Origin: a phage
Sequence record: PZ496581.1
Length of the DNA: 64,000 bases
Strand: one strand, 5' to 3'
The position numbers and the translations under genes are program-made. The notes under the pieces were generated by a model. It was not told where the DNA came from and ran no database searches. It saw only the letters and a list, made by a program, of their open reading frames with translations. Below are positions 1 to 64,000 of this stretch, in pieces. How positions within the stretch are numbered: the first letter of the stretch is position 1; every line of letters starts with the position of its first letter.

Positions 1-558
1 TTCAGACGAAAGGTTGATAGCAAACGTATCGATAAGTGCTAACAACAATGTAGTGGACATCGTCGGAGCTAAAGAGTTCTCGTCAACTTCTACCGCGATA
101 CCGGTGCAGAACGTATAATCAAAAAGAGCTTCGTATTCTTGTGGAATGTCAGGGTTACAATGTAACAGAATCTGTTTAACCTGAGGACGAATCATACGAA
201 GATGTTTAGCAACACCTATCATTTCTTCAGTCTTACCAGAACGACTGATGTGAACTAATACATCATTAGGTGCAATAAATCCTGCGTCACCATGAGAATA
301 ATGCCCGGTGTTCAAATACATGCTAGGAATACCTAGTGAAGCAAAAGTCTCGGAAGCTTTAGTTGCGATATTAGCATTCTTACCAACACCTGTAATAATT
401 ACCCGGCTTTCATAATTACTAAGTCCAGGGCGTCGAAGAGTTTCTAGAATAGCATTATAACGAGCAGGGTTTTGACTAATTACTTTAGCCATAGTGGCAA
501 GAGATGAAGCTTGTTTTACGATTGCGTCAATAGCGATAGTAATAGGAGTAGTTTTCAT
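1..558 (-). CDS. SIS-domain sugar-phosphate isomerase (KpsF/GutQ arabinose-5-phosphate isomerase-like); 3' end cut by window edge
   Basis: ATG at 556-558 on minus strand; translation MKTTPITIAID...VIITGVGKNANIA...HGDAGFI...SRSGKTEE...APTMSTT carries SIS-fold motifs. Confidence 0.65.
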   Translation of the reverse strand, partial: MKTTPITIAIDAIVKQASSLATMAKVISQNPARYNAILETLRRPGLSNYESRVIITGVGKNANIATKASETFASLGIPSMYLNTGHYSHGDAGFIAPNDVLVHISRSGKTEEMIGVAKHLRMIRPQVKQILLHCNPDIPQEYEALFDYTFCTGIAVEVDENSLAPTMSTTLLLALIDTFAINLSSE

Positions 559-598
559 ATTTCTCTCATTTAATTAGTTGGCCGTCCTTGGCATTATA

Positions 599-3310
599 TC
601 AAAAATCAAACATATCGAACAGAGATGCTTTCTTCTCGTAATCGAGTTTAGCTGCTGATGTGAATCCTTCAAGTGGTTTAATAAATGTCTTCTCAAGGAG
701 AACAGTGTAGTCCATCCAATGAAGTACATCGTCTTTAATTAAATCTGTGATTTCAGTACCAGAAGGCCATGCGATACATTTATCACCGAATGGGTTTCCT
801 TCACGTAAAGGCAGAACATATACTTTTTCACCTTCTACAACTTGCGGTGCATCGATATTACCTTTGATAGCCCGGTTATACGTCAGAATTCCACGAATAT
901 GGAACGGGCATTTGGGACCAGGGAATCCACCGACGTCATATTTAGCAATGTTATTCGCAGAAGATACCGACGCGATGCTAATATAATTCAACTGACGGAA
1001 TTCTTTTTCAAACTCTTTAAAATATTCTTGTAATGATTCTTCACCTTCCTGAAGCATACGACGAATACATTCCTTAAGAGCTTTCTGTACTGCTTTAGGA
1101 GTCGAAGATTTCTGTGTTTCGAGACCCATGATTTTAAGCTTAGGTTCAGCGTATCTGGTTCCTTCCATATCCCATACATTCAAGGCATAACGTTTCTTAC
1201 CTGTCCAAAATCCGCCAATACCTTTAGAACCAAGCGGAGGCCCAGCGATAGCTTCTCGGTCCATGAACATTAAGTGTTGTTTATTGTTCATGTATTCACA
1301 CATTTCACGGAAACCTCTATCAATAGCTGGTTCCATACGTTCACGTGCAAACTTATCTAAGAAGTCTACCCAATGGTTGGTATCACGGAATTTAGATTCA
1401 CCAACCTTATCGATAATTTTATCGGCAGATACGTAAATAGAGTCTGTATCACCATAAAGAACGAAAGCTTCACCTTCTGTACCACAAACTTCATTCAGAT
1501 ATTCATTAACTTTACGTTCAATCCACTGTAAAGCCATTTGTCCGAATGTTGTGATTGCAGTAGCATTACGCAAATCATAATAACGGAACCAAACGTTTCC
1601 AAGTGCACCATAAAGTGAGTTGATGAGCAATTTACGGTTAATTTGTGCAGTCATACCTGCAACTTCAGTACGTTGAGCTCTAAACAACATTTCATTAAGA
1701 GATTTAGCAGACAACTTTTTAATCTTTTCTTTAATCTCATCGCTGAAGTCGAAACGATAATCAACATCTAATGGTTCGTCAACAGAAAGATTAGGATTAT
1801 GCAATGCCTCTTTAATTATTTCACCATTACGTTGAGCTGCAAGCATGTAACCTTTATGTTCTTTACGTTGATTAAAGACCTTAGTGATTTCAGTTGGAAC
1901 TACACCATCACGGTCTTTATAATACATCATGCCGTTAGGAGAACAACTGTACACATCTGAAGGACGTTCAGCGATTGCGTTAATATAATCATGCAATGGA
2001 GCTACTTTAAACGTTCCTGCTATTGTTTCCGGGCTAATATTCACTTGGCGAATAATACTTGGATACAGAGATGTAAGGTCGAAACTCATTACATATTTGT
2101 ATCGATTTGGAATAGGTTCCTTAACAAAAGCGCCAGGATAAGGTTGAACCGGGTGAGAACGACCTTGTGGAATCACCTTGTTCTGTTCTTTAAGGCTATT
2201 AAAAATAATAGCATCCCATGTTTTAATTGGGCCAAACACAGATTGAATCTGTATCTTAGCATAATAACCCATGTCCAAACTCAAGTTGATGAACTGACGC
2301 TTAGCATCAATTTGCAATACACGATACACATCGATAATGTTATAAGAAATATATCGTTGGTGATTGCTTTCACGAAGTTTAGAAATAGGGCCGTCATATT
2401 TCAGTTTACCAACGTTCAATTCAAATTCTGAAATGTAATCCAGAGAATACGATGGTTGATTGGTAAAAGAGAATTTTTTGTAAAGGTCAATGTAATCAAG
2501 AACAGAGATACCGAACAATGTAATGATTTCACGAGAACCATACATGTTTTCGATAACTTTAACACGAGTTTTACGATGTGGTGATAAACGTTTCGCAGTA
2601 GATTCGCCAAAAATATTCTTGATTCGGTTATACACATATGGAATATCGAATGACTCAACGTTCCATCCAGTCAAAATGACAGGAGTTTTCTGTTGCCAGA
2701 AGTTGAGATATTCCATCAACAATTCTTTTTCGTTATCGAACGGTATATAAATGATTTTATCGATAATTTCGGATGGAACTTCATCACCACCTTGTTCTTG
2801 AAGCTTAGCCGCAATTTCGATAGACCATTCTTCTACATTACCATACGGAGAATTCAATAGATCAAATACGTAGAACCTGTCGTCAATTGAGTCATAATGG
2901 GTGATAGCATCAATCGGATGTTTTGCTTGTGATGGCTCAGGGAACCCATCCGGAGATGTTACTTCGATGTCGAAGTTAGCCACACGAATTTTTGTATGGT
3001 CGTATTTGATTTCATAGTTATAAGTGTCAGACAAATACGCCAATTTGAAATCGTCCATACCAAGTGCTTCAAGTCCGATATCTTCCATGCGTTTAATCCA
3101 TTGGGAGGCATCACGCATATTAGCGAACAACTTACGAGTACACGGCTTACCGTAGATATCGAAATATTTCGTAGCCTGACTTTCTGGACAATGAGCAAAC
3201 AGTGATGGTTTATATTCTACTTCACGAGTACGTTCACGGCCATTAGAATCGATGTAACGTTCAAAAATTGAATCACCAATCTGTTCAACCGTTAAGTAAA
3301 ATTCTTTCAT
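599..3310 (-). CDS. 43: DNA polymerase, family B (gp43)
   Basis: 903-aa ORF with exo motif FDIEV and polymerase motifs SLYPS and YGDTDS; length and N-terminus as recalled for RB69 gp43. Confidence 0.97.
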   Translation of the reverse strand: MKEFYLTVEQIGDSIFERYIDSNGRERTREVEYKPSLFAHCPESQATKYFDIYGKPCTRKLFANMRDASQWIKRMEDIGLEALGMDDFKLAYLSDTYNYEIKYDHTKIRVANFDIEVTSPDGFPEPSQAKHPIDAITHYDSIDDRFYVFDLLNSPYGNVEEWSIEIAAKLQEQGGDEVPSEIIDKIIYIPFDNEKELLMEYLNFWQQKTPVILTGWNVESFDIPYVYNRIKNIFGESTAKRLSPHRKTRVKVIENMYGSREIITLFGISVLDYIDLYKKFSFTNQPSYSLDYISEFELNVGKLKYDGPISKLRESNHQRYISYNIIDVYRVLQIDAKRQFINLSLDMGYYAKIQIQSVFGPIKTWDAIIFNSLKEQNKVIPQGRSHPVQPYPGAFVKEPIPNRYKYVMSFDLTSLYPSIIRQVNISPETIAGTFKVAPLHDYINAIAERPSDVYSCSPNGMMYYKDRDGVVPTEITKVFNQRKEHKGYMLAAQRNGEIIKEALHNPNLSVDEPLDVDYRFDFSDEIKEKIKKLSAKSLNEMLFRAQRTEVAGMTAQINRKLLINSLYGALGNVWFRYYDLRNATAITTFGQMALQWIERKVNEYLNEVCGTEGEAFVLYGDTDSIYVSADKIIDKVGESKFRDTNHWVDFLDKFARERMEPAIDRGFREMCEYMNNKQHLMFMDREAIAGPPLGSKGIGGFWTGKKRYALNVWDMEGTRYAEPKLKIMGLETQKSSTPKAVQKALKECIRRMLQEGEESLQEYFKEFEKEFRQLNYISIASVSSANNIAKYDVGGFPGPKCPFHIRGILTYNRAIKGNIDAPQVVEGEKVYVLPLREGNPFGDKCIAWPSGTEITDLIKDDVLHWMDYTVLLEKTFIKPLEGFTSAAKLDYEKKASLFDMFDF

Positions 3311-3319
3311 TTAATTTCC

Positions 3320-3340
3320 TTTAGACGAGTTATTGTCTTT
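3320..3340 (-). promoter_or_regulatory. gp43 translational-operator-like hairpin 5' of the gene 43 ribosome-binding site
   Basis: mRNA-sense AGAC-AAUAACUC-GUCU hairpin then AAAGGAAAUUAAAUG; loop matches the T4 operator loop as recalled. Confidence 0.45.
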
Positions 3341-3368
3341 TGTTTGTTGATGAACTTATTATACTCCA

Positions 3369-3388
3369 AATGGGACCGAAGTCCCATT
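3369..3388 (-). other. stable RNA hairpin with UUCG tetraloop immediately 3' of regA
   Basis: AAUGGGAC-UUCG-GUCCCAUU on minus-strand RNA; near-identical copies at 23870-23885 and 37568-37589. Confidence 0.5.
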
Positions 3389-3391
3389 GCT

Positions 3392-3760
3392 TTAATTACC
3401 AATTGTATATTTTGCTTTCAAAGTCCAGTCATCTTTCTGTTTAAAAGAGATAACACGGAAGTTATTAGTCAGGCCAAACAGATCTTCACGAGCAGAGTCT
3501 TCAATAACAATCAAGCCCCAGTCTTCAAGCAACTGAGCAATCGAATCACGTCGCTGATAGTCTTCACCATCAATATCAACCTGACGTCCGTCCATACGCA
3601 GCATTTCTTTAAAGTGGACGATGTAATATTTACCTTGCTTTTGGAGGATATGACAGGACTGATAAAGAACTTTATCCTTGTTATTAGCGATGCCCATACG
3701 GGTCAGAGTCTCTTTGACTTTCAGAAAATCTTCGGGGTTCTTCAATTTAATTTCGATCAT
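3392..3760 (-). CDS. regA: translational repressor RegA
   Basis: ORF begins MIEIKLKNPEDFLKVKETLTRMGIANNKDKVLYQSCHILQK at the internal Met, matching T4 RegA. Confidence 0.93.
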   Translation of the reverse strand: MIEIKLKNPEDFLKVKETLTRMGIANNKDKVLYQSCHILQKQGKYYIVHFKEMLRMDGRQVDIDGEDYQRRDSIAQLLEDWGLIVIEDSAREDLFGLTNNFRVISFKQKDDWTLKAKYTIGN

Positions 3761-3762
3761 TT

Positions 3763-4326
3763 TTACCATTCCAATGCTAATTTTTTAAATTGTTTTTGTT
3801 CTTTCACATTTTTTGTAACTTCTTTGAGAAACTCATCAGTGACCATGGCCTTCAGTTCTTTAAGGACTATTGGCAACTTGTTATTTTTTTCAAGGAGCCG
3901 CTTATACTCGGTAGCATCATTCATGTTGATTGTGTAATGTTTCATCAACAGTTTGATAACTAGTAACTCTGAAGTGTCTTCGACTAGTTTAGCCCATTTA
4001 GAGAATCGTCGGCCACGTGGAATTGCCGCCATCATATAGTTGAAGTGCGCTTCATCACTTAATTCAGAACCGACTAAGTTCATCATGTAAACGGCTGGCA
4101 TACATTCTGGGAACTGGGATAATGAGTTCTCAACCATAAATTTTGAGTAGTCGACCTGAGCAATTGACATAGATTTCTTTTCATTAATAGCATTAATGAT
4201 TTTAAAGAATTCATTCTCAGGTTTTTCTTTAAACATGTCAGCACATTTTTGAATCGCATCAGCGTCGTTAGACTTCCATGCAATTTGGTGCTCGTTAAGT
4301 TGGACGTCATCATCAAATAAGTTCAT
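3763..4326 (-). CDS. 62: clamp loader small subunit gp62
   Basis: 187-aa ORF, T4 gp62-like, ends ...[13 protein letters not shown]; placed between regA and 44. Confidence 0.92.
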
Positions 4327-4327
4327 A

Positions 4328-5290
4328 TTATTTCCAAGTCAGTTCGCAGGTCAGTTGAAGAAGCATATACATAACATGTAATTCAATATTACTTGCTAAT
4401 CCATGAAACTTATTATTTTCGCCTGCAATTTCATAAAGCGAAATAATACTTTTACCTGGTGCAACTTTGTCATAACACTCAGAAACTAATTTATCGATGA
4501 ACCATGAATAATCAGCGGCATATTTTGGAGCTAACGCACGAAGCTGTTTGATATCTTTATTTTTCATTGCTTCTATGACATCATCTACCGTGCCACGATC
4601 ATTGGTTACAATCGACAAAATACCTGCATCAAGAACACCTTTAGACGAGTACTGGTCTAATTGACCAATTGTACGTCGAAAGTCCGGGAAGTTCTTTTTA
4701 ACCAGAGCTGCAACAACTTTCATATCAGCGATTTCGATATTTTCATTCTTACAGATTTCAACCATACGATGAATCATTTTCTTCATCATTGAGATTTTAT
4801 CTTCTTCGGTTGGACGTCCGAATTCGATAACTCGACAACGACTACGTAATGGTTCAATAATTCCATCGATGTTGTTGGCAGTAATAATAATAGAACAGTT
4901 ACTAGAGAATTCTTCCATGAATGTACGAAGGTGACGTTGTGATTCGGCGAGGCCACTACGGTCAAATTCATCAATAACAATAACTTTAGGTTTGCCTTCC
5001 ATTGAGACTGAACGAGCGAATGCAGTTAACGGACCACGCACAAAATCAATCTTACAATCAGAACCGTTGACGAACATCATTTCGGCATTGATATCATTAC
5101 ATAATGCTTTTGCTACGGTTGTTTTACCTGTACCAGGAGAAGGAGAGTGCAAAATAATATGAGGAAGTTTTCCTTTAGATACTAAAGACTTGAATGTTTC
5201 ATGGTCATACGCGGGCAGAATACATTCGTCAATGGAAGAAGGACGATATTTCTGTTCTAGAATGTGTTCTTTGGAATTGATAGTAATCAT
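4328..5290 (-). CDS. 44: clamp loader ATPase gp44
   Basis: 320 aa with Walker [11 protein letters not shown] and Walker B VIVIDEFD. Confidence 0.95.
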
Positions 5291-5365
5291 GTAATTTTCC
5301 TCATTATCATTAAACTGGAGGATTTCTCCTCCATAATCGTATCACAATAAACGTAAAGCTTTGAC

Positions 5366-6052
5366 TTAGAAGTCGTGAGTAGAATCGGCTTCCATCGCAA
5401 TAACATAACTTACTTGAGAGCTTTCAAACTTGGCTGCAACTTTATCACCAGCTCCCCACAACATTACTTTATAGTTACCTGGCTGGATTTTCATATTAGC
5501 CATATTGATTACGAAGTTAAAGTTGTTAGAACCATCATAATCGGTAAGAGTTAAAGAATACTTAGGACGAGTTAGTCCAGAATCTTCAACTTTATTATAG
5601 CCATTGATAACAATTTTACCATCTTTATTTGTAATAGCAATTGTATCAATCTGAAGACCACGTGAAACTCGAAGCAATTGTTGAAGGTCTTCAACTTTAA
5701 TTTCAGTAATCACAGAAGCCACTGGGAATTGAATTGGCTTATTAGGAAAAACAATGGTGCTCTTGTCGGCAGCAGGCCAATAAACTGTGGAACGTGTATC
5801 TGCAATTTTAATATTGCCATCAGTGTGCATTGAAATTTCAGCATCATCAGACACTAGACTCAAAATGCTTAAGAAGCTATTCAAATCATAAAGTGCTACG
5901 TCAAAATCAATTTCATCAGAGATATTTGCTTCCGCATAAGTGGTGCCATTAACTGCACGAGTCATAATAAATTTACCTTGACTCAGCAGAATGCCAGAGT
6001 TAATAGAGGCAAAGTTTTTCAGAATAGCGATAGTATCTTTAGACAGTTTCAT
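5366..6052 (-). CDS. 45: sliding clamp gp45
   Basis: MKLSKDTIAILKNFASINSGILL... matches T4 gp45; start taken at internal Met of the ORF. Confidence 0.94.
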   Translation of the reverse strand: MKLSKDTIAILKNFASINSGILLSQGKFIMTRAVNGTTYAEANISDEIDFDVALYDLNSFLSILSLVSDDAEISMHTDGNIKIADTRSTVYWPAADKSTIVFPNKPIQFPVASVITEIKVEDLQQLLRVSRGLQIDTIAITNKDGKIVINGYNKVEDSGLTRPKYSLTLTDYDGSNNFNFVINMANMKIQPGNYKVMLWGAGDKVAAKFESSQVSYVIAMEADSTHDF

Positions 6053-6094
6053 TTTATTTCCTTTCAAGACAATTCAAAGTTTATAACAAATTTA

Positions 6095-6511
6095 TTATGC
6101 AGCAACCATCTGCTTTTTAATAGCTTCAGGCAGTGATTCAATATATTCTGGAATTTTAGAAGCAACAATTTCGCCAGCTGCAATTAGTTGTTCGTCGGCA
6201 TCAACACAGTAGAAATCTTCTAGACGCTCAGAACCATCTTTATCAAGAACGATTTTTCCGCCGGCTTCAATAGAATCTTTATAGTGCTTACGCATCAGAT
6301 GAATCCACATATCAGATACATCGTTATCAATAAAACCATAAATCATAAAACGAGTTTCTTGTGGCAAAGATTGGAGTTTTTTAGCACTTGCGTCATCACA
6401 ATGCAGGACCCATGCTTTACGAACACGATTATGGTTATGTGGGTTAGCGTCAGTACGGATAGAAGTAACTTTCAGATCAGCAGCAGTGAAACCTTTAGCA
6501 GTAGTAAACAT
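6095..6511 (-). CDS. rpbA: RpbA-like RNA polymerase-binding protein
   Basis: 138-aa ORF in the T4 rpbA position between 45 and 46. Confidence 0.5.
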   Translation of the reverse strand: MFTTAKGFTAADLKVTSIRTDANPHNHNRVRKAWVLHCDDASAKKLQSLPQETRFMIYGFIDNDVSDMWIHLMRKHYKDSIEAGGKIVLDKDGSERLEDFYCVDADEQLIAAGEIVASKIPEYIESLPEAIKKQMVAA

Positions 6512-6523
6512 ATTATTTCTCTC

Positions 6524-6724
6524 TTATTCGTAGAAGTCGGTAACTGTCCATGCAGAATTGCGATTAGACGTTATTTTATTATACTCATCTTTAAAAGCAG
6601 ATTTGAGCATTTGTTCAGTAACAATATGTTCTTCACCTGAAAACGTATTGGTCAAAACATATTTTTTAATTTCAGGGGCAACTAGAAGATGTTGTCCGGT
6701 TGAATACTCCATGTTGTTCTCCAT
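6524..6724 (-). CDS. hypothetical protein (45.2 position)
   Basis: 66-aa ORF tightly packed between rpbA and 46. Confidence 0.5.
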   Translation of the reverse strand: MENNMEYSTGQHLLVAPEIKKYVLTNTFSGEEHIVTEQMLKSAFKDEYNKITSNRNSAWTVTDFYE

Positions 6725-6766
6725 TTAATTTGATGTGGTCATTATAACCACATCGTGTTAAAGCGT

Positions 6767-8455
6767 TTATGAAACAGTCATTACCGTAAATCGTCCAACT
6801 TTGCTCATTTGAAGATGTTGTCCATAACGTTGAGGGTCATGGTCTCGATGAGAGATAATGAACACGTTAGTATTTTGTAAACTTCCAAGAATAGTATCTA
6901 TAGCCTTAACAGCTTCAGAATCTACAGCGCCGTCAAAAACCTCATCAAGAATCAACGTGTTGATTTTAACACCAGAGACCTTTTCAGCAATATCTCGCCA
7001 TGTAAACAACAATGCGATATCGATACGCGCTTTTTCGCCTTGACTAAATGAAGCATAACTAAAATCTTCACGGCCACGTGATTTTATAGATTCATTGAAT
7101 TCTTCGTCAATAGAAAACACGTAATCAGCTTCCATGATTTTAAGATAATGGTTAATCTGCTTGTTGAACAGAGGCACATATTTTTTAATGATAGCACCTT
7201 TAATACCAGAATCTTTTAACATATCTGTGATAATACCACGATGGTATTTTTCAAGAACGATATCTGATTTTGTTTTAATGATTTTATCAAGTTCTTTTTG
7301 AAGCAAAGCTATCTCATCGGCATGGTCGATAAATTCAGCCGAGGCTTGTTCTATTGCAGCTTTAACTTTCTTAGCTTTATCAATAGTGGCAATCATTGCT
7401 TGTTTCTTGGTACGAATATCAGATGCAAGGTCCTGTTTAGTCTTAACATTAGCTCTATATTCGTCCACTAGGACACTCAGATTATCTCTGTGACATGTAA
7501 GTTGCTCGAATGAGTGATTACATTCGTGAAGCTTATCGGTAATCTTAGAGACAATAGGATCACCCTGGTGCAACTGTGATGCACAAGTAGGACATGTACC
7601 ACCATCATGATACATCTTAATAACTTTGTTATATGAGTCAATTTTAGATTTAATCAAGAATGCTTCTTGTCCGATCTTGTTGAACGCCTCAGTAGGGTCT
7701 TCGTCAAGAACGATATTAAGTAGACGCTCGTTAGCTTCTTCAATTTCTGCTTTTAATGAACGAGCTTCTTTGGCTAGGTCGTCATACATATTCTGTAGAC
7801 GCGCTACATTATCACCAGATAATTTCTTTTGACGTTCGATATTCTCGTTATAAATCTTAATTTGTTGGATAACACCATCTTTCTTGGCATCGAGAACTTG
7901 TCCCTGGGAATTAAGTTCTCGAACTTGAGACTTATTGATTTTATCCATTTCAGCGAGTGTGCCGACTTCTAAAAGGTCTTCGACAAGTTTTCTACGAGCA
8001 GGGGTGCTAAGAGCCATGAAAGGGGTATACCCTGCCGTCCCAAGCACAACGATTTGTTTAAAAGACGCGTATGACATTCCGATGCTACGTTCAAATTCTT
8101 CTTGGAAGTCACGACTGCTGGCAGATTCATCAAGACGAACACCGTCAACGGAGATTTCGAAAATATTGGGCTTTTGGCCACGTCTAATGAAGTATTTTTT
8201 ATCATCGAATTCCATCCAAAGCTCAACTAAGAGCTCTTTCTTGTTCGTGCTATTAATGATTTGTCCTTTCTTAACATCACGAAATGGTTTACCGAAAAGT
8301 CCGAAAGTAATGGCTTCTAACATCGTAGATTTACCACCGCCATTTTTACCAGTGATTAATGTCTTTTGGACTTTATCTAATTGGATATCAATAGGATTCC
8401 CACCTACCGACATGATGTTTTGATAACGAACACGATTTAATTTAAATGATTTCAT
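6767..8455 (-). CDS. 46: recombination endonuclease subunit gp46 (SbcC/Rad50-like)
   Basis: 562 aa, Walker A GKNGGGKST, long coiled coil, C-terminal LILDEVFDG; matches T4 gp46. Confidence 0.95.
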   Translation of the reverse strand: MKSFKLNRVRYQNIMSVGGNPIDIQLDKVQKTLITGKNGGGKSTMLEAITFGLFGKPFRDVKKGQIINSTNKKELLVELWMEFDDKKYFIRRGQKPNIFEISVDGVRLDESASSRDFQEEFERSIGMSYASFKQIVVLGTAGYTPFMALSTPARRKLVEDLLEVGTLAEMDKINKSQVRELNSQGQVLDAKKDGVIQQIKIYNENIERQKKLSGDNVARLQNMYDDLAKEARSLKAEIEEANERLLNIVLDEDPTEAFNKIGQEAFLIKSKIDSYNKVIKMYHDGGTCPTCASQLHQGDPIVSKITDKLHECNHSFEQLTCHRDNLSVLVDEYRANVKTKQDLASDIRTKKQAMIATIDKAKKVKAAIEQASAEFIDHADEIALLQKELDKIIKTKSDIVLEKYHRGIITDMLKDSGIKGAIIKKYVPLFNKQINHYLKIMEADYVFSIDEEFNESIKSRGREDFSYASFSQGEKARIDIALLFTWRDIAEKVSGVKINTLILDEVFDGAVDSEAVKAIDTILGSLQNTNVFIISHRDHDPQRYGQHLQMSKVGRFTVMTVS

Positions 8456-8706
8456 ATGTATTCTCTTCGAATGAAGTCCTCTACATATTTTAACATGTCA
8501 TCTCTATCAGCAAAATATTCATCTAGTTCCGCATACATAACAACACCTGGTGCATACTCACAGGTAACATACATTGTTCCAAAGAAACGAGGAGTTGATT
8601 CCTCGTAATTCTCAGTCCATTCAACGATACCAATATAACCGTCACCAATACTAAATTCATGACGATGGATTTCATAATCAGTCTTCGTCATTATACGCAT
8701 CCTCAA
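8452..8706 (-). CDS. hypothetical protein (46.1 position)
   Basis: 84-aa ORF overlapping the gp46 start by 4 nt. Confidence 0.5.
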   Translation of the reverse strand: MRMRIMTKTDYEIHRHEFSIGDGYIGIVEWTENYEESTPRFFGTMYVTCEYAPGVVMYAELDEYFADRDDMLKYVEDFIRREYI

Positions 8707-8935
8707 TACACGCTTCAGCCATTTTAAGAATAGAGCCGGGAGTATCGTTGTCCATTATATTAAAGCTAAATTCAATAGCCCAGTCGGTGCAGACATGAAC
8801 TGCTTTAACTTCATTGCCTTCAACGCGTAATGGCTCAATCCAATACTTGATGGTGTTCTCGAATCCATCATCATCTTTAACGTCTATTTCAACTTCAAGC
8901 CCGAGCCCAGCATTGTTAAATTCATCTAAAGTCAT
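8678..8935 (-). CDS. hypothetical protein (46.2 position)
   Basis: 85-aa acidic ORF between 46.1 and 47. Confidence 0.5.
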   Translation of the reverse strand: MTLDEFNNAGLGLEVEIDVKDDDGFENTIKYWIEPLRVEGNEVKAVHVCTDWAIEFSFNIMDNDTPGSILKMAEACIEDAYNDED

Positions 8936-9951
8936 TGTGTTGCCTCAATATAAAGTTCGTTGGAATATTTGACCAGCGCTTCTCTGTCTTCGTCTGAGAT
9001 ATCTGGAATCGCGTCAATATATTCTTTAATGATATCTTGAAGTGATTTAATCTCGATTTCCTGGTCATCATCAGATTCAACACTGTTATCAACTTTAGAA
9101 ACCATACGAAGAGAGTGAACTACTTTTTCAAGTTCAGATTCAAACTTAGTCAACTCTGAATCAATTTCTGATACTATAACACGTACGGCTAGATTAGTAT
9201 AATCAGAATAATTAATTTTGCCTTTAAACGGATAAGTGATTCGTCGATGCCATGTTGTTTCATTAGGAATAAATTCCATACGTTCAACATCAGTGTCAAA
9301 TACCCAGAATCCGCGTGGGTCGTTCTCATCGCCTGCAGTAAGGGTCCATGGTGTCCCAATATATTTGACGTTAGCAGCTTCAGAGATTGTGTGGAAGTGG
9401 CCGGACCAGACTTGTTTATAGGTCTTTAAGAAATCAGGTTCAAGCCCATGAGACTTCATTCCTTTATAGAAATAGAAGCCATTTAATTCCCAGTGACCAA
9501 CACAATATGCGGCAGAAGAAGTCTTGATGTGCTCTAAGATTTCACCTGTATTTTCTTCACACATCCATGGAATGATATCAATCAGACATCCGTCAAAATC
9601 TACAGTAGTTGGATGTTCGTAAATAGTAAAGTTTTCAAATTGAGTTAACAATTCAGAAACAGTGTTAGGTGTTATTGTATTCTTAAACGCCATGTCATGG
9701 TTTCCTATCGTGACATGAACGTGAATGCCTGCTTTAGAAATCATATCAACGATTTCACGATTGAATTCCATTGTACGATGTGTTATTGCTTTACGGACGT
9801 CAAACCAATCGCCGTACTGAATCCAAGTTTTAATCCCGTGTTTCTTAGAGTATTCAATTGCTTGACGAATACCATCACGTTGAATATCTTGAATCCATGG
9901 GTCGTCTTGTTTGACTCCGATATGGAAGTCGCCTAAGTGCAAAATTTTCAT
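8932..9951 (-). CDS. 47: recombination endonuclease subunit gp47 (SbcD/Mre11-like)
   Basis: 339 aa with phosphoesterase motifs LHLGDFH and GNHD. Confidence 0.95.
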   Translation of the reverse strand: MKILHLGDFHIGVKQDDPWIQDIQRDGIRQAIEYSKKHGIKTWIQYGDWFDVRKAITHRTMEFNREIVDMISKAGIHVHVTIGNHDMAFKNTITPNTVSELLTQFENFTIYEHPTTVDFDGCLIDIIPWMCEENTGEILEHIKTSSAAYCVGHWELNGFYFYKGMKSHGLEPDFLKTYKQVWSGHFHTISEAANVKYIGTPWTLTAGDENDPRGFWVFDTDVERMEFIPNETTWHRRITYPFKGKINYSDYTNLAVRVIVSEIDSELTKFESELEKVVHSLRMVSKVDNSVESDDDQEIEIKSLQDIIKEYIDAIPDISDEDREALVKYSNELYIEATQ

Positions 9952-9994
9952 ATTATTTCCTCATTAGTTAATTCATTCTATCATCCGTTTATAA

Positions 9995-10022
9995 AGCAAA
10001 AAAGGAACTCCGAAGAGTTCCT
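9995..10022 (-). terminator. intrinsic terminator
   Basis: GGAACUC-UUCG-GAGUUCC hairpin followed by a U6 tract on minus-strand RNA. Confidence 0.55.
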
Positions 10023-10192
10023 ATCCACATAGTACACCGTACAGAGGCTCATTTGAACTTTTAAATCGAATGGGCTTGTACGTAATAGTTCCTTCGGCTT
10101 TAGCTTTATCATAAGACTCTTTAAAACGTCTCATTCTTTCTGCTTTGCCTTTACGGATTTTATCGAAATTTTCAGAAGTCGGGATGTTCGTC
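10022..10192 (-). CDS. hypothetical small protein (57 aa, below ORF-track cutoff)
   Basis: ATG with GAGAGGTG SD; MTNIPTSENFDKIRKGKAERMRRF...; manual translation. Confidence 0.35.
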
Positions 10193-10233
10193 ATGCATAA
10201 GCACCTCTCAGAAAATGCCTAAATCAATTTCTC

Positions 10234-10455
10234 TCATCGTTTCCACCATTTCTTAACTTGAAATGAATCGACCCACACGAGTTGTTTTGGGTCTGCCTTT
10301 ACAATAGGCGGACAAATTTCTGTAATAGAACCGTCGTGATATTCCTTTTCAGAAATTTTAACACAAAGAGGACCTCCCAATTTAAGGGTGAACCCTGCGT
10401 TCAGCTTCAGACGTTTAAACTTTGTTTGAACTAGCGCCATTAATGATGTCCTCAA
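10234..10455 (-). CDS. hypothetical protein
   Basis: 73-aa ORF in tight minus-strand array. Confidence 0.4.
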   Translation of the reverse strand: MRTSLMALVQTKFKRLKLNAGFTLKLGGPLCVKISEKEYHDGSITEICPPIVKADPKQLVWVDSFQVKKWWKR

Positions 10456-10738
10456 TAGCCTGACGAGTAGTAACCCACTGGATTTTAATTAACTTGTCAT
10501 TATATGGTTGTCGTAGAATATCCCGAGATTTCTTAATAGCATATTCGTAAGCTTCGAAGTTGTTTTGAATTGCTGCTTCTTGAGCATGAGCATAAAGACG
10601 GTTTAGTTCAAAACGATTCTTTTTAAGAATCTTTTCGGATTTTTTACGTGCTTCAGCTTCATTTTTCTTTTGGATTTCTTGTAGCATTTTAGCTACTGCA
10701 TCTTCTGCTTCTTTATTTTCAATAATCTCGGTAGTCAT
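10415..10738 (-). CDS. hypothetical protein
   Basis: 107-aa ORF, charged helical composition. Confidence 0.5.
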   Translation of the reverse strand: MTTEIIENKEAEDAVAKMLQEIQKKNEAEARKKSEKILKKNRFELNRLYAHAQEAAIQNNFEAYEYAIKKSRDILRQPYNDKLIKIQWVTTRQAIEDIINGASSNKV

Positions 10739-10739
10739 A

Positions 10740-10955
10740 TTATCTCATTAAATTAAAATAAAAACGTCCATCCTCTTCAATACAGAACTCGTACTCAACC
10801 GGAGTCCCATTTATCGAAAATGACACGTCATGTGGGTTCAAAGGGTCGATGTCAAAATTAATTTTAAATTCTCGACCCAACAGTTTTACCAAATAAGGGA
10901 TTGCTTCGTCAAAAGGTTCTTCTAAGTAGTTAGAGATGTCAATTGTCATCCTCAT
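10740..10955 (-). CDS. hypothetical protein
   Basis: ORF 10740-11033; upstream part overlaps gene 55, so an internal Met near 10949-10955 is the likelier start. Confidence 0.45.
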
Positions 10956-11514
10956 ATAAAAAATCCAAACTAGGCGAATCGCTAACAACTTCCTTCTTTT
11001 CAGCCCCAGGAGCTTTATAAGCGGATTCTTCATAATGCGTCATTTTATCGTAGATGTCTTGAATAAACGTTTCATCTACCAACGCTACCATATCATCGTC
11101 ATGACTGTCGTAGACATTATGAACGAAGTAACTATATTTCTTTGCAACTTCCTTACGTTCTTTTTTGATACGTTGGACAAAAGCATTAAAACAAGCTCGA
11201 GTTATGTATGCATGTGGGTTATTGTACTTAGTTTCGTCGAAATTATGAAGTCCCTTAATAGAGGCTTCAATCCCATCTGCAATCATCTCCTGTTTCCAAG
11301 ACTGGGTATATCCTGAAAAGTTGAAACGTTTGGACAGGCCTTCGGCGATAAGCATAATTGCTAAACCGATGGTATCATTCTGACGAATAATTTTGTTTGG
11401 GTCTTTATTATTTAAGAGCTCCTTTTTCCACTCGATTATAGCGGCGAGAAGCTCTTTATTATTCACATAGTTATTTTTAGGTTTTTGTTCAGTCATAAGT
11501 ACCTCTTGGCTCAA
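10939..11514 (-). CDS. 55: late-transcription sigma factor gp55
   Basis: 191 aa, ...[26 protein letters not shown]...[26 protein letters not shown] matches T4 gp55. Confidence 0.95.
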
Positions 11515-11568
11515 TTCATAGGTCTATTATATCATAATATTTAGAGACCTATCTTAAAGCACGAGATA

Positions 11569-11838
11569 CTATCGGAGCAAACAATAAGCCTGAAACACTT
11601 TTTCCATTAAACGTTTGAACTCATGGATATCGATATAAAGCTCAGTAAGACCGGCATTATAAAGAAAATCTAAAAAGTTCTCATGTGTTTCGTTATAGTC
11701 GCCTTCGTTTAATTGAGATACATGAGTTTCCCAAAAACCAACACCTTTAACGAATGGAAAATACGTGACTTTCATGTATTCGTCAACATAAAATTCGCCC
11801 AGCTTTTCTTCAGTTATACTGATTCGAGTTAATTTCAT
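11569..11838 (-). CDS. hypothetical protein
   Basis: 89-aa ORF. Confidence 0.5.
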   Translation of the reverse strand: MKLTRISITEEKLGEFYVDEYMKVTYFPFVKGVGFWETHVSQLNEGDYNETHENFLDFLYNAGLTELYIDIHEFKRLMEKVFQAYCLLR

Positions 11839-12062
11839 TCTAGTTCCTTTGCTGCTTCAAGAGCAGCATCCAGCGAATCAAATTGGTCAACGAAATCAAT
11901 ATTCAACGCATCGTCAACCGTAGCATATAACCACCATTGTTTGAATTCGTATTCTAGAATAAATCCAGGACCTTCAATCTGAGGAAGACCTAGACTATTT
12001 GTACCAACTTCGTAACCAGCTAGACGCAGGTCATTAATCAAAGTTTCTGTTAATACGCTCAT
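11835..12062 (-). CDS. hypothetical protein
   Basis: 75-aa acidic ORF; 4-nt overlap with neighbour. Confidence 0.5.
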   Translation of the reverse strand: MSVLTETLINDLRLAGYEVGTNSLGLPQIEGPGFILEYEFKQWWLYATVDDALNIDFVDQFDSLDAALEAAKELE

Positions 12063-12391
12063 TTTACCGCCTTAACAATTTTCAGGTCAACGAATTTTTT
12101 CTTACGTTGATTTTTCATACGACGGATAGTCTTTTCAGAGATTTCATGTTTCTGATAAGCTTTAGATTCAACACCAAATGCAGCAACGTCAAATTCAGAA
12201 AGAATATATTGTACTAGAATTTCACGAATAGAATTACGTCCAATTTTCTGGTCGTGTTTTTGCATGATTTCATAAAGACGGAATTCCCACGCGTCAAGAA
12301 CTTGAGGAGTAACAATATTGCCGGATTCCAGAAGAGCAACAACTTTATCGAAAGCGAAAGAATTAACTACGTTTTTGATTTTAGTAGACAT
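12059..12391 (-). CDS. hypothetical protein
   Basis: ORF 12059-12439; internal ATG at 12391 has SD GAGGAAAA and sits downstream of a promoter-hairpin element. Confidence 0.5.
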   Translation of the reverse strand: MSTKIKNVVNSFAFDKVVALLESGNIVTPQVLDAWEFRLYEIMQKHDQKIGRNSIREILVQYILSEFDVAAFGVESKAYQKHEISEKTIRRMKNQRKKKFVDLKIVKAVK

Positions 12392-12414
12392 ATTATTTTC
12401 CTCGGTTATTTTAT

Positions 12415-12457
12415 TATCCAACGAGAGAATTATACTCATCTCTCAAGAGTTTGTATA
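12415..12457 (-). promoter_or_regulatory. early-promoter/stem-loop cassette (PeSL-like)
   Basis: TATAAT flanked by inverted repeat GAGAGA/TCTCTC on the minus strand. Confidence 0.4.
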
Positions 12458-12697
12458 CTATTTTTTAAGCATGAAAAGTAAGTAATTTGTATCACGTGGA
12501 GTAATATCAACACCCATATCAAAGATGCCTTTATAGATTGGGTATTTGTTTTCGGTTGTATCGAAGCTGAAACTATTTCCATCACAACTAACAGTAATAG
12601 CATCTGTTAAAATGTCATACTCAATCCTAACAATTGAATCCCCAATTTTAACGTCGAGGTGTTTTTTGAATTTGATAAAATCTAATTCTTGGGCCAC
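12458..12697 (-). CDS. hypothetical protein
   Basis: 79-aa ORF, GTG start with GAGGA SD. Confidence 0.5.
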   Translation of the reverse strand: MAQELDFIKFKKHLDVKIGDSIVRIEYDILTDAITVSCDGNSFSFDTTENKYPIYKGIFDMGVDITPRDTNYLLFMLKK

Positions 12698-12710
12698 GAT
12701 ATTTTCCTCA

Positions 12711-12760
12711 TTTTAAGACGATAGGAAGATAATAACATGTCTTCCTATCGTTGTACATTA
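12711..12760 (-). promoter_or_regulatory. early-promoter/stem-loop cassette (PeSL-like)
   Basis: 10-bp inverted repeat GATAGGAAGA/TCTTCCTATC bracketing a TATTAT -10 on the minus strand. Confidence 0.4.
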
Positions 12761-12961
12761 TTAACCGAACTTTTTAGCGCCTTTCCAGCCTTCGTACATA
12801 ACTGCACAAGTCAGTAGTACAGCGTGCTGGCATTCTTTGTATTTGTAAATCCAGAACCAGCGTAAGAAGTCTTCGTCCTCAACACCGTTGAGTTTCATGT
12901 TGGCGAAGAATTCAGCTCGTTCTTCGCGAAGTTTTTGAGATAACATAGATTCAGGATTCAT
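12761..12961 (-). CDS. hypothetical protein
   Basis: 66-aa ORF. Confidence 0.45.
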   Translation of the reverse strand: MNPESMLSQKLREERAEFFANMKLNGVEDEDFLRWFWIYKYKECQHAVLLTCAVMYEGWKGAKKFG

Positions 12962-13185
12962 TTTATATTCCAGACCCCATTTTCATCGATGAACTTAATC
13001 CAGTCATTTACAGACCATTTAGTTGTATCACCCTTTGGATTAACATTTAAAGTATATAATCCCTGCTTAAAAAGCATTCGTTTGATATTCATAATTTCCT
13101 CAACTGTAACGATAACATTCGTTAGCTTTACGTTTGGCTTCAGTATGAGAAGTATTATAATCATAATCTTCTTTACTGTAAACAT
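12958..13185 (-). CDS. hypothetical protein
   Basis: 75-aa ORF with N-terminal hydrophobic segment. Confidence 0.45.
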   Translation of the reverse strand: MFTVKKIMIIILLILKPNVKLTNVIVTVEEIMNIKRMLFKQGLYTLNVNPKGDTTKWSVNDWIKFIDENGVWNIK

Positions 13186-13393
13186 CTTTTTTCAACTTAC
13201 GAACTTCTTTGCGGAGTTGTCGATTCATTTCATTCTTGACTTCAGAATCAACGCCTTTCATACGTTTCCATTTATCTGAGCGGAAAATGTTTTCAACCAT
13301 GTCTTTGTGGCTAACACCGTCAGGAGCTTTACGTTTACCAAAATAGTCATAATCGCGAACTTTCAAATCTTTACGACGATACGTTTTACCCAT
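13100..13393 (-). CDS. hypothetical Lys/Arg-rich basic protein
   Basis: ORF 13100-13420; ATG at 13393 has GAGG SD; MGKTYRRKDLKVRDYDYFGKRK... Confidence 0.45.
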   Translation of the reverse strand: MGKTYRRKDLKVRDYDYFGKRKAPDGVSHKDMVENIFRSDKWKRMKGVDSEVKNEMNRQLRKEVRKLKKDVYSKEDYDYNTSHTEAKRKANECYRYS

Positions 13394-13444
13394 AAGTACC
13401 TCAGAGGTTGATTGATACAACGCGTTTGATAAAATTCACTTCAC

Positions 13445-13771
13445 TTACTGAAAGGTCTCTTTAAGACCGATTGATTCTAAACGCTGAATAAAAGTCAACA
13501 TTGGGATATAGTCCCAATGTGTTTTAGACGTTTGATAAGTACGGACGCCATTAGCAATTTCAACGTTCAAATCGGAAATGGTAATGAATATCGGACGTTC
13601 GTTATTTACATTAAGAGATAGAACAACTTTCTTCGAATTCAGACTAATCATTTTATTTTCCTCTATAGTAGATGGTTTAATCTTAACACGTCTATTGAGG
13701 ATGTAAACTGTTTTATGAAAATATTTTCGATTTGAGAGGGGCACAAGGAGATAGTGAAGTGAAGATTCCAA
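13445..13771 (-). CDS. hypothetical protein
   Basis: 108-aa ORF. Confidence 0.5.
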   Translation of the reverse strand: MESSLHYLLVPLSNRKYFHKTVYILNRRVKIKPSTIEENKMISLNSKKVVLSLNVNNERPIFITISDLNVEIANGVRTYQTSKTHWDYIPMLTFIQRLESIGLKETFQ

Positions 13772-13816
13772 TGGATTATATTAGAAATGGGATAAAGAAG
13801 ACCAGGCGGCACCTGG

Positions 13817-14125
13817 TCAATCTTCTATGATATCAGAGTCATATCCTAATGAAATCAAGGACTTTTTAAACTCTGCAATATTCTTTTGTTTCTTATCATT
13901 TAAAAATATGACAGGATAACGAATATTAAGTGAAGTGAATCCTGCACGTTTAGCAAGAGATACGATTAAAGGACGGTCATATTCAATCTTACCATTATTA
14001 GTGAGGACTTTATAAAATGTATAAGGAGCATTGAGCTCCTTTAAAAGTTTTGTAACAGTATAACATCCTGGACAACGTCCTACTTCTTCAGGGATGCCAT
14101 AAATTTCAATCTTGTTGTGTTCCAC
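13817..14125 (-). CDS. nrdH: glutaredoxin-like redoxin NrdH
   Basis: 102 aa with CPGC redox motif near N-terminus; GTG start with AAGGA SD; adjacent to nrdG/nrdD. Confidence 0.75.
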   Translation of the reverse strand: MEHNKIEIYGIPEEVGRCPGCYTVTKLLKELNAPYTFYKVLTNNGKIEYDRPLIVSLAKRAGFTSLNIRYPVIFLNDKKQKNIAEFKKSLISLGYDSDIIED

Positions 14126-14129
14126 AATT

Positions 14130-14338
14130 ATTCCTTGCCAAGAACAGAATTCAGTTTATTAGTAATTTTGTCCAAACGTTCATTGAATTCGCTGGAGGAT
14201 AAACCCTTTTCCGGAGAAATTAAACTAATCACGAAAAATACAACAGTAAAAGGAATAAGAAAATAGCTCCAACTGCCATAAACAAAAAGAATGTTACAGT
14301 TGTAAGAAAATCAGCTAAACCTTTACGAAATTTATACA
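14130..14338 (-). CDS. small membrane protein, apparent frameshift in a T5 run
   Basis: ATG at 14338: MYKFRKGLADFLTTVTFFLFMAVGAIFLFLLLLYF then stop; continues in another frame as ISLISPEKGLSSSEFNERLDKITNKLNSVLGKE. Confidence 0.3.
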
Positions 14339-14449
14339 TATTTACCCTTAATTAACTAAGCATTGATAAGCACTAAACTATATTGGGAATAAAATTCTGG
14401 ACCAAAATGAAAAATCATATCATTTATAGTATCCATAATATAATTCAAT

Positions 14450-14920
14450 TTAATCATGTTTCCACACCCCATCGGTATTTGTCCAAAGTCGCTGATTATC
14501 TGATCCTCGCCACAGCTTTTTAGTCGGAAGATTTTTCTCATACTTCCCATCAATAATAACATCAACATATTTAAGCATTTCTAGCTGTTTAATATCTTCA
14601 AACTTATATCCTGTCCACAACCAAATGCTTTTATTTGGATAAAGATTTTTTACTGTTTGAGCAATGCAATGAATAACATCTCGATTATCAGGATAGAGAG
14701 GGTCACCTCCGGTTATAGTCAATCCTTCTATATAATCATTATTCAAACATTCAATTAATTGTTCTAGTGTCTCTCCGGTGAATGGAATACCATTTCTAGC
14801 ATTCCATGTTGATTTATTATAACACCCTTCGCATTTATGCAAACAACCTGTAACGAAAAGAACGACCCTGCAACCAGGGCCATTCACAAAATCGCAAGGA
14901 TAAAATCTATCATAATTCAT
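14450..14920 (-). CDS. nrdG: anaerobic ribonucleotide reductase activase NrdG (radical SAM)
   Basis: 156 aa with CLHKCEGC radical-SAM cysteine motif. Confidence 0.93.
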   Translation of the reverse strand: MNYDRFYPCDFVNGPGCRVVLFVTGCLHKCEGCYNKSTWNARNGIPFTGETLEQLIECLNNDYIEGLTITGGDPLYPDNRDVIHCIAQTVKNLYPNKSIWLWTGYKFEDIKQLEMLKYVDVIIDGKYEKNLPTKKLWRGSDNQRLWTNTDGVWKHD

Positions 14921-16734
14921 TGGTGTTTAACCCTATGCATGATTTCTTTATTTTTACCGAGATTAAATCCGCGTTCGTTAGGATTTCCCAAATAACCGCA
15001 TGTTCTTCTTATGGTGTTCATCTTTTTAGGATCAGTTTCTCCACAAACTGAACAAACAAATCCGTTTTCAGTAGGAGTCATTTCATGGGTACTTCCGCAT
15101 GTAAAACATTTATCTACTGGCATATTAACACCAAAATAATCTAAATGTTGTGCAGCATAATCCCATACGGCCTCAAGACCTTTTAAGTTATTTTTCATAT
15201 CAGGAAGTTCAACATAAGAAATGTGACCACCTGTCGCAATGAAATGATATGGCGCTTCATGAGAAATCTTTTCAAACGGAGTAATATTTTCTTCTACTGA
15301 AACATGGAAACTATTAGTGTACCAGCCTTTATCAGTGACATCCTTTACACTTCCATATTTTTCTGTATCAAGTTTACAGAAGCGATAACAAAGGTTTTCA
15401 GCAGGAGTAGAATACAAACTAAAAGCAAACCCAGTTCTTTCAGTCCACTGTTTAAGATGAGCATTCATTTTAGTTAAAATTTCTTGCCCAATATCACGAC
15501 CGACAAGAATATTCAATTCGTGAATACCAATGTATCCTAGGGACACTGAACTTCTACCGTTTTTAAATAACTCAATTATATCGTCATCAGGTTTAAGACG
15601 AACCCCGAATGCACCTTCTTGGTAAAGAATAGGAGCAACAGTCGCTTTAACTCCTTTTAAGGAACTAATTCTACACATCAAAGCTTCAAAACATAAATCC
15701 ATTCGTTCATTGAATAATTCAACAAATTTCTGTTCGTTAAATTGCGTTCCAATATAAGAATCTAACGCGATGCGAGGAAGATTCAATGTTACAACACCAA
15801 GATTATTGCGACCATCAAGAATTTCATTACCGGTTGAATCTTTCCATACACTCAAGAAACTACGGCAACCCATTGGAGAAACAGGAACTGAAGAACCGGT
15901 AATAGCTTTATTATTCTTAACCGAAATAATGTCAGGATACATTCTTTTGCTTGCACATTCTAACGCAAGTTGTTTAATATCATAGTTTGGATCATCTTTA
16001 TAAAGATTAACACCTTCTTCAACAAACATAACAAGCTTAGGGAAAATAGGAGTTATCCCATCACGACCAAGACCTTTAATACGATTTTTCAGAATTGCTT
16101 TCTGAATCATTCGTTCAGTCCAGTCAGTTCCCGTACCAAATGTAATTGTTACAAAAGGAGTTTGTCCGTTTGAACTAAAGAGAGTATTTACTTCATACTC
16201 ATAAGCTTGAAATGCGTCATAGACATCTTTTTCTGTTTTGGATTGAGCATAATTCAACGCATCAGCGATTTGCCATTTTTCTGCATCCTCAATATGTTTT
16301 GCATAGGTGCGTTTAACATAAGGAGAAAGTACTTTATCTACATTCGCAAATGTAGTTCCGCCATACTGGTGTGAAGCAACCTGTGCGGTAATTTGTGCCA
16401 TAATTGCAGTAGCAACGCCAATTGATTTAGGAGTTTCAATCTGTGCATTACCTAGCTTAAATCCATTCTCAAGCATCCCCTTTAAATCGACTAAACAGCA
16501 ATTGGTAAACGGAAGAGCAGGAGAATAATCAATATCATGCATGTGAATGATTCCGCTTTCATGCGCATTCATAATAAAAGACGGGACCATATTTTTGGCA
16601 ATGTGCTTAGACACAATACCAGCCATAAGGTCCCGTTGAGTTGGAAAAACACGAGAATCTTTATTAGCATTCTCGTTCAAAAGATCTTTATTAGTTTTAT
16701 AAATTAATCCTTCAATTTCTTTTTCAATTTTCAT
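14917..16734 (-). CDS. nrdD: anaerobic ribonucleoside-triphosphate reductase NrdD
   Basis: 605-aa uninterrupted ORF; C-terminal glycyl-radical motif RTCGYLG and Zn-ribbon cysteines. Confidence 0.96.
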   Translation of the reverse strand: MKIEKEIEGLIYKTNKDLLNENANKDSRVFPTQRDLMAGIVSKHIAKNMVPSFIMNAHESGIIHMHDIDYSPALPFTNCCLVDLKGMLENGFKLGNAQIETPKSIGVATAIMAQITAQVASHQYGGTTFANVDKVLSPYVKRTYAKHIEDAEKWQIADALNYAQSKTEKDVYDAFQAYEYEVNTLFSSNGQTPFVTITFGTGTDWTERMIQKAILKNRIKGLGRDGITPIFPKLVMFVEEGVNLYKDDPNYDIKQLALECASKRMYPDIISVKNNKAITGSSVPVSPMGCRSFLSVWKDSTGNEILDGRNNLGVVTLNLPRIALDSYIGTQFNEQKFVELFNERMDLCFEALMCRISSLKGVKATVAPILYQEGAFGVRLKPDDDIIELFKNGRSSVSLGYIGIHELNILVGRDIGQEILTKMNAHLKQWTERTGFAFSLYSTPAENLCYRFCKLDTEKYGSVKDVTDKGWYTNSFHVSVEENITPFEKISHEAPYHFIATGGHISYVELPDMKNNLKGLEAVWDYAAQHLDYFGVNMPVDKCFTCGSTHEMTPTENGFVCSVCGETDPKKMNTIRRTCGYLGNPNERGFNLGKNKEIMHRVKHQ

Positions 16735-17204
16735 TTTAAACTCTTTCTAAGTTGCTTCTTAAATGAAGCTATTAACTGTGTTTTGGTGTCAGATTCATTA
16801 TATTCAAATCCTCTTTGAAGCATCTCAGCCATCATTTCCTCTTTACCTAGTCTTGAGAACTCTTTAGTTTTGTCTGGAACAAAATTAGGATGGATATTAT
16901 TATCAGAATAATCTTGTTTCAAATAAGCAAGAAGAGCTTCAAGCCATTCGAGGTAGTCGACATCACGTCCTTTAAGACCGGAACGGTTGAACTTATGCTT
17001 CATTTGACCTTCTGCTGCGTTGCACAGATTACAGAGTAATCCACGAACTCTACCGGCTTTTGGCCCGTTTAATTCGTGGTCGTGGTCAAGATGGTTACCT
17101 TGAACATCAGGGTCTAATTCACGGTGGCAAATAGGACACTTACCGTTCTGTGCATCATAAAATTTTTGTTTTTCTTCTTTATATTTTGCGCCTGATAATA
17201 ACAT
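16731..17204 (-). CDS. 49: endonuclease VII (Holliday junction resolvase gp49)
   Basis: 157 aa, CPICHRELD...HLDHDH... matches T4 endonuclease VII. Confidence 0.93.
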   Translation of the reverse strand: MLLSGAKYKEEKQKFYDAQNGKCPICHRELDPDVQGNHLDHDHELNGPKAGRVRGLLCNLCNAAEGQMKHKFNRSGLKGRDVDYLEWLEALLAYLKQDYSDNNIHPNFVPDKTKEFSRLGKEEMMAEMLQRGFEYNESDTKTQLIASFKKQLRKSLK

Positions 17205-17239
17205 GATAAACCCTTACCTTAAATAGATAAGGGTATTTA

Positions 17240-17665
17240 TTAACTTAAACGTCTTTCTAAATATTCAATGTATTCTGCGGCTGCTTGCATCAGGTTACCT
17301 TCATAGCCGTCGTTATTTTCTTGTCCGGCTAATTTAGCTAATGCATAAGAAATTCGTTCACCTTCGAATTCACCAAGTTTACTACCTAGCACATCCGCAA
17401 TATCAGCCGAATCAATTTCTTCGAGTTCATCTATTGAATGTGATTCCCAGAAGCACCAAAGAGAAGTATCACGGTCATAGATGCAAAGTTTCTCACCTGT
17501 GTTCAACATCACTTCGATAATGCCATGGTCGCCATAACCATCTTCGGTCGTAGTACCAATTACCTTGATGATCGTATCTTTCTTTAATTCAGGAAACTTG
17601 ACTTGTAGTTCTTCATCTTCTTTAACAATCTTGAACCACTTACCACGTGTGTCAGAAATATTCAT
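17240..17665 (-). CDS. hypothetical acidic protein (T4 pin position)
   Basis: 141-aa ORF downstream of gene 49; no motif recognised. Confidence 0.5.
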   Translation of the reverse strand: MNISDTRGKWFKIVKEDEELQVKFPELKKDTIIKVIGTTTEDGYGDHGIIEVMLNTGEKLCIYDRDTSLWCFWESHSIDELEEIDSADIADVLGSKLGEFEGERISYALAKLAGQENNDGYEGNLMQAAAEYIEYLERRLS

Positions 17666-17666
17666 A

Positions 17667-17864
17667 TCAATATCCTCTATAAAAGTTGCGATGCGTGCGT
17701 TTCGCTTTGCGAAGCTGACGTTTAGTTGGTCGAACCGTAAATGGTCGTCCGGAGAAAAAATTTGGTTCAGTTTTAATCAACACATACCAATCGTGTTCGC
17801 CACTTTTTAATAAACGGTATAACAATTTAACTTGCATAATAATCTCTTCCCATTTCCAAATCAA
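17667..17864 (-). CDS. hypothetical protein
   Basis: 65-aa basic ORF. Confidence 0.4.
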   Translation of the reverse strand: MIWKWEEIIMQVKLLYRLLKSGEHDWYVLIKTEPNFFSGRPFTVRPTKRQLRKAKRTHRNFYRGY

Positions 17865-17965
17865 TCATATCGTTTACTGTAGGTTCATCATAACACGTTT
17901 CTTCGTCGTTGTAAACTGTTTCGACGTCTGGCTCGACAGTTTCCCATCGAGCCGAATACCATGGT

Positions 17966-18175
17966 TTAACCCCGGAGTTTATTGAGCTCTTCATAATCAA
18001 TCCAGGATTCTAGTCCGGACGGCAAAGCTGATTCAATTTCCCAAAGAAGCTCTTCAATTTTCTGAAGACGATCTAATTCTTCAACAGGAATAGTAACCAT
18101 TGATGGAGCTCTTGCTGCACTAATATCGTAAATCATATTTACCCCAGTTTGACCATGCAATCGCCATATTTCCAT
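17966..18175 (-). CDS. hypothetical protein
   Basis: 69-aa ORF. Confidence 0.45.
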   Translation of the reverse strand: MEIWRLHGQTGVNMIYDISAARAPSMVTIPVEELDRLQKIEELLWEIESALPSGLESWIDYEELNKLRG

Positions 18176-18354
18176 TTAGAAATAGACTTTTCGCCATTAG
18201 AATAATAAACTTCGAGTTTAGCACGATTATTTTTAATTTGAATAACCTTGGCTGTCATCAAAGTTCCATACCCATAGTAAACTGCAACTTCATCACCTAC
18301 ATATACCGCGTTTCCACGGTAGTCATGGATATAATCAGTTCCTTCAAGCATCAT
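18139..18354 (-). CDS. hypothetical protein
   Basis: 71-aa ORF. Confidence 0.45.
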   Translation of the reverse strand: MMLEGTDYIHDYRGNAVYVGDEVAVYYGYGTLMTAKVIQIKNNRAKLEVYYSNGEKSISKWKYGDCMVKLG

Positions 18355-18614
18355 TTAAAATATTCTCGCAGTTGATCAAATCCACCAATGTGACTTCCGT
18401 CAGGAGCAAACACTTGAGGCATAGTCAATCCGACTTGTGATTCACGTCCAAGCTTAACCAGAAGCTCAGCAATTTTCTCATCATCAAAAACACCTTTTTC
18501 TGGCATAACATTAATGAATTCGAATGGCTGTTTCTTAACAGTCAGCAATCGTTTCGCGTTATCACAGAAAACGCAACGGTGAATAGTAGAGTCATACCCG
18601 TACACTTTAAACAT
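18351..18614 (-). CDS. nrdC: thioredoxin/glutaredoxin NrdC
   Basis: MFKVYGYDSTIHRCVFCDNAKRLL...GGFDQLREYFK, CxxC motif, matches T4 NrdC. Confidence 0.93.
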   Translation of the reverse strand: MFKVYGYDSTIHRCVFCDNAKRLLTVKKQPFEFINVMPEKGVFDDEKIAELLVKLGRESQVGLTMPQVFAPDGSHIGGFDQLREYFK

Positions 18615-19020
18615 TATTTTTCCTTTCATCGATTAAATATGCAACACCAAATACAATACATGTAATAAAACCTGTGATACAGATAGAAACCAACAACACT
18701 GTACCAAAGAACCAAATCAGGTTATCTTTAGTAGTTTGTTTGATATCCATCTCACGAATTTCTATAGCTATCGTATCACCTTTATTCAGAAGCGTATAAA
18801 ACGACGGTGATACACGCCTGTCAAAAACTCGTCCTTGCTCATCTTTATAGACTGCAATAAATTCTAATTTAGAATATTTTCCTGTAGATTGACCTGAAAT
18901 TAATTCCACTACCTCCACAGGAATTACTTTAGTTTCCATGTAAGTATTCTGGCTGTTCCAAATGAATGGAATGATGGCAAAAACTAAAGCTGCAATAAAA
19001 CAACGAAGGCTATATCTCAT
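18607..19020 (-). CDS. hypothetical membrane protein
   Basis: 137 aa with predicted TM segments at both ends. Confidence 0.5.
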   Translation of the reverse strand: MRYSLRCFIAALVFAIIPFIWNSQNTYMETKVIPVEVVELISGQSTGKYSKLEFIAVYKDEQGRVFDRRVSPSFYTLLNKGDTIAIEIREMDIKQTTKDNLIWFFGTVLLVSICITGFITCIVFGVAYLIDERKNNV

Positions 19021-19325
19021 TATAATGTTCTCTCAAATTTGTGGAAGCATTTACGGCATTTCAATTTCAAGTTATCAGTGGTCCAGTTAACCAGTTGGAC
19101 TTGGATAGTTCCACATTCTGGGCATGGATGTTTTGCTGCCGATTTGGCAGCATTTTCACGTCGTTCAACCATTTTCATTATTTCGTTCCATGCTGGAGGA
19201 ACGAACTCTTCTTCACTATGAATTTTATCTCGCTGAACAAATTCAATCTTTGAACTATCATCAATAAACTTAACTAAGCCATGATTAGTGTTCATATCAA
19301 TATCCTCTAAAAGACGTAGTTTCAT
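19020..19325 (-). CDS. hypothetical zinc-ribbon protein
   Basis: 101 aa with CPECG...CRKC cysteine pairs. Confidence 0.5.
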   Translation of the reverse strand: MKLRLLEDIDMNTNHGLVKFIDDSSKIEFVQRDKIHSEEEFVPPAWNEIMKMVERRENAAKSAAKHPCPECGTIQVQLVNWTTDNLKLKCRKCFHKFERTL

Positions 19326-20275
19326 TATAAAACCTCAATGGCATTTCGTAAACCATCCGCTTTTGCATTAAGAGCTTTTAATGATTTAGTTTGTTCTGCA
19401 ATCTGGGCTTCGACTTCTTTCAGACGAGATTTGAGATATTCGCGTTCTTCTCTTAAGTTATCAACTTTTTCTACTTTAGGTTCTTTAATAGGCTTAGGTT
19501 TATACGTATTAGGGTTCTTCAGCTTAATTTGAATACGAGAACTGAATAACATTGAACCGTTATCTTCGGTTTCACTATGCATTTCTACCACGTCCATGAT
19601 TCTTAACATCATGCGAAGTTTATAAGACAGCGAACGAATGGTTTTATTGTGCTTCTTAATTTCTTCAGCTTTCATGGTGCCGAGATTACGTGAGTAGTAA
19701 TAAGGAACCTGAATATCAATTGATAATGATGCGGTACCATTACCAGTTGGTTTGAATACTGCAGTAACCCAATCTTTAACATGAACTTTATTTGTACGAT
19801 CATCGCCACCTGTGAATAATTTACAAGAATGTTTAAAAAGCATATTCACTTGGTTATTGAATTCACAAGCAAATTTATCAGCAAATTTAGTTTCAGGAAT
19901 GGTAGTTAACCAATCAGCCAAATGAGTCTTTTTAACATCATTAACAATAGTGAATTCAACCAAATCGGTTTTAGATGTCACAGATTTAATAAAGCTCGGC
20001 TTCATAAAGTTTTTAATGTTATCGCGAGCTACAGTAGAAGATAATAAACGAGAACGTTTGAACCATTGAAGCAACGTCCCTAACGAATGAGAATACGCAT
20101 TTTGAGTATCTTTACAGATATGATTTTCTTGGCCTATGTATGTACCAAAATCGCGAAGAATACCACTTACTACATCTCGGTGTGGAACATCAAATCCTAA
20201 TGAACCAGAAGCACGTTGGGCATGAACGTTAGCGATAAGACCTGCAAAGTATTCAATGTAATGTGAACGTGTCAT
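19325..20275 (-). CDS. hypothetical protein with C-terminal coiled coil
   Basis: 316-aa ORF; heptad-rich C-terminus; preceded by promoter/hairpin cassette. Confidence 0.6.
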   Translation of the reverse strand: MTRSHYIEYFAGLIANVHAQRASGSLGFDVPHRDVVSGILRDFGTYIGQENHICKDTQNAYSHSLGTLLQWFKRSRLLSSTVARDNIKNFMKPSFIKSVTSKTDLVEFTIVNDVKKTHLADWLTTIPETKFADKFACEFNNQVNMLFKHSCKLFTGGDDRTNKVHVKDWVTAVFKPTGNGTASLSIDIQVPYYYSRNLGTMKAEEIKKHNKTIRSLSYKLRMMLRIMDVVEMHSETEDNGSMLFSSRIQIKLKNPNTYKPKPIKEPKVEKVDNLREEREYLKSRLKEVEAQIAEQTKSLKALNAKADGLRNAIEVL

Positions 20276-20298
20276 AATATTTTCCTCTCGTTAAGATA

Positions 20299-20337
20299 AA
20301 TTCATTATACTCCAACCATCCTTGGTTGTAAACTATT
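20299..20337 (-). promoter_or_regulatory. promoter/stem-loop cassette, copy A
   Basis: minus-strand GTTTAC-CAACCA-AGGA-UGGUUG-GAGTATAAT; core 27-mer repeated at 21319-21360. Confidence 0.45.
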
Positions 20338-21297
20338 TTATGATTTTAATGCATTCATTGCGTTAAAAAGTTTAGAATACTGCAACTGGAGATTCGTTAC
20401 AACACTTTGAGCATCACGAAGCTTAGCTTGTGCTTTGTCAAGTTCAACGGATAGTTGGTCTACAGTGGCCTTGATTTGATTGTAATGGTAATCTTCGGCC
20501 GGAAGAAGGTCATTAGAAACATTTAGTTTTACTGCAGACAGTTTGCACACATTTGGCAAACCTTTAAACATTGATTTACCCGAAGTAGAATATGCACCTA
20601 GAACTTCAGCATTGCCAGTTGGGGTTGCAGTAATTGACGCTTCGAACGTTGCATTTTCCTTTTTAAGATTTTGATAGTATTCAGAGTCTTTGTGCCACCA
20701 TGACGCAGGAACCTTTTTACCAATAGATACACGAGCCTGGATAGCGATATGGCCCTTATTCTTGATAGGGTCGATAATATTAAGCTCACGAGAATAAATT
20801 GCTTTAATCTGGTGGATATTATCACCTAAAACTTCCAACGCTTGGTGGAATACACGAGCAACGTTATCATTCTTAGGTTTATACGTAAGAGTGAACTCGT
20901 TCTCACTGATAACCATGATTTCCAACTTATCGTAAGTATATTTCAAATGTTTCATGTTAATTGCTTGAGGACGAATACGAGAAGCAATGGCCATCAGATT
21001 GTTAAGGTTATTCCGGAACTGCTTAGCGAAATATTGTCCTTCACCGCCAATACAAAAATTACGAAGTTTCTGTTTGGCTAATAAACGGCTGAACTCACCA
21101 TTTTTAATGAACTCTTTAACGGGTGTGTTAGTAACGCATTCAAATTGAGTAAACTTACGAGAATTAATCCCATAATATGAACAGATTTCCTCAATCTCTT
21201 CAGGAGTCTTTACAGGCATACGGATAGGATTAGGACCTGGGGTATATGCGTTCGAGGTAAATTCTTTGATAAGTTCTCTACGTGTAATAGAAGCCAT
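20338..21297 (-). CDS. hypothetical protein with C-terminal coiled coil
   Basis: 319-aa ORF; same architecture and same upstream cassette as 19325-20275. Confidence 0.6.
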   Translation of the reverse strand: MASITRRELIKEFTSNAYTPGPNPIRMPVKTPEEIEEICSYYGINSRKFTQFECVTNTPVKEFIKNGEFSRLLAKQKLRNFCIGGEGQYFAKQFRNNLNNLMAIASRIRPQAINMKHLKYTYDKLEIMVISENEFTLTYKPKNDNVARVFHQALEVLGDNIHQIKAIYSRELNIIDPIKNKGHIAIQARVSIGKKVPASWWHKDSEYYQNLKKENATFEASITATPTGNAEVLGAYSTSGKSMFKGLPNVCKLSAVKLNVSNDLLPAEDYHYNQIKATVDQLSVELDKAQAKLRDAQSVVTNLQLQYSKLFNAMNALKS

Positions 21298-21318
21298 TTT
21301 GTGTTCCTCATGTTGAAA

Positions 21319-21360
21319 AATTTATTATACTCCAACCATCCTTGGTTGTACATCATTCCT
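21319..21360 (-). promoter_or_regulatory. promoter/stem-loop cassette, copy B
   Basis: ATTATACTCCAACCATCCTTGGTTGTA identical to copy A. Confidence 0.45.
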
Positions 21361-21423
21361 TAAGAAGTTTTACTACTTGAATAAGATTAGCTCGTTCTGT
21401 TTTATTTTTACCATTTAAGCCTG

Positions 21424-21717
21424 CTAATCGTGAGATTTCATCGTCAGAACGTTAAGTTTATTCAGCGCGCTGAAGATTCCATCAGCCATTGATTTTCCAT
21501 AACCTTTACACGCTTTAATAAGTGCTCGCGGCAGATTAGTATAGATTTCAGACGGCATATGAAAATCAAATTTACTAGTCAGTAATTGATGAACTTGGAT
21601 AGCAATTTGCTCATAATTAAGTGCTCTGCGATCGTTATGGTCTTTAAACCACACTTTAATCTGTGAAGCACATAAACCGTTAATTTCATGTTTTACCGCA
21701 TCAGATGTAATGCTCAT
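21424..21717 (-). CDS. hypothetical protein
   Basis: 97-aa ORF. Confidence 0.5.
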   Translation of the reverse strand: MSITSDAVKHEINGLCASQIKVWFKDHNDRRALNYEQIAIQVHQLLTSKFDFHMPSEIYTNLPRALIKACKGYGKSMADGIFSALNKLNVLTMKSHD

Positions 21718-21779
21718 AACTATTTCCTCAGATTGAATTGGAACTCAAAACCATTATAACCCGTCCTTGGGTAAAGCGT

Positions 21780-22307
21780 TTATGCGTGAACCGTCTTTAA
21801 ACGTTCTTCAAATTTCCGAAGAGTACTAATACGTTCTGCTTTCTGTTTTGTATAGTTTGCAATACGTTCTGAAGTGAGAGCGTATCGTTCGTTTACTGTT
21901 TCTTTCATGAAGTCAGGGATTTCACGAGAAGCTTTAATTTCATCAAACTTATCGAGTACTGCCTGGTCTTCAGCAATTAAATTTTCGTACATCTCGATAT
22001 CTTTCTTGATGAAGTCGATATCTTCCTGGGTTACTTTGGATAAACGAGATGCTTTATCCTTTTTGTACTGCTCGTTAGTTTCACGAGACCAGAATAATGT
22101 ACGTTTTTTGTTAGTGTTTTTGTAGACTTCCACAATTCCAACTGAATCGATGATAACAATCCAATTCCAGCGAGATTTGAAAATCTGACCTCCGTCCACG
22201 ATAATCTCATTACCATAAGCAATGTCATTAAAGAACTTACTTTGTGCTTCAGATTTAAATTTACCGTCGTTATAATTTACCAGGTTGAAAATATCTTTAG
22301 CGTTCAT
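21780..22307 (-). CDS. hypothetical protein
   Basis: 175-aa ORF. Confidence 0.55.
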   Translation of the reverse strand: MNAKDIFNLVNYNDGKFKSEAQSKFFNDIAYGNEIIVDGGQIFKSRWNWIVIIDSVGIVEVYKNTNKKRTLFWSRETNEQYKKDKASRLSKVTQEDIDFIKKDIEMYENLIAEDQAVLDKFDEIKASREIPDFMKETVNERYALTSERIANYTKQKAERISTLRKFEERLKTVHA

Positions 22308-22365
22308 GTTTTACCTCCAGTAGTTGATAGGTCTATAATAACATAACCATAGACCTTGTAAACAG

Positions 22366-22653
22366 CTAAAAGAAACTTTTTTCGGTATTTTTTCCACTGA
22401 ACCAAACAGACTTCGGTATTTTCTGTAATTTTTCAGATTTAAGTTTCTCTTCCTTCTCTTTCTTATATACATCCTTGTCGTACTGGAGCATCTCTATGGC
22501 ATTCTTTTGCAAACGATCTAAGGTAATTAAGGCTTTAGTTTTTCCTTTCAAGGAAGAGTCCTGGCGAACCTCCTCGCTATATTGCATTGTAGAACTAACC
22601 ATACGATGAGCATAGAGTTCGACTGCGGCTTTAATTTTTTGCATAAAATCCAT
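22366..22653 (-). CDS. hypothetical protein
   Basis: 95-aa ORF; overlapping 22548-22754 ORF is an alternative frame. Confidence 0.4.
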   Translation of the reverse strand: MDFMQKIKAAVELYAHRMVSSTMQYSEEVRQDSSLKGKTKALITLDRLQKNAIEMLQYDKDVYKKEKEEKLKSEKLQKIPKSVWFSGKNTEKSFF

Positions 22654-22791
22654 AACATATCCTCTTTGATTTGTACATCATTATTTTTAAATATTTCTAT
22701 GCCCTCAGTAGGTTCCTGGTGTCCTTCTTTGAGGTAAGCCATATGATTATTCATCTTTATAGCTTTTGTTACCTCAGAACTTCCTATAAGC

Positions 22792-23793
22792 TTATTTCAG
22801 TAAAGTTACTTCAGAGATTTCCTCCCAACCATCTTTATCAGTTGAAATAAAATCTGCTACATAAAGAGCCGTACGTAATGATACATTGCGAAGACGAGAT
22901 ACGTTAGCCTTCATCCAGGACAATGCTTTATACGTTTCTGCATCCGTCAGACCACGTTTCTGCATCATGTCAGTAGATAATATTACATCTTCAACTCGAA
23001 CCATAATCTCTTCATTAGAGTGTACTCCAAGGTCGAGATACACTGAACGAGATACTAAAGCTTGAAGGTGTGGAGCAAGTTTCGAACCCCGTTCTAACTC
23101 TTTATCGATATCAACGTTTGTAATGAAAACGATAGTACCTTCAAACACAAATTCTTTATCAATACCCTTATCATCGAGATAAGATGACGCAGTGCTCCAA
23201 CAAACTTTGCGTTTATCTCCGGTATCTAATGCTGCTTTAAGAAGGTTCAAGATATCCATATCCGAGAATACGTCAACGTCATCGATTAAGAGAACGCTGT
23301 CTGCATCACGGTTGAGCCAAAGTTGTTCGTAAAGGCCAATACCAGAGATTTTACCATTAATGCTTTTGTATTTGATGAAACCATTATCATTAGCATTATT
23401 AAGTGCTTTATCCAGAGAATACGTCTTACCAATACCAGCTGCACCTGAAATAATGAGTGAACGAATTTTGCCATCGATAATGCCATTCGTCATCATGTTC
23501 ATTACTTTAAAGCGTTTGTTGATACGAGTTTTCATATCTTCAGTGCTTTCAACAACTGCAACTGGTGATGTCTCAACTCCTTCCATTACGATGTCTGATT
23601 TGAAGACCCATACTCCACGTTCAGAACCATCAATCATAACGAAAATTTTACCATCACCTAAGTGGGAACATTCAGGATTAAGCTTTGCTGGGAACCAGGT
23701 CTTTGTGGCAACATAAGAACCAGAGATTTCGTTATTACGATAGATACCTTTTTTGATTTGAACGTTGAACATTTTATTCTCCAATTTACTCAT
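22792..23793 (-). CDS. P-loop ATPase (AAA-like) with ~100-aa N-terminal domain
   Basis: Walker A GAAGIGKT, Walker B VLLIDDVD; likelier start is the second Met (GGAGAAUAAA-AUG) near 23772. Confidence 0.65.
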   Translation of the reverse strand: MSKLENKMFNVQIKKGIYRNNEISGSYVATKTWFPAKLNPECSHLGDGKIFVMIDGSERGVWVFKSDIVMEGVETSPVAVVESTEDMKTRINKRFKVMNMMTNGIIDGKIRSLIISGAAGIGKTYSLDKALNNANDNGFIKYKSINGKISGIGLYEQLWLNRDADSVLLIDDVDVFSDMDILNLLKAALDTGDKRKVCWSTASSYLDDKGIDKEFVFEGTIVFITNVDIDKELERGSKLAPHLQALVSRSVYLDLGVHSNEEIMVRVEDVILSTDMMQKRGLTDAETYKALSWMKANVSRLRNVSLRTALYVADFISTDKDGWEEISEVTLLK

Positions 23794-23869
23794 TTCGTTT
23801 CGATAGGTCTATAATAACATATCCTAAAAGCATGTACACTACTTTTTAAAAATATTTTAACCCCCTAAA

Positions 23870-23885
23870 GGGACCCGAAGGTCCC
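23870..23885 (-). other. UUCG-tetraloop RNA hairpin
   Basis: GGGACC-UUCG-GGUCCC on minus-strand RNA. Confidence 0.45.
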
Positions 23886-23946
23886 CACATTTACTTATCG
23901 CACTTAGCAACATAATTAGGCATATCACAGAATACAGAGCGAGTAA

Positions 23947-24156
23947 CTACTCGGCCCTTTGACCATGCTTCAGTTGCTTGTCCGGCCGTGCTATTAATAT
24001 AGCTTGATTTAAGTTCTCAATACCCTGAGAATGTGATGCATTTACCGAACCATTGGAAGGCCCAGAAGACTGGTTACCACCAGCTCCTGCACCTGTGGTA
24101 GCACCAACAGAGAATGCCATCATTACTGCGAATAAACCAATTACTAATTTTTTCAT
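23947..24156 (-). CDS. small secreted protein (signal peptide, Gly/Ser/Asn-rich)
   Basis: MKKLVIGLFAVMMAFSVGA signal peptide; TATAAATA late-promoter motif ~33 nt upstream; C-terminal frame uncertain. Confidence 0.45.
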   Translation of the reverse strand: MKKLVIGLFAVMMAFSVGATTGAGAGGNQSSGPSNGSVNASHSQGIENLNQAILIARPDKQLKHGQRAE

Positions 24157-24187
24157 ATTTACCTCAAGTTAAGGGTTATTTATCTAT

Positions 24188-25174
24188 TTATTTATAGTAA
24201 GAATTATGATTTTCGAGATAGACTTGCTCAAGGAAATCATCCCAGAAACTCATATCTACTTTTTGTTGCATACCGTTCTTAGCGGCTTGTTCTGACGCAT
24301 GTTCAACTTGGTCAACGATATCTTCTAGGAATTCTTGTACAGTTTTAAACGTATGTTTACCAAGCTTAACATCGAGAATAAATGGAGCATCCTGAAGTGG
24401 GTAAACCAGGTCGCCGGTTTTGTAAATTTCCAATAATTGAAGTCCACCACGACATGCATGACTCAATGCTTTCCAGTCAATACCTTCGTTGGCTTCCGCC
24501 TTACGAGCACGTTCACCGTAGTTCTCTTCCAGTTTAACCAGGATGGCATTGAACTCTTTATTGGTTAACGTATCTTGGAATTTACGATCTAACAGATTAT
24601 AGAATGTTTGCTTACCTGTTTTCTCGTTTTCGGTTTCAACCCACGAAGCAAATTCACCTACAGGCAGAACATTCTTCATATGTGATAAACGAATTACTGC
24701 ACCGTTATCAAAGTATTGTCCCCATTCATTAGAACGTTTAAGGGCTTGACGAAGAACAGCCAGTCGAGAACCCTTGACGCCGTATTTAGAAGCTTGCTTA
24801 CGGACATACCCTAAATAAGATTTCATGTTAGTGGTATAGAAACGAGACCTGTTATCTTGAATATACTTCCATACATCAGGCAAATCAGATTTAACTACTA
24901 GACTTTGTGGAGTGTGAAGCATATCTAATGCGACGGTTTCACCATCCGCGGCTAGTTTAAAGAAATATTTGAGACTATACAACTCATGGTCCACGTCGTC
25001 TTTTGTGTTCTTAGAAGATGTGTTATTCGTGTTCTTGCTCATGTGTTCTTTAACGTTACCGGTCAAGATATCACGAGCATGAGGGACATAAATTTCTTTA
25101 AAATCGACGTCAGATTCAGGAGTAGACGTTCCATAAAGGTGGCTACCAAAGTAAGCCTTAACAATAGTTTTCAT
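24188..25174 (-). CDS. nucleotidyltransferase-fold protein (Pol-beta superfamily-like)
   Basis: 328 aa; N-terminal FGSHLYGTSTPESDVDF plus downstream acidic residue in VALDMLH fit the G[GS]-x9-13-DxD + D pattern. Confidence 0.5.
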   Translation of the reverse strand: MKTIVKAYFGSHLYGTSTPESDVDFKEIYVPHARDILTGNVKEHMSKNTNNTSSKNTKDDVDHELYSLKYFFKLAADGETVALDMLHTPQSLVVKSDLPDVWKYIQDNRSRFYTTNMKSYLGYVRKQASKYGVKGSRLAVLRQALKRSNEWGQYFDNGAVIRLSHMKNVLPVGEFASWVETENEKTGKQTFYNLLDRKFQDTLTNKEFNAILVKLEENYGERARKAEANEGIDWKALSHACRGGLQLLEIYKTGDLVYPLQDAPFILDVKLGKHTFKTVQEFLEDIVDQVEHASEQAAKNGMQQKVDMSFWDDFLEQVYLENHNSYYK

Positions 25175-25940
25175 TATTCACTTTCCTTTCATAATCTTCA
25201 ATGAACTGTAATATTAAGCGTTGGTAATTTGATTTAGGATAACCCATTTTACTAATATGGGTTCCGAAAGCCCCACGCTTAGGTCGATTCAATTTAATCC
25301 AAAGTTCGTAAAGCATATCATAATCTTCCCAGTGTTTACCAGTTCGTTGTCTAGCTTTAGACGCTTCAGACTGTCTCTTTTTAGTTTCTGGATTATCTAG
25401 GGCCTTTTTAACAGCTCTTGAATGCCGTTCTTTAACATCATCTCTCTTAAAGGCCTCTTTGATAGCAGTAGATATTTTTGCTTTAACTTCAGGTCTATTC
25501 TGTGCCTCTATTTGAGAATCTGACATTTTAGCCTTTATCTCAGGGAGGCTCATGGTCGCTGAACGCTTATCACGATATTCTTGTGATTCCCATATATCTT
25601 TCATTCTATTAGAGTGAATTTCTGAAAACTTTTCCCTTACGTCTTTATAGCCTCTTGAGGTTAATTTAAGATTTCGTCCTAAAGCATCTTCGCCTAAATT
25701 ATAGAACGCCCAGTAAGCGTAAATCAATCCGTCGGAGTTTGGGTGAATTTTTGATAATAACCAATGAGCGATAAAATGTTCCCTGGCAGTCAATAAAACT
25801 TTATTACTCGGGTCATCACTCCCTCCAATACATGAAGGGATTATGTGATGGGATTCAGTATAATAATTCAACTCAGACTTATCACTGCCTCTAAGTTTTC
25901 CTCGTTGAATTATTGCATCATAACATTTGATATAATTCAT
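25158..25940 (-). CDS. HNH homing endonuclease (MobD-like)
   Basis: 260 aa; ESHHIIPSCIGGSDDPSNKVLLTAREHFIAHW HNH motif; basic Lys/Arg-rich C-terminus. Confidence 0.7.
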   Translation of the reverse strand: MNYIKCYDAIIQRGKLRGSDKSELNYYTESHHIIPSCIGGSDDPSNKVLLTAREHFIAHWLLSKIHPNSDGLIYAYWAFYNLGEDALGRNLKLTSRGYKDVREKFSEIHSNRMKDIWESQEYRDKRSATMSLPEIKAKMSDSQIEAQNRPEVKAKISTAIKEAFKRDDVKERHSRAVKKALDNPETKKRQSEASKARQRTGKHWEDYDMLYELWIKLNRPKRGAFGTHISKMGYPKSNYQRLILQFIEDYERKVNNENYC

Positions 25941-26413
25941 TTGCCTGACTTGTATTCAAGAGTAGGACACACTTTAGCTTTACGAGCTTTTAAAAATTCA
26001 ACGATAATCGATTTCTTGGGTTGAATAGGCGCAAGTCCATTTTTAATTCGTTCTTGGTTTTGTGCAATGAGCTCAATTTCTTTATAATATTTTCTGTCGT
26101 TATATTTGTCTAACAACCAAGACGGACCAATTACCAACCCGGTAGCAATAAAAGCCATGACTGCTACAATTAAAATGCCTACACCAATTGAGGCTGGAAC
26201 TAATGTCCATAGACTGCTAAAAACAAAGAATTTAGTTAAAATTTCCTGGCCAATGATTGTGACTGCTGCTAAAATCGCAAATCCAATAATTGAAGCAGCC
26301 AATACCGGGATTAGCGTTTTCCAAAAATAAGCACACAACGTTTTCGGACGATTCCATGTACTATTAAACGCGGCATAAATTTTAAAGTGCCAAGAGTTTT
26401 CATTGATAATCAT
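25937..26413 (-). CDS. hypothetical membrane protein
   Basis: 158 aa with 3-4 predicted TM helices. Confidence 0.55.
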   Translation of the reverse strand: MIINENSWHFKIYAAFNSTWNRPKTLCAYFWKTLIPVLAASIIGFAILAAVTIIGQEILTKFFVFSSLWTLVPASIGVGILIVAVMAFIATGLVIGPSWLLDKYNDRKYYKEIELIAQNQERIKNGLAPIQPKKSIIVEFLKARKAKVCPTLEYKSGK

Positions 26414-26422
26414 AATAATTCC

Positions 26423-26953
26423 TTATTTCAAAGTTGGGATAATAGAATCGAGATAAGCTTTAAGAGCAACTGCCTCATCTTTGTCTAATGTAATGATATG
26501 TTGACGAAGGTCATCAATTTGGCGAATAACTACGACATCACCATCTTCATAAGAAGGATTAACGCCTAGGACTGTTGTATAGTCAGGGCGGTCCTGATTT
26601 GTAATAAAAGCATTACGGCATTTAGCCCATTGAAGTTTGGCCTTTTTGGCTGTTTCAGATTCCATTAATTCTTTCACCTTAGTGACGAATGTTTTCCAAT
26701 TATTAATAGAAAAACATTCGTCTTCAGTTTCGATATTGGCCGCGTTGTAAAGACCAGGATAAAAACGAACTTGGAGGTCTTCACCAATGTTAATTACCTC
26801 TCGACGACGTCCAGACGGATTGAGTTTCAAAATCTTGTCCAGTTCCATAGGAAGAATAGCAGCATCATCTTCTTGTGTCAGAACATACACATAACCACGT
26901 TTTTCGATACATAAATCACCGAACAACTCGGTTGTTTCAATTACAGTTTTCAT
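26423..26953 (-). CDS. hypothetical protein
   Basis: ORF 26423-26965 uses a TTG; ATG at 26953 (MKTVIETT...) is the likelier start. Confidence 0.55.
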   Translation of the reverse strand: MKTVIETTELFGDLCIEKRGYVYVLTQEDDAAILPMELDKILKLNPSGRRREVINIGEDLQVRFYPGLYNAANIETEDECFSINNWKTFVTKVKELMESETAKKAKLQWAKCRNAFITNQDRPDYTTVLGVNPSYEDGDVVVIRQIDDLRQHIITLDKDEAVALKAYLDSIIPTLK

Positions 26954-26954
26954 A

Positions 26955-27135
26955 TTATTCACCAATTAAAGTTTCAACAAAATTCACCAAAGCATTCTGG
27001 CAAGCGTCAACCTGATTTTCATAAAAATCTCCGTTATCATTTACCGCATGATAAGCTACATCATTCAAATCTGAATCAGCTTCACGTAAGTCACGGATAA
27101 GGTCCATCAATTTATTAGCTTGTTCACGGGTCATT
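26955..27135 (-). CDS. hypothetical small acidic protein (59 aa, below ORF-track cutoff)
   Basis: manual translation MTREQANKLMDLIRDLREADSDLNDVAYHAVNDNGDFYENQVDACQNALVNFVETLIGE. Confidence 0.35.
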
Positions 27136-27242
27136 TTACCATACTCGTTTCAATAAGATTCACTATGCCGTTTACCATGTTATAAGTAAACATCGGATAA
27201 TTGTATTGTACTACAACATAAGCGATAAGCAAAAGTTTCATT

Positions 27243-27298
27243 TTGTTCTCCGTTTGTTTTGATAGGACTACTATAACATAGTCCTACCAAGATGTAAA
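27243..27298 (-). promoter_or_regulatory. early-promoter/stem-loop cassette (PeSL-like)
   Basis: GTTTAC ... GATAGGACTA-TGTTA-TAGTCCTATC around a TATAGT -10; ~48-bp near-identical copy at 41368-41416. Confidence 0.45.
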
Positions 27299-27532
27299 CT
27301 ACCGATTGTGTTTTAAATGTTGATAAAGTTCTTCAACTTGTTTAGGGTCCAAAACAATTAAGTCATTTTCTTGACGAAGATAAATCCATCCCTTATCCCC
27401 AGGGCCATTTTTACAAAACATCACCACCATATCATCATCTTCAGCGCTTTCAGGTAAAAGTTCAAGTACACCGTCTTCAGATTTTCCAGTATAATCGTAA
27501 AGCATAATATCCTCACATAATCTCGTTAACAT
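27299..27532 (-). CDS. hypothetical protein
   Basis: 77-aa ORF. Confidence 0.5.
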   Translation of the reverse strand: MLTRLCEDIMLYDYTGKSEDGVLELLPESAEDDDMVVMFCKNGPGDKGWIYLRQENDLIVLDPKQVEELYQHLKHNR

Positions 27533-27691
27533 ACATTTGCAATTCGGTGTGGGCTTCGGCCATCTTTTTCATAGCTCTGTTAATGTCGATGTCTCCATCT
27601 TCGCAACCATGAGCATTTTCCCAATCAGATACCGCATTAGCGTACTCTTCAATCAAAAACATTAACTTAGAAATTTTTTCTTTACGTGACA
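27513..27691 (-). CDS. hypothetical protein
   Basis: ORF 27513-27761 starts on TTG; ATG at 27691 with GAGGAG SD gives a 59-aa product. Confidence 0.45.
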
Positions 27692-27759
27692 TAACGTTCT
27701 CCTCTAGTAAGTAAGGACTACTATAACACAACCTGAGGAGAAGTAAACTGATAGATGCC

Positions 27760-27790
27760 AAAAAGCCCCAACCTTTCGGAAGGGGCTAGT
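27760..27790 (-). terminator. intrinsic terminator downstream of rI
   Basis: GCCCC-UUCC-GAAA-GGUU-GGGGC hairpin (GNRA loop) plus U5 on minus RNA; identical copy at 38263-38293. Confidence 0.6.
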
Positions 27791-27793
27791 AAA

Positions 27794-28096
27794 TTAGATA
27801 GATGTAGGCTCTAATTTTATTTTCATGAACTCGGCAAATTGTCTGGCAGTTTTTATGCCTTGTTCATGACATTCAAATGCATCATCACAGGGGCTATTTT
27901 TGTAATGCTTTGCCATATACTTATAGAATTTTTCAGAATTCTCGACATTTTGAATTTCAAACAAAGTATATACGTTTTTAATCCCTGATTCCATAAAGTT
28001 ACCAAAATATGGGTCGATATATGCAGTACCAACGATAGGAGTTGTTGCTGCAAAAAACCCCAGCATCGCCATGACAGCTATCGCTCTTAAGGACAT
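27794..28096 (-). CDS. rI: lysis-inhibition regulator RI (antiholin)
   Basis: 100 aa; signal-anchor then [20 protein letters not shown]...[13 protein letters not shown] matches T4 RI. Confidence 0.85.
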
Positions 28097-28347
28097 ATAG
28101 GCCTCCTGTTAATTTTGGCCAGTATTATTTTTCGCCTTTGGACGGCCTTAACATCTGCGAGGTATTTTTCCAGCTTGCGCTTGCGTGTATAATCAGCTTT
28201 AGAACCAGTTTGACGGATATCCTCGTTTAAATGAGAAATAGAATGTCCTAATTCTCTTCGGATTTCATCCAATTGGGTTACAGTAAGATTACGAAGTTGT
28301 CTTTCGTTTAATTGCTGCATATATACCTCTTGGTTAGATATTAGTAT

Positions 28348-28929
28348 TTATAACAACCCTGTCAAATCGTTCCAATGCTTCCGGCATAATGACACATATC
28401 TATCGGTATCACCAATTTCAATTTGACTGCCATCTGTAATTGGAAGTCCGTCTTCCGTGACTCTAGCTACCATTGTGGCCTTTTTACCACAATGACAGAC
28501 ACCTTTAAGTTCAACAAGCTTATCGGCAATAGCCATTAATGCTTGAGAACCTTCAAATAGATTACCTTTAAAATCTGTTCGTAGTCCATATGCCATTACC
28601 GGCACATTGTATACGTCAACAATACGACTAAGTTGATACACCTTTTCAGTAGTTAAGAACTGAGCTTCGTCAACAAATACACAGTGAATATCCTTTTGTG
28701 CTGCAGCCCATTTATAGAATTCAAAGATATCCATGTCTTTTGTAATTATATTGGCATCCTGACGAATACCAATACGAGAGACTATTTCACCTTTTGAATC
28801 GCGAGTATCAATAGCCGGTTTAAGAACTAATACACCCATGCCACGTTCTTTATAGTTATGTGCGGCAGTAAGTAATGAAGCAGACTTACCAGCGTTAATA
28901 GCGGCATAGGTAAAAATTAAACTAGCCAT
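28348..28929 (-). CDS. tk: thymidine kinase
   Basis: 193 aa; P-loop AAINAGKSASLL and C-terminal CxxC...C Zn site. Confidence 0.93.
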   Translation of the reverse strand: MASLIFTYAAINAGKSASLLTAAHNYKERGMGVLVLKPAIDTRDSKGEIVSRIGIRQDANIITKDMDIFEFYKWAAAQKDIHCVFVDEAQFLTTEKVYQLSRIVDVYNVPVMAYGLRTDFKGNLFEGSQALMAIADKLVELKGVCHCGKKATMVARVTEDGLPITDGSQIEIGDTDRYVSLCRKHWNDLTGLL

Positions 28930-28938
28930 AAGAGTCCC

Positions 28939-29121
28939 TTATAGTGAATTCACGTAGTCAATGAGTTCTTGTTCTTTCCTGTCAAATGATTCCAACAATG
29001 CTTGATATCCTTCGTCCGTCAAAGGAGCATATTCATCATACGCATTGGTGGCTGCTTGCTCATCCAATAGGTCATGGATAAGTTCGAACAGTTTAGTTTT
29101 CTCTTCTTTAGTCAATTTCAT
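28939..29121 (-). CDS. hypothetical acidic protein
   Basis: 60-aa ORF. Confidence 0.45.
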   Translation of the reverse strand: MKLTKEEKTKLFELIHDLLDEQAATNAYDEYAPLTDEGYQALLESFDRKEQELIDYVNSL

Positions 29122-29345
29122 TTAGGTTCACCTTCTTTAACGAAATCTGGGTAAGGGTAAAATCCTGAGTAAAACCCTTCACCTTTATGATTGCTACAAC
29201 CTTTGTTCGAACAGTAACACCAATAATCAAAATCACAAGCCATTTCGTCATTGCATAAAGCAAAAACTACAGGCCATTCGCATTTTTCGCATTTAGCACC
29301 TGTAAGAATTTTTGTTTGACTCATAGCCATGTCACCTTTAAGCAA
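29118..29345 (-). CDS. hypothetical Cys-rich protein
   Basis: 75 aa with 9 cysteines (CEKCEW...CNDEMAC...CYCSNKGC). Confidence 0.5.
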   Translation of the reverse strand: MLKGDMAMSQTKILTGAKCEKCEWPVVFALCNDEMACDFDYWCYCSNKGCSNHKGEGFYSGFYPYPDFVKEGEPK

Positions 29346-29548
29346 TATTCTTCTACATGTTGTTTACGGCCTTTCTTATCAATAAAGGTATATTCAACGA
29401 ATGTTCCGATGTAGTCTTTATCTACATCATGTGGACTATTAATTGGACATTTGGTACGACAAATGCGTTCCCATTGACGAATAATTACTGCCTTATTCTT
29501 TGGGTCATATGGATGTGGATAATGTATATTCATAATAACGGTTCCCAA
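29321..29548 (-). CDS. hypothetical protein
   Basis: 75-aa ORF. Confidence 0.45.
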   Translation of the reverse strand: MGTVIMNIHYPHPYDPKNKAVIIRQWERICRTKCPINSPHDVDKDYIGTFVEYTFIDKKGRKQHVEEYCLKVTWL

Positions 29549-30027
29549 TCAACAATCACAATTTCTAGTTTAGTGGAATACGTATCTAAAATCTCTTCGA
29601 TGACATCCCAGTTTCCACCACCAATACCTGCACCAATTCTTGGCATATAAATTACAGGCTTTGTTATCTTATTCTTTCCGAATTCATTTAATTCTATTAT
29701 ACAATTCATTAAAGCAGAGTACTCAAAATTAGGTCCAGGCTCAAACTGTGTATAAAGATTAAAGCAATAAGCTTTATGGGTCTTAAAATATTTTTCATAA
29801 ACCGAATAAGTCCCGAGTTTAGACTCGTCTCCGAATTCTGTTTGAAGTTTATCGGCTTCCAGAATTTTTGGATAAGCCTTTGCTAATTGTCCTGCCACAC
29901 CAGCGCCCATTGTATGAAAACAATTACATCCATGAGCAATATTATTACCTTTAGAAAACAGGGCGACAATATCGCCCTTGATATAGTTTTTAATCACTTG
30001 CTGCAAGTCCTCTAGTATAAGAGTCAA
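29530..30027 (-). CDS. macro-domain-like protein (putative ADP-ribose binding/processing)
   Basis: 165 aa; GCNCFHTMGAGVAGQL and YMPRIGAGIGGGNW resemble macro-domain Gly-rich loops. Confidence 0.45.
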   Translation of the reverse strand: MTLILEDLQQVIKNYIKGDIVALFSKGNNIAHGCNCFHTMGAGVAGQLAKAYPKILEADKLQTEFGDESKLGTYSVYEKYFKTHKAYCFNLYTQFEPGPNFEYSALMNCIIELNEFGKNKITKPVIYMPRIGAGIGGGNWDVIEEILDTYSTKLEIVIVDWEPLL

Positions 30028-30337
30028 CTAGACGGTCCACCATAGAATTGCATGCTGCCTTATCTTTAGGTTCCGCCACCGAGCATTCTAATATTTGCCA
30101 TTTTTTATAGTATCTTTTAATTAAGGTAGACGCCTTGAACCTACTAGACGCCCCATCTTTTTCTCCGTCTTTATACGCATATAACAATTTTTGTGAAAAA
30201 TCTACTTTACACTCTTGACTTTTACCACAGTAATCAGACGCCGTTCTGTTTGTATACTCCGTTACATCAGTATATGTAGTATTAGCAAGAGCGTTAAATG
30301 AAACCAAGCCAACTATTAAAGCCAACATTTTGGTCAT
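29990..30337 (-). CDS. secreted Cys-containing protein
   Basis: 115 aa; signal peptide MTKMLALIVGLVSFNALA; four cysteines. Confidence 0.55.
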   Translation of the reverse strand: MTKMLALIVGLVSFNALANTTYTDVTEYTNRTASDYCGKSQECKVDFSQKLLYAYKDGEKDGASSRFKASTLIKRYYKKWQILECSVAEPKDKAACNSMVDRLVDSYTRGLAASD

Positions 30338-30876
30338 TCTTTTATTTCCAGTAGTTTATTTGATTTAAGGTAATTAGCCTTTTCTAGGACTTCAGAAGCA
30401 TATTTACTTCCAGCACTTGTCTTCCATCCCGCATTATATGAGGATATAGCTTTTCTTATATCCCCATTATGTATATTTAACCAATAAGAAAATTCGATAT
30501 AAGCCCATCTGGCTGAATTAGACCGCTTAGATAGCATTTTCTTAATTTGGGCATCAGTCATATTATAACCAAGCTGGTTAATTCTTGCCCTCATTGTTGG
30601 TAGATAGTTTTGGAACATTCCATACGCATGGTGACCTTTCTTATCTTTAAGATTAATACCGGCAGATGATTCTTGCCATAGTATTGCGGCCATTATGTAT
30701 CCAAGTCCTTTCTTATGCATATTTTCATGCGTTTTAAATTTTCCGTCCTTAGAAAACTGTTCCCCAAACTGATAAGCATAATTCAAGTTATCGAGTTGGA
30801 CATTACTAAAAGTATGCTCGGAGCTATGTGCTGATAATGAAAGAGCAAATAGACCAGCGAGTAGTGCTTTTCTCAT
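30334..30876 (-). CDS. periplasmic lytic transglycosylase (SLT domain)
   Basis: 180 aa; signal peptide MRKALLAGLFALSLSAHS; SLT motifs WQESS, YGMFQ, SYNAG. Confidence 0.7.
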   Translation of the reverse strand: MRKALLAGLFALSLSAHSSEHTFSNVQLDNLNYAYQFGEQFSKDGKFKTHENMHKKGLGYIMAAILWQESSAGINLKDKKGHHAYGMFQNYLPTMRARINQLGYNMTDAQIKKMLSKRSNSARWAYIEFSYWLNIHNGDIRKAISSYNAGWKTSAGSKYASEVLEKANYLKSNKLLEIKE

Positions 30877-30884
30877 GTTTACCT

Positions 30885-31343
30885 CTAGATTTTAATCACT
30901 GCTTTAGAAGCTTTTCCCGGTAGTCGTTTACTGTTAATAATAGCCATTCTACATTGAAGAGTCTTCATTTTGAATGCCGGATTTTCGCGACAAACTGTAA
31001 GTCCTAACCAAAGATTTCCATCAGTTATTTCTAAACGGCCTGGGCGATATTCGACACCTTCGACAAAATCTTCATCAACATCTGGACGTGCCGGCATTGA
31101 TAAAAATTCTGCAACTTCTTTAACATGATTTTTTACTTTACGAAATAATTCAAAAACGTAATTCTCATCTATTTCTCTCTGGATGGCACGATCTAAGAGA
31201 TGTTGAGAATACTTGATATGAAAGCCTGGTAGTCCAAGAGACTTTGCAGCATCTTTTATACTGGCATTTATTTTGCGGAACTCCGTTTCAAAGATTCGAC
31301 GGAGTTTATTACGGCGGATAAAAACGTCTGAATTGATAGTCAT
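30885..31343 (-). CDS. regB: endoribonuclease RegB
   Basis: 152 aa, MTINSDVFIRRNKLRR...EYRPGRLEITDGNLWLG...INSKRLPGKASKAVIKI matches T4 RegB. Confidence 0.93.
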   Translation of the reverse strand: MTINSDVFIRRNKLRRIFETEFRKINASIKDAAKSLGLPGFHIKYSQHLLDRAIQREIDENYVFELFRKVKNHVKEVAEFLSMPARPDVDEDFVEGVEYRPGRLEITDGNLWLGLTVCRENPAFKMKTLQCRMAIINSKRLPGKASKAVIKI

Positions 31344-31405
31344 TTTGATTTCTCCTCTAGTTGACAGATCTATAGTAACACAACTAGAGGAGAAGTAAAC
31401 TACTT
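31344..31405 (-). promoter_or_regulatory. regB promoter with SD-sequestering inverted repeat
   Basis: GTTTAC-N17-TACTAT; 14-nt arm TTCTCCTCTAGTTG in the spacer is complementary to CAACTAGAGGAGAA covering the regB SD. Confidence 0.45.
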
Positions 31406-31620
31406 TATTGATAAAATGGAGTTAAAGCCCAAGATTCTTTAGATACCATATTGGCGAAATGCCTCATCTCTTCGATTTGGCGACGACGCTGGTCAGCATA
31501 GTCTTCTTCGCCTTCTTCCTTACAATCTTAAAGGTCTTCTTCAAGATACTTTAAGTATTCACTACAAATTTTGTTGACCTTTTCTTGGAAGTCCAATAAC
31601 CCAGTAATAGTAGAAGCCAT
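31406..31620 (-). CDS. small ORF interrupted by an in-frame TAA (30 codons + 40 codons)
   Basis: MASTITGLLDFQEKVNKICSEYLKYLEEDL-stop-DCKEEGEEDYADQRRRQIEEMRHFANMVSKESWALTPFYQ, single frame. Confidence 0.3.
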
Positions 31621-31865
31621 TAGTATTTTTCCTCAGGCTGAAATACTGCGCGGCAAGCCCACATACTAGCTTCCTTTAGACGCTCTTTAGCACAGTTAAG
31701 TTGGGACAAAGCCGTCAGAGCTTCAGGAGTATTTGCTGATAATGCTTCTTCTGCCAGGGCGTCCAGAATAAGTCCTAAACGAACTTCAGCATCTTTGATA
31801 GCATTCACTTTGCCGATTTTGTCATCGGTGTGTGGTTTGTAACCTTTAATATCTTCAATCGACAT
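31620..31865 (-). CDS. hypothetical protein
   Basis: ORF 31620-32033; internal Met (MSIEDIKGYKPHTDDKIGK...) is the likelier start. Confidence 0.45.
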   Translation of the reverse strand: MSIEDIKGYKPHTDDKIGKVNAIKDAEVRLGLILDALAEEALSANTPEALTALSQLNCAKERLKEASMWACRAVFQPEEKY

Positions 31866-32079
31866 AAGGAATTTCCTCATCGGTGGCAAGGTCATATTCG
31901 ACCAATTGGATAGGCTCATTAATACCATATCCACGTACAGTGATATCAGTTGTCGGATAGTTTCCAGTAATATCACCCATTCTAAATGATTCAATGAATG
32001 ATTGCTCGCCTGAGCAACTAAACCAGGCGGCAAAACATTTTAAAACATCTTCAGACCCTTCTATAATCAATTTAGCCAT
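31855..32079 (-). CDS. hypothetical acidic protein
   Basis: 74-aa ORF. Confidence 0.45.
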   Translation of the reverse strand: MAKLIIEGSEDVLKCFAAWFSCSGEQSFIESFRMGDITGNYPTTDITVRGYGINEPIQLVEYDLATDEEIPYVD

Positions 32080-32442
32080 TATAGACTCTCAGTAAAGGTA
32101 CGAGCGATAACGTCGCGCTGCTGTTCTGGAGTCAGAGAGTTAAAGCGAACTGCATAACCGGATACACGGATGGTCAGCTGCGGATATTTTTCCGGATGCT
32201 TAACTGCATCTTCCAGAGTTTCGCGACGCAGAACGTTAACGTTCAGGTGTTGACCACCTTCAATTTTAACTTTAGGTTGATGTTCAATTTCAATTTCACG
32301 GGCATGCAAACCGTAGAAAATTTCCGGGTCTACAATAGCGTCCTTCTTTAAAAGTCTTAGAGACAATAATCCGGGCTTGAGTACCGTCTTCAAAATAAAT
32401 AGTGCCTTTATGTGCACCTTCAAGAATTTGATATGCTTTCAT
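32079..32442 (-). CDS. GrcA/YfiD-like autonomous glycyl-radical cofactor, apparent 1-nt frameshift
   Basis: C-terminus ...[59 protein letters not shown]; ATG at 32442 opens another frame (MKAYQILEG...[12 protein letters not shown]). Confidence 0.6.
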
Positions 32443-32448
32443 ATAACC

Positions 32449-32730
32449 TCAATTAGAAAATAAATTTATCCAAGATTTTTCTTTAATCAAAAATGGGTCG
32501 GAATTAAACGCCATTAAACTTTGAGTGATTAATCCCTTAAATGGCCCATCAATAAATTCCATTTTGAAATGCGGAATACTAGTCATCAACCGTGCATTAG
32601 GAGCAGTACAAAGAACCTGCTGCCCTGCGAACGGGCCTTTAGTCAAACGGTATCGTTTAGGTTTAAAATGGTAAATCTCGTAATTTTCTACAAGGGCCCT
32701 TTTATTGCATACTGGGCTGTTATAACACAA
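32449..32730 (-). CDS. hypothetical protein
   Basis: 93-aa ORF. Confidence 0.5.
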   Translation of the reverse strand: MCYNSPVCNKRALVENYEIYHFKPKRYRLTKGPFAGQQVLCTAPNARLMTSIPHFKMEFIDGPFKGLITQSLMAFNSDPFLIKEKSWINLFSN

Positions 32731-32755
32731 TATTCAAAAACTTCAATAGTGGTCA

Positions 32756-33295
32756 TCATTGCATTCCAATCACAAAAAATTGAGGACGAGCATTACCACC
32801 GATGCAATATTTGCTTTTGCAGCAGTGCTGTAATGTTTTAATGTGGACATTGTAAATCTTATCCATATCAGGAGCTTTAATAGGCTCGTCAATTATATAC
32901 AGAATACGAGAAAGCGTTAATCCACGGAATTTAGAACCTTCATTGCCAATAAAACTACGAACAGAATCAGTAAATAAACGGAATCGAATATCATCGCTAG
33001 AATAACGAGAAAATTCTTTTTCAATGTTGCCAGCAGAAATTTTAGCATAAGCTGAAGTATTAGAAAGAACAATAACTGTTCCGCCATCATACAGCCAATT
33101 AGCAGCAAAGTTAGTCACAGCAATTGATTTACCTGATTGTCGGCCACCGTCTAAACGAAGTGTACAGTACTGCTTGAGTACGTCTTCAAATGGTGGGACA
33201 TAACCGTTCTTACAAATTTCTTCTACTCTAGCATCAGAATGGTGTGTAAAAGCATTCATCAGGGATAGATAAGGACCAGTTAAAAATGTTCTCAT
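32756..33295 (-). CDS. hypothetical P-loop NTPase
   Basis: 179 aa; Walker A GGRQSGKS, Walker-B-like LYIIDE. Confidence 0.55.
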   Translation of the reverse strand: MRTFLTGPYLSLMNAFTHHSDARVEEICKNGYVPPFEDVLKQYCTLRLDGGRQSGKSIAVTNFAANWLYDGGTVIVLSNTSAYAKISAGNIEKEFSRYSSDDIRFRLFTDSVRSFIGNEGSKFRGLTLSRILYIIDEPIKAPDMDKIYNVHIKTLQHCCKSKYCIGGNARPQFFVIGMQ

Positions 33296-33467
33296 TTAGT
33301 TTCTCTTTTAGGTTGGGCCATTCCGTGGCACATGTTAGGTCCTTCGACTCGCTATGTAAACCCATTACCGCATTGCGCTCGACCTTATTACAGGTTGGAA
33401 AAGGTACATCACTCAGAGGACTCGACGTTCATAAGGAGAGGTTGCGTTTCCCTTTATTAGGCAAGAA

Positions 33468-33797
33468 TTATACTCTAGGCTTTTGAGCTTGTTTGGTATT
33501 GGATTCCCATGCGGCTTTGGTAATTTTGTTAGCGGCATAACCAAAGGCATTAGATAGAACACCTTTAGAGTTGAATACATCCAATCCAATAAGTACACCG
33601 GCTGTGTTAAATTTAGGAGCAAAGTACGCATTAGTTTTAGAAAGAGCTTTTTTCAATTCAGGGTCTTGAACCAAGCCATCAAAAACGCCTTTACTATTTA
33701 CTTTATATGTTACTTTGGGATTTTTACCTTCTTCGATAGCAGCTTTCTGTTCCGCAGATAATGTAACTTCAGTGATAAACTCCTGATATGTTTTCAA
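33468..33797 (-). CDS. internal-protein-like, capsid-targeting N-terminus
   Basis: MKTYQEFITE N-terminus resembles the T4 IP capsid-targeting sequence. Confidence 0.6.
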   Translation of the reverse strand: MKTYQEFITEVTLSAEQKAAIEEGKNPKVTYKVNSKGVFDGLVQDPELKKALSKTNAYFAPKFNTAGVLIGLDVFNSKGVLSNAFGYAANKITKAAWESNTKQAQKPRV

Positions 33798-33822
33798 TTT
33801 GTTCCTATTGTTTTAATTTATG

Positions 33823-34137
33823 TTATTCTTTAGGGAAGTTTTTAGAGTATGCATCATAAAGTTTATTACCAATACGACGGAAGACTTTAGCTGCAAAACG
33901 GTTTTCAGGGTTTTTAATCATGATTTGCATCATGTAAGTTCCTGCATCCGAAAGAGCTTCTTCATAATACCCATTAATTTCTTTAAGAGTCCTACGTTTA
34001 CCACCAGGACCATCAACAGTAATTTTCCATTTACCTGTAGAAGTGCGGCTCGGTGGCTCAACTTGTTCAATCCAAATATAACCACCTTCAACGCGTTGGT
34101 TGGCGGATTCTGCAATAAATTCTTTATACGTTTTCAT
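33823..34137 (-). CDS. internal-protein-like, capsid-targeting N-terminus
   Basis: MKTYKEFIAE N-terminus; GTTTAC-N18-TATAAT promoter upstream. Confidence 0.6.
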   Translation of the reverse strand: MKTYKEFIAESANQRVEGGYIWIEQVEPPSRTSTGKWKITVDGPGGKRRTLKEINGYYEEALSDAGTYMMQIMIKNPENRFAAKVFRRIGNKLYDAYSKNFPKE

Positions 34138-34200
34138 TTTTGTTTCCTTGTTTGTTTTGATAGAGTAATTATACCATATTAATACTTAAGCGTAAACCGT

Positions 34201-34461
34201 TTAAGCTTTACCGCCAGAAATAATTCCGAAGTTGTTAAAATCATATCCAATATCGTCAACATCTACTTTAGGACTTGCTACAACATAAGCAATTTCACTA
34301 CGTTTTGCATAGGTGTTGATTTCTTTACCATTGCCACCTAAGAAAGAATACCCATTACGTTTTAATGAGCCAAAGTCTTCCGCATCACCAATGAAAGCTT
34401 TAACTTTAAATTTAGGGTCTTTGGTATCTGCTTCAACGATAAATTCTTGATACATTTTCAT
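34201..34461 (-). CDS. internal-protein-like, capsid-targeting N-terminus
   Basis: MKMYQEFIVE N-terminus. Confidence 0.55.
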   Translation of the reverse strand: MKMYQEFIVEADTKDPKFKVKAFIGDAEDFGSLKRNGYSFLGGNGKEINTYAKRSEIAYVVASPKVDVDDIGYDFNNFGIISGGKA

Positions 34462-34467
34462 TTTTCC

Positions 34468-34881
34468 TTAGTAAATTGATTTACCATAGTATTTGTACCA
34501 AGTCGGACGTTGAGCAATTTTTTCATCTAAGCGTGCTTGACTTATCGCAATGGACGCTTCGGGCGGGACATAATTATTACGAAATTCGGCAGGGATGTCG
34601 GAAATATCCTGGACTGTCGTGTCCTTGATTTTGAAACCACGTTTCAAACATTCAGCGATTAGCTCGATTTGACGTAAACGTAAAAATTCGAGTTTGTCGT
34701 AAAAGAATGTTACGTGACCTGTGCCTAAGATAAATGTTGGAGAGATTTTAAAATCCTTTACACGTTTACCGTTTTGAACATGTTTACGGACTGCACCAAA
34801 TACGCGTGGTAATTCACGATACTCAGCCATAAGATGTTGGTCGGTCAGTTCAGAAACAAGTGTTAAATTGATACGGGTCAT
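34468..34881 (-). CDS. denV: endonuclease V (pyrimidine-dimer DNA glycosylase)
   Basis: [12 protein letters not shown]...[18 protein letters not shown]... matches T4 DenV. Confidence 0.94.
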
Positions 34882-34893
34882 AATTTCCTCCAA

Positions 34894-34939
34894 GTAGTTG
34901 ATGAATGTATAGTATCAAAGTCCTTGGAGGAAGTAAACA
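34894..34939 (-). promoter_or_regulatory. denV promoter with SD-sequestering inverted repeat
   Basis: GTTTAC-N18-TACTAT; arm TTCCTCCAAG complementary to CTTGGAGGAA at the denV SD. Confidence 0.4.
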
Positions 34940-35221
34940 CTATTTTTCTGAAGCGCCTGAAATATATTTTTCAAGACGTTGTTTCATCAGCGAGCCGTTC
35001 TTAGCGATTTCTTCCGGTTTATCGCACATACGTAACAAGGCTTCAAGCTTAGCGATATCGCTGGTACGTTCAAATTTGCGAGTATCTATCTTACTAGCAA
35101 GTTCAGAAATACGTGCTAGTAGACTTTCGGCTTCAACCAAAGCTGCACCTAGCTTAGTTGCAAATGTGTCAGTAGCTTCGTTAAGAATAGATTCTGATAA
35201 AAATTCACTATATGTTTTCAT
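34940..35221 (-). CDS. internal-protein-like, capsid-targeting N-terminus
   Basis: [10 protein letters not shown] at internal Met; ATGA overlap with the stop of e. Confidence 0.6.
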
Positions 35222-35706
35222 ATATACGCTTTCCAAGTTCCTGTTTTAAATGTTGAGATTACGCGTTTCGCGCGATTAGGTGTCTGACGATACCATTTAG
35301 ATTGGGCTAGATTTACTGCCGCTTCATCCCAACGTTTCTGTTGAAGCATACGAAGAGAATTAGTAAAACCAGCGACGCCTGCTACACCCATTTGGAAGAC
35401 CATATTGACCAATGCACATCGACGAACCGCATCTAAAGAATCATATACCGGTTTAAGTTTAGCATTACCCAAGATTCCGCGAACGGCTTTATCGACGTCT
35501 TCATTAAATAGCTTTTCAGCCTCATCAAGGGTAATTGTACCGTTGCATTTACGTCCGATCATTCTGTCAAGTTCAGCTTTAGCTACGGCTAAAGACGGGT
35601 TCTTTGTTACTAAATGGCCTATGCCAATCGTCCAAAAGCCTTCAGTGTCTTTGTATAAAGTCAGTCTAAGACCTTCGTCATTACGAAGCATTTCAAATAT
35701 ATTCAT
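35218..35706 (-). CDS. e: endolysin (T4 lysozyme)
   Basis: [31 protein letters not shown]... with catalytic Glu/Asp; matches T4 e. Confidence 0.96.
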
Positions 35707-35740
35707 AATACCTCCCACGTTTATAGGAGGTATTTATTAC

Positions 35741-36199
35741 TTATAGGAGGGTAGTGAGCACCTTATATAATGATTTGCCCATTACATATTCCCATTGAGA
35801 AGGTTTAATTAAAGCGAATGCATCAAATTCAGGAATCTGTCGTCCGTCTGGGAATGTATGATAGGAATTACAAACACTGTTTCTGAATTGCTCGTGCTCT
35901 ACAGGGATGGTATATAGGAACAGATGAATATTCTTATTGTCTGAGTAATGATGTTCACCTAGGTCTTTCAGGAAGGCAGGGTCATATTGTGTAAACCCAG
36001 TTTCTTCTTCGCATTCACGAATAGCGGCTTCAATAGGAGATTCACCCGGCTCGACACGTCCTTTAGGAATATCCCACCGATGAGCTAAAGAACCTTTAGG
36101 ACGAGAACCAGTTACACGCCCCATGAATAATTCTTTATCTTCGGTAAGGAAAATAATACCGGCTGATAGTTCTTTCACTTTATTTTTCTTACTCATCAT
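35741..36199 (-). CDS. nudE: Nudix hydrolase
   Basis: 152 aa with Nudix box GRVEPGESPIEAAIRECEEETG. Confidence 0.9.
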   Translation of the reverse strand: MMSKKNKVKELSAGIIFLTEDKELFMGRVTGSRPKGSLAHRWDIPKGRVEPGESPIEAAIRECEEETGFTQYDPAFLKDLGEHHYSDNKNIHLFLYTIPVEHEQFRNSVCNSYHTFPDGRQIPEFDAFALIKPSQWEYVMGKSLYKVLTTLL

Positions 36200-36440
36200 C
36201 TCGGTCCCATGATTTGGCCATTAATTCGGACATAAATTCTTCAATGCGCGTTTCTTTAGATGGACTTTCACTATTAGAGACCGCAAGTTTGTAATCTGCA
36301 ATAGGACAGAACATATCAAGGTCCATATTAAGGTCGTCTTTGATTTTTTCTTCTGACACATCTTTATCGTATGTGTACAGATAACTATCACATGATTCTG
36401 ATTTAATGTAAATTGCTATACTCATCTCAAATTCCTGCAT
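36189..36440 (-). CDS. hypothetical protein
   Basis: 83-aa ORF. Confidence 0.5.
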   Translation of the reverse strand: MQEFEMSIAIYIKSESCDSYLYTYDKDVSEEKIKDDLNMDLDMFCPIADYKLAVSNSESPSKETRIEEFMSELMAKSWDRDDE

Positions 36441-36913
36441 TCGGTAATAAAACGTTCAACTTCATTATTCTTGGCTTTTATCTTGTCTTTATGTTCTTGT
36501 AAACTACTTTTAATAAGATTAATAATGATGGCGACAGTGCCGCCGCCAATGATGCCACCAATAATACTTACGATAGTAGATGCTAATAAGATAGCAATAA
36601 TATCAACAAAACCGAAAGAACTCACCTTAGTACTAAAAAACCATACCGATGGTACAAATATAATCCATCCTGCTATCCATTGGCACTTATTGAAAAACTT
36701 TTCAAGATCAGCTTGAGTTGTTCGTATTACTTCATCGATAGGTTGATAACCGTTAATGTATCTGTTCACGATAATACCTGCTGGCTGGTCGATTTTAAAT
36801 TCTTGGCAAATACGTTTAACTAAGTAGGATGGACATCCTGTCCAATCTACTGAATAGTATGAAATACCTTTATTGCCGTCGTCTATATTAGACCAATATG
36901 TTTTGTTAATCAT
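36422..36913 (-). CDS. hypothetical membrane protein
   Basis: 163 aa with Gly-rich TM helices (IIGGIIGGGTVAII). Confidence 0.55.
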   Translation of the reverse strand: MINKTYWSNIDDGNKGISYYSVDWTGCPSYLVKRICQEFKIDQPAGIIVNRYINGYQPIDEVIRTTQADLEKFFNKCQWIAGWIIFVPSVWFFSTKVSSFGFVDIIAILLASTIVSIIGGIIGGGTVAIIINLIKSSLQEHKDKIKAKNNEVERFITECRNLR

Positions 36914-37482
36914 TACCAGCCTTCCATAGGGAATTCCAGATAAACTTGAGCGTTGACACGAATTTCATTGGTAATCTTTTTAACTCGGTCTGTATTACGA
37001 GATACACGTCCGAACCAACGCCATCCATTACTAATTGCACGAGAACCAGTGTGCCATGTTTGCCAATCAAACTGAAGAAGAGTACGGTCCGGAGCTTCCC
37101 ATTTCTCTAGTTCACCTTTTTCAATTTTTTCGAGGACTTCTTTGTGCCACTGACGATAGATAAGTTCGCCATCAGAAGTTTTAACATCTACAACCCAATC
37201 GCCATCTTTCTCTTCAACCTGTGGTTTATCCCAAGAAATACTAATATATGATTCACTGTCAATAGAAGTCGCCGGGTTTTTCTTTACTGTAAGACCTTCA
37301 CTTTCCAGCCATTCAATAGTATTTGCGCATAACTCAGAAGAACACCTCATCGGAAACCGGCAAGATTTTTCACCTTTAGCTGCGGTGTTATACATCTTTT
37401 CTAAAATACGCTTTTGCACGTTTTTAAAAATAGTTTCAGCCGATTCTTCAGATTTTTTATTCAGTTCAGTATAAAGACTCAT
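36913..37482 (-). CDS. hypothetical protein
   Basis: 189-aa ORF; GTTTAC-N17-TACTAT promoter upstream. Confidence 0.55.
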   Translation of the reverse strand: MSLYTELNKKSEESAETIFKNVQKRILEKMYNTAAKGEKSCRFPMRCSSELCANTIEWLESEGLTVKKNPATSIDSESYISISWDKPQVEEKDGDWVVDVKTSDGELIYRQWHKEVLEKIEKGELEKWEAPDRTLLQFDWQTWHTGSRAISNGWRWFGRVSRNTDRVKKITNEIRVNAQVYLEFPMEGW

Positions 37483-37567
37483 AACATTTTCCTCTGTAGT
37501 TGATAAGTCTATAGTATCACATCTAGGGAAGAAGTAAACAACTTTTTTAGTAAGTTATAGACCCCCT

Positions 37568-37589
37568 AATGGGGACCGAAGTCCCCATT
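37568..37589 (-). other. UUCG-tetraloop RNA hairpin
   Basis: AAUGGGGAC-UUCG-GUCCCCAUU directly after the stop of the 37592-38218 gene. Confidence 0.5.
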
Positions 37590-37591
37590 CT

Positions 37592-38218
37592 TTACTTACG
37601 AGTTTTTGCATACTGAGCAGCGTCAGCAGCCAAACGACCTGCTTGTCGAAGTTTTTCTTTAATCTCATCATGAAGTGGTTGAGTATACTTCAAACCTTCG
37701 ATAGTCAAATAAAGACGATAAAGGTCTGGGGTATCAAGGTTGTTGATATGTTGGCCATTACGAAGAATATTGAATTCACGAACGAGTGAAGATGTATCAG
37801 ATTCAATATCACGAACAAGCGAAGATAGTTGTTTATATTTTTTTTCCAGGCTAGAAGTATCAAACTTAAGAGCAGGAGCTTTAGGAGTTGCTTTTACTTC
37901 CGGCTTAGGCTCAGGTTTTGCTATTGCTTTAGGGGACGCAGGTTTAGGAATGGTAGGAGCAGGTTTTACTTTAGGCGAACCCGATTTAGCAGAAACACCA
38001 CCACTAACAATATCTTTGAATGCTTTAGAAGCTCTGTAATATTCTTTTTGGCTGGAAGTGTCGATACCGTACATGGCTTGAACGTTTTTGAAAAACTCTG
38101 TACTAGTTTTTGTACCAGAAATAGCATCGTAAGCAGCTTGCCATTTCTCTTTTGTCATACGTACACCGGCTTCGGTGATTACTTCCGTTTCGGCTAAAAA
38201 TTCATTAAAAGTATACAT
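37592..38218 (-). CDS. internal-protein-like, capsid-targeting N-terminus and Pro/Lys-rich linker
   Basis: 208 aa; MYTFNEFLAE N-terminus; PKVKPAPTIPKPASPKAIAKPEPKPEVKATPKAP low-complexity tract; TATAAATA late motif upstream. Confidence 0.6.
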   Translation of the reverse strand: MYTFNEFLAETEVITEAGVRMTKEKWQAAYDAISGTKTSTEFFKNVQAMYGIDTSSQKEYYRASKAFKDIVSGGVSAKSGSPKVKPAPTIPKPASPKAIAKPEPKPEVKATPKAPALKFDTSSLEKKYKQLSSLVRDIESDTSSLVREFNILRNGQHINNLDTPDLYRLYLTIEGLKYTQPLHDEIKEKLRQAGRLAADAAQYAKTRK

Positions 38219-38262
38219 TGATGGTCCTTAGAAAGTAGGTTTATTGTTTACTATATTTATAC

Positions 38263-38293
38263 AAAAAAGCCCCAACCTTTCGGAAGGGGCTAT
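38263..38293 (-). terminator. intrinsic terminator (duplicate of 27760-27790)
   Basis: same GCCCC...GAAA...GGGGC hairpin plus U tract on minus RNA. Confidence 0.6.
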
Positions 38294-38593
38294 ATACCTT
38301 GTCGGGTTCCCACCTGCTAAGGCAAGTGTTTGTACGAAACGCCGGGATTCGAACCCGGTTATTAAGCAGTTGACGCTACTCAATATTTTTAAAAGGCCAT
38401 ATCTCGACCATATCCGAACGTTCCGTCAAAAACGCTACTCGGCTTACGGCAAAGATATTTCCTCGAATCGATAATTCTGTGCGCCGTTTCTGCTGTGATG
38501 TAAGGGGATATTAACGAATCATAAAGATTTATTAAGACCAGTCCTTACTCAGGGAACATCAGTCCGACGACTTGCCGGTAGCGACCCGGCTTC
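38294..38593 (-). ncRNA. tRNA-like structured RNA region (possible small stable RNA)
   Basis: no ORF; minus-strand CCGGGTTCGAATCCCGG T-arm; GAAACG ~170 nt upstream can pair the 3' CGTTTC; terminator downstream. Confidence 0.35.
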
Positions 38594-38939
38594 TTATTTT
38601 GGCATATCATCAATTTGCTCTCGACGCCGACGCCATAGATTAATCGCTTCATAAACACATTCAGCATTTGGTATATGACGACAATAGTATAGTGATTCGC
38701 GTTTCTGGAACCGATGTTGTAATGGAATTTCGTTTAAAAGGTCTTTACGGTCAAAGTATTCAAAACTAGTTAACCCTGAACGGTTTTTAAGAAACTTCCA
38801 ATGTCCGAATTCATTTTGAAAATAGACATAATCAGCATGCTGATACAGCGAATTAATTAACCTATCGGAAATAACTGTTTCACGTTCGTTAAAATAAAAC
38901 GTTAAGTCATGAACTACCAGATAAATATTGCCCTTTCAT
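38594..38939 (-). CDS. hypothetical protein with apparent 1-nt frameshift after codon 3
   Basis: ATG at 38939 with GAGGA SD reads MKGQYLSGSS-stop; the other frame is open for 114 codons with no in-frame start codon. Confidence 0.4.
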
Positions 38940-39018
38940 ATTTTCCTCACTTGAAGTTGGTGCCTCTAGAAAGATTTGAACTCTCACCATTAACCTTAGA
39001 ATGATTATATGCTATCCA

Positions 39019-39684
39019 TTACACTATAGAGGCAATTAAATTATTTACAATATCTTCTTTATAAACTTCAGCATAATGAAGTTCATATATTTCCCATCCT
39101 AATGATTTTATAATATCATGGCGTTCTTTATAATAAGGGGCCAAAATCTTTTTCTTAGGATTGGAGTAATGTTGATTTCCATTAACTTCAATAATAATCT
39201 TTTTATCTATTAAAGCGATATCCGTGCAATACGCTCGGTTTTTAACCGGTTGGTATTCTTCAATAAATGAAATTCCGTTTTCTATTAATTTAGATTTCAA
39301 AAATTCACAAGGCACAGATTTAAATTTTGTATTTTTCTTCCAAGGATGTTTATCGGGGTTTTCATTCAACCATTTTTTCCGAGCATTAGATATTTTTATT
39401 CTAGATTCCTCAGAGTGTTCTCTACCTAATGAAGCGGCTGACAATTTTTGTCTAGTCTCTTCCGAAATTACTACAGGAACACCAGTCTTTTTAGATACAA
39501 CATACTGGTTTAAATTACCTGAAGCTATACGTGCTTTATTCATTGCTGCAATGGCTGATTTAGAACTTTCTTTATACAATTCCAATTTAGGGTTGGATTT
39601 ACACCATCTAGTGTGGTTAGCCATCCATCCTTTAGGTTTATTAGAAATATCAAATTCCATATTACAATGTTTACAAATGCTCAT
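39019..39684 (-). CDS. homing-endonuclease-like protein (Zn finger + NUMOD3-like repeats + Vsr/DUF559-like nuclease)
   Basis: N-terminal CKHC...HTRWC; ISEETRQKLS / SEESRIKIS repeats; C-terminal DIALIDKKIIIEVNGNQH...GWEIYELHY. Confidence 0.6.
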   Translation of the reverse strand: MSICKHCNMEFDISNKPKGWMANHTRWCKSNPKLELYKESSKSAIAAMNKARIASGNLNQYVVSKKTGVPVVISEETRQKLSAASLGREHSEESRIKISNARKKWLNENPDKHPWKKNTKFKSVPCEFLKSKLIENGISFIEEYQPVKNRAYCTDIALIDKKIIIEVNGNQHYSNPKKKILAPYYKERHDIIKSLGWEIYELHYAEVYKEDIVNNLIASIV

Positions 39685-39757
39685 TACCAATTATCTCCTA
39701 TAAATATAGGAGTATTTATTATTTGGATAGAGCACTTAATTTACTTCGTTTAAATTA

Positions 39758-39829
39758 CTGGCGCACTTGGACTCGAACCAAGATAAAGGAGTTAACAGCT
39801 CCCCGTAATAACCTTTATACGATGCACCA
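39758..39829 (-). tRNA. tRNA-Asn (anticodon GUU), CCA not encoded
   Basis: manual cloverleaf: 7-bp acceptor, GGGAG/CTCCT anticodon stem, loop CUGUUAA, T-arm CTTGG-TTCGAGT-CCAAG. Confidence 0.6.
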
Positions 39830-39835
39830 TTTGTT

Positions 39836-39910
39836 TGGTGACCCTGGCTGGTTTCGATCCAGCTACCTATCAGTTATGAGCTGACAGCTCTCCCATTGAG
39901 CTACAGGGCC
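39836..39910 (-). tRNA. tRNA with CAU anticodon (Met, or Ile if lysidine-modified), CCA encoded
   Basis: manual cloverleaf: GGCCCTG/CAGGGTC acceptor, D-stem GCTC/GAGC, anticodon loop CUCAUAA, 3' ACCA. Confidence 0.65.
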
Positions 39911-39989
39911 TAAATAACTTTCTATTATGAAAGGCACTTTAGAGCACCTTTGGTAATAGAGGGTACGAATTAATAATAACACATAATTC

Positions 39990-40505
39990 TTAAAGCAAAT
40001 CAATCATTTTAACAGTTGGCAAAACGATTTCTTCTTCAATATAAGCAAATTCAACACATTCAACTACACGCAAGAAATCATAATCATAATATTCAGAAGC
40101 ATGGCCAAGAATATCAATGAGACCTTCTGATACCAAATATCCATTCTCACGGAACAGGTCGAATACACGCGATTCGTCTTCTTCAGATTTATTACCAAGG
40201 TCGACTTCAATATCAAAGACCTTTTTAATGAATTCTGGATAAAGCTGGTCTGAGAACAGTCCTTCAACCAAGTATTCATAGATTAAAAGCGAGCAATCAC
40301 TGAATGGTGTATTACCACAGTAACGTTCAGCTTTAGTGCTAGAATGACGACTCTTAAATTTCTTCAAGAGATATTTAAACTGTTGGAGCTCATGCTCTTC
40401 CACACCAAATAATGTTTTGGTTTTATAGTTGTCGCCGTCATTTTCCGAAGTAGTGACATCAATTACGTAACCCTTAGGAATTGTACTGCCTAAACAAATA
40501 TTCAT
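39990..40505 (-). CDS. hypothetical acidic protein
   Basis: 171-aa ORF. Confidence 0.55.
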   Translation of the reverse strand: MNICLGSTIPKGYVIDVTTSENDGDNYKTKTLFGVEEHELQQFKYLLKKFKSRHSSTKAERYCGNTPFSDCSLLIYEYLVEGLFSDQLYPEFIKKVFDIEVDLGNKSEEDESRVFDLFRENGYLVSEGLIDILGHASEYYDYDFLRVVECVEFAYIEEEIVLPTVKMIDLL

Positions 40506-40509
40506 TTAC

Positions 40510-40800
40510 TCACCGTACCATATTAATGTAATTATATTCAATGCAACGTAATTTCAAAGGATTCTTGAAAATATCATATTCAAGAGGGCCTTTTTCTGTT
40601 TCAATAAAGAAATCAAAGTTAACTGTGTTAAATTTATCATCTTCACAGAGTAATTTAACCTGTGAAGATGAACGGTCGATATAAACCTTTTCAACCTCAA
40701 AGTTAGTCAGAATACCGTAGTCATCGACTAGTGCTTTAGCTGCACGTTGATCGCTTTCATATCCATTCTCAATGGACGATACTTTAGCATAAAGAATCAT
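40510..40800 (-). CDS. hypothetical protein
   Basis: 96-aa ORF. Confidence 0.5.
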   Translation of the reverse strand: MILYAKVSSIENGYESDQRAAKALVDDYGILTNFEVEKVYIDRSSSQVKLLCEDDKFNTVNFDFFIETEKGPLEYDIFKNPLKLRCIEYNYINMVR

Positions 40801-41159
40801 GAATGTTCCACCATTTCAAAGGTATGAGCATCAACAATATGATACCAGTCAAAATTTTCTTCTGCGTTTTTATAAATTTCGCGAAGAGCCTCAACAGTTT
40901 TTCCTGTAGCAACAAGGTCGTCAATACCACCAAGAGGATAACAGTCATAACCAGCAAACAGAAGGAAATTAATAGTTTCTGTAGGTTCTGGATGCAGAAC
41001 ACCGTTATCGTCTACCACTTCAAAGAAAGTGTAAGAAGGAGTACAAGTTTTAATCCAAGCCCATGCTTGAGCTGCTGAATCAAATGGTCTGCGTATCAAA
41101 CGACAATCAGGGTCTTTAGAAGGATTTGCTTCAAAATCCGCATATACGTGATATTTCAT
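40797..41159 (-). CDS. hypothetical protein
   Basis: ORF 40797-41177; internal Met MKYHVYADFEANP... is the likelier start. Confidence 0.5.
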   Translation of the reverse strand: MKYHVYADFEANPSKDPDCRLIRRPFDSAAQAWAWIKTCTPSYTFFEVVDDNGVLHPEPTETINFLLFAGYDCYPLGGIDDLVATGKTVEALREIYKNAEENFDWYHIVDAHTFEMVEHS

Positions 41160-41160
41160 T

Positions 41161-41367
41161 TTACTCACCTTTTGCAATTTTATCCATAACGATAGCGATT
41201 AAGCCGATTAGAAATGCTACTACCAATGAGATAGAGTTTTCAGTTGTTGTCAGTAGTCCACAAATGAATCCTACAAACATCGAAAAACTAAAAGCCATTG
41301 AAGCAATTACTACAGCAACATTACGAATCAGTTCAGCGCGTTTCATTTTATTTCTCCATTTACTCAT
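41161..41367 (-). CDS. hypothetical small membrane protein
   Basis: 68 aa with two hydrophobic helices. Confidence 0.5.
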   Translation of the reverse strand: MSKWRNKMKRAELIRNVAVVIASMAFSFSMFVGFICGLLTTTENSISLVVAFLIGLIAIVMDKIAKGE

Positions 41368-41416
41368 TTGTTTTGATAGGACTACTATAACATAGTCCTA
41401 TCAGCATGTAAACTAC
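41368..41416 (-). promoter_or_regulatory. early-promoter/stem-loop cassette (PeSL-like), near-identical to 27243-27298
   Basis: shared TGTTTTGATAGGACTACTATAACATAGTCCTA on plus strand. Confidence 0.45.
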
Positions 41417-41704
41417 TTACAGAAGAGTTTTTGCAATAATTTTAAGCTGAGCTACAGAAATATGCTTAGCTTTAAACAGTGCAGTCTCTTCAGCCGGAGA
41501 GATAACAATAGTAGCGCCATCTTTCTTGGCAGACCATCCATCCCCTAAGTAAACAGTACCTTTTACTTCTTCGCCGTCAACCAGACTAATCATTGGTTTA
41601 CCCTCACGTCCTTTATTTGCTTTAATAACTTCGGAAGTAAGGGTTGCTTCGGTCAGAGTAGAAACGTTAGCAACAGGTGATATAAATTCTTGATAGGTTT
41701 TCAT
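41417..41704 (-). CDS. internal-protein-like (ipI position)
   Basis: MKTYQEFISP N-terminus; promoter with AGGATGAT/ATCATCCT inverted repeat upstream. Confidence 0.6.
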   Translation of the reverse strand: MKTYQEFISPVANVSTLTEATLTSEVIKANKGREGKPMISLVDGEEVKGTVYLGDGWSAKKDGATIVISPAEETALFKAKHISVAQLKIIAKTLL

Positions 41705-41781
41705 TTTATTTCCTTGAGGTTGTTTATTTGATAGGATGATAGTAACACACCATCATCCTTATGTAAACTGGTTTGTGAAAA

Positions 41782-42467
<686 letters not shown>

Positions 42468-42471
42468 TTTA

Positions 42472-43206
42472 TTACCTTAAGATTGTTTCAATTTTAGAAT
42501 AAAGCTCTTCTAAAGAGCCGTCGTTTGTAATAACTAAATCGCCTTCTTCAATAGGCAACCCAGCTTCTGTAATATGTTTATCAGTGGATTCCGTACCAGA
42601 GCGAACCACATGAATAACTGTAGCACCCATCGCTCTAGCGGTTTCCATTTCATGGACTTGGCGTGTATCGGTTACAACATAGTAATCGAAATCACTTCCA
42701 ATATAATCCATATAATTTAATGCAAAAAGTTTAACCCAATACATACGGTCAAATAAATTAACGACAACATCCGTACCGAGGGCTTGCATAAGACGGCGGA
42801 TTGACCATGTGTCGTTGATATTATTTATAGCTTCACGCAGGGCTTCATACGGTTTAATATCTAGATATGAATACCCACCTTCTAATGATGATAATACTTT
42901 AACATTATTAATTGGTAAATATTGACTTTGTAAATAAATTAGCGCTTCTTCCATTAATTCAATAACATCCAACTTATTGATATTTAATGGTGTTTCACGG
43001 TCGTATCCAACACCTTCAAAGTATTCATATTTCAACTCTGTGAATACATCAGGATCTTCAGCATGTTTACGACCCCAGGCTATTGCTAGAGCGTCTTTAA
43101 TCGGATATGCCAATTGGTATTTTACGGATTTAAAGTTTGAATTGATGTAATCAGCAGTAGTGTCTTTACCACTACGTTTGATGCCACTTAAAAAGATTAG
43201 CTCCAT
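42472..43206 (-). CDS. 1: deoxynucleoside monophosphate kinase gp1
   Basis: 244 aa; P-loop GIKRSGKDTTADYI; T4 gp1-like throughout. Confidence 0.93.
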   Translation of the reverse strand: MELIFLSGIKRSGKDTTADYINSNFKSVKYQLAYPIKDALAIAWGRKHAEDPDVFTELKYEYFEGVGYDRETPLNINKLDVIELMEEALIYLQSQYLPINNVKVLSSLEGGYSYLDIKPYEALREAINNINDTWSIRRLMQALGTDVVVNLFDRMYWVKLFALNYMDYIGSDFDYYVVTDTRQVHEMETARAMGATVIHVVRSGTESTDKHITEAGLPIEEGDLVITNDGSLEELYSKIETILR

Positions 43207-43259
43207 AGGTTTTCCTCATATAATTTATGAGTGATTATAACATACGGAGCTAGAAGCGA

Positions 43260-43850
43260 TTAACGCAAGGAAGGGTGTCTAGAAATGGATTTAGATTCGA
43301 CCGCTTGACGCGGTTGTTGAGATACAATGACTTCACCATCCTTTTCTATCGTCATATACGCATAGTGAATAGTTGCTACGCACGTAACGGCAGGGTCAGA
43401 ATCTTCAGTGTAACTAAATTCAATTTCGCTCAGATCGGAAATCCATGGTTTATAGAAATTTGCCGTCAAAACTACTTCAGTCTTATTGTTGTTTAAAATG
43501 TGCAAAGTAACAAACTCAGGACCATCGGAGTGGGCCGTATTATGTCCGGTTATATAGTTATTAGTGCTGAGCATCCATTTATACATGTTCATCCAGGACG
43601 TCATGTCTTCATCAACTATAAATCGTACAACAAAAGGGTCATATTCAAATGTGGTGCCTGCACGCATTGCACGTCCTAACCCCATTGTGCCTGTCACAGT
43701 TTCAACAACAGGAATTCTCACACCTGGCAATGGAGCCGTTTGGGCATTGAGCACAAAACCTGAAGTTCGTGTACTATCCGGGATATCCACAACAAAGTTT
43801 GTTATATTTGTTTGGTTAAAAATCTGTCTCGTTGGACGAGTCATAAGCAC
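43260..43850 (-). CDS. 3: tail tube terminator / sheath stabiliser gp3
   Basis: ...NFVVDIPDSTRTSGFVLNAQTAPLPGVRIPV... matches T4 gp3; exact start uncertain. Confidence 0.88.
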   Translation of the reverse strand: MLMTRPTRQIFNQTNITNFVVDIPDSTRTSGFVLNAQTAPLPGVRIPVVETVTGTMGLGRAMRAGTTFEYDPFVVRFIVDEDMTSWMNMYKWMLSTNNYITGHNTAHSDGPEFVTLHILNNNKTEVVLTANFYKPWISDLSEIEFSYTEDSDPAVTCVATIHYAYMTIEKDGEVIVSQQPRQAVESKSISRHPSLR

Positions 43851-43946
43851 CTCAAAAACGCTTTAATAAAAATGCAGTATAATGGTTTTAGGTCTCTTCC
43901 ATTAATCTGGTTCAACAGAATATCAGAAGAACGGAAGAGAATAGAA

Positions 43947-44768
43947 TTAAGATTTCCAAACAGTATTCGCAGAGAAACGTTTTCCTTTTGACATAAACTG
44001 CTGAGTAGGTAACATGATTATGTTAGCCCAGTCTTTAGGAGCTATTTCTGTTATTGTTCCTCTAATGTGGCCTGGCAGGTATGCTTTAATCATTTTGTCC
44101 GCACCTTGAAATCCTTTCACCTTGCTCCAGTCTATCTTCAACTTTGTGTTATTAGTAATAGTAGTTGTGCTAGCATATTGCTTCAGCAATTCTTCAAGAA
44201 ACTGTTGACGTGCTTTAGGTGGGATATAGTGCAAGTTTAACCCGTACATCAAATTATGTTTACCTAATCCTAAATAAATAATCAAAGGATATCGGTCCCA
44301 ATACGGCAGAGTATCTTTATGTTTAGCATCATACACGTAAGTATAAATTTTGCCTGGCGTAGGCTTGACTACTTTATGACCTTTTACACTTTTCTTAATT
44401 GTTTCAACAAACCACTTAGATGATTTGTTGTTTACTGCTGCGCCTTCATTTCTAATCTTTTCTCGTATTGAACTGCGAAACGAGTTTATCATCAGAAGTT
44501 GACGTTCTTGCTTATTGAGTTTATTTTTAGGTTTAGATTCAAGCATTTCAATTTTCTGTGCAGTCTTAATAGATGATGCATATCTAGACATTGCAGATGT
44601 AAACGACGAGTATTTTATTCCTTTTGATTCTGCAAATGCTTTTGCAGTGATTCCTTTCTCTTTAGCTTTCTTGTATTCTAATCCTATCTCAATCCATTTT
44701 CTTTCATTCATAGACTGAGCAATCTTAGGGGCTTGTACGCCTTCAGATATAATTTGGAATATGCTCAT
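43947..44768 (-). CDS. 2: DNA end protector gp2
   Basis: 273-aa basic ORF in the T4 gene 2 position and of matching size. Confidence 0.8.
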
Positions 44769-44770
44769 AA

Positions 44771-45220
44771 TTACCCCTTGTATCCGAGTTTTCTAAGACC
44801 ATCTTCGGTTAGAACTCGAAATTTTATATTTCTCTTTTCAGCAACAGCTGAGGCAGCTTTCCATTTGTCACAGTTCACAGACCACGTGTAGATTTCATTC
44901 ATATAACGTTTCTTAGCCGCAGTTGTAAGATTCACCGGTTTAATAGGTGGCTGAGTTTCTTTTTTTGGTTTTATTTCTACAAAGAACTCTTGACCTGATG
45001 CATCTTTCATCCATATGTCCATATAGTATCGACGTTTCTTACCTTCAGCATTACAAAAATATGGAATTACTGCCGTTTCACTACCCCATGCAATAATTTC
45101 TGGATTTTTATCCAACCATTCGAAAAAGAATTTTTCCCAGTTTGAACGATACGTTATTTTGGTATGGTCTCCACGGTATTTTTTTAAATTTTTTGGGACC
45201 CATTTACCAGAGTAGGCCAT
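44771..45220 (-). CDS. 4: head completion protein gp4
   Basis: [36 protein letters not shown]... at internal Met with GGAGGA SD; matches T4 gp4. Confidence 0.9.
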
Positions 45221-45231
45221 GTTGTCCTCCT

Positions 45232-45239
45232 TATAAATA
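45232..45239 (+). promoter_or_regulatory. late promoter (TATAAATA) for gene 53
   Basis: exact TATAAATA on plus strand ~43 nt upstream of the gene 53 ATG, in the divergent 4/53 intergenic region. Confidence 0.6.
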
Positions 45240-45281
45240 GTATTATTATTTATACCAATTTCATATTGGAAGGAGACTATC

Positions 45282-45857
45282 TTGTTATTTACATTCTTCG
45301 ACCCGATAGGATATAGTGCTAAAACAGTTAATAAGAACGCACCTACTATTCCTATGACGGACATATTTCGTAATTATAAAGAGTACTTTAAGCGTGTGGC
45401 TGCCAATTATAGATTACGTTCTTATTACATTAAAGGCTCTCCACGTCCTGAAGAACTAGCAAACATAATTTATGGCAACCCTCAATTATACTGGGTCCTT
45501 TTGATGTGTAATGACAACTATGATCCGTATTATGGTTGGATTACATCTCAGGAAGCAGCGTATCAAGCTTCTATTCAGAAATATGCAAATGCCGGCGGAG
45601 ACCAAATTCTTTATCATATTAACGAGAACCGTGAGAAATTTTACAATTTGGTTTCATATCCAGACGAGCCTTTAGTGTGGTACGATAAAGGTGATGAAGC
45701 TCGTAAGTATCCACAATATAAAGGACCTTTAGCTGCAGTAGATACTTATGAAGCGGCAGTATTAGATAATGAAAAACTTCGTAAAATAAAAATTGTTGCA
45801 AAAGAAGATATAAACTCGTTTATTACTGATTTGATTCGTGAGATGGAGATTGCATAA
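45282..45857 (+). CDS. 53: baseplate wedge protein gp53
   Basis: MLFTFFDPIGYSAKTVNKNAPTIPMTDIFRNYK... matches T4 gp53. Confidence 0.95.
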   Translation: MLFTFFDPIGYSAKTVNKNAPTIPMTDIFRNYKEYFKRVAANYRLRSYYIKGSPRPEELANIIYGNPQLYWVLLMCNDNYDPYYGWITSQEAAYQASIQKYANAGGDQILYHINENREKFYNLVSYPDEPLVWYDKGDEARKYPQYKGPLAAVDTYEAAVLDNEKLRKIKIVAKEDINSFITDLIREMEIA

Positions 45858-47590
45858 TGGAAATGATTAGCAGTAGCCTTAATTGGTTCGTGGGTGTTGT
45901 CGAGGACAGAATGGACCCATTAAAACAAGGGCGAGTTCGAGTTCGAGTCGTTGGTCTTCATCCAGCGCAGAGAGCACAAGGTGACGTACAAGGTATTCCT
46001 ACAGAAAAACTTCCATGGATGACTGTTATTCAACCTATTACGTCTGCATCAATGTCAGGTATTGGCGGTTCTGTTACAGGTCCTGTTGAAGGAACTCGAG
46101 TATATGGTCATTTCTTAGACAAATGGAAAACAAACGGGATTGTACTTGGTACATACGGCGGAATAGTACGTGAAAAGCCTAATAGACTTGAAGGTTTTTC
46201 AGACCCGACAGGCCAGTATCCGCGACGTTTAGGTAATGATACGAACGTATTAAACCAAGGTGGTGAAGCTGGTTATTATTCGAACTCTAACGTAATTCAA
46301 GATAACAACTTGGATTATGGTATAAACCCAGATGATACAGATTTAGCAAATATTCCAGAAGATGATGACCCTAATTTTACAATAACAGAAATGTTACGTC
46401 GTGACGAAGGTCTTCGTGATAAAGTGTATTGGGACCATCTCGGATATCCTACAGTAGGTATTGGACACCTTATCGTAATGGAAAAAACCCGAGATATGTC
46501 TCGAATTAATAAATTGTTATCTGATCAAGTAGGGCGTGAAGTAACAGGAAATCCGGGAACTATTACATTAGAAGAAGCAACAGCGTTATTTGAGAAGGAC
46601 CTTGCTAAGATGCAGAAAGACATTCGTTCTAATTCTAAAGTAGGTCCTGTTTATGCTAAAATGAACAGGTCTCGCCAAATGGCATTAGAAAACATGTGCT
46701 TCCAGATGGGCGTTGGCGGTGTAGCAAAATTCAATACTATGCTTAAAGCAATGGCCGAAGGTGATTGGAAAACTGCATACAAATCTGGGCGCGATTCATT
46801 ATGGTTTCAACAGACTAAAGGACGCGCTTCACGTGTAACAACAATTATTTTAACCGGTAACATGGAATCATATGGTGTTCCTGTTAAAACACCACCTTCA
46901 CCAGGAGTTGGTGCTGATTTAGTTACTAGAAATACCGATCCAGAAGACCCAGCTGGTCCTCCTGTTCCATTAGATTCACGCATCCTTTTTAAAGAACCAG
47001 AATCAAGTTATCGTGGTGAGTACCCATATGTTCATGCTATGGAAACAGAAAGTGGACATATCCAAGAATTTGACGATACTCCAGGTAATGAACGTTATCG
47101 CTTAGTTCATCCAACAGGGTCATATGAGGAAGTTTCTCCGTCTGGGCGTCGTACTCGTAAAACTGTAGAAGACCTTTTTGACATCACTAATGGTGATGGG
47201 AACTTCTTGATTTCTGGCGATAAACTTGTTAACGTTGGTGCTAATGAAATATATTATAACATGGCAGACCGCCTCCATCAAATAGACGGCAATGACACAA
47301 TCTTTATTCGTGGTAACCAATCTAAAACTGTTGAAGGCGATGGAACTCTATACGTTAAGGGTAATATCAAAATAGTTGTTGACGGAAATGCAGATATTCT
47401 TGTTAAAGGTGATGCCAAAACTCAGGTCGAAGGGAATCATGATTACACCGTCAACGGAAACGTTAAATGGACTGTTAATGGTAATGTTGATATGACTGTT
47501 GCCGGTGATTGGGCAGAAACAATGTCTACAATGAGCTCAGTAGCTTCAGGACAATACACCGTTGACGGATCTCGTATTGATATTGGGTAA
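45857..47590 (+). CDS. 5: baseplate hub / tail lysozyme gp5
   Basis: 577 aa; N-terminal OB domain, lysozyme domain (EMLRRDEGLRDKVYWD...GIGH), C-terminal VxGxxxV beta-helix repeats. Confidence 0.97.
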   Translation: MEMISSSLNWFVGVVEDRMDPLKQGRVRVRVVGLHPAQRAQGDVQGIPTEKLPWMTVIQPITSASMSGIGGSVTGPVEGTRVYGHFLDKWKTNGIVLGTYGGIVREKPNRLEGFSDPTGQYPRRLGNDTNVLNQGGEAGYYSNSNVIQDNNLDYGINPDDTDLANIPEDDDPNFTITEMLRRDEGLRDKVYWDHLGYPTVGIGHLIVMEKTRDMSRINKLLSDQVGREVTGNPGTITLEEATALFEKDLAKMQKDIRSNSKVGPVYAKMNRSRQMALENMCFQMGVGGVAKFNTMLKAMAEGDWKTAYKSGRDSLWFQQTKGRASRVTTIILTGNMESYGVPVKTPPSPGVGADLVTRNTDPEDPAGPPVPLDSRILFKEPESSYRGEYPYVHAMETESGHIQEFDDTPGNERYRLVHPTGSYEEVSPSGRRTRKTVEDLFDITNGDGNFLISGDKLVNVGANEIYYNMADRLHQIDGNDTIFIRGNQSKTVEGDGTLYVKGNIKIVVDGNADILVKGDAKTQVEGNHDYTVNGNVKWTVNGNVDMTVAGDWAETMSTMSSVASGQYTVDGSRIDIG

Positions 47591-47594
47591 TATA

Positions 47595-48110
47595 ATGGCA
47601 CAAATACTTCCTTTAAATACCGACTTAGGAGAAGACATGGAAGGGGCGTCTATTGACGTCCTTTTTACTCCACAGTTAGAAACAACCGAAACTTTAGTGT
47701 CAATAAATATAACAGATTATGAACCGACACAAGGCATTACGGTAGATGGTAATCGTTTATATGGAACATATGAAAGTGTGTTTAGCTTTTCTTCGGACGC
47801 ATTGAAATACCGATTAAATGATGATTTTGAAACCGCATCTTCATGGGATGATTTACCAAAAGATGAGTCCACACAGTTATATTTGTGGAGAGCTCCTCAG
47901 AATCTTCGTAAAGTGTTTAGTTATACGGTTGAAATGATTTATAACTACCAAGAAGAAAGTTCATCAGGCGGTTCTAGAAGTGACTCTGGTACAGAACCTC
48001 CACCGGCTCCAGTACAAAAAACTCTTACTAAGGTTTATACAAAAACTATAGTAGGAAATTGGAGCAAATGGGCTCATCAATTACGAAACTATGTTTATGT
48101 GAGGCCGTGA
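47595..48110 (+). CDS. 5.1: gp5.1-like protein
   Basis: ORF 47562-48110; ATG at 47595 (MAQILPLNT) follows the gp5 stop. Confidence 0.7.
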
Positions 48111-48112
48111 AA

Positions 48113-48406
48113 ATGTCTGGCTTAAGTTACGACAAGTGCGTTACAACAGGTCATGAAGCATGGCCTCCTACTGTAATAAATGCTTCCCAATCTAAAGTGT
48201 TCACTGGCGGTATTCCTGTTCTTGTGGCGGGAGACCAAATAACACCTCATACAGAAATTAAAAAACCATACGAGACTCATGGAGGTGTTACTGAACCTCG
48301 TACATCTAAAGTATACGTCACCGGTAAAAAGGCCGTTCAAATGGCTGACCCAATTTCATGCGGGGATACTGTTTCTCAGGCCTCGTCAAAAGTCTTTATA
48401 AAATAG
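48113..48406 (+). CDS. 5.4: PAAR-repeat spike tip protein gp5.4
   Basis: [41 protein letters not shown]... matches T4 gp5.4. Confidence 0.9.
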
Positions 48407-48414
48407 GAATTAAA

Positions 48415-50388
48415 ATGGCAAACACTCCTGTAAATTATCAATTAACCCGAACAGCGAATGCTATTCCCGAGATTTTTATCGGGGGCACATTTGCCGAAAT
48501 CAAACAAAACATTATCGAATGGCTCAATGGACAGAATGAATTTCTTGATTATGATTTTGAAGGTTCACGCTTAAACGTATTATGCGACCTTTTAGCATAT
48601 AACACTCTTTACATCCAACAGTTTAGTAATAGCGCTGTGTATGAAAGTTTTATGCGTACTGCAAACTTGCGTAGTTCTGTTGTACAAGCGGCTCAAGATA
48701 ACGGATATCTGCCTTCATCTAAATCAGCAGCACAAACAGAAATTATGCTCACATGTACGGATGCATTAAATAGAAACTATATCACCATTCCACGTGGCAC
48801 TCGTTTCTTAGCATACGCTAAAGATACTTCTGTTAACCCGTATAACTTTGTTTCTACTGAAGATGTCATTGTAGTTAAAGACAAAAATAACCAATATTTT
48901 CCACGTCTTCGATTAGCTCAAGGACGTATTGTTCGCACTGAATTAACATTTGATAAATTAAAACCTATCATTATTCGTGATAAGAATATTGACCGTAATT
49001 TGGTTAAGTTGTATGTTGACGGAGCAGAATGGATTAACTGGACTCGTAAGTCGATGGTTCACGCTGGTTCTACGTCAACAATCTATTATATGCGTGAAAC
49101 AGTTGACGGGAACACCGAATTTTATTTTGGTGAAGGCGAAATCTCTATTAACACGTCAGAAGGTGCGTTAACGTCTAACTATATTGGTGGCCTTAAACCT
49201 GTTCAGGGTTCTAAAATCGTAATTGAGTATATTTCTACTAATGGCGCAGATGCTAACGGTGCTGTAGGATTTTCTTATGCTGATACATTAGCTAATATCA
49301 CTGTAATCGGTATTAACGAGAACCCTAGCAATAACCCAGACTTTGTTGGGGCCGATGGTGGTGGTGACCCTGAAGATATTGAACGTATCCGCGAATTAGG
49401 CACAATTAAACGCGAAACTCAACAACGTTGTGTAACCGCTTCCGACTATGACACATTCGTCTCTGAGCGGTTTGGTTCTATTATTCAAGCGGTTCAAACA
49501 TTCACAGATTCATCTAAACCAGGGTACGCATATATTGCTGCTAAGCCTAAATCTGGATTGTATTTGACTTCTGTTCAACGTGATGATATCAAAAACTATT
49601 TGAATGATTATAACTTAGGGACTATTACACCTGTTGTTATTTCACCTGATTATTTGTTTATCAAAATGAATATCAAAGTTACGTACGCGTTGAATAAACT
49701 CCAAGAATCAGAACAATATCTTGAAGGGCAAATTATTAATAAAATTGACCGATATTATATTGAAGATGTAGAAATTTTTAACTCATCGTTTGCAAAATCT
49801 AAAATGCTAACTTATGTCGATGATGCAGATATTTCTATTATTGGTTCTTCAGCTACTATTCAAATGGTTCGCGAAGTACAAAACTTCTATAAAACGCCTG
49901 AGGCCGGTATTAAATACAATAATCAGATTAAAGATAGATCGTTGGAATCTAATATATTCTCGTTTGATTCGCACAGACCTAATCCAGAAAATGCAAACGA
50001 AACTATTAAATATGGTGTTCGCATAGTATCTTCTGACCGTAATGACCGTGGCATAGGTCAAGTTATTATTGGTCCATTTGCCGACGGCGATGTTGTTGAA
50101 AACGAAAATATACAACCTTATACAGGTAATGATTTTAATAAACTTACTGTTACTGACGGACGAAACAAATACTATTCAATTGGTGAAGTGAATTATCCTG
50201 CCGATTCGATTTATTGGAACATTGCTAAAATTGACCTCACTTCAGACCGTTTTGAAGTTCAAACAATTGAACTTTATTCCGACCCTGCAGATGATATTAT
50301 TTTTACAAAGGATGGTTCTTTAATCGTATTCGAAAACGACTTACGTCCTCAGTACTTAACTATAGATTTGGAGCCTATTTCACAATGA
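48415..50388 (+). CDS. 6: baseplate wedge protein gp6
   Basis: MANTPVNYQLTRTANAIPEIF... at internal Met; T4 gp6-like throughout. Confidence 0.96.
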   Translation: MANTPVNYQLTRTANAIPEIFIGGTFAEIKQNIIEWLNGQNEFLDYDFEGSRLNVLCDLLAYNTLYIQQFSNSAVYESFMRTANLRSSVVQAAQDNGYLPSSKSAAQTEIMLTCTDALNRNYITIPRGTRFLAYAKDTSVNPYNFVSTEDVIVVKDKNNQYFPRLRLAQGRIVRTELTFDKLKPIIIRDKNIDRNLVKLYVDGAEWINWTRKSMVHAGSTSTIYYMRETVDGNTEFYFGEGEISINTSEGALTSNYIGGLKPVQGSKIVIEYISTNGADANGAVGFSYADTLANITVIGINENPSNNPDFVGADGGGDPEDIERIRELGTIKRETQQRCVTASDYDTFVSERFGSIIQAVQTFTDSSKPGYAYIAAKPKSGLYLTSVQRDDIKNYLNDYNLGTITPVVISPDYLFIKMNIKVTYALNKLQESEQYLEGQIINKIDRYYIEDVEIFNSSFAKSKMLTYVDDADISIIGSSATIQMVREVQNFYKTPEAGIKYNNQIKDRSLESNIFSFDSHRPNPENANETIKYGVRIVSSDRNDRGIGQVIIGPFADGDVVENENIQPYTGNDFNKLTVTDGRNKYYSIGEVNYPADSIYWNIAKIDLTSDRFEVQTIELYSDPADDIIFTKDGSLIVFENDLRPQYLTIDLEPISQ

Positions 50389-53300
50389 CAGTAAAAGCGC
50401 CAGCAGTCACAAGTCTCAGAATATCCAAGTTGTCCGCTAACCAAGTTCAAATACGCTGGGATGACGTTGGTGCTAATTTCTACTATTTTGTAGAAATCGC
50501 TGAGACTAAAACGGCAGACGGGGGAATAATTCCCCCTGCCAGCTACAGATGGATAAATTTAGGATATACTCCTAATAGCAACTGGTTCGAAAGTAGCTTA
50601 GACCCATTAACTTCTTATATTATTCGTGTATCAACTGCCGCCGAAGGCTTCGAGAGATCTGATTGGGTATATACCGAAATATTTGAATCATTTCAGACTA
50701 ACGCGTATACATTTCAACATATGATTGAAATGCAATTGGCTAACACTTTTATTAGAGAAAAATTTACAAATAACAACATGGCTTATGTCGATTTTAATAA
50801 CGACACTATAATGGCAGCTCTAATGAATGAATCGTTCCAATTTAGCCCTGCTTATGCAGATATTTCATCTATTAAAAATTTCATTATTGGCGAAAATGAG
50901 TATCATGAAATTCAAGGTTCGATTCAACAGGTGTGTCATGATATAAACCGTGTTTATTTGATGGAATCCGAAGGAATTCTTTATTTGTTTGAACGGTATC
51001 AGCCTGTGGTTAAAGTCTCTAATGATAAGGGACAAACCTGGAAATTGGTTAAATTGTTTAATGACCGTGTAGGGTACCCTGTATCAAGAACAGTGTATTA
51101 CCAGTCAGATTACACCACGTATGTTCTTGGGTATGATAAATTATTTTACGGCCGTAAATCAACTGACGTTCGTTGGTCTGCTGATGATGTGAGATTTAGT
51201 TCTCAAGATATAACATTTGCTAAAGTTGGTGACCAGTTAAATTTAGGATTTGATGTAGAAATATTTGGTAACTATGCATCATTACCTGCTAACGTATCAC
51301 GTATTGCAGAAGCTATCGTTTGCAATGACGATTATGTATACGTTGCTGCTCGAGATAAAGTTCGTTTTATTAAAACTAGTAATGCCCCTATTGATTCAGA
51401 CCCGTTATCTCCGACATATTCCGAACGTTTGTTTGAACAAGAAACATTTAACATCACAGGTAACCCTAAGGCAGTTTGCTATAAAATGGATTCTGTCGGT
51501 GGTAAAATATTTGCACTGATTATCGGTGAAGTTGTTAATCTTAATGACGACCCGAGGACCACTCCTATTGTTGATTCTGCTGATAAGGGTGTTTACGTTC
51601 TAGACCATGATGCTGGCACATTTAAACGTGTGTTTGGTAATACTGAAGAACGCCGTCGTATTGAACCTGGGTACACCAGTATGTCTACTGATGGTGTTGA
51701 GTTATCTATTTCATCCAGTAATTTTAAATTTTTAGAATCGGATATTGTTGATGACCCAAAAACACAAATCAAGTACGGTTTAATCGGTGCTGTTAAATAT
51801 GAGTATCCTCGCGAATGGTTGGCTGATAAACATTATCATATGATGGCATTTATTTCAACTGAAGACTCTCAATGGGAATCGTTCACTCCTCAACCGATGG
51901 AATACTATGCCGAGCCATTCTTTAGTTATTCTAGAAAGTCTGGTACCCGATGTTGGATTAATAACTCAGACAAGGCCGTTGTAATTTATTCTGATTTACT
52001 TTACACTAAGGTTATTGAGAATCATCCACTTAGTTCTTCAAACCGTGAAGTTCATGAATATTGGAAGGATGGTGACTGTACAATAGTGATGCCTAACGTA
52101 GATTTCACCGGATTTAAAAAATATGCATCCGGCATGATTTTCTATAAATCATCGGGTGAGATTATTTCTTATTATGATTTTAGTTATCGTGTTAGAGATA
52201 ATGTTTCTATAATTTGGAAGCCTACTAATATATTCTTAACAGCATCGTTACAAAACCAAGAAAAAGATACCACATGGACTCCTGTAGAAGAGAACGGTAT
52301 TGCAGACCCAGATTTACGACCATTGCTCACTACAATGATGCCAGAGTCTTATCTTTTAGACAATACAAACTTCGAAGCATTCTGCGAGGCTTATATTCAG
52401 TATCTTTCTGACGGTTATGGGACTCATTATAACAACCTTTTAAATCTTATTAAAAATCAATATCCGCGCGAAGAACATGCGTGGGAATACTTATGGTCTG
52501 AGATTTATAAACGAAACATTTACTTAAACGCCGAAAAACGCGATTTAGTGTCTCGTTTCTTTGAATCAAGAAGTTATGACTTCTATTCAACTAAAGGAAC
52601 TGAAGCATCATATAAATTCTTGTTTAAAGTGCTCTATAACGAAGATGTTGAAATTGAAATTGAATCTAGTTCCGGGACCGAATATGATATCATCATTGAA
52701 TCTGATTCGTTGACAGAAGATTTGGTCGGACAAACCATATACACTGCTACAGGACGTTGTAATGTGACGTATATCGAGAGAAGTTACTCTAAAGGTAAAT
52801 TACAATGGACTGTAACAATTCACAACCTCTTAGGACGTTTAATCCAAGGACAGGAAGTTAAAGCTGAAAGACTCCCTGGTTTTGAAGGTGAAATTGTTCG
52901 TGGTATTAAAGGTAAAGAGCTTTCTCAGAACAACATCGATTACATAAATCGTGGTAGAGCATACTACGTAATGAAGATTAAATCTAAACTTCCATCATCT
53001 CGTTGGAAATCAGACGTATTACGTTTTGTTCATCCGGTTGGATTTGGATTTATCGCAATTACCCTTCTCACAATGTTTATTAACACCGGATTAACACTTA
53101 AACATGTTGAAACCATTATTAATAAATACAAAAACTATAAGTGGGATTCTGGATTACCGACTAAATATGCAGACCGAGTGGCTAAATTAGACCCACAAGG
53201 AAATGTTGAGTTTAACCCTATTACAGGTGAAGCGATATATGAAATAGGCCCTATGGCTGGACAAGATTATCCATTGCCTGAAGATTATAACGCTGAAAAC

Positions 53301-53480
53301 AATAACTCCATATTTCAAGGTCAACTTCCATCGGAACGACGTAAACTGATGAGCCCATTATTTGATGCGTCCGGAACAACATTCTCTAGATTTAGAGATT
53401 TGGTTGAACAACGGTTAATCGATAATGTAGGAAATCCAAGAGACCCCGTGAATCCACCACAGGTTAAATTAGATGAATGA
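50385..53480 (+). CDS. 7: baseplate wedge protein gp7
   Basis: 1031-aa ORF, size and position as T4 gp7. Confidence 0.95.
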   Translation: MTVKAPAVTSLRISKLSANQVQIRWDDVGANFYYFVEIAETKTADGGIIPPASYRWINLGYTPNSNWFESSLDPLTSYIIRVSTAAEGFERSDWVYTEIFESFQTNAYTFQHMIEMQLANTFIREKFTNNNMAYVDFNNDTIMAALMNESFQFSPAYADISSIKNFIIGENEYHEIQGSIQQVCHDINRVYLMESEGILYLFERYQPVVKVSNDKGQTWKLVKLFNDRVGYPVSRTVYYQSDYTTYVLGYDKLFYGRKSTDVRWSADDVRFSSQDITFAKVGDQLNLGFDVEIFGNYASLPANVSRIAEAIVCNDDYVYVAARDKVRFIKTSNAPIDSDPLSPTYSERLFEQETFNITGNPKAVCYKMDSVGGKIFALIIGEVVNLNDDPRTTPIVDSADKGVYVLDHDAGTFKRVFGNTEERRRIEPGYTSMSTDGVELSISSSNFKFLESDIVDDPKTQIKYGLIGAVKYEYPREWLADKHYHMMAFISTEDSQWESFTPQPMEYYAEPFFSYSRKSGTRCWINNSDKAVVIYSDLLYTKVIENHPLSSSNREVHEYWKDGDCTIVMPNVDFTGFKKYASGMIFYKSSGEIISYYDFSYRVRDNVSIIWKPTNIFLTASLQNQEKDTTWTPVEENGIADPDLRPLLTTMMPESYLLDNTNFEAFCEAYIQYLSDGYGTHYNNLLNLIKNQYPREEHAWEYLWSEIYKRNIYLNAEKRDLVSRFFESRSYDFYSTKGTEASYKFLFKVLYNEDVEIEIESSSGTEYDIIIESDSLTEDLVGQTIYTATGRCNVTYIERSYSKGKLQWTVTIHNLLGRLIQGQEVKAERLPGFEGEIVRGIKGKELSQNNIDYINRGRAYYVMKIKSKLPSSRWKSDVLRFVHPVGFGFIAITLLTMFINTGLTLKHVETIINKYKNYKWDSGLPTKYADRVAKLDPQGNVEFNPITGEAIYEIGPMAGQDYPLPEDYNAENNNSIFQGQLPSERRKLMSPLFDASGTTFSRFRDLVEQRLIDNVGNPRDPVNPPQVKLDE

Positions 53481-54477
53481 TTCAAGTGTTATCTATCGTG
53501 CAATAGTTACATCAAAATTTAGAACAGAGAAAATGCTGAATTTTTACAATTCAGTTGGGGATGGAGACGATAAGAACTCCATTTATATTACATTTGGGCG
53601 TTCAGAGCCTTGGGCGTCAAATGAAAATGAGGTGGGCTTCGCCCCACCTTATCCTACAGATTCTGTTCTTGGTGTTACTGATATGTGGACCCATATGATG
53701 GGCACCGTTAAAGTTTTACCTTCAATGTTAGATTCTGTTATTCCTAGACGTGATTGGGGAGATGTGCGATATCCAGACCCTTACACGTTTAGAATTAACG
53801 ATATAGTCGCATGTAATACTGCTCCGTACAACGCGACAGAAGTTGGAGCCGGTTGGTTAATTTACCGTTGTTTAGATGTCCCTGACGTAGGGCTCTGTTC
53901 AATAGAATCTTTAGATAATAAAGATGAATGTCTTAAATTAGGTGGTAAATGGACTCCGTCTGTTCGTTCTATGTCTCCTCCTGAAGGCAGAGGCGATGCT
54001 AATGGGGTTATCGAAACCGGTGATGGATATATTTGGGAATATCTTTATGAGATTCCTGCCGATGTGTCAATTAACCGTTGCACTAATGAATATCTTGTAG
54101 TTCCATGGCCGGAAGAAATTAAAGAAGACCCCACCCGTTGGGGATATGAAAATAACTTAACTTGGCAACAAGATGACTACGGCTTGATTTACCGTGTTAA
54201 AGCCAATACGATGCGGTTTAAAGCATATTTTGATTCTGTTTATTTCCCTGAGGCAGCTTTGCCTGGTAACAAGGGTTTTAGACAGATATCAATTATCGCA
54301 AACCCGTTAGAAGCTAAGAAAAATCCAAATGACCCTAATGTTAAAGCAGAAAAGGATTATTACGACCCTAGAGACCTGCAGCGTCATTCTGGTGAAATGA
54401 TTTATATGGAAAACCGACCACCTGTTATTATGGCAATGGACCAAACAGAAGAAATTAACATTTTGTTTATGTTTTAA
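53473..54477 (+). CDS. 8: baseplate wedge protein gp8
   Basis: 334-aa ORF, same length as T4 gp8. Confidence 0.95.
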   Translation: MNDSSVIYRAIVTSKFRTEKMLNFYNSVGDGDDKNSIYITFGRSEPWASNENEVGFAPPYPTDSVLGVTDMWTHMMGTVKVLPSMLDSVIPRRDWGDVRYPDPYTFRINDIVACNTAPYNATEVGAGWLIYRCLDVPDVGLCSIESLDNKDECLKLGGKWTPSVRSMSPPEGRGDANGVIETGDGYIWEYLYEIPADVSINRCTNEYLVVPWPEEIKEDPTRWGYENNLTWQQDDYGLIYRVKANTMRFKAYFDSVYFPEAALPGNKGFRQISIIANPLEAKKNPNDPNVKAEKDYYDPRDLQRHSGEMIYMENRPPVIMAMDQTEEINILFMF

Positions 54478-54480
54478 TTA

Positions 54481-54505
54481 GGGAGCCTTCGGGCTCCCAT
54501 TTTTG
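54481..54505 (+). terminator. intrinsic terminator after gene 8
   Basis: GGGAGCC-UUCG-GGCUCCC hairpin followed by U5. Confidence 0.65.
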
Positions 54506-54509
54506 TATC

Positions 54510-54517
54510 TATAAATA
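54510..54517 (+). promoter_or_regulatory. late promoter (TATAAATA) for gene 9
   Basis: exact TATAAATA ~33 nt upstream of the gene 9 ATG. Confidence 0.6.
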
Positions 54518-54549
54518 GAATATAATATCGGACAACAAAAGGCAGAATT

Positions 54550-55422
54550 ATGGCATTTTTTAAGCAAACTCCTAAACAATTAATCGATACCGGCGAAATT
54601 GGTAATGCCTCAACAGGTGATATCTTATTCGACGGTGGTAATAAAATAAATGACGATATCAACGCTATTTACAATGCATTTGGCGATCAACGTAAAATGG
54701 CCGTAGCAGATGGAACCGGACCTACAGGTCAAACTATTCATGCCACAGGTTATTATCAAAAAGGAAAGGCGGTCGATTATCAAACTCCTATTAAACCAGG
54801 CACTATGCATGATATTGATGCTTCTGATGGCGGTGTGATTGTTATTATTGACCGTCCTGAATTAGGTGACTCTGTAGAATTCATAAACTCTAATGGGTCT
54901 ATTTCTGTTAACAATCCTTTAAGTATCCAACTAACCGATGGTTCAATTAAAGGTGTTCTTAATAATCTTGTTATTTCCATCCCTTATACCCATGTTGTTC
55001 TTCGTTGTGTTGAACTTAATGGGACAACTTCAGTATGGAATTATTCTACTGATAGCATGTTTGGGCAGAAAGAATCTCCTGTCGATGGTACTTGGAGTCT
55101 TACAGGAAACACAGTTTCTATTCCTCTGTTTTATCGCACAGATTATAACACGGCTAAATTGCTTGTTACATGCCAATCCGCTGACGGTAGAAAAATAAAA
55201 ACATGCGAAATAAATATTCTAATAGATACAATTAACTCAGAAGTTCTTTCTACCGAATTTGCAGTAATGCGAGTTGGTAATGTAGATGAAACCGACGAGA
55301 TTGCTAATATTAGCTTTAGTATTATTAACAACTTTGCTACTATGACGATTACATCCGATATTATTGGATTACGTTCAGCAGTTAAAATTATCTCAACTCA
55401 GAAAATTGGGGTCGCTCAATAA
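54550..55422 (+). CDS. 9: baseplate wedge / long-tail-fibre socket protein gp9
   Basis: 290-aa ORF, T4 gp9-like. Confidence 0.94.
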   Translation: MAFFKQTPKQLIDTGEIGNASTGDILFDGGNKINDDINAIYNAFGDQRKMAVADGTGPTGQTIHATGYYQKGKAVDYQTPIKPGTMHDIDASDGGVIVIIDRPELGDSVEFINSNGSISVNNPLSIQLTDGSIKGVLNNLVISIPYTHVVLRCVELNGTTSVWNYSTDSMFGQKESPVDGTWSLTGNTVSIPLFYRTDYNTAKLLVTCQSADGRKIKTCEINILIDTINSEVLSTEFAVMRVGNVDETDEIANISFSIINNFATMTITSDIIGLRSAVKIISTQKIGVAQ

Positions 55423-57227
55423 TGAAACAAAATATTAAAATTGGTAACGTCGTTGATGACGGACAAGGCGATTACCTTCGTCGAGGTGGTGAAAAAATAA
55501 ATGAGAACTTTGACGAAATCTATTATGAATTAGGTGATGGTGAAGTTCCTTATGCCGCTGGCGCATGGAAGACTTATGATGCGGCTGATGGTCTTAATCT
55601 TAAGGCTGCTTGGGGTAAATCTTATGCAATTAATACTACTTCTGGGCGAGTTTCGGTAAATCTTCCTAAAGGGACAATTGCAGACTATAATAAAGTTATT
55701 CGTGCTCGTGACGTATTTGCAACTTGGAACATTAACCCTGTTACTTTAATTCCGGCAAACGGAGACACGATTAAAGGTTCTTCATCTCCGGTAGAAATTA
55801 ACGTTCAGTTCTCTGATTTAGAATTAGTTTATTGTGCTCCTGGACGTTGGGAATACATCAAGAACAAACAAATTGACAAAATAGTTAGCTCTGACATTAG
55901 TAATGTTGCTCGTAGAGAATATCTGGTTGAAACCCAAGGTCAGACTGATTTCATGGATGTTTTTAACGGGACCTCTTATAACGTTAACAACATTCGCGTA
56001 AAACATCGTGGCAACGAATTGTATTATGGTGATGTATTCAGTGATAATAGTGATTTTGGTTCTCCAGGCGCTAATCCTGGTGAACTGGTTGCACTTGATG
56101 GATTTAATATTAGATTACGCCAACCATGTAATGTTGGAGACACTGTACAAATTGAGACATTCTTAGATGGTGTTTCTCAGTGGCGTAGTTCATATACTCG
56201 TCGCCAAGTTCGCATTTTAGATAGTAAATTGACTGCTAAAAAGTCTATTGACGGAAGTATTTACGTCACTGATTTGAGTACATTCAGGTCTATTCCATTT
56301 ACAGCATTTGGTATTAATCCTACGGAACCACCTAACCCGAATTCTTTAGAAGTTCGCTTCAATGGTATTCTCCAAGAATTAGCTGGTACTGTTGGAACTC
56401 CTATTTTCCGTTGTGAAGGCGTGGATGCTGATTCTGAAGAGTCATGCGCTAATCTCGGTGGGACATGGACTCAATCGTATACAGATTACGCGATTGAATA
56501 TACTGATAATATCCCTAGCGCAATTCTGTTTGACCGTCAATTTGAAGACCAAGACATTATTACCATCACATGGTTTAATAACGATTTAGGAACTCTTCTT
56601 GAAATGGAAGAAATCCTTGATGTCGCTGACGAGAAATATGTTTCTCAAGGGTCTAACATTGAAATTACTGGTGACGTTGCATTAACCGATTTCGATAAAA
56701 TTGGATGGCCTAATGTAGAACCTGTTCCTAAGTATGAACGTGAATTCTCGACTATCTCAGCAATATTTGATACAATTTATCCTGTCGGGACTATTTACGA
56801 AAATGCGGTTAACCCTAATAATCCGGCCACTTATTTAGGTTTTGGTTCGTGGAAAATTTGGGGACAAGGCAAAGTATTAGCAGGTTGGAATGACGACGCG
56901 TCGGATCCTAATTTTGCATTAAATAATAATGACCTTGACGTCAATGGTAACCCTACTCATACCGCAGGTGGTACCGTTGGTGTAACAACCATCACATTAG
57001 AAAATGCTGATTTACCAGCTACACAAACCGATGAAAAGATTCTTATTTCTGATGATAATGGTACAGTAATTATAGGCGGTTGCCAATATGACCCGGATGC
57101 AGAAGGTCCTATTTACACTAAATATCGTGAAGACCATGCAAAGACTAATGGATCTCATGTTCCAGCGCGTTCTATAACTAATATTCAGCCATCTATAACT
57201 GTATACCGTTGGGTAAGGATTGCATAA
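55422..57227 (+). CDS. 10: baseplate wedge / short-tail-fibre attachment protein gp10
   Basis: 601-aa ORF, T4 gp10-like. Confidence 0.95.
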
Positions 57228-57886
57228 TGACTGTACTTAATACAAAGGCGGGAGTTATTTCCCGTCATGCTGATTTTTTGAATTACAGAAAAAATCCAGC
57301 TCAAATTGATGTTTTAAACAACCAAGCTGTAGGTTCCGTGACTATTTCTCAGTTAGCTCGCGGTTTTTATGATGCTAACGTAGAATCTGCAATAAATGAT
57401 GTCCATAATATGGCACGAGCTGATATTGGTACTGTTGTCACAAACACTTCAGGCGTATCGCCTGAAGGTACAGCACAAGTTGATTATTGGACTTTTTCTG
57501 GTGATGTTCTCGACGATACTTTGGCCCCTGGAACGCCAGTCGTTATTAACGTATTTGGACTTGCTGTTAAAGCAACAATTGGTATGACTGATAACGAATT
57601 AACTGCGCAAGTTCGTATAGCTTTACAAGAAGCCATTGCTAATCAAATCGCTATTTCTTCTTATAAAGACCATCCGTCTGAAGGTAATAAACTTCAGGTG
57701 ACATATTTAGATAACCAACGTCATGTGTTGCCAACATATGCTTCGTTTGGTGTAACAATTTCGCAAGAAATTTTGTCTGAAGCAAAATCCGGATACGGAA
57801 CATGGAATTTATTGGGTGCCCAAACGGTTACTCTTGATAACCATAGTACTCCTACCGTTTTCTACCACTTTGTGAGAGCCTCATGA
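57227..57886 (+). CDS. 11: baseplate wedge protein gp11
   Basis: ATG overlaps the gp10 stop (TAATG); [18 protein letters not shown]... matches T4 gp11. Confidence 0.94.
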
Positions 57887-59466
57887 GTAATAACAATACA
57901 TACCAACACGTTTCAAACGAATCCATTTACGTTGAATTCGACCCTACGGGGTCGAATTTTCCAGACACGGTCACTAATGTCCAAGCCGCATTAGCTGCTA
58001 TTTCTCCTTCAGGTGTTAATGGTGTACCGGAAGCAACAACTACTACACCTGGAATTATTCAAATAGCTACTCCACAGGAAGTTATTGATGGATTAGATAA
58101 TAGTAAAGCTGTTACTCCGGCAACACTGAATGCTCGTCTACAATATCCTAATGCAACCGAAACTCAATATGGCTTAACTCGTTATGCTACTGAAGCCGAA
58201 GCAGTAACCGGAGTAATTGACGATGCATCAATTACTCCGCTTAAATTGAATCAAAAAATAGACAATGTATTTCAGACAAAAGTGTCAACAGAAGCAACAA
58301 ATGGTGTAATTAAAATTTCAACTTCTGCTGCGGCATTAGCTGGTTCTGACGATACAACGGCAATGACCCCGTTAAAAACACAACAATTAGCAATTAAACT
58401 TATTTCACAAATTGCTCCAAATAATAGTGACGCCACCGAATCTATTACCGGTGTTGTTCGTTTGGCTACAGTTGCTCAAGCACAACAAGGCACCCTGCGT
58501 GAAGGCTATGCAATTTCACCTTATACCTTTATGAATTCAGTAGCATCAGAAACTAATAAAGGTGTCGTTAAACTAGGGACACAGACTGAAGTAAATAGTA
58601 ACAACTCTTCAGTTGTAGTGACCGGCGCAACATTAAACGGGCGTGGGGCTACAACTTCTTTACGTGGAGTTGTTCGTTTAACTACACAAGCGGGTAGCCA
58701 ATCAGGCGGTGATGGTTCTTCTGCCCTTGCTTGGAATGCTGATGTTATCCACCAACGAGGCGGACAAACTATTAATGGCACGCTTCGCATTAATAATACG
58801 TTGACGGTTGGTTCTGGTGGAGCTAATATAACTGGTAATGTCAATATGACTGGTGGTTATATTCAAGGCAATCGTATTGTGACTCAAAATGAATTAGACC
58901 GAATTCTTCCAGTTGGCGCTATTACAATGTGGGCTGCAGATAGTTTACCGAGTTCTGATTGGCGCTTCTGCCACGGTGGGACCGTTTCTGCTTCAGAATG
59001 TCCGGTATATGCTTCTAGAATTGGGACACGATATGGTGGTAGTTCTTCTAACCCAGGCTTGCCTGATATGCGTGGTTTATTTGTTCGCGGCTCAGGTCGT
59101 GGTAACCATTTAACTAACCCTAATGTTAATGGTAATGACCAATTCGGTAAGCCTCGTCTGGCGGTAGGTTGTACCGGTGGATATGTCGGTGAAGTGCAAA
59201 AACAACAGATGTCATATCATAAGCATGCTGGTGGTTTTGGTGAACATGACGATTCCGGTGCATTTGGTAATACTCGTCGTTCAAACTTTGTTGGTACTCG
59301 TAAAGGACTTGACTGGGATAACCGTTCATATTTTACTAACGAAGGATATGAAATTGATCCAGCGTCTCAGCGTAACTCTAAATATACCATGAATCGTCCA
59401 GAATTAATTGGAAATGAAACTCGTCCATGGAATATTTCTTTAAACTATATCATTAAGGTAAAATAA
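57883..59466 (+). CDS. 12: short tail fibre gp12
   Basis: 527 aa, same length as T4 gp12; N-terminal [21 protein letters not shown]. Confidence 0.96.
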
Positions 59467-60914
59467 TGGCTGATATAACTCTGGTAGATTTACCATATGT
59501 TGACGGCCCGCCAGACGCGGGTCAGAGTCGTATTGAATGGATTAAAAACGATGAAGAAATAACAGGTGCTGACACAAAATACGGTTCTGAAGGTGTAATG
59601 AACCGTCCTATTGTTGAAGTTCAACGTAACGTAGAAGCGTTAGATGTTAATATTAAAACTATAGCATCTTCTTTGAATACGGCCAATGAAGATATCAAAG
59701 TTATTCAAGGTATTTTAGATGTTTCTGGGGATGTTGATGCTCTTGCACAGATAGGCCAGAACACCCAAGATATCGATGTCATTAAAGTCACAGTTCAAAC
59801 CCATGCCAGTGAATTGAATGATTTGAATGAACATATTGATGCGAATACTGATGATATTGGTGTTTATAATCAGGAAACAGATTCAGTTTATAGAACGGTT
59901 CGTAATGACCTGCTTTGGATTAAAAATGAATTAGGACAATATACTGGTCAAGATATTAATGGGGTTCCTACTCCAGGAAATGATAGCACTGGTATGAAAC
60001 GCCGTATTATGACTAATAGCTCCGTAATCGTTGACCACGGTGTTCGTTTAACTGATTTAGAAACTAAATTTGCTGATTCTGACGTCGGCTCTTTAACTCT
60101 TGAAGTTGAACACTTGCGCGAAGAAATGGGACCTCGCACTTCTTTCACTACTCCAGTGTTTAGTCGTCTTTCCAGTATTGATTTAACTTTGTCGCGTCAA
60201 AATGCTGACTTGGATGGCATTAAACAGTCTATTGGGTATCCTAATACGACTTCTATTATTACTACAACTAATGCGAATAGTTCAGCAATAAACGTCATTA
60301 ATCTTGAGCTCAATCAATCCGGTGGTATTAAACCTCGTTTGACTACGGTAGAAACTGCCATCGGCGCTGATGATTTGCCTACTACAATCCAAGGACGTAT
60401 TAAACTCAATACTGATGCTATCGGAGCATTGAACACTGTTGTCGGCTCTGATTCTTCGTCAGGATTGCGTTTTAATGTGTCATGGTTAAATAACGTAGTC
60501 GGTGTTGACGCTTCAGGTGGGAAACCGGAACCAGACGGCTCTTTGCTTTATCGTACTCGAGAGCTTGAAGGAACTATCGGTGGGCTGAGTAATGACATTC
60601 AGAACATTCAAACTGATGTTGGGACTAATTCCACAGGAATTAAGGGTTCTGTAAACACATTAAATACTCTTATAAATGGCACCAACCCAAATGGTTCGAC
60701 TGTTGAAGAACGCGGTATACTGCCTACAGTTAAAAGTCATGATACGACAATTAATGGTTTAACTTCTAGAATTGCTACTCTTGAAACTGATTTGGCCGCT
60801 GCAGAAGCTGAAATCCAAACTCTTAAGGACGCTGGATATATTGAAGATGCTCCTTCAGACGGTAAATTCTATGTTCGCAAAGACGGTGCATGGGTTGAAC
60901 TTCCTACAGCTTAA
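59466..60914 (+). CDS. wac: fibritin (whisker antigen control)
   Basis: 482-aa coiled coil ending in foldon GYIEDAPSDGKFYVRKDGAWVELPTA. Confidence 0.95.
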   Translation: MADITLVDLPYVDGPPDAGQSRIEWIKNDEEITGADTKYGSEGVMNRPIVEVQRNVEALDVNIKTIASSLNTANEDIKVIQGILDVSGDVDALAQIGQNTQDIDVIKVTVQTHASELNDLNEHIDANTDDIGVYNQETDSVYRTVRNDLLWIKNELGQYTGQDINGVPTPGNDSTGMKRRIMTNSSVIVDHGVRLTDLETKFADSDVGSLTLEVEHLREEMGPRTSFTTPVFSRLSSIDLTLSRQNADLDGIKQSIGYPNTTSIITTTNANSSAINVINLELNQSGGIKPRLTTVETAIGADDLPTTIQGRIKLNTDAIGALNTVVGSDSSSGLRFNVSWLNNVVGVDASGGKPEPDGSLLYRTRELEGTIGGLSNDIQNIQTDVGTNSTGIKGSVNTLNTLINGTNPNGSTVEERGILPTVKSHDTTINGLTSRIATLETDLAAAEAEIQTLKDAGYIEDAPSDGKFYVRKDGAWVELPTA

Positions 60915-60920
60915 TGAAAA

Positions 60921-60934
60921 GGGCCTTCGGGCCC
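60921..60934 (+). other. RNA hairpin after wac
   Basis: GGGCC-UUCG-GGCCC; no clear U tract. Confidence 0.4.
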
Positions 60935-60946
60935 TAAAGGATTTAT

Positions 60947-61873
60947 ATGTCAGGTTATAATGCACAAAACCCTAAAGAATTAAAGGACGTAATATTACGT
61001 CGTTTAGGCGCTCCTATTGTAAATGTTGAATTAACTACAGACCAAATTTATGATTGTATTTCACGAGCGTTAGAACTTTATGGCGAATACCATTTTGACG
61101 GGTTGAATAAAGGTTTCCATGTATTTTTTGTTGATGACGAAGAAAAATACCGTCACGGCGTATTTGATATGCGTGGTTCTAACGTATTTGCTGTAACAAG
61201 AATTATAAGAACAAACGTTGGCTCTATTACTTCAATGGATGGTAATGCAACTTATCCATGGTTCACTGATTTCCTTTTAGGAATGGCTGGTGTTTCAGGT
61301 GGTATGGGTAGTAATTGTGGTAAATTCTACGGCCCGAACGCTTTTGGCGCTGACCTCGGGTATTATTCTCAATTAGTATCTTATATGGGTATGCTTCAAG
61401 ATATGATTGCTCCTATTCCGGATTTTTGGTTTAACTCTGCAAACGAGCAATTAAAAGTAATGGGTAACTTTAGACAGAAAGATGTCATTATCGTTGAATC
61501 GTACGTTCGCTCTTATATCGAGACCCATAAGATGGTAGGAAATACAGTAGGGTACGGTCAGGTTGGTCCTCGTGATTCATGGTCTATTTCTGAACGTTAT
61601 GATAATCCAGACCATAATTTGGTCGGACGTCGAGTTGGTGAAGATCCTGCAACTAAACAAGGCGCATATAACAACCGATGGGTTAAAGATTATGCAACTG
61701 CATTAGCTAAAGAGCTTAATGGACAAATTCTTGCTAAACATCAAGGTATGATGTTACCGGGTGGCGTCACTGTTGATGGTGTTCGATTAATTGAAGAAGC
61801 TCGTTTAGAGAAAGAAGCTTTACGAGAAGAGTTATATTTACTGGACCCTCCTGCAGGTATTTTGGTAGGTTAA
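60947..61873 (+). CDS. 13: neck protein gp13
   Basis: [30 protein letters not shown]... matches T4 gp13. Confidence 0.95.
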
Positions 61874-61874
61874 T

Positions 61875-62639
61875 ATGGCAACTTATGATAAAAATCTTTT
61901 CGCCAAGCTAGAAAATCGTGGTGGGTATTCTCAGACAAATGAGACTGAAATCCTCAATCCATTTGTCAATTTTAATAACTATGAGAATAGTCAGACATTA
62001 GCCGACGTTCTAGTGGCAGAAAGCATACAGATGCGCGGTATTGAATGTTTTTATGTTCCACGTGAATATGTTGCTGTGGACCTTATCTTTGGTGAGGACC
62101 TTAAAAATAAATTTACTAAAGCATGGAAATTTGCTGCATATCTGAACTCTTTTGAAGGTTATGAAGGAGCGAAATCGTTCTTCAGCAACTTCGGAATGCA
62201 AGTTCAAGACGAAGTTACATTATCTATTAACCCGGGTCTTTTCAAACACCAGGTCAACAATCAGGAGCCTAAGGAAGGTGATTTAATATACTTCCCAATG
62301 GACAACAGTTTGTTTGAGATTAACTGGGTTGAACCATATGACCCATTCTATCAAGTAGGTAAAAATGCGATTCGTAAAATTACTGCAGGCAAGTTTATTT
62401 ACTCTGGCGAAGAAATCAATCCGGTGCTTCAGAAAAATGAAGGTATCAATATACCTGAATTTAGTGACTTGGAACTTAACCCTGTTAGAAATCTTGACGG
62501 TATCCATGACATTAATATCGATGAATATTCTGAAGTTGAGCAAATCAATTCAGAGGCAAGTGAATACGTTGAACCGTACGTAGTAGTTAACAACCGTGGT
62601 AGACAAAATTCACCATTTGACGATGGGTTTATGAATTAA
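61875..62639 (+). CDS. 14: neck protein gp14
   Basis: 254-aa ORF, T4 gp14-like. Confidence 0.93.
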
Positions 62640-62662
62640 TAAATAGATAAGATAAAGCAAAC

Positions 62663-62680
62663 ACCGGTCGAAAGGCCGGT
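62663..62680 (+). other. RNA hairpin with GAAA tetraloop between 14 and 15
   Basis: ACCGGUC-GAAA-GGCCGGU. Confidence 0.4.
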
Positions 62681-62691
62681 TAGGAGAAATG

Positions 62692-63513
62692 ATGTTTGGC
62701 TATTTTTACAACTCGTCGTTCAGGCGATATATCACAATGATGGGCGATTTGTTTTCAAATATCCAAGTTAACCGTCAATTGTCTACAGGCAATAAATTAA
62801 TTAGAGTTCCTATTACGTATGCATCTAAAGAGCACTTTATGATGAAACTTAATAAATGGACCTCTATAAACTCACAAGAAGATGTGGCTAAAGTCGAAAC
62901 TATTCTACCACGTATAAATCTCCAAATGGTAGATTTCGTTTATAACCCGACGTTTAAAACGAATATATTGAATAACTCTCTTTTGAGTAAATCGACTAAG
63001 GATATTGTAGACCAATACAACCCATCACCAATTAAAATGATTTTTGAACTGAGCATCTTTACTCGTTATGAAGATGATATGTTCCAAATCGTTGAGCAAA
63101 TTATTCCATATTTTCAGCCGCATTTTAATACGACTATGATTGAGCAATATGGGCAGGATATTCCATTTGAAAGGGATATTAAAGTCGTATGGATGGCAGC
63201 AGCAATGGATGAACAAATAGACGGTGATAATTTATCCCGTCGACGTTTAGAGTGGTCATTAACATTTGAAGTAAATGGATGGATGTATCCTCCGGTAGGC
63301 GCAGCTGAAGGCCTTATTAAAACGACTTATCTTGATTTTCATGCTAATGAACGAGACCTTCAAACAGCCGCCAGTGTTTTTGAATCAGTTGATACAGAAA
63401 TTAAACCGAGAGACGTTGAAGCACAAGATTGGAATGGTGAAGTTGAACAAACTTATACTCATGATATTCCAATCCCGACTCCACCAACCCCTCCTGGTCC
63501 TAGAAAACAATAA
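62692..63513 (+). CDS. 15: tail sheath stabiliser / connector gp15
   Basis: MFGYFYNSSFRRYITMMGDLFSNIQ... from the second Met; matches T4 gp15. Confidence 0.95.
   Translation: MFGYFYNSSFRRYITMMGDLFSNIQVNRQLSTGNKLIRVPITYASKEHFMMKLNKWTSINSQEDVAKVETILPRINLQMVDFVYNPTFKTNILNNSLLSKSTKDIVDQYNPSPIKMIFELSIFTRYEDDMFQIVEQIIPYFQPHFNTTMIEQYGQDIPFERDIKVVWMAAAMDEQIDGDNLSRRRLEWSLTFEVNGWMYPPVGAAEGLIKTTYLDFHANERDLQTAASVFESVDTEIKPRDVEAQDWNGEVEQTYTHDIPIPTPPTPPGPRKQ

Positions 63514-64000
<487 letters not shown>

Follow-up and report, generated by a model that had tools for sequence, protein, structure and literature searches.

The four small genes clustered around denV in the window analyzed here, the whole 64,000-nucleotide stretch of DNA of an RB69-like Mosigvirus, probably represent (at a probability of about 0.7) the form that the hypervariable internal-protein (IP) locus flanking denV in T-even phages takes in Mosigvirus (RB69-type) phages. 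The array corresponds to the ipII/ipIII locus of T4, and the reading of its members as T4-type internal-protein genes carrying a capsid-targeting sequence (CTS) is supported at the level of sequence comparison: the key residues of the CTS, the shared locus, the membership of two genes in the Ip10 and IpV families and the public annotations all agree with what the initial annotation had proposed. The cluster is real but ordinary for RB69-type phages, and the kind of system to which it belongs is already known. We infer that the four array proteins are very probably packaged in the head, the odds being slightly in favor of anti-restriction activity in at least one of them.

Table 1. Positions of the array genes, their neighbors and the two outlying CTS-bearing genes in the window (slashes mark putative cleavage sites).
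Feature	Position	Strand	Product	Remarks
Ip-like gene A, RB69ORF123c orthologue	33468-33797	-	109 aa	N-terminus MKTYQEFITE
Ip-like gene B, Ip10 family	33823-34137	-	104 aa	N-terminus MKTYKEFIAE
T4-type early promoter before gene B	34168-34197	-		GTTTAC, 17-nt spacer, TG-extended TATAAT
Ip-like gene C, RB69ORF125c orthologue	34201-34461	-	86 aa	N-terminus MKMYQEFIVE
denV (endonuclease V), conserved gene splitting the array	34468-34881	-		Pfam Pyr_excise 3.4e-14; phrog_1183 6.7e-62
Ip-like gene D, IpV family	34940-35221	-	93 aa	CTS decapeptide, then /SILNE/A
Lysozyme e	35218-35706	-		Pfam Phage_lysozyme 7.5e-14
CTS-bearing late gene	37592-38218	-	208 aa	N-terminus MYTFNEFLAE/TEVITE/AG
Terminator-like hairpin with T-run (38290-38263), then late promoter TATAAATA (38261-38254)	38254-38290	-
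IPI orthologue, precursor of GmrSD inhibitor IPI*	41417-41704	-	95 aa	Pfam IPI_T4 1.3e-50

Layout of the array and its shared N-terminus

All six open reading frames (ORFs) that the initial annotation had named, four in the array and two farther away, are present where it placed them and every one lies on the minus strand, so that the single positions by which it listed the genes are their stop-codon ends. As it had claimed, the four array ORFs open with M-K-(T/M)-Y-x-E-F-(I/L)-x-E: the strict pattern K[TM]Y.EF[IL].E has four matches in the six-frame translation of the window where 0.00024 are expected, and none across 200 Markov simulations, and a looser N-terminal pattern selects the six named ORFs and no others in the 64 kb. 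The residues that determine targeting are present in 6/6 ORFs (Tyr or Phe at position 4, Phe at position 7), and [I/L]-x-E occupies residues 8-10 in the four array genes and in the outlying gene at 37592-38218. Mutagenesis of the CTS has assigned the control of targeting to aromatic 4 and Phe7 and the control of processing to I/L8 and Glu10 (PMC9026906), and an attached CTS packages virtually any protein (PMC7697877). The CTS is retained in homologues with body identities down to 36-72%.

Beyond this N-terminus the proteins are unrelated, as had also been noted from the start: body-only BLASTP yields no significant pair, and hhalign on body-only family alignments reaches a probability of at most 0.6%. 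PHROG 3966, which unites genes A and B, was rejected as a sign of kinship; because the two bodies are without homology by either method, its grouping is read as driven by the shared CTS. The four genes sit between e and vs.8, which is the ipIII/ipII site of T4, with lysozyme e just upstream of the array and denV, in agreement with the initial annotation, between the third and the fourth gene. Two are members of named Ip families (gene B of Ip10 and gene D of IpV; the Ip numbering follows GenBank notes and later papers), three of the four carry an "internal head protein" label in some public record, and PHROG families of that name strongly match two of the four proteins (genes C and D), the copies of which are labelled internal head proteins in RefSeq RB69. 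Pfam and NCBIfam hold nothing meaningful for the five proteins other than the IPI orthologue, and a sequence search of the PDB returned no relatives for the same five. No canonical TATAAATA late promoter was found within the array, and the sole RB69-like virion proteome found, in which five proteins were detected, lists 0/4 of the array proteins.

The array shares with T4 IPII/IPIII its locus, a 10-residue CTS (MKTYQEFIAE in T4), small products and early-type promoters, whereas the bodies of its proteins show no homology to IPII or IPIII and its arrangement is different: T4 has two ip genes at this locus, both upstream of denV, and here one gene lies upstream and three lie downstream. A set larger than that of T4 is normal in other phages of this kind. 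More than 30 IP variants have been reported, in two hypervariable loci, and the number of CTS genes around denV is five in AnYang (Dhakavirus), three in SP18, two in Kosakonia phage 305, two in T4 and one in PG7; since other genera carry one to five such genes, an array of four was no longer regarded as out of the ordinary. The number of phage records differs from one array gene to another (91, 190, 218, and 497), and the whole region is covered in just 68 of 380 matching records.

The four array genes

Gene A encodes a basic protein (pI 9.7 after residue 10) with a second [LI]xE site, IEE23/G. The product is identical to RB69 ORF123c at 107 of 109 residues and to a mar008P4 protein at 109 of 109, and its homologue in the Dhakavirus AnYang, at 36% identity, also opens with MKTYQEFITE. 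The start codon of gene A is TTG and is private to this phage (ATG in its relatives); it is preceded by an AGGA ribosome-binding site, and no phage record is identical over the 75 nt around it. Gene A matches families of unknown function only and is annotated "hypothetical" in every record except that of ESCO10, where the label "RNA polymerase ADP-ribosylase" given to its homologue was rejected because the annotation of the ESCO10 record is plainly shifted out of register throughout the locus.

Gene B, also basic (pI 9.6), is 72% identical along its entire length to a protein of Shigella phage SP18 described as "Ip10, similar to Ip10 of bacteriophage Pol," and has homologues in Karamvirus and Kanagawavirus that flank denV on either side; the RB69 copy has a C-terminal frameshift. 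Its early promoter, with 10 of 12 matches, is the best promoter-like site in the region, and T4 ipII and ipIII are preceded by the same promoter type. The Pfam and NCBIfam searches gave for gene B a sub-threshold CsgH match only. For both genes A and B, a word-indexed homologue search returned two to three clusters only, too few to bring good models within reach; the AF2 model of gene B, built from a 3-sequence alignment, had a pLDDT of 46.8, was unusable and was discarded.

Genes C and D are near-neutral in charge. Gene C starts 7 nt past the denV stop codon, its body matches only families annotated as internal head protein (phrog_2667, 2.9e-21), and its homologue in SP18 has the N-terminus MKTYQEFITE. 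It is the most variable member of the array, its best database copy being 97.7% identical and none reaching 99%. Gene D, whose start codon shares an ATGA overlap with the lysozyme e stop codon, matches the "internal head protein" family phrog_3499 (2.1e-46) and has 47.6% identity over about 84 residues with the IpV protein of Yersinia phage PST; IpV is also a protein of T2-type phages. In PST, IpV is found at the ipI locus with an IPI-type propeptide (MKTFKEF...ITE), whereas gene D lies next to e and has an ipII/III-type CTS. Gene D is probably carried on transcripts of the upstream late gene e; the positions that align with the late promoters of T4 e are degenerate in the window (AATAAATA, TATAAACG). 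In the RB69 copy of gene D, a deletion and a compensating insertion destroy the CTS.

The array bodies have no recognizable fold, no solved relative and no match to a characterized Ip, in a test of kinship by sequence or fold that has little power because the characterized inhibitors are themselves mutually unrelated.

CTS-bearing genes outside the array

The two further copies of the signal that had been claimed both exist as ORFs, but they fit the motif more loosely (MYTFNEFLAE in one, MKTYQEFISP, without Glu10, in the other). The second of these, at 41417-41704, is the orthologue of T4 IPI: its product is 94% identical to T4 IPI, matches PDB 2JUB (IPI*) at 5.7e-42 over residues 20-95, differs from it at four residues in the mature part, and has an LTE/A site at residue 19 as in T4 IPI. 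The gene occupies the same locus as in T4, adjoining 57B (the 57B-trna.4 IP locus), and is preceded, as is T4 ipI, by an early promoter and a 12-bp stem-loop. The four array proteins have only the CTS in common with IPI.

The gene at 37592-38218, which is located outside both hypervariable IP loci, likely encodes an unrecognized conserved internal head protein. Its product is 98% identical (204/208) to MAR005P1_00015 of phage vB_Eco_mar005P1, which is annotated "confirmed structural protein by MS" for RB69-like virions, a finding on a sister CTS protein that speaks for the internal-protein reading of the array; that protein was published as "hypothetical / structural" only, and no mention was made of a CTS-like N-terminus, of cleavage sites or of a late promoter. 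Homologues in other genera begin with MKTYNEFLNE, and distant members of the family keep the motif and the second [LI]xE site at body identities below 30%. Between 32.5 and 43 kb, this strand has just two exact TATAAATA sites, and the canonical late promoter that serves the gene is one of them. Without its CTS, the protein is strongly basic (pI 9.6-9.7), and it consists of two helical domains with a Pro/Lys/Ala-rich linker between them. It is annotated hypothetical and matches families of unknown function only, and the Pfam and NCBIfam searches gave a TonB-linker-like match confined to the Pro/Lys linker. Its AF2 model has a pLDDT of 73.6, with residues 4-17 and 74-113 disordered, and Foldseek searches of this model against PDB and BFVD retrieved generic helical bundles and its own uncharacterized family only.

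Packaging, function and alternative explanations

The route by which the array proteins may act can be drawn from the T4 literature (sufficiency of the CTS, cleavage after Glu10, inhibition of GmrSD variants by Ip1, Ip2, and Ip3, and also the action of the Bas37 Ip on McrBC) together with what was observed here (the motif, locus homology, family membership, the lack of kinship among the bodies, and the context of promoters and gene coupling). The 10-residue N-terminal CTS would bind the scaffolding core, so that the protein would be built into the prohead, and the prohead protease gp21 would cut after Glu10 (I/L-x-E) and sometimes at a second I/L-x-E a few residues on. The freed body would then remain in the filled head and be injected with the DNA. 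In the cell, each body would most likely bind and block a single modification-dependent (type IV) restriction enzyme. Candidate targets are McrBC and enzymes of the GmrSD family; left uninhibited, these would cut the phage DNA with its arabinosylated cytosine. The array may grow and change as whole gene cassettes are exchanged, both from phage to phage and from one Ip locus to the other.

An anti-defense role for internal proteins is the current published view. The initial annotation had credited only one T4 IP with anti-restriction activity, which needs correction, as all three T4 Ips block type IV restriction: Ip1, Ip2, and Ip3 each have a different GmrSD enzyme as their target (PMC12373910). 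IPIII is required on ECOR17, and the host-specific plating defect of the T4 IPIII deletion is rescued by the CTS-less protein in the host. Bas37_0260, which inhibits McrBC (HIDEN-SEQ preprint), is a CTS protein at the ipI locus, i.e., at the other locus than the array; it has the same N-terminal signal and a demonstrated anti-type-IV role, its body is called non-homologous, and its likeness to the array proteins is taken from its description. GmrSD-family enzymes do cut the DNA of Mosigvirus, and RB69 IPI gives protection from one such enzyme. All four Ips characterized so far are inhibitors of type IV restriction. When ten other ip genes were set against five further active GmrSD systems, no new inhibitory pairs were obtained, so that a GmrSD target is not guaranteed for the array proteins. 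As for the proposal that the six CTS-bearing proteins form a pool of anti-defense candidates, its general idea accords with this published view and may apply to the array; its sixth member is simply the IPI orthologue.

Packaged and processed as they may be, the array proteins might serve the virion itself, through DNA charge, genome condensation or ejection, and not counter host defense. We consider this improbable, although the products of genes A and B and of the gene at 37592-38218 are strongly basic without the CTS and the ten other ip genes were inactive against the five GmrSD systems. The 37592-38218 family has been conserved in several genera and accounts for one of the five proteins of the shallow virion proteome, and this conservation and abundance fit a structural role better than a role in an arms race. 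The array genes, however, come and go between close relatives and have unrelated bodies, which is the pattern of accessory counter-defense; moreover, genes C and D are not basic, and the inhibition of type IV restriction by every characterized Ip argues for a similar role here. It is less probable still that at least one array gene is decaying or no longer packaged, either as the relic of a cassette or as an early cytoplasmic protein with an inherited N-terminus. The private change of the gene A start from ATG to TTG, a weak start, would be consistent with such decay, as would the early promoter of gene B and the lack of an exact late promoter in the array; the RB69 reference has lesions in three of the four orthologues (ITE altered to IAA in one, a frameshift at the C-terminus in another, and two frameshifts spanning the CTS in the third), which suggests that array genes are dispensable in the laboratory. 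In the window, on the other hand, all four reading frames are intact and their CTS motifs complete, dozens of independent isolates have orthologues at 97-100% identity, TTG is usable as a start codon and is preceded by its ribosome-binding site, and the products of T4 ipII and ipIII are packaged despite early-type promoters.

The shared 5' end could also be conserved as DNA, as a recombination or translation-initiation cassette, and not as a protein-targeting signal. The literature does associate the IP loci with conserved promoters and stem-loops through which cassettes are shuffled, and IpV-type bodies are joined to different propeptide types at different loci, but the 30-nt segments that code for the CTS vary synonymously (ACA/ACG, GAG/GAA, ATC/ATT), from which it follows that conservation is at the peptide level. 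In addition, the distant relatives of the 37592-38218 protein keep the peptide motif with largely diverged bodies, and in mutagenesis and fusion experiments the peptide is sufficient for packaging, all of which makes a purely DNA-level signal very unlikely.

Taken as the internal-protein locus of an RB69-type phage, the array supplies four uncharacterized candidates, which come from a group of phages whose DNA is modified differently, and the outlying gene adds one MS-confirmed conserved virion protein that nobody has so far labelled an internal protein. Matching proteins to targets would aid host-range prediction for RB69-like phages used in therapy or biocontrol; the practical value is modest, and current understanding is unchanged.

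Mosigvirus DNA contains arabosylated 5-hydroxycytosine and not glucosyl-hmC, so an array protein could counter a defense that senses arabinosylated DNA. That one or several array proteins act against a defense specific for arabinosylated DNA and that the 37592-38218 family is a new internal head protein form, taken jointly, a tentative and rather doubtful proposal. The most plausible inhibitor of such a defense could be the product of gene A, which is restricted to Mosigvirus, or that of gene C, which evolves fast, and the defense itself might be an undescribed class of type IV enzyme or a non-nuclease sensor. The 37592-38218 family, which would then be a widely conserved and abundant component of the head that T4 lacks, could have a role unlike that of the arms-race Ips.

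Genes with a capsid-targeting sequence around denV

The phage is an RB69-like member of the genus Mosigvirus, and its region 33300-35800 shares 99.0% identity with Escherichia phage NRG-P0074 and 98.1% with RB69. [quoted passage not shown] Their surroundings share with T4 the frame of conserved genes around the Ip loci: T4 carries ipIII and ipII between e and denV, and ipI beside 57B.

Features of the Ip loci, the array being listed in transcription order
Feature	Position	Strand	Description	RB69 counterpart
lysozyme gene e	35706-35218	minus	first in order	
gene D	35221-34940	minus	93-aa ORF with CTS start, after e	ORF127c
denV	34881-34468	minus	between genes D and C	
gene C	34461-34201	minus	86-aa ORF, start MKMYQEFIVE	ORF125c
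gene B	34137-33823	minus	104-aa ORF, start MKTYKEFIAE	ORF124c
gene A	33797-33468	minus	109-aa ORF, start MKTYQEFITE	ORF123c
vs.8	33295-32756	minus	last in order, after gene A	
IPI orthologue	41417-41704	minus	Pfam IPI_T4 1.3e-50; PDB 2JUB 5.7e-42, residues 20-95	

The initial annotation described four genes with capsid-targeting N-termini, unrelated bodies, denV between the third and the fourth, and six such ORFs in total, all of which was confirmed. The six-frame translation contains the strict motif K[TM]Y.EF[IL].E 4 times, where amino-acid frequencies predict 0.00024 occurrences, and the motif was absent from all 200 first-order Markov simulations. With a looser N-terminal pattern, the six named ORFs are the only matches in the 64 kb. 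The position of denV follows from the ORF order on the minus strand. The 30-nt segments coding for the CTS differ at synonymous sites, which places the conservation at the level of the peptide. No relationship between the bodies was detected by BLASTP, and profile-profile comparison of body-only alignments (hhalign) gave probabilities of at most 0.6%.

The array is a known class of genes at a known place, several of them being already annotated as internal head proteins. Genes C and D belong to PHROG “internal head protein” families and bear the same label in RefSeq RB69; gene D shares 47.6% identity with IpV of Yersinia phage PST. Gene B shares 72% identity with the Ip10 of Shigella phage SP18, whose annotation likens it to Ip10 of phage Pol. 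Gene A, which has a Dhakavirus homologue at the same place (36% identity, start also MKTYQEFITE), is “hypothetical” in every record except that of phage vB_EcoM_ESCO10 (OM386655). Product names in the latter are clearly off-register and therefore unfit for use: denV is “hypothetical,” Ip homologues are “RNA polymerase ADP-ribosylase” and vs genes are “DNA ligase” or “baseplate.” The proteins of genes A and B both match phrog_3966 (~1e-32 to 1e-34), a family that appears to be united by the shared 10-residue CTS, the bodies being without homology by BLASTP or hhalign; this grouping calls for caution in annotation transfer. The cluster of the gene B protein, with a longest contig of 489 kb, has among its members an NCBI entry listed under Escherichia coli, probably through phage contamination or a chimeric assembly because T4-like phages do not lysogenise.

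Expression signals and the RB69 reference

The expression context of the array matches that of T4. Gene B is preceded by an early promoter of the canonical T4 type (GTTTAC-N17-TATAAT), as are T4 ipII and ipIII; gene C starts 7 nt past denV; and gene D begins within an ATGA that also contains the stop codon of the late gene e, an arrangement suggestive of translational coupling. No exact late promoter was found inside the array. T4 carries a pair of exact late promoters (TATAAATA) ahead of e, whereas the aligned positions in the window (35707-35760, minus strand) are degenerate, reading TATAAGTA/AATAAATA and TATAAACG.

The start codon of gene A (33795-33797, minus strand) is TTG, in contrast to the ATG of RB69 and mar008P4, and should reduce its translation. 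No other sequenced relative shares it, and among 50,697 phage genomes even the best match to the 75 nt around this start has 1 mismatch; the codon is either a private mutation or a sequencing error. When the RB69 sequence (AY303349, 7669-9423) is compared with positions 33468-35221, three of the four RB69 Ip-like genes carry lesions: residues 8-10 of ORF123c are IAA and not ITE, ORF124c is frameshifted towards its C-terminus (90 aa vs. 104), and in ORF127c a 1-nt deletion with a compensating insertion rewrites CTS residues 5-12, giving MKTYMNFYQN. The last variant is present only in the two RB69 records and could stem from decay of a laboratory strain or from sequencing errors dating from 2003.

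Predicted packaging and anti-restriction role

The first ten residues of T4 IPIII suffice for packaging, as established by truncation and amber-suppression experiments, positions 4 and 7 controlling targeting and positions 8 and 10 controlling cleavage by the prohead protease (PMC9026906). The CTS encapsidates virtually any attached protein and is removed by the maturation protease (PMC7697877). Genes A to D all encode Tyr4, Phe7, Ile/Leu8, and Glu10, and two of the four proteins have a second [LI]xE site a little downstream. From these experiments, the conserved residues and the expression context, we infer that the array proteins would be packaged via the scaffolding core, cleaved after Glu10 and injected together with the DNA.

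The bodies gave no functional hint from fold or solved structure. Going by the published functions of relatives, they are most likely inhibitors of specific type IV restriction enzymes. The view that only one T4 IP is anti-restriction is out of date, as Ip1, Ip2, and Ip3 each inhibit one distinct GmrSD-type enzyme without cross-protection (PMC12373910). Moreover, strain ECOR17 is a host on which IPIII is needed, McrBC is inhibited by a non-homologous CTS protein from phage Bas37, and RB69 IPI gives protection from one member of the GmrSD family, enzymes of which cut the arabinosylated DNA of Mosigvirus. Ten other ip genes assayed against five additional GmrSD systems yielded no new inhibitory pairs (PMC12373910). 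The finding is real and correctly interpreted, and its anti-defence hypothesis is the view that the field already holds.

The notion of an exceptionally expanded set did not stand: Arbiol et al. put the number of known IP variants above 30 and report two IP loci of high variability, with which early-promoter and stem-loop elements are associated. Around denV in the loci compared, CTS genes number five in AnYang (a Dhakavirus, on both sides), three in SP18, two each in Kosakonia phage 305 and T4, and one in PG7, so that four is not unusual. Ip families also move between positions: the Ip10 homologue of PG7 is upstream of denV, those elsewhere are downstream of it, and IpV occupies the ipI locus in PST whereas the IpV-like gene D adjoins e. 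Residual novelty lies in the targets of Mosigvirus Ip proteins and in recognising the family of the ORF at 37592-38218 as a conserved, CTS-bearing virion protein.

Outlying copies and neighbouring rearrangements

Both further CTS copies proposed initially were found. That at 41417-41704 is IPI itself, its mature part differing from T4 IPI* (the cleaved form) at four residues. The upstream segment (41705-41781, minus strand) has a GTTTAC early-promoter -35 box and, after it, a stem-loop of 12 bp (AGGATGATGGTG...). This arrangement is also the one ahead of T4 ipI, and it corresponds to the promoter and stem-loop (“PeSL-like”) elements proposed as mediators of cassette shuffling at IP loci.

Of the two, the ORF at 37592-38218 is of greater interest. 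Its N-terminus reads MYTFNEFLAE, a departure from the canonical motif; homologues in other genera have MKTYNEFLNE. In distant members, which form 13 clusters at 50% identity in a set of 1.84 billion proteins, M-x-x-F-x-[ED]-[FI]-L-x-E and a further [LI]xE|[AS] site are kept throughout. The ORF is a self-contained late unit: its ATG is preceded at 36 nt by an exact TATAAATA promoter, which directly follows a terminator-like hairpin, and a UUCG hairpin lies past the stop codon. Its product is identical at 204 of 208 residues to MAR005P1_00015, noted in GenBank as “confirmed structural protein by MS,” and is probably abundant in virions, given that only five proteins were detected in the mar005P1 proteome, i.e., tail sheath, prohead core protein, major capsid protein, Alt, and MAR005P1_00015 (PMC6563131). 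No record labels it an internal protein. The AF2 model (pLDDT 73.6) has two helical domains, a disordered Pro/Lys/Ala linker and a disordered propeptide; fold searches returned nothing informative.

Relative to RB69 and mar005P1, ~5.4 kb (homologues of ORF133c-139c, e.3-e.6, frd.3, and ORF145c) are absent at junction 37169-37175, where the flanking alignments overlap by 7 nt. The ORF at 36913-37482 (189 aa) is an in-frame chimera of an ORF146c-like N-terminal part and an ORF132c-like C-terminal part. At the position of T4 segB, a 223-aa ORF (39019-39690) lies between tRNA-Arg and tRNA-Asn (38958-39910), its 3′ end overlapping the tRNA-Arg call (38958-39033), whereas mar005P1 has only tRNA-Arg and tRNA-Met there, without a counterpart of this ORF.

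Follow-up and report, generated by a model that had tools for sequence, protein, structure and literature searches.

The 208-residue protein encoded on the minus strand of the window, by which we mean the whole 64-kb stretch of DNA that was analysed, is probably an internal head protein of the T4 type that is made late, packed via a 10-residue N-terminal tag and injected with the DNA. Both the tag and a NATAAATA promoter are retained in homologues of about ten genera despite diverged flanks. The window belongs to a Mosigvirus, an RB69-like member of the T4 family, and the 1.1-kb region around the ORF is 97-98% identical to phages CEV1, FP43, p000v and HX01, the last of which is classified under Straboviridae/Tevenvirinae/Mosigvirus. 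What is new is an unannotated, widespread family of internal proteins made up of a carrier and a swappable C-terminal domain, and the interval between the rnaC terminator and e.8 is a previously undescribed locus for such proteins; proteins with a capsid targeting sequence (CTS) and polymorphic loci are already well known. The parts of the gene and its surroundings are listed in Table 1.

Table 1. Features of the 208-residue ORF and its flanks, and other CTS-type ORFs of the window
Feature	Position	Strand	Support
Intrinsic terminator hairpin, GC-rich, with GNRA (GAAA) loop and U-tract	38263..38291	-	dG -16 kcal/mol, z -2.96
T4-type late promoter motif TATAAATA, gp55-dependent class	38254..38261	-	exact match
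Shine-Dalgarno AAGGA, 6 nt ahead of ATG	38225..38229	-	sequence reading
208-residue ORF including stop, ATG start at 38218, PHROG 2280	37592..38218	-	
Residues 1-10, MYTFNEFLAE, capsid targeting sequence and first I/LxE site (LAE10/T)	38189..38218	-	
Residues 11-16, TEVITE, second gp21-type site (ITE16/A)	38171..38188	-	
Residues 17-74, small helical N-domain, ERMTKxKWQ... AFKD motif	37997..38170	-	
Residues 75-117, disordered basic Pro/Ala/Lys linker	37868..37996	-	
Residues 118-208, conserved C-terminal three-helix domain, FDTSSL..KKY.QL...NNL.TPDLY.LYL.IE.LKYTQP	37595..37867	-	
Hairpin directly after stop codon, UUCG loop, no U-tract	37568..37589	-	dG -15.5 kcal/mol, z -2.36
Sigma70/T4-early-type promoter of the next gene, GTTTAC-17-TACTAT, outside the 208-residue gene	37511..37539	-	sequence reading
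Further CTS ORF	33468-33797		
Further CTS ORF	33823-34137		
Further CTS ORF	34201-34461		
Further CTS ORF	34940-35221		
Further CTS ORF	41420-41704		

The tag, domains and relatives of the protein

An earlier note, made by a model from the letters of this DNA, had described an ORF of 208 codons beginning MYTFNEFLAE and had read its N-terminus as capsid-targeting. The ORF exists, with an ATG start, and the targeting reading has gained strong comparative support from the conservation of the tag across the family. In T4, residues 1-10 of IPIII are enough for packaging, with positions 4 and 7 serving targeting and positions 8 and 10 serving processing (PMC9026906), and the prohead protease gp21 cuts after Glu in I/LxE (PMC12991175). 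The 208-residue protein carries fitting residues at all four of these functionally mapped positions (F4, F7, L8 and E10); for comparison, T4 IPII and IPIII start MKTYQEFIAE, and IPI has MKTFKEF...STITE19 followed by A. Two gp21-type I/LxE sites are present, at residues 8-10 and 14-16, the second of which is followed by Ala as in the T4 internal proteins, and the mature N-terminus predicted from them is probably A17. Nearly all full-length family members keep M-x-x-[FY]-x-[EDQ]-[FI]-[LIV]-x-E, even those with 25-40% identity elsewhere, the tag being one residue shorter in a few (P0016, P0026 and ValerieMcCarty04), while at the second site the pattern x-x-E-A/S-G is kept in most homologues. Two more [LIV]xE motifs, VRE148 and IKE188, lie inside the C-terminal domain. 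For g140 of Yersinia phage fD1, a distant relative of the protein, the semi-tryptic peptides predicted from gp21 processing are AVLNEASSTEIQAVAK and ASSTEIQAVAK.

The precursor has a mass of 23.2 kDa and a pI of 9.5, and after the predicted cleavage it would be 21.3-22.0 kDa with a pI of 9.6-9.7, a small basic mature chain as in the internal-protein class (T4 IPI*, IPII* and IPIII* have pI values of 9.0-9.65). The window holds five further CTS-type ORFs of 86-109 aa; the one at 41420-41704 is its IPI orthologue, and three of the five belong to PHROGs named internal head or internal virion protein. The statement that the 208-residue protein is twice the size of the other proteins of this kind holds against these five ORFs but fails for the class as a whole: since T4 IPIII has 193 residues, a length of 208 residues is ordinary for an internal protein.

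An AlphaFold2 model, built on an alignment of 19 sequences, places three helices in the N-domain (residues 23-31, 39-50 and 57-72, pLDDT 79-86) and three in the C-domain (122-153, 164-177 and 180-206, pLDDT >94), the latter bearing out the C-terminal helical domain for which the earlier note had proposed a structure prediction. The low-complexity tract, which it had put at about 40 residues, spans 43 (75-117), comprises 11 Pro, 9 Lys/Arg and 8 Ala with a pI of 10.3, and has a pLDDT of about 30-35. Among homologues this linker varies in length and sequence and retains its composition. Mean pairwise identity is 76% in the C-domain (minimum 53%), 64% in the N-domain and 50% in the linker, and the invariant motifs of the C-domain include NNL.TPDLY.LYL and KYTQP.

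Searches with this model returned only family members or generic helical hairpins and no specific structural neighbour of the C-domain; the modelled fold is a generic helical hairpin that gives no functional clue. Pfam gave just a sub-threshold match to SIX1_SD (E 0.098), a PDB sequence search of the protein gave nothing below E 0.5, and PHROG 2280 carries no assigned function, its members always being annotated "hypothetical". Two candidate families were rejected. For WXG100/Esx-like helical hairpins, the combination of a significant fold match and a WXG motif was not found. The NCBIfam match to TonB scored 17.5 bits against a cut-off of 315 and was confined to residues 80-121, the Pro-rich spacer. 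The TonB spacer and histone H1-like Lys/Pro/Ala tails resemble residues 75-117 in composition only, and the N-terminal anchor and C-terminal domain of TonB are absent from the 208-residue protein.

By tblastn, the protein matched 139 phage records, from Mosig-, Dhaka-, Winkler-, Teguna-, Karam-, Kanagawa- and Marfaviruses, and every one of the matches is annotated as hypothetical. Phages with the allele seen in the window include HX01, JS09, p000v and AV117. Searched with a profile, 1.84 billion representative proteins yielded 13 clusters, all of the same architecture, and neither domain was found among these representatives outside it. With just 13 clusters and one architecture, the family is therefore confined to T4-like phages of Enterobacterales.

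A distant member, P0025, bridges the family to a shorter protein of 154-157 aa. A tblastn search with P0025 matched 568 phage records, many of them Tequatroviruses with the short form, whose carriers include the Tequatroviruses PP01 (PP01_137) and fD1 (g140) and other Mosigviruses (APCEc01_157). Alignment of the two families with hhalign gave a probability of 98.9% (E 2e-17) when bridging sequences were included and 92% (E 7e-7) when they were left out. In IME523 and 57 other Kanagawa- and Jiaodavirus records, an unrelated C-domain follows the same tag, N-domain and linker, and a third C-domain is borne by the same N-terminal module in Serratia phage 92A1. The C-terminal domains are swapped between phages. 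Since the same N-terminal module bears unrelated C-domains, the family behaves as a modular carrier of interchangeable, presumably injected domains.

The late promoter and the genomic setting

Shortly upstream of the gene is a small cluster of tRNAs (tRNA-Met, tRNA-Asn and tRNA-Arg, 38958-39910), and downstream of it follow e.8/e.6-like genes, nudE, lysozyme e and several small ip-like genes in a row, a neighbourhood that is T4's known counter-clockwise 'early' block. In T4 itself the interval from rnaC to e.8 is without any gene, so that the spot taken by the 208-residue gene is empty there. The terminator hairpin ahead of the gene aligns with T4 'agccccgaccgaaaggttggggcttttt', the 3' end of rnaC, the gene that closes the T4 tRNA operon, and is on this alignment a homologue of the T4 rnaC/tRNA-operon terminator, forming the upstream boundary of the cassette. 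This hairpin was folded separately, as an internal loop hid it from a simple terminator scan, and no Rfam model matched rnaC/rnaD-like RNAs upstream of the gene. On the other side, at the cassette's downstream edge, the UUCG hairpin is likely to be an RNA 3' end or a stabiliser. The early promoter beyond it serves the gene at 36913-37482 and has the same form as the promoters upstream of T4 e.8, ipI, ipII and ipIII.

The gene is a self-contained late cassette, inserted with the tRNA/rnaC terminator on one side and the next gene's early promoter on the other. The sister Mosigvirus APCEc01 has flanks that are 94-96% identical to the window and a different, 154-aa allele between them. Nucleotide similarity between the two stops at 38257, within the late promoter motif, and resumes at 37545, by the next early promoter. 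From these breakpoints and the different allele between them, it follows that the cassette is a discrete, exchangeable late unit insulated by a terminator. The locus is accessory and allelic, and together with the exchange of C-domains this is the pattern expected of genes engaged in an arms race.

The late-promoter motif that had been reported upstream of the ORF is present, with TATAAATA lying 35 nt ahead of the ATG. By number alone the motif is unremarkable, with eight copies observed in the 64-kb window against 7.9 expected, i.e. no enrichment. Six of the eight copies, that at 38254-38261 included, lie 24-42 nt before the start of an ORF of at least 69 aa, and among the copies near ORF starts is a divergent pair at 45232/45254. 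Of 11 orthologous loci, 10 have NATAAATA in the corresponding place although their flanks have diverged, which gives the late-promoter reading strong comparative support. The usual arrangement is [T/G/C]ATAAATA about 30-45 nt before the ATG, right behind a hairpin and with differing surrounding bases, as in JS98 (Dhakavirus), CHI14 (Winklervirus), fHe-Yen9-01 (Tegunavirus), PG7 (Karamvirus), Marfa, Kosakonia phage 305 and IME523 (Kanagawavirus), and PP01 and fD1 (Tequatrovirus); a hairpin precedes the late promoter at most of these orthologous loci. ValerieMcCarty04 (Jiaodavirus) has the same late-promoter arrangement, and among the loci compared only APCEc01 has a degenerate version. The motif being conserved and positioned, and not enriched, the promoter signal is positional and comparative and does not depend on counts.

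A late promoter is, as the earlier note had remarked, unusual in this block. T4 ipI, ipII and ipIII have sigma70-type early promoters directly upstream, and the T4 ip genes are classed as 'early-RNA, late-protein' in time-resolved omics data (PMC9697503 supplement). In contrast to these early-transcribed genes, the 208-residue gene is predicted to have strictly late, insulated expression. Since T4 ip genes have early RNA, a transcript present only early, which had been put forward as part of a refutation of packaging, would not be a valid one. Our literature search, PP01 RNA-seq included, yielded no usable transcriptome for phages carrying the gene.

Virion proteomics of relatives and alternative readings

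Virion proteomics of relatives gives a mixed picture. In fD1, g140 was scored as particle-associated at the strict LC-MS/MS threshold and its neighbours g138 and g139 were not (PMC8309999 Table S3). Of the 277 gene products of fD1, 113-137 were found in the virion preparation, denV, lysozyme and NudE among them (PMC8309999), and because it was not clean the detection of g140 raises the odds of packaging roughly two- to threefold at most; the support from fD1 is modest. In CsCl-purified virions of ValerieMcCarty04, canonical CTS proteins were represented by 26 and 66 PSMs (PMC13119998). Its family member, WKM80661.1, had no PSM among the rows listed, which are sorted by accession and include its neighbours, and six of its tryptic peptides were all absent from the data examined (PMC13119998). 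WKM80661.1 carries the alternative C-domain, and its CTS is one residue shorter, displacing the aromatics mapped for targeting. As it differs in both C-domain and CTS, its absence among the rows listed weakens, and does not overturn, the proposed packaging of the 208-residue protein. A literature search covering Mosig-, Dhaka-, Karam- and Kanagawavirus as well as fHe-Yen9-01, Kosakonia phage 305 and Pet-CM3-4 yielded no usable virion proteome or transcriptome of a close homologue.

The same data bear on an alternative that we consider unlikely, namely that the protein is a passenger of the prohead core with a role in head assembly, which enters late via the tag and is then degraded by gp21, expelled like gp22 or kept in only a few copies per head. 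The Jiaodavirus member undetected in CsCl virions that show canonical internal proteins well would fit such a fate, as would VRE148 and IKE188 inside the C-domain, and T4 IPIII takes part in morphogenesis and is co-purified with gp22 (PMC9026906). However, fD1 g140 was detected in particles, and the two sites inside the C-domain fall in helices predicted with confidence and do not belong to the preferred I/LxE-Ala type. Moreover, a gene that is missing from T4 and allelic within its genus is a poor fit to a core assembly role.

Quite unlikely, in our estimation, is that the packaged protein acts as a histone-like counter-ion, neutralising the charge of the DNA through its Lys/Pro/Ala tract and having no specific target after injection. 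A basic mature protein with a 43-residue disordered basic tract is what one would look for in such a molecule, and the T4 internal proteins are likewise basic, with about 1000 molecules embedded in the DNA of each head (PMC3012670; PMC9026906). Yet the folded C-domain, with its invariant NNL.TPDLY.LYL, is better conserved (76%) than the basic tract (50%), and the exchange of whole C-domains between phages is unexpected for a simple counter-ion.

We regard as very improbable a reading in which the protein is a late cytoplasmic one that is never packaged and its CTS-like N-terminus is a relic of recombination with ip genes. While the one negative virion data set for a relative (WKM80661.1) agrees with it, a relic would not hold four functional positions together with I/LxE across lineages at 25-40% identity, and the timing expected of the promoter fits head assembly. 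That the ORF arose by chance or is an annotation artefact, for which the lack of any known domain might be cited, is refuted by full-length, syntenic homologues in 139 phage records with coding-type conservation and by a confident predicted fold.

Returning to packaging and injection as the preferred reading, the sequence of events may be pictured as follows, largely on the T4 paradigm. The terminator of the tRNA/rnaC operon would end early transcription, and the TATAAATA late promoter would then drive the 208-residue ORF, so that the protein would be synthesised late, when proheads assemble. MYTFNEFLAE would dock it on the gp22 scaffolding core, and gp21 would strip the tag at LAE10 and/or ITE16; genes 21 and 22, for the prohead core protease and scaffold, are counted in the core genome of T4-related phages (PMC9026906) and both lie outside the window. 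The expected product is a basic protein of about 21-22 kDa with a pI of about 9.7, near T4 IPIII in size and charge. Its disordered Pro/Ala/Lys tract may hold it on the packaged DNA, with which it would leave the head at infection. More speculatively, the strongly conserved helical C-domain could be the working part, binding a target of host or phage origin as infection begins.

Likeness to known systems and possible role

In general features the protein is close to T4 IPIII, with which it shares a CTS of the 10-residue type with cleavage at Glu10 and the counter-clockwise tRNA-e-ip region, and whose mature form (IPIII*, 20.4 kDa, pI 9.65) is similar to that predicted here (21-22 kDa, pI 9.6-9.7). 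Homology to IPIII was nevertheless rejected, given that the BLASTP match covers residues 1-26 only and hhalign gives 32% over 25 columns. Indeed, matches to the T4 IPIII, IPII and IPI families were limited to the tag by both BLASTP and hhalign, and these families fall in PHROGs 2667, 3499 and 4363 as opposed to 2280. In every trait that can be checked in the sequence the protein agrees with the CTS-bearing internal proteins, yet none of the named ones is its homologue. IPIII further differs in having neither the Pro/Lys linker nor the two-domain layout, and in its early promoter and early RNA, where the 208-residue gene has a terminator and then a late promoter.

T4 IPI resembles the protein in having a CTS followed by an ITE/A site (STITE19/A in IPI, EVITE16/A here), and in being encoded at an accessory, polymorphic locus. 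IPI is the model of an injected anti-defence protein: IPI* inhibits the GmrSD type IV restriction enzyme (PMC3012670). However, IPI* is a compact single domain of 76 residues without homology to the 208-residue protein. Bas37_0260, a CTS protein of a Tequatrovirus, has been shown genetically to inhibit McrBC (HIDEN-SEQ preprint, bioRxiv 10.1101/2025.11.20.689424). Its gene occupies a polymorphic ip locus; the protein is unrelated to IPI-III save for the N-terminal packaging tag, and is by analogy the best precedent for an anti-defence role of novel CTS proteins. It differs from the 208-residue protein in locus (ipI) and sequence, and in that its function is demonstrated and not inferred.

Further counterparts are the short-form proteins fD1 g140, PP01_137 and APCEc01_157, full-length distant homologues at the identical locus, whose cassette is built as in the window, with the rnaC terminator, TATAAATA and a CTS ORF. 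They have a shorter linker and a strongly diverged N-domain of about 18% identity, and through a deletion of 16 residues they lack the NNL.TPDLY loop.

A specific role against host defence, the most plausible one for the C-domain, is a possibility that we put forward tentatively, as considerably less likely than packaging itself. Because the fold has no informative neighbour, this effector or anti-defence part of the reading is drawn by analogy only. More doubtful is a broader proposal, that the interval between the rnaC terminator and e.8 is a late slot in which a constant carrier presents exchangeable C-domain 'warheads', each neutralising a different host defence on arrival. The carrier would consist of the CTS, the small helical N-domain and the basic disordered linker, on which at least three unrelated C-domains, plus a deletion variant, occur, and the conserved terminator and promoter would act as the upstream homology arm for cassette exchange. 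If true, this would make the slot a phage analogue of polymorphic toxin/effector systems.

Of all phage proteins, the internal ones are the first that the host encounters, and both of those with known targets, IPI* and Bas37_0260, disarm restriction systems. The 208-residue family, being widespread, equipped with a packaging tag and annotated only as "hypothetical", is thus a cheap, testable candidate for an injected anti-defence factor. The cassette may explain differences in host range among near-identical therapeutic Mosigviruses that differ exactly there, and the carrier formed by the CTS, N-domain and linker could serve as a natural scaffold for packaging foreign proteins.

Possible gain and loss of the cassette in T4 and PP01

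T4 retains the rnaC terminator (around positions 70624-70907 of its record), but departs from the sequence of Yersinia phage fD1 and of the window exactly at the start of the late promoter motif TATAAATA, reading ggtatCTAAGCC versus ggtatAAATA. From this alignment, T4 looks like a deletion or an empty state of the cassette, with its junction within the late promoter; the junction is the same as that of the allele replacement in Mosigvirus (window 38257). The annotated 5′ extension of the homolog in the Tequatrovirus PP01 reads from a TTG across both the terminator and the late promoter. Translation almost certainly begins instead at the ATG that opens MKSYTQFLNE, the start given in the fD1 annotation. 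Since the rnaC-terminator hairpin recurs after the ORF, the PP01 cassette lies between direct repeats, which suggests a mode for its gain or loss.

Features of the window and of related phages
Feature	Record	Position	Strand	Remarks
CTS ORF	window	33468-33797	-	LKTYQEFITE, TTG start
CTS ORF	window	33823-34137	-	MKTYKEFIAE
Next gene, 189 aa	window	36913-37482	-	
223-aa ORF	window	39019-39690	-	TTG start; between tRNA-Asn and tRNA-Arg
PP01 homolog	L010 (PP01)	2911-3474		annotated start TTG, 30 codons upstream
Second rnaC-terminator hairpin copy	L010 (PP01)	3481-3514		3′ of PP01 ORF
Jiaodavirus family member	L013 (ValerieMcCarty04)	1192-1776		tag MKFKDFLTE, one residue shorter

Stable RNAs and genes around the cassette

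Upstream of the gene, window 38259-38599 (-) has 88.6% identity to T4 rnaC/rnaD (the species 1 and 2 stable RNAs) and includes the sequence ggttcgaatcc, which resembles the T-arm of a tRNA; Rfam gave no match to this region. A 47-aa CDS is annotated over the rnaC/rnaD-like RNA in the Mosigvirus HX01, and a 51-aa ORF with a TTG start (38228-38383) appears in the ORF listing for the window; both are probably spurious. The 3′ end of the 223-aa ORF, which is in the same position as T4 segB, shares ~15 nt with the 5′ end of tRNA-Arg (38958-39033). Its PHROG matches are weak and include "homing endonuclease" (E 1.6e-5). HX01 lacks this ORF and has a 114-aa ORF in its place.

Downstream, the 189-aa gene matches PHROGs 18312 and 6869 in its N-terminal part and different ones, 23363 and 1843, in its C-terminal part. 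Its similarity to the Mosigvirus APCEc01 is restricted to the 5′ part (37169-37545). This pattern suggests a mosaic or fused gene.

Further candidate internal proteins and late genes

The two tabulated ORFs with a capsid targeting sequence (CTS) are adjacent paralogs, and because both are assigned to PHROG 3966 ("unknown function") they look like additional unannotated internal proteins. An early promoter (GTTTAC-17-TATAAT) lies immediately upstream of the one starting MKTYKEFIAE.

Late promoter motifs also occur elsewhere in the window. A divergent, back-to-back pair on both strands (45232-45254) is flanked by a 149-aa minus-strand ORF and a plus-strand ORF, and the 290-aa ORF at 54510 (+) is preceded by a terminator and then TATAAATA, as in the studied cassette. 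Within the "early" block, motifs at 24196 (-) and 28352 (-) are 24-32 nt upstream of small ORFs, one of 69 aa that begins like a signal peptide (MKKLVIGLFAVMMAF) and the other of 77 aa, which are candidates for further small late-expressed genes.

In the virion mass spectrometry files of ValerieMcCarty04, there were no PSMs for its family member. If this lack of PSMs and the shorter tag are linked, nature would have provided in ValerieMcCarty04 a test of the capsid-targeting rule for positions 4 and 7.

Follow-up and report, generated by a model that had tools for sequence, protein, structure and literature searches.

Orthologs of T4 RNA D and RNA C in a Mosigvirus: two separable RNA modules, with a predicted tRNA-like fold for RNA C

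What is encoded in some 300 nt of phage DNA that lie near tRNA genes, carry a perfect tRNA T-arm and contain no conserved ORF? The window analysed here, the whole 64,000-nt stretch of record PZ496581.1, is from a T4-like phage of the Mosigvirus (RB69-like) group; the segment in question is present in >800 phage records, and its best database matches are ~98.7% identical. It fills the minus-strand interval from the stop of an upstream ORF (~38596) to a terminator (38291-38263), and this interval holds all of the motifs listed in the original prediction. The T-arm CCGGG-UUCGAAU-CCCGG is present at 38358-38342 (minus strand), with CGUUUCG directly 3' of it (38341-38335, minus strand), and a 9-mer, GAGUAGCGU on the RNA strand (ACGCTACTC on the plus strand), is repeated at 38440-38432 and 38381-38373. 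GAAACG is likewise found upstream, as a single copy at 38490-38485, but its distance to CGUUUCG is 149 nt, not the ~170 nt that had been given. The absence of ORFs is true for conserved ones, but mechanical ORFs of 40-76 aa overlap the region (38228-38383, minus strand, 51 aa; 38545-38667, minus strand, 40 aa; 38244-38474, plus strand, 76 aa), and some GenBank records place 'hypothetical protein' CDSs over the homologous stretch. ARAGORN finds three tRNA genes near the region (tRNA-Arg at 38958-39033, tRNA-Asn and tRNA-Met) and none inside it; two of the checks that had been proposed, ARAGORN in tRNA and tmRNA modes and Rfam at gathering thresholds, gave no call in the region, with Rfam returning only the same three tRNAs in its neighborhood.

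The region had been read as a single RNA, either a counterpart of the small stable RNAs of T4 or a new structured RNA. By homology, it comprises the orthologs of two T4 RNAs, rnaD (species 2 RNA) and rnaC (species 1 RNA), each of which is found alone in other genera. The locus is laid out as follows:

38478..38597, minus strand: rnaD ortholog (T4 species 2 RNA), ~120 nt; ends by homology to the T4 annotation
38472..38477, minus strand: spacer GAAUUA, 6 nt, between rnaD and rnaC; by homology to the T4 annotation
38333..38471, minus strand: rnaC ortholog (T4 species 1 RNA), 139 nt by NC_000866; ends by homology to T4
38311..38328, minus strand: conserved trailer hairpin CACUUGC-CUUA-GCAGGUG; from folding
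38263..38291, minus strand: intrinsic terminator, hairpin plus U-tract; from folds and the annotation of phages G53 and G29

Pairwise alignment of the window to T4 rnaD and rnaC gives 91% mean column identity over 352 columns, with the T-arm in the 3' part of rnaC, so the guess of a T4 counterpart was right. The idea of a new RNA falls away: the locus is already known, its RNAs are annotated in the T4 genome, and it is not a discovery. Rfam holds no family for either rnaC or rnaD. In T4 (NC_000866) the order on one strand is tRNA-Arg, rnaD (119 nt, the misc_RNA at 71053-71171), rnaC (139 nt), trailer and terminator, and the order in the window is the same, except that T4 rnaD begins 1 nt after tRNA-Arg whereas here a ~345-nt ORF, frameshifted in this phage, sets the D-C pair apart from tRNA-Arg. 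Both RNA ends in this phage are transferred from the T4 annotation, and the 3' end of rnaC differs by 2 nt between T4 records (139 nt in NC_000866, 137 nt in X03016). The window rnaC is homologous to that of T4 and equal to it in length, differs from it at only a handful of positions, and lies, as in T4, between rnaD and the trailer and terminator. The window rnaD shares with its T4 counterpart a homologous 5' hairpin, the AAGUCGUCGG/ACGGCGC closing helix and the CCCUG internal loop; it differs in the tip of the long hairpin, which has diverged, and in its 3' end, which is GCGCACAG where T4 has GCGCACCA, so that no CCA is encoded in the window rnaD.

The strong terminator that had been placed at 38263-38293 is found by folding: its hairpin (AGCCCC..GGGGCU, inner CC-GAAA-GG) spans 38291-38268, and a U5 tract comes next at 38267-38263. 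The annotation of phage G53 has a terminator at the corresponding site, and G29 also has an annotated one. A simple terminator scan made no call there because the loop exceeds 8 nt. Two genera that lack rnaC still have the trailer hairpin: in Dhakavirus it adjoins rnaD, and in Gaprivervirus an inserted ORF precedes it.

As an independent membership test, a covariance model built from non-T4-type rnaC homologs only matched the window at 38473-38326 (minus strand) over the full model length, with 124.4 bits and E=4e-30. The sole other match below E=0.01 was a genuine tRNA-Asn (20.2 bits, a weak score), which we take as a sign of a tRNA-like frame. Assignment to the rnaC family is based on homology to the annotated T4 rnaC, location at the 3' end of the phage tRNA gene cluster on the tRNA strand, and shared secondary structure; assignment to the rnaD family is based on homology to the annotated T4 rnaD and shared structure.

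How, then, is RNA C built? In what follows, its nucleotides are numbered from the T4-defined 5' end, nt n corresponding to window coordinate 38472 - n. The fold consists of an acceptor-like stem (2-8/131-137) that encloses a long arm P2 (9-78), a linker (79-86), a hairpin P3 (87-112) and the T-arm (114-130):

38464..38470, minus strand: acceptor-like stem, 5' strand CGAUUCG, nt 2-8; covariation, RNAalifold and single-sequence MFE; pairs with 38341-38335
38394..38463, minus strand: long arm P2, nt 9-78, base AGG/CCU; covariation and RNAalifold
38424..38429, minus strand: apical loop of P2, UUGACG, nt 43-48; proposed to kiss the P3 loop, of which it is the exact reverse complement
38386..38393, minus strand: single-stranded linker UUUAAAAA, nt 79-86, conserved; unpaired in all folds
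38360..38385, minus strand: hairpin P3, nt 87-112, 10 bp, loop CGUCAA at 38375-38370; covariation
38342..38358, minus strand: T-arm CCGGG-UUCGAAU-CCCGG, nt 114-130; covariation
38335..38341, minus strand: acceptor-like stem, 3' strand CGUUUCG, nt 131-137; pairs with the 5' strand
38331..38334, minus strand: NCCA-like tail UACA, nt 138-141; conservation

In an alignment of 30 distinct homologs, this structure has 91.9% of its cells paired, compared with 36-47% for slid controls in which the partners are shifted by 1-3 columns. Sixteen pairs are changed on both sides (one or two in the slid controls), and none of 500 shuffles reached the observed values. The same helices are predicted independently by RNAalifold, and the single-sequence MFE structure has the same fold, with a z-score of -4.55 (-2.66 for rnaD and -5.81 for the whole region). 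Secondary structure conserved among related phages, which had been set as a test, is thus found for rnaC, as it is for rnaD (25 homologs, see below).

Going through the acceptor-like stem in the 30 sequences, the first pair is C-G in 29 and A-U in one, the second is G-C throughout, the third is G-C in 16, A-U in 13 and G-U in one, the fourth and fifth are each U.U in 29 and U-A in one, and the last two are C-G and G-C throughout. The 5' strand occurs as CGAUUCG, CGGUUCG or AGGUUCG. In phage PM2, both U.U oppositions become U-A, and the two strands, AGGUUCG and CGAAUCU, are perfectly paired. The T-arm is 100% paired in the 30 sequences, its middle pair being G-C in 15, U-A in 13, A-U in one and U-G in one; since full pairing is kept in all homologs through a G-C to U-A exchange, the T-arm is beyond chance. 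The tail is conserved as well: U138, C140 and A141 are invariant (30/30), and position 139 varies between A and C, the C of Klebsiella phages and PM2 giving an encoded UCCA.

The P2 body comes in two unrelated sequence types across genera, its basal pair A9-U78 becomes U-A in PM2, and four of the five pairs of its apical stem are changed on both sides. In P3, both sides have changed at seven of the ten pairs and 95% of cells are paired; X03016 marks this hairpin as a 'pot. stem-loop structure'. The AAAAU run in the linker (nt 83-87, reaching into the first P3 base) is invariant in 30/30 homologs.

From these patterns, RNA C is predicted to mimic a tRNA's top half, with a seven-position acceptor-like stem formed by its own ends and contiguous with a 5-bp T-arm; by tRNA analogy, the acceptor stem would stack on the T-arm. 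The original prediction of a T-arm that forms a tRNA-like end around a large insertion, as opposed to a 76-nt tRNA, survives in this form, the T-arm being the 3' part of a 139-nt RNA whose fold is supported by 30 homologs. At the same time, recognition identical to that of tRNA is not guaranteed, because the T-loop is no longer T-loop-like in CIP9, L051 and Kc304 (UGCAUGC or UGCAUUC) and two of the seven acceptor positions are U.U in 29/30 sequences.

The apical loop of P2, UUGACG, and the P3 loop, CGUCAA, complement each other exactly over 6 nt, and across the 30 sequences 99.4% of cells are complementary compared with 17-50% in slid controls. Four Klebsiella-phage sequences have UUGGCG and CGCCAA instead, a compensatory change from A-U to G-C, and PM2 keeps four of the six loop-loop pairs. 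The UUGACG loop is presented by both types of P2 body despite their wholly different arm sequence. It is likely that the two loops form a kissing complex, which would hold RNA C's body in a compact shape; what speaks for it is one compensatory event in a single lineage plus strong conservation. The two copies of the repeated 9-mer GAGUAGCGU turn out to be the 5' flanks of these same P2 and P3 loops. The full repeat is kept only in T4-type sequences and by itself is weak evidence, as simple arithmetic gives ~0.17 such repeats expected per 300 nt.

RNA D is of another kind. In the alignment of 25 distinct homologs, 84.4% of cells are paired (36-46% in slid controls), both sides have changed at 12 pairs, and none of 500 shuffles reached the covariation score. 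Two elements of the RNA are placed as follows:

38574..38590, minus strand: hairpin H1, GCCGG-GUCGCUA-CCGGC; MFE fold
38479..38494, minus strand: 3' strands of helices S3 and S2, containing GAAACG (38490-38485); pair with 38571-38555

RNA D is predicted to fold into a 5' hairpin and, after it, a long irregular hairpin that has a variable tip and in which the CCCUG internal loop is conserved; it is not tRNA-like. H1 has a compensatory UCGG/CCGA in phage A5-4 and is replaced in Karamvirus and Jiaodavirus by a hairpin of unlike sequence, UCAGAA-GACG-UUCUGA. The long hairpin is closed by a helix GUCGUCG/CGGCG(C)AC, and its inner helix shows G-C to C-G exchanges. Helix S3 (nt 37-43/104-110) covaries, with U-A/A-U at 40-107 and G-C/A-U at 41-106, and the tandem G.A of the T4-types is replaced there by U-A,U-A or A-U,G-C. 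The five central pairs of S2 are neither supported nor contradicted by the comparison, since they are invariant among the 25 homologs.

The two RNAs part company in many genomes. rnaC is found without rnaD, after or between tRNAs, in Kanagawavirus (CIP9, PEi20, Kosakonia 305), Gelderlandvirus (Melville) and Mosugukvirus (PM2), and also in Moonvirus, Winklervirus, Kagamiyamavirus and Klebsiella phages (e.g. kv_tblp8). Conversely, rnaD is found without rnaC in Dhakavirus, with rnaC cleanly missing and the conserved trailer adjoining rnaD, in Gaprivervirus, where an ORF takes the place of rnaC, and, in another subfamily, in the Vequintavirinae phage A5-4, where rnaD directly follows tRNA-Met. In Karamvirus Entb_43 both are present but apart, rnaD between tRNA-Asn and tRNA-Asp and rnaC between tRNA-Trp and tRNA-Gly. 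By this distribution, rnaC and rnaD are independent, mobile and dispensable RNA modules; neither is essential, since each is missing from some genera. Deletions of the T4 tRNA region are viable on laboratory hosts. IMG/VR and metagenome pattern scans together with BLAST walks returned no homologs outside T4-like enterobacterial phages, except the one Vequintavirinae rnaD; the real matches of the metagenome scan belonged to just two types, T4 and Klebsiella, and the remainder were due to chance. As the collections scanned place the family in T4-like enterobacterial phages only, all of the covariation comes from about a dozen lineages.

That the region holds orthologs of RNA D and RNA C, that these are two modules, and that RNA C is tRNA-like is, as a whole, an explanation in which we have high confidence. 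What the RNAs do is harder to say, their function being described as unknown (PMC3014915, PMC9697503, PMC12685909). The main alternative to a role in trans is that both are only by-products of processing: structured spacers acting in cis, there to direct RNases and to shield the tRNA transcript at its 3' end, and functionless once released. This would agree with their position, always inside or at the end of tRNA clusters, with the absence of each from some genera, and with the failure to find a function in T4 (PMC3014915), and a tRNA-like module would suit a punctuation element. We nevertheless regard it as improbable. The loops and linker (UUGACG, CGUCAA, AAAAU, CCCUG) are conserved across genera beyond what the helices need, and the modules move independently among positions in the tRNA clusters, rnaD occurring even in Vequintavirinae. 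Moreover, RNAC and RNAD of T4 are classed as late RNAs, with a Northern blot using an RNAC riboprobe (PMC9697503), and the rnaD homolog of a T4-like phage acquired a convergent adaptive SNP during adaptation to the semi-permissive host E. coli ECOR34 (PMC12685909).

A further alternative concerns the architecture and is the one originally proposed, namely a single RNA of ~200 nt whose acceptor stem is made by GAAACG (38490-38485) and CGUUUC (38341-38336) and encloses an intervening sequence. When the whole 346-nt region is folded, the MFE structure does contain this pairing, and both 6-mers are found in every genome in which rnaD directly precedes rnaC, so the pairing may form transiently in the T4-type D-C precursor. 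As a conserved acceptor, it is rejected on distribution and covariation, and we consider this reading very unlikely. GAAACG lies inside rnaD, a separate mature RNA in T4, and C112 and G113 are also taken by rnaD helix S2. rnaC and rnaD are found apart in many genera, and GAAACG occurs only where rnaD adjoins rnaC; in all lineages with the 3' strand CGUUCCG or CGAAUCU, the 140-256 nt upstream at each locus contain no complementary 6-mer. The changes in the 3' strand are instead compensated in CGAUUCG at the 5' end of rnaC, which is the covarying partner.

A tRNA could also be hidden within RNA C, with the 3' 93-96 nt forming a long-variable-arm tRNA whose acceptor is ACGGAACG (nt 46-53)/CGUUUCGU (nt 131-138). 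Annotation gives this some appeal: a tRNA-Lys(ttt) is annotated and called by ARAGORN in G29, a tRNA-Phe(gaa) is called in Entb_43, KKP_3262 annotates a tRNA-Phe, these tRNAs being 94-96 nt long, the Rfam tRNA-Sec model aligns in this register with 16.6 bits, and the pairing itself has 85.8% of cells paired. The tRNA-Sec score stands against a gathering threshold of 47, with E=1.8, and ARAGORN makes no call in the window, in the T4-like L011 or in L013. All of the 500 shuffles pair at least as well as the observed sequences, which fall below the shuffled expectation, and the sole variable position changes from G.U to A.C (14 versus 15 sequences), the opposite of compensation. The inferred anticodon varies among relatives, the segment overlaps the conserved UUGACG loop, and T4 annotation gives 137-139 nt, not 93. 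The nt 46-53/131-138 pairing is rejected on its scores below its own shuffles and its G.U to A.C change, and we give this reading hardly any credence.

Least credible of all is that the region codes for the small proteins of the GenBank 'hypothetical protein' CDSs, for although mechanical ORFs of 40-76 aa overlap it and CDSs are annotated in many relatives, the site of the G53 CDS (L002 2604-2732) reads ATG ATT CGT TAA in the window, a stop after three codons, the substitutions track base-pairing (both sides changed at 16 and 12 pairs) and not codons, and the T4 annotation is of RNAs.

We therefore return to the tRNA-like fold of RNA C and to how it compares with other RNAs of this sort. It resembles canonical tRNA (RF00005) in a predicted seven-position acceptor contiguous with a 5-bp T-stem, the UUCGAAU T-loop, an N-(C/A)-C-A tail and a site in a tRNA operon. 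It differs in its length of 139 nt, in having no anticodon and no tRNA-sized D-arm or anticodon arm, and in the tandem U.U of the acceptor. A standard anticodon arm with a 7-nt loop is not found in rnaC, which has instead the 70-nt arm, the 8-nt linker and the 10-bp hairpin with its 6-nt loop. The RF00005 threshold (29 bits) is not reached, the best match of the clan being tRNA-Sec at 16.6 bits (E=1.8), and an Rfam search of the region with E up to 10 returned only sub-threshold, chance-level matches to tRNA-Sec, isrK, ceN54, mascRNA and permuted tmRNA T-arm fragments. The alanine identity pair G3.U70 is absent, position 3:70 of the covarying stem being A-U (13 sequences) or G-C (16), and a G.U occurs only in the unsupported internal pairing.

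The tRNA-like domain of tmRNA resembles RNA C in that the 5' and 3' ends make an acceptor/T-arm top half around a large non-tRNA body, and is unlike it in that rnaC has no tag frame and its 3:70 pair is not G.U. ARAGORN in tmRNA mode was negative, and the Rfam tmRNA match was limited to the 17-nt T-arm (10.1 bits), with no tag reading frame. YrlA, a bacterial Y-RNA-like RNA, is also non-coding and has a tRNA-mimicking domain; its ends form the Ro-binding stem and its tRNA-like part is internal, whereas in rnaC the RNA's own ends form the acceptor. An example of a phage RNA matured by RNase P is the C4 antisense RNA of P1/P7 (cited in PMC11143913). Like it, rnaC is a small phage RNA with a tRNA-like feature that would direct 5' maturation by host RNase P. 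The targets of C4, an antisense regulator, are known, while none is known for rnaC, and a relationship in sequence would not be expected.

Species 1 and 2 RNAs of T4 arise from a dimeric precursor and are processed by host RNases. By analogy with tRNA-like substrates, both RNAs of this phage would be cut from the tRNA-operon transcript by host tRNA-processing enzymes. The acceptor/T-arm of RNA C would presumably be the module recognized by RNase P at the 5' end, while its 3' end would be made by exonuclease trimming and the CCA-adding enzyme. The same module would give RNA C its stability. As to function, our preferred reading, and the least certain part of the explanation, is that RNA C, as a tRNA mimic, possibly works in trans by occupying or diverting some tRNA-binding factor of the host, perhaps a tRNA-directed defence or processing enzyme, with the conserved loops and linker as the specific surface of contact; we put this forward tentatively. 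Accessory, host-specific roles fit both RNAs because of their genus-wise presence and absence, their independent mobility, and the host-adaptation SNP (PMC12685909).

To a known locus, the comparison adds a fold with covariation behind it, and it corrects the acceptor pairing; it further brings out a conserved NCCA-like tail, a candidate loop-loop contact, and the independence of C and D. It also carries a warning for annotation, as many GenBank phage records label this stretch as a 'hypothetical protein' or as an odd tRNA-Lys or tRNA-Phe. More speculatively, and with rather low odds in our own estimate, RNA C might represent an undescribed tRNA-mimic architecture, a CCA-ended acceptor/T-arm minihelix plus a body held by a 6-bp kiss, that serves T4-like phages late in infection as a decoy for a host tRNA-recognising enzyme, with RNA D, in view of its presence in Vequintavirinae, as a second and separately mobile effector. 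The target of such a decoy may be a tRNA-targeting defence nuclease, a processing enzyme or a synthetase. If this were true, a pair of RNAs carried for 50 years as 'function unknown' would become an anti-defence or translation-control system.

In CIP9 (Kanagawavirus), in L051, an IMG/VR sequence closely similar to it, and in Kc304 (Winklervirus), the T-loop of RNA C, the ortholog of T4 species 1 RNA, reads UGCAUGC or UGCAUUC instead of UUCGAAU (columns 126-132 of our alignment of rnaC homologs). The T-stem and the acceptor are retained in all three, and because they persist despite the changed loop, the T-loop motif itself appears to be dispensable in RNA C. Another departure, in the acceptor, is seen in the metagenome contig OBRH01000009.1 (about 4085-4240), where a T4-type rnaC variant carries CGTTTCA, so that the last pair of the acceptor becomes a C.A mismatch. 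The rnaC covariance model, built only from non-T4-type homologs, also gave a weak match (20.2 bits, E=0.002) to the genuine tRNA-Asn at 39750-39832 on the minus strand of the window, which runs via the acceptor and T-arm positions.

In public phage records, portions of rnaC and of rnaD (the ortholog of T4 species 2 RNA) are labelled as 'hypothetical protein' CDSs, tRNA-Lys(ttt) or tRNA-Phe, for example in phage G53 (L002, 2604-2732), in the related segment L012 (1367-1460) and in KKP_3262; these labels are likely misannotations of the non-coding RNAs.

Several further elements were noted in the window and in other phages:

Window 38311-38328, minus strand: conserved trailer hairpin CACUUGC-CUUA-GCAGGUG, between rnaC and the terminator
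Window 38594-38939, minus strand: ORF between tRNA-Arg and rnaD, with a match in phage G53 to a hypothetical protein of 114 aa
Window 39019-39690, minus strand: 223-aa ORF within the tRNA cluster, overlapping the 5' end of tRNA-Arg
L008 330-478, L016 and L018 670-820, L017 670-810 (Karamvirus, Jiaodavirus): conserved non-coding stretch of ~130-150 nt
L009 1202-1300 (Escherichia phage A5-4, Vequintavirinae): clear rnaD homolog, directly 3' of tRNA-Met

The trailer hairpin is kept also in genera without rnaC, and may therefore be an operon processing site. The Karamvirus/Jiaodavirus stretch, found between the rnaD-like RNA and tRNA-Asp and starting with a GAAAGUUUACUUUC hairpin, may be a further structured RNA.

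The ORF upstream of rnaD contains one extra G (GGG at 38933-38931 vs GG), which shifts the frame so that a stop follows after 10 codons; the frame is otherwise intact. Either the extra base is a sequencing error or the ORF has only recently become a pseudogene. A Pfam search with its product gave no match. The 223-aa ORF occupies the slot that in T4 is held by the homing endonuclease gene segB. Its only Pfam matches, all weak, were to DUF559, RAP and NUMOD3, with no detectable GIY-YIG domain, and on these weak hits we regard its product as putatively homing-endonuclease-like.

Phage A5-4 belongs to a different subfamily, and UPEC06 is identical to its rnaD homolog (100% across the 106-nt query). 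The presence of rnaD in such a phage implies that the RNA D module has probably been transferred horizontally.

Follow-up and report, generated by a model that had tools for sequence, protein, structure and literature searches.

A gene embedded in the tRNA cluster of a Mosigvirus-like (T4-like) phage is most probably a free-standing, mobile homing endonuclease gene of the Vsr-like type. The gene was analyzed within a stretch of 64,000 nt, referred to here as the window. Structure modeling suggests that its product joins a CCHC zinc finger and NUMOD3-like helices to a putative nuclease domain with a Vsr-like PD-(D/E)xK fold, of the kind seen in I-Bth0305I ("EDxHD"). Judged by comparison with related phages, two tRNA genes, tRNA-Asn and a T4-type tRNA-Arg, appear to have entered the cluster with the block that contains the gene.

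Organization of the locus

The gene, its leader and the neighboring tRNA genes are arranged as follows.

39836-39910, minus strand: tRNA(CAU), Met according to ARAGORN (Rfam tRNA, 59.4 bits); left conserved insertion flank
39758-39829, minus strand: tRNA-Asn(GUU), found by ARAGORN (Rfam tRNA, 53.6 bits); probable cargo
39685-39757, minus strand: leader of the endonuclease gene, from RNA folding and homologous loci
39019-39684, minus strand: putative free-standing homing endonuclease gene, from the open reading frame, its homologues and dN/dS
39601-39675, minus strand: N-terminal CCHC zinc finger (C4, C7, H24, C28), from conservation and the model
39370-39486, minus strand: two NUMOD3-like helical repeats, residues ~67-105, from a Pfam match below cut-off and helices in the model
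39022-39360, minus strand: predicted Vsr-like (EDxHD-like, PD-(D/E)xK superfamily) nuclease domain, residues ~109-221
38958-39033, minus strand: T4-type tRNA-Arg(UCU), found by ARAGORN (Rfam tRNA, 57.6 bits)

The open reading frame (ORF), whose coordinates include the TAA stop codon, encodes 221 aa from its ATG, or 223 aa from an alternative upstream TTG at 39690, and not the 222 aa given in a preliminary description of this DNA. An identical 666-nt CDS is annotated in the Mizar record. ARAGORN recovered the two tRNA genes that had been described as neighbors, tRNA-Asn(GUU) and tRNA(CAU), both upstream of the endonuclease gene, and also a third that had been overlooked: tRNA-Arg(UCU) overlaps the 3´ end of the ORF by 15 nt, such that its first 15 nt are the last four codons of the endonuclease (ASIV) and the stop codon. 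The three tRNAs score 53-59 bits, for an Rfam gathering score of 29 bits, and an Rfam E-value scan of positions 37500-40600 returned these three only, with no Rfam family matching the leader or the rnaC/rnaD homologues. The tRNA(CAU) gene is identical in JS09, a relative without the endonuclease gene, and its 5´ part resembles the T4 tRNA-Ile(CAU). The ORF immediately downstream of tRNA-Arg is frameshifted in the window.

Domain architecture and resemblance to I-Bth0305I

An AF2 model of the 221-aa protein has a mean pLDDT of 89.4. The N-terminal Cys/His zinc finger proposed in the preliminary description is borne out, with C4, C7, H24 and C28 conserved (most full-length homologues read CKHC..NHxRWC) and arranged in a beta-beta-alpha unit of pLDDT >95 (~96). 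The NUMOD3-like repeats proposed alongside it are present as helices in the model (H75-85 and H92-108), but their Pfam match is weak and below the cut-off (E 1.5e-3; 18.9 against 20.4 bits). NUMOD3 is matched by seven of 33 family members, and the second repeat was recognized by eye; we presume that the region serves as a DNA-binding linker. Across the family, the N-terminal modules (NUMOD3, zinc finger/HTH) vary.

The resemblance of the C-terminal domain to Vsr and DUF559 nucleases, also proposed previously, held up: Pfam DUF559 passes its gathering cut-off (21.3-21.4 against 20.6 bits), and fold comparison identifies the domain as a Vsr-like variant of the PD-(D/E)xK fold. Pfam RAP, the top Pfam match of the window protein (E 4.3e-5), is just under its gathering cut-off (23.8-23.9 against 24.2 bits) and is matched by 29 of the 33 family members at E<=0.01. 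Because sequence searches of the PDB were empty, with no match even at E<=10 by HMMER with the full family profile, and chance-level matches with the C-terminal domain alone (best 3hrl, E 1.5), the domain is tied to solved structures by fold comparison alone. In these fold searches, the scores of RAP-domain mitoribosomal proteins and FASTKD4 come close to that of I-Bth0305I. Vsr, DUF559 and RAP proteins share the Vsr-like PD-(D/E)xK fold and the core motif with the window protein. Vsr itself nicks T:G mismatches, is chromosomally encoded and has a zinc site within its catalytic domain, whereas RAP proteins serve in eukaryotic organelles, where they bind or process RNA; neither is mobile.

I-Bth0305I (PDB 3R3P; PMC3239194) is the enzyme that typifies the EDxHD family of homing endonucleases. 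It has in common with the window protein the Vsr-like fold, the E...D...IEVNG...H residues and modular N-terminal repeats of the NUMOD kind, although overall sequence similarity is marginal (~23% identity) and an hhalign comparison of the family profile with I-Bth0305I, run as a single pair, gave a weak match (E 3.8e-4, probability 36%, 89 columns). Both proteins match Pfam DUF559 and MTES_1575 and PHROGs 503, 4538 and 559. The candidate catalytic residues, whose absence would have counted against a nuclease, are all present in the window copy and are invariant or nearly so in 33 homologues: E127, D155, E166, N168 and H172 align with E170, D196, E206-V-N208-G and H213 of I-Bth0305I, and the IEVNG motif is identical between the two. 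The EDxHD resemblance that had been suggested extends to the fold and to the first four motif positions (E170, D196, N208 and H213, aligned with E127, D155, N168 and H172), with the His offset by one residue in the alignment and the Asn-to-His spacing one residue shorter in the window protein. It does not extend to the last position: the counterpart of I-Bth0305I D222 is Y184, which is invariant, and E187 and D190 close by lack family-wide conservation, leaving the window family without a conserved final Asp. The two also differ in setting, I-Bth0305I belonging to a group I intron in a recA/uvsX gene, whereas the window gene is free-standing between tRNA genes, and in their N-termini, which are NUMOD2/HTH in I-Bth0305I and a CCHC zinc finger with NUMOD3-like helices in the window protein.

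Two other identities were rejected. An "HNH endonuclease" label is attached to homologues in two GenBank records (L007 and L008), but no HNH Pfam family is matched by the window protein or by the 33 members, and the fold is of the PD-(D/E)xK type; the label appears to be an annotation artefact. A GIY-YIG Seg enzyme, which the preliminary description had already considered unlike this protein, is dismissed on the same kind of evidence (best BLASTP E against T4 SegB, 2.1; no GIY-YIG Pfam match). NCBIfam holds no family matched by the protein, and PADLOC gave only a meaningless match to a winged-helix model (E 2e-3), which places the gene outside known defence systems.

A leader with a late-promoter-like motif and a predicted sequestering hairpin

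The leader RNA is predicted to fold with -19.2 kcal/mol (z -3.15; none of 200 shuffles as stable). An inner hairpin (39695-39712) contains the Shine-Dalgarno (SD) sequence GGAG (39695-39698), and the 3´ arm of an outer stem (39674-39682, pairing with a 5´ arm at 39730-39738) takes in the G of the AUG and the codons that follow. A late-promoter-like AATAAATA is located at 39713-39720. At the equivalent position, six of six homologous loci have a perfect TATAAATA, the consensus late promoter, together with a hairpin in which the SD and AUG are sequestered. The window's own clade has AATAAATA instead, while all other lineages have TATAAATA, so the window copy may be weakly expressed. Since TATAAATA occurs at chance level in the AT-rich window (8 found, 7.9 expected), the argument from this motif is one of conserved position across loci. 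A generic promoter scan gave no enrichment of sigma-70-type sites (6 found, 8.5 expected). Five loci retain the outer stem, with three one-sided changes that preserve pairing; because the changes in the five sequences checked for covariation are one-sided, giving weak covariation support, the structure is backed by conservation and thermodynamics and not by covariation. A "terminator" called at 39695-39712 proved to be the leader hairpin read from the opposite strand.

The combination of a late promoter with a hairpin that occludes the SD and AUG is documented for I-TevI-III, segB and mobE (PMC2988022; PMC2330249). Expression of the window endonuclease is probably also low and late: a T4 late promoter would lie inside the RNA structure, which in longer, earlier transcripts would hide the ribosome binding site and start codon. 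Given that the stop codon lies inside the downstream tRNA-Arg, 5´ processing of this tRNA would in addition truncate the endonuclease mRNA.

A position shared with segB in tRNA clusters

Homologues were found in 13 contexts, 12 of which are tRNA clusters, spanning six Straboviridae genera or groups, a Rhizobium phage family and metagenomic contigs; the P0015 homologue lies outside any tRNA cluster. The most consistent neighbor is tRNA-Arg(TCT), directly adjacent in eight of the contexts. A rule that the gene always lies next to tRNA-Arg was rejected, as there is no adjacent tRNA-Arg(TCT) in Acinetobacter (Asn/Ser), L016 (Gly/...), L019 and CkP1. In Mosigvirus, Gaprivervirus and two Jiaodavirus lineages, the ORF runs up to or into the 5´ end of a T4-type tRNA-Arg, and a 15-nt overlap is also present in L019, with another tRNA. 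In Providencia, L018 and Rhizobium phages, the gene is downstream of tRNA-Arg and not upstream.

The gene order in T4 is tRNA-Ile - segB - tRNA-Arg - rnaD. PSD2001 is colinear with T4, with the endonuclease gene replacing segB at the tRNA-Ile/tRNA-Arg site, behind a leader homologous to the segB leader. SegB is a GIY-YIG free-standing homing endonuclease that cleaves tRNA genes, recognizing the T-psi-C region at their 3´ ends, and drives the inheritance of flanking tRNA genes together with its own (PMC2330249). Like the window gene, segB sits in a slot between tRNA-Ile(CAU) and a T4-type tRNA-Arg, encodes 221 aa, has a leader homologous to that of the window gene, with an SD-sequestering hairpin, and has its stop codon at or next to the 5´ processing site of tRNA-Arg. 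In contrast, the two proteins are unrelated (no BLASTP similarity; GIY-YIG versus a Vsr-like fold), and their targets would differ, being tRNA 3´ ends for SegB and, we infer, a site near the 5´ part of tRNA-Arg for the window enzyme. By this comparison, the window enzyme would be a functional analogue of SegB.

Other phage endonucleases share some of these features. F-TflI, F-TflII and F-TflIV are HNH endonucleases in the T5 tRNA cluster, whose expression is thought to be limited by tRNA precursor processing (PMC2330249). They are likewise encoded by free-standing genes inside a phage tRNA array, but their catalytic motif is HNH and they come from another phage family. Hef of T-even phage U5 was reportedly studied by Sandegren et al. 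in 2005. It corresponds by description to a free-standing Vsr-like/EDxHD-type enzyme of a T4-related phage and replaces another endonuclease gene, mobE, at one site, a parallel to the segB swap; it is located between nrdA and nrdB, whereas the window gene lies in a tRNA cluster. Hef has been assigned to the Vsr-like family (PMC3239194).

Distribution, alleles and probable mobility of the block

The flanks are matched by 815 phage records, 35 of which have a homologue, ~11-12 of those at the window's locus. The block tRNA-Asn - endonuclease gene - T4-type tRNA-Arg is carried by ~11-12 Escherichia phage records, as against ~120 related records in which tRNA(CAU) is followed directly by the native tRNA-Arg(UCU) and there is no endonuclease gene. 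Among Klebsiella phages, the gene is present in 5 of 184 matching records, and the Klebsiella phage Merci, with tRNA-Leu-AA-tRNA-Arg´, provides an exact empty counterpart of the site occupied in phage Shark, the tRNAs on either side being identical. The presence/absence polymorphism that the preliminary description had looked to is thus found in both groups.

Relative to the gene-less JS09, the whole block is replaced at the locus. Mosigvirus phages that lack the endonuclease gene, JS09 among them, have no such tRNA-Asn, and within Mosigvirus it is found only beside the gene or its deletion remnants; the window copy is 100% identical, 5´ AACAAA included, to the tRNA-Asn of Gelderlandvirus SEA1. 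This tRNA gene probably arrived as cargo with the endonuclease gene, in agreement with the earlier proposal of hitchhiking tRNA genes. The window tRNA-Arg(UCU) is a foreign T4-type allele in place of the native Mosigvirus gene (compared with JS09, T4, PSD2001 and Klebsiella phages). In Mosigvirus and Jiaodavirus, the gene-carrying alleles are all without native-type tRNA-Arg, while most gene-less relatives have the native type.

Several relatives carry altered alleles. DCP548 has a chimeric tRNA-Arg that ARAGORN does not recognize, with a 5´ part of the gene-linked type and a 3´ part of the native type, which we interpret as a recombination scar. PTE-Eco05 has a frameshifted endonuclease copy, and two phages hold deletion remnants, with the leader alone retained in G2285 and a larger deletion in AV115. 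The intact protein is 99.5-100% identical in eight distinct phage isolates (nine records), and dN/dS between endonuclease copies is 0.06-0.23, indicating purifying selection. At E<=1e-3, the window protein is matched by 1421 clusters at 50% identity.

A model for homing, and alternatives

We suggest that homing would occur when a gene-carrying phage and a related gene-less phage infect the same cell. The enzyme would introduce a double-strand break into the gene-less phage's tRNA cluster, most likely in the short spacer between tRNA(CAU) and tRNA-Arg or in the initial ~50 bp of the native-type tRNA-Arg(UCU); we consider the chances about even that the cut falls there. Recombinational repair would then copy the donor block, (tRNA-Asn) - endonuclease gene - T4-type tRNA-Arg, and the resident tRNA-Arg would be swapped for the linked allele, presumably one that the enzyme does not cleave.

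An element of this kind could also have another target, the empty junction directly 5´ of a T4-type tRNA-Arg (for example, the tRNA-Leu-AA-tRNA-Arg´ of Merci-type phages), a possibility that we take seriously but consider rather doubtful. Homing would then be classical, with insertion destroying the enzyme's own site, and the native tRNA-Arg of Mosigvirus would have been replaced incidentally, through illegitimate or homeologous recombination, without having been targeted for cleavage. The exact empty site with its identical flanking tRNAs speaks for such a junction, as does the position of the ORF against the 5´ end of T4-type tRNA-Arg in the lineages named above (and its overlap with a different tRNA in L019), and I-Bth0305I cuts directly beside its own insertion site (PMC3239194). 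However, a junction target does not account well for the consistent lack of native-type tRNA-Arg in gene-carrying Mosigvirus and Jiaodavirus, nor for the location of the gene downstream of tRNA-Arg in Providencia, L018 and Rhizobium phages, and the DCP548 chimera puts one recombination junction within the native tRNA-Arg. The Merci allele itself, a T4-type tRNA-Arg without the gene, fits both target models equally well.

Two further explanations dispense with active homing of the window copy. It is unlikely, in our judgment, that this copy is an inactive or barely expressed relic spread passively by general recombination or by other nucleases. Degenerate and deleted copies in close relatives, the AATAAATA of the window clade where every other lineage has TATAAATA, and the frameshifted ORF just downstream of tRNA-Arg would all suit a relic; yet the ORF is intact and nearly invariant among the eight isolates, the full set of candidate catalytic residues is retained, dN/dS against other lineages is 0.06-0.2, and read-through from upstream promoters could still give mRNA, as proposed for segB (PMC2330249). 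It is more improbable still that the protein is an RNA-directed nuclease or RNA-binding protein of the RAP/FASTK type that acts on the polycistronic tRNA precursor, for instance in tRNA-Arg maturation. That RAP is the best Pfam match, that RAP-domain mitoribosomal proteins and FASTKD4 come so near I-Bth0305I in fold-search score, and that the gene sits in tRNA operons and overlaps a tRNA would agree with a role in RNA. Against this, the sporadic distribution, empty site, recombination scar and degenerate copies are signatures of selfish DNA, gene-less phages have functional-looking tRNA-Arg genes, the variable NUMOD3 and zinc-finger/HTH modules are typical of DNA-binding homing endonucleases, and the closest solved structure is that of a proven DNA endonuclease.

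Implications

A mobile Vsr-like homing endonuclease gene at this locus adds one more case to a known phenomenon; the structural type is rare, and no new principle is involved. To our knowledge, I-Bth0305I is the sole EDxHD/Vsr-like homing endonuclease to have been characterized biochemically; the window gene represents a large uncharacterized family that public phage records label "hypothetical" or, wrongly, "HNH". The locus provides an unusually complete natural series for intron-less homing, comprising a presumed susceptible allele along with empty, occupied, chimeric, frameshifted and deleted ones. It also documents that two unrelated families, the GIY-YIG SegB and the Vsr-like enzyme, have occupied one tRNA-Ile/tRNA-Arg slot behind homologous leaders.

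A more speculative proposal, which we regard as improbable, is that of a "tRNA-array drive", in which the Vsr-like nuclease would specifically destroy a resident tRNA-Arg(UCU) allele and carry a resistant tRNA-Arg of its own and additional tRNA genes such as tRNA-Asn, with translation coupled to tRNA maturation. RNase P cleavage would yield a non-stop mRNA, as the stop codon and the four codons before it are part of the tRNA. If true, such a drive would have the logic of a cleave-and-rescue element. In a more radical version, the RAP-like domain may also, or instead, act on the pre-tRNA transcript.

A homing element that replaces and adds tRNA genes across phage genera bears on how tRNA repertoires evolve. 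In the SegB/Septu work, phage tRNA repertoires are now linked to escape from host defences that target tRNAs (PMC13096335), and the element described here may have a bearing on phage evasion of tRNA-cleaving defences. If either version of the drive were true, these elements would be active shapers of phage tRNA repertoires.

Organization of the locus

The window comes from a Mosigvirus-like, T4-related phage of the RB69/JS09 group, with Escherichia phage HY126 as the nearest record over the region (98% identity). The minus-strand order is tRNA(CAU), a 6-nt spacer, tRNA-Asn(GUU), a 73-nt leader, the endonuclease ORF and tRNA-Arg(UCU), followed by a homolog of RB69 ORF150c and then by homologs of rnaD and rnaC, two stable RNAs of T4.

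Features of the locus in the window
39836-39910, minus strand: tRNA(CAU); Rfam tRNA score within 53-59 bits
39758-39829, minus strand: tRNA-Asn(GUU); Rfam tRNA score within 53-59 bits
39684-39019, minus strand: endonuclease ORF; 221 aa from ATG
39033-38958, minus strand: tRNA-Arg(UCU), T4 type; Rfam tRNA score within 53-59 bits
38594-38938, minus strand: RB69 ORF150c homolog, directly 3´ of tRNA-Arg; a 345-nt intact CDS in JS09 and Mizar
about 38330-38610, minus strand: rnaD (species 2) and rnaC (species 1) homologs, T4 small stable RNAs

An in-frame TTG lies two codons 5´ of the ATG, and the last four codons and stop of the ORF (GCC TCT ATA GTG TAA) are the first 15 nt of tRNA-Arg. The preliminary description gave a length of 222 aa, one more than is encoded from the ATG, and correctly named tRNA-Asn(GUU) and tRNA(CAU) as neighbors but overlooked the overlapping tRNA-Arg(UCU). 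At about 38925-38938, the ORF150c homolog reads ATGAAAGGG where relatives have ATGAAAGG(C/T), a frameshift at codon 3 that leads to a stop after 10 codons; either the gene has become a pseudogene in this phage, or the sequence has a homopolymer error. The rnaD and rnaC homologs matched no Rfam family. Beyond them, a G+C-rich hairpin and T-run have, by eye, the look of an intrinsic terminator, which a generic promoter/terminator scan did not list.

Domains and predicted fold of the protein

Pfam matches of the protein are weak but coherent: DUF559 at 21.3 bits (cut-off 20.6), RAP at 23.8 (cut-off 24.2), NUMOD3 at 18.9 (cut-off 20.4), and also MTES_1575. Among 33 homologs, RAP matches 29, MTES_1575 16, DUF559 12 and NUMOD3 seven. 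A word-indexed database search returned 131 homologs, and an exhaustive search 1421 cluster representatives (E<=1e-3), of which 209 reached E<=1e-30. Conservation is concentrated in the C-terminal ~115 residues (NPDKHPWK..KFKS.PCE.LK...EEY...DIA...IEVNGNQHY...YYQERHD..GW), and the N-termini are variable, with a CCHC finger in the window protein and its closest relatives and HTH or other modules elsewhere. Modular N-termini of this kind are typical of phage homing endonucleases. Between-lineage dN/dS of the gene is 0.06-0.23, and the protein is therefore under purifying selection. Automatic annotation labels the homologs in two GenBank records (L007 and L008; L numbers denote records of homolog loci) "HNH endonuclease", a label we rejected given neither an HNH motif nor an HNH family match.

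An AlphaFold2 model from the family alignment (mean pLDDT 89.4) had as its best solved match, in both searches, the catalytic domain of the EDxHD prototype I-Bth0305I (3r3p; Foldseek E 5.7e-4, probability 1.0). When the I-Bth0305I sequence, gp29 of phage 0305phi8-36, was aligned to the family profile, E127 and D155 corresponded to E170 and D196, I-E166-V-N168-G was identical to I-E206-V-N208-G, and H172 was one residue off H213 (catalytic roles in I-Bth0305I as in PMC3239194). The fifth EDxHD residue, D222, is opposite an invariant Tyr, and no conserved acidic residue occurs near the equivalent position across the family. I-Bth0305I and the window protein match the same Pfam and PHROG families. 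On the predicted structure, the endonuclease belongs in the Vsr/DUF559/RAP branch of PD-(D/E)xK nucleases, together with I-Bth0305I. The earlier assignment of a Vsr/DUF559-like C-terminal domain is thus borne out by the DUF559 and 3r3p matches. Membership in the EDxHD group, in the strict sense, is partly established: the suggested resemblance extends to the fold and four of the five motif positions, but not to the last Asp or to robust sequence homology. Our literature search returned no description of this Vsr-like subfamily, and none of the papers it found to name EDxHD concerned tRNA clusters.

Two endonuclease families at the segB site

The T4 order is tRNA-Ile(CAU), 41 nt, segB, 5 nt, tRNA-Arg, rnaD and rnaC. 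SegB is a 221-aa GIY-YIG protein to which the window protein has no similarity, as the preliminary description had anticipated for the Seg enzymes. Gaprivervirus PSD2001 is colinear with T4: tRNA-Ile and the spacer TATTTT(G/T)AGAA are the same, the leader aligns to that of segB ((C/T)ATAAATACTC(T/C)TA...AATAGGAGAT.TTT.ATG), and tRNA-Arg and rnaD follow as in T4, with the Vsr-like gene as the ORF in the segB position. Two unrelated endonuclease families therefore occupy one site, a swap comparable to that of SegH and Hef in place of mobC and mobE (cited in PMC3239194). In function, the gene resembles segB as a free-standing endonuclease gene in a tRNA cluster, with neighboring tRNA genes carried along.

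The association of the family with tRNA arrays is strong: tRNA clusters surround 12 of the 13 homologs whose contexts were examined (in Mosigvirus, Gaprivervirus, Jiaodavirus, Gualtarvirus, Karamvirus, Acinetobacter T4-like phages, Rhizobium phage TM30 and metagenomic contigs), and tRNA-Arg(TCT) directly adjoins the gene in eight of these 12. TM30 is an unrelated phage. A 42%-identical homolog, P0015, lies elsewhere in a T4-like genome, outside the tRNA cluster.

Several further observations concern these arrays. On metagenomic contig L019 (3113-3187), the 3´ end of the homolog overlaps tRNA(CTA) by 15 nt, the overlap length in the window. In Acinetobacter phage phi1_092060 (L007 52-126, 489-725), a tRNA whose anticodon, CTA, reads amber adjoins an RF-1-domain gene. 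Small ORFs in T4-like tRNA clusters likewise overlap the 5´ end of the following tRNA gene by a few nt in Citrobacter phage CkP1 (L021 65-592, 4642-5136), a Providencia phage (L006 3519-4046, 4222-4407) and L016 (1502-2155); one has a faint NUMOD3 match, and they may be further endonuclease genes of the same compact layout. The "tRNA-Pro(TGG)" of Klebsiella phage Merci (L012 1074-1149) is nearly identical to the tRNA-Thr(TGT) of relatives (L011 1060-1135, L003 3232-3307) except in the anticodon arm, as if the anticodon of this phage tRNA gene had been switched.

Polymorphism, empty site and decayed copies

The 2.4-kb region has matches in 815 phage records, of which only about ten cover its full length. 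By tblastn, the protein is found in 35 records; in about 11-12 of them, from Escherichia phages, the gene is at this locus, compared with 120 records that have an alternative junction, tRNA(CAU) followed a few nt later by tRNA-Arg(UCU). This resident tRNA-Arg (CGAGGCATAGCTCA...) is wholly unlike in sequence the tRNA-Arg of the window (GCCTCTATAGTGTAATGG...), which is of the T4 type. Thus, the block of tRNA-Asn, endonuclease gene and T4-type tRNA-Arg, bordered by the tRNA(CAU) 3´ end and by CCAACTT right after tRNA-Arg, replaces the native tRNA-Arg. Such polymorphism is as expected for a homing element. In Mosigvirus, tRNA-Asn occurs only with the gene or in its deletion remnants, and the window tRNA-Asn and its 5´ flank are identical to those of Salmonella Gelderlandvirus SEA1, where a native-type tRNA-Arg directly follows. 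This identity supports tRNA-Asn as cargo probably acquired in another genus, in keeping with the hitchhiking proposed earlier.

Of the 184 matching records from Klebsiella Jiaodaviruses, five contain a 64%-identical homolog. The Merci arrangement is tRNA-Leu-AA-tRNA-Arg (T4 type) without the gene, and phage Shark carries a cassette of ~0.7 kb between exactly these two tRNAs; Merci is therefore a precise empty site. Phage Roth01 has a native-type tRNA-Arg instead of the T4 type.

Other stages of the homing cycle are found in close relatives of the window phage. Escherichia phage DCP548 has a chimeric tRNA-Arg(UCU) (L005 about 2655-2731), gene-linked T4 type in its 5´ two-thirds and native Mosigvirus type in its 3´ third, joined at the variable-loop/T-stem boundary. 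The acceptor stem is unable to pair and ARAGORN makes no call, so DCP548 seems to be without a working tRNA-Arg(UCU). The PTE-Eco05 copy has a +1 frameshift within an A-run, the G2285 remnant retains only tRNA-Asn and the leader, and the AV115 deletion has its endpoints in the tRNA-Asn T-arm and at the 3´ end of rnaC, which is tRNA-like (GGGTTCGAATCCCGG).

In the proposed mechanism, a gene-less Mosigvirus genome would be broken, and repair would install the block, giving both window-type and DCP548-type acquisitions. If both arose by break repair, the break would have to lie inside the segment replaced in both, which makes this segment the inferred target; it comprises the spacer between tRNA(CAU) and tRNA-Arg together with about 49 nt at the start of the native tRNA-Arg. 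Alternatively, the enzyme may cut at the junction on the 5´ side of the T4-type tRNA-Arg, in which case Merci would have the susceptible allele.

The leader and its predicted regulation

A perfect T4 late-promoter consensus, TATAAATA, starts 37-49 nt 5´ of the ATG in all six homologous loci examined; the window clade has the variant AATAAATA instead at 39713-39720. The predicted leader fold (-19.2 kcal/mol, z -3.15) has two elements, an inner hairpin that holds the Shine-Dalgarno GGAG and an outer stem in which GUGCUC, 5´ of the promoter element, pairs with GAGCAU near the AUG. Five loci retain the outer stem; three changes among them, each one-sided, keep the pairing, and there is no true covariation. 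The same arrangement is documented for I-TevI, I-TevII, I-TevIII, segB and Aeh1 mobE, where the ribosome-binding site is hidden on long early/middle transcripts and late transcripts, begun inside the structure, are translatable (PMC2988022; PMC2330249). By analogy, the endonuclease gene would be regulated by a late promoter and ribosome-binding-site occlusion. For segB, precursor cleavage at the tRNA-Arg 5´ end was proposed to remove the stop codon (PMC2330249); given the larger overlap here (four codons and stop), tRNA-Arg 5´ processing would be expected to do the same. A perfect TATAAATA on the opposite strand (39699-39706, plus), inside the leader hairpin, arises from the near-palindromic loop and is probably coincidental. 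This hairpin was also listed by the generic scan, as a terminator-like site on the plus strand.

Taken together, the polymorphic locus, the Merci empty site, the decayed copies and the Vsr-like fold support the homing-endonuclease interpretation of the preliminary description. Our analysis adds three points to it: a tRNA-Arg had been overlooked, the native tRNA-Arg has been replaced, and the site is equivalent to the segB slot. The endonuclease gene is a new, uncharacterized representative of a known sort of mobile element.
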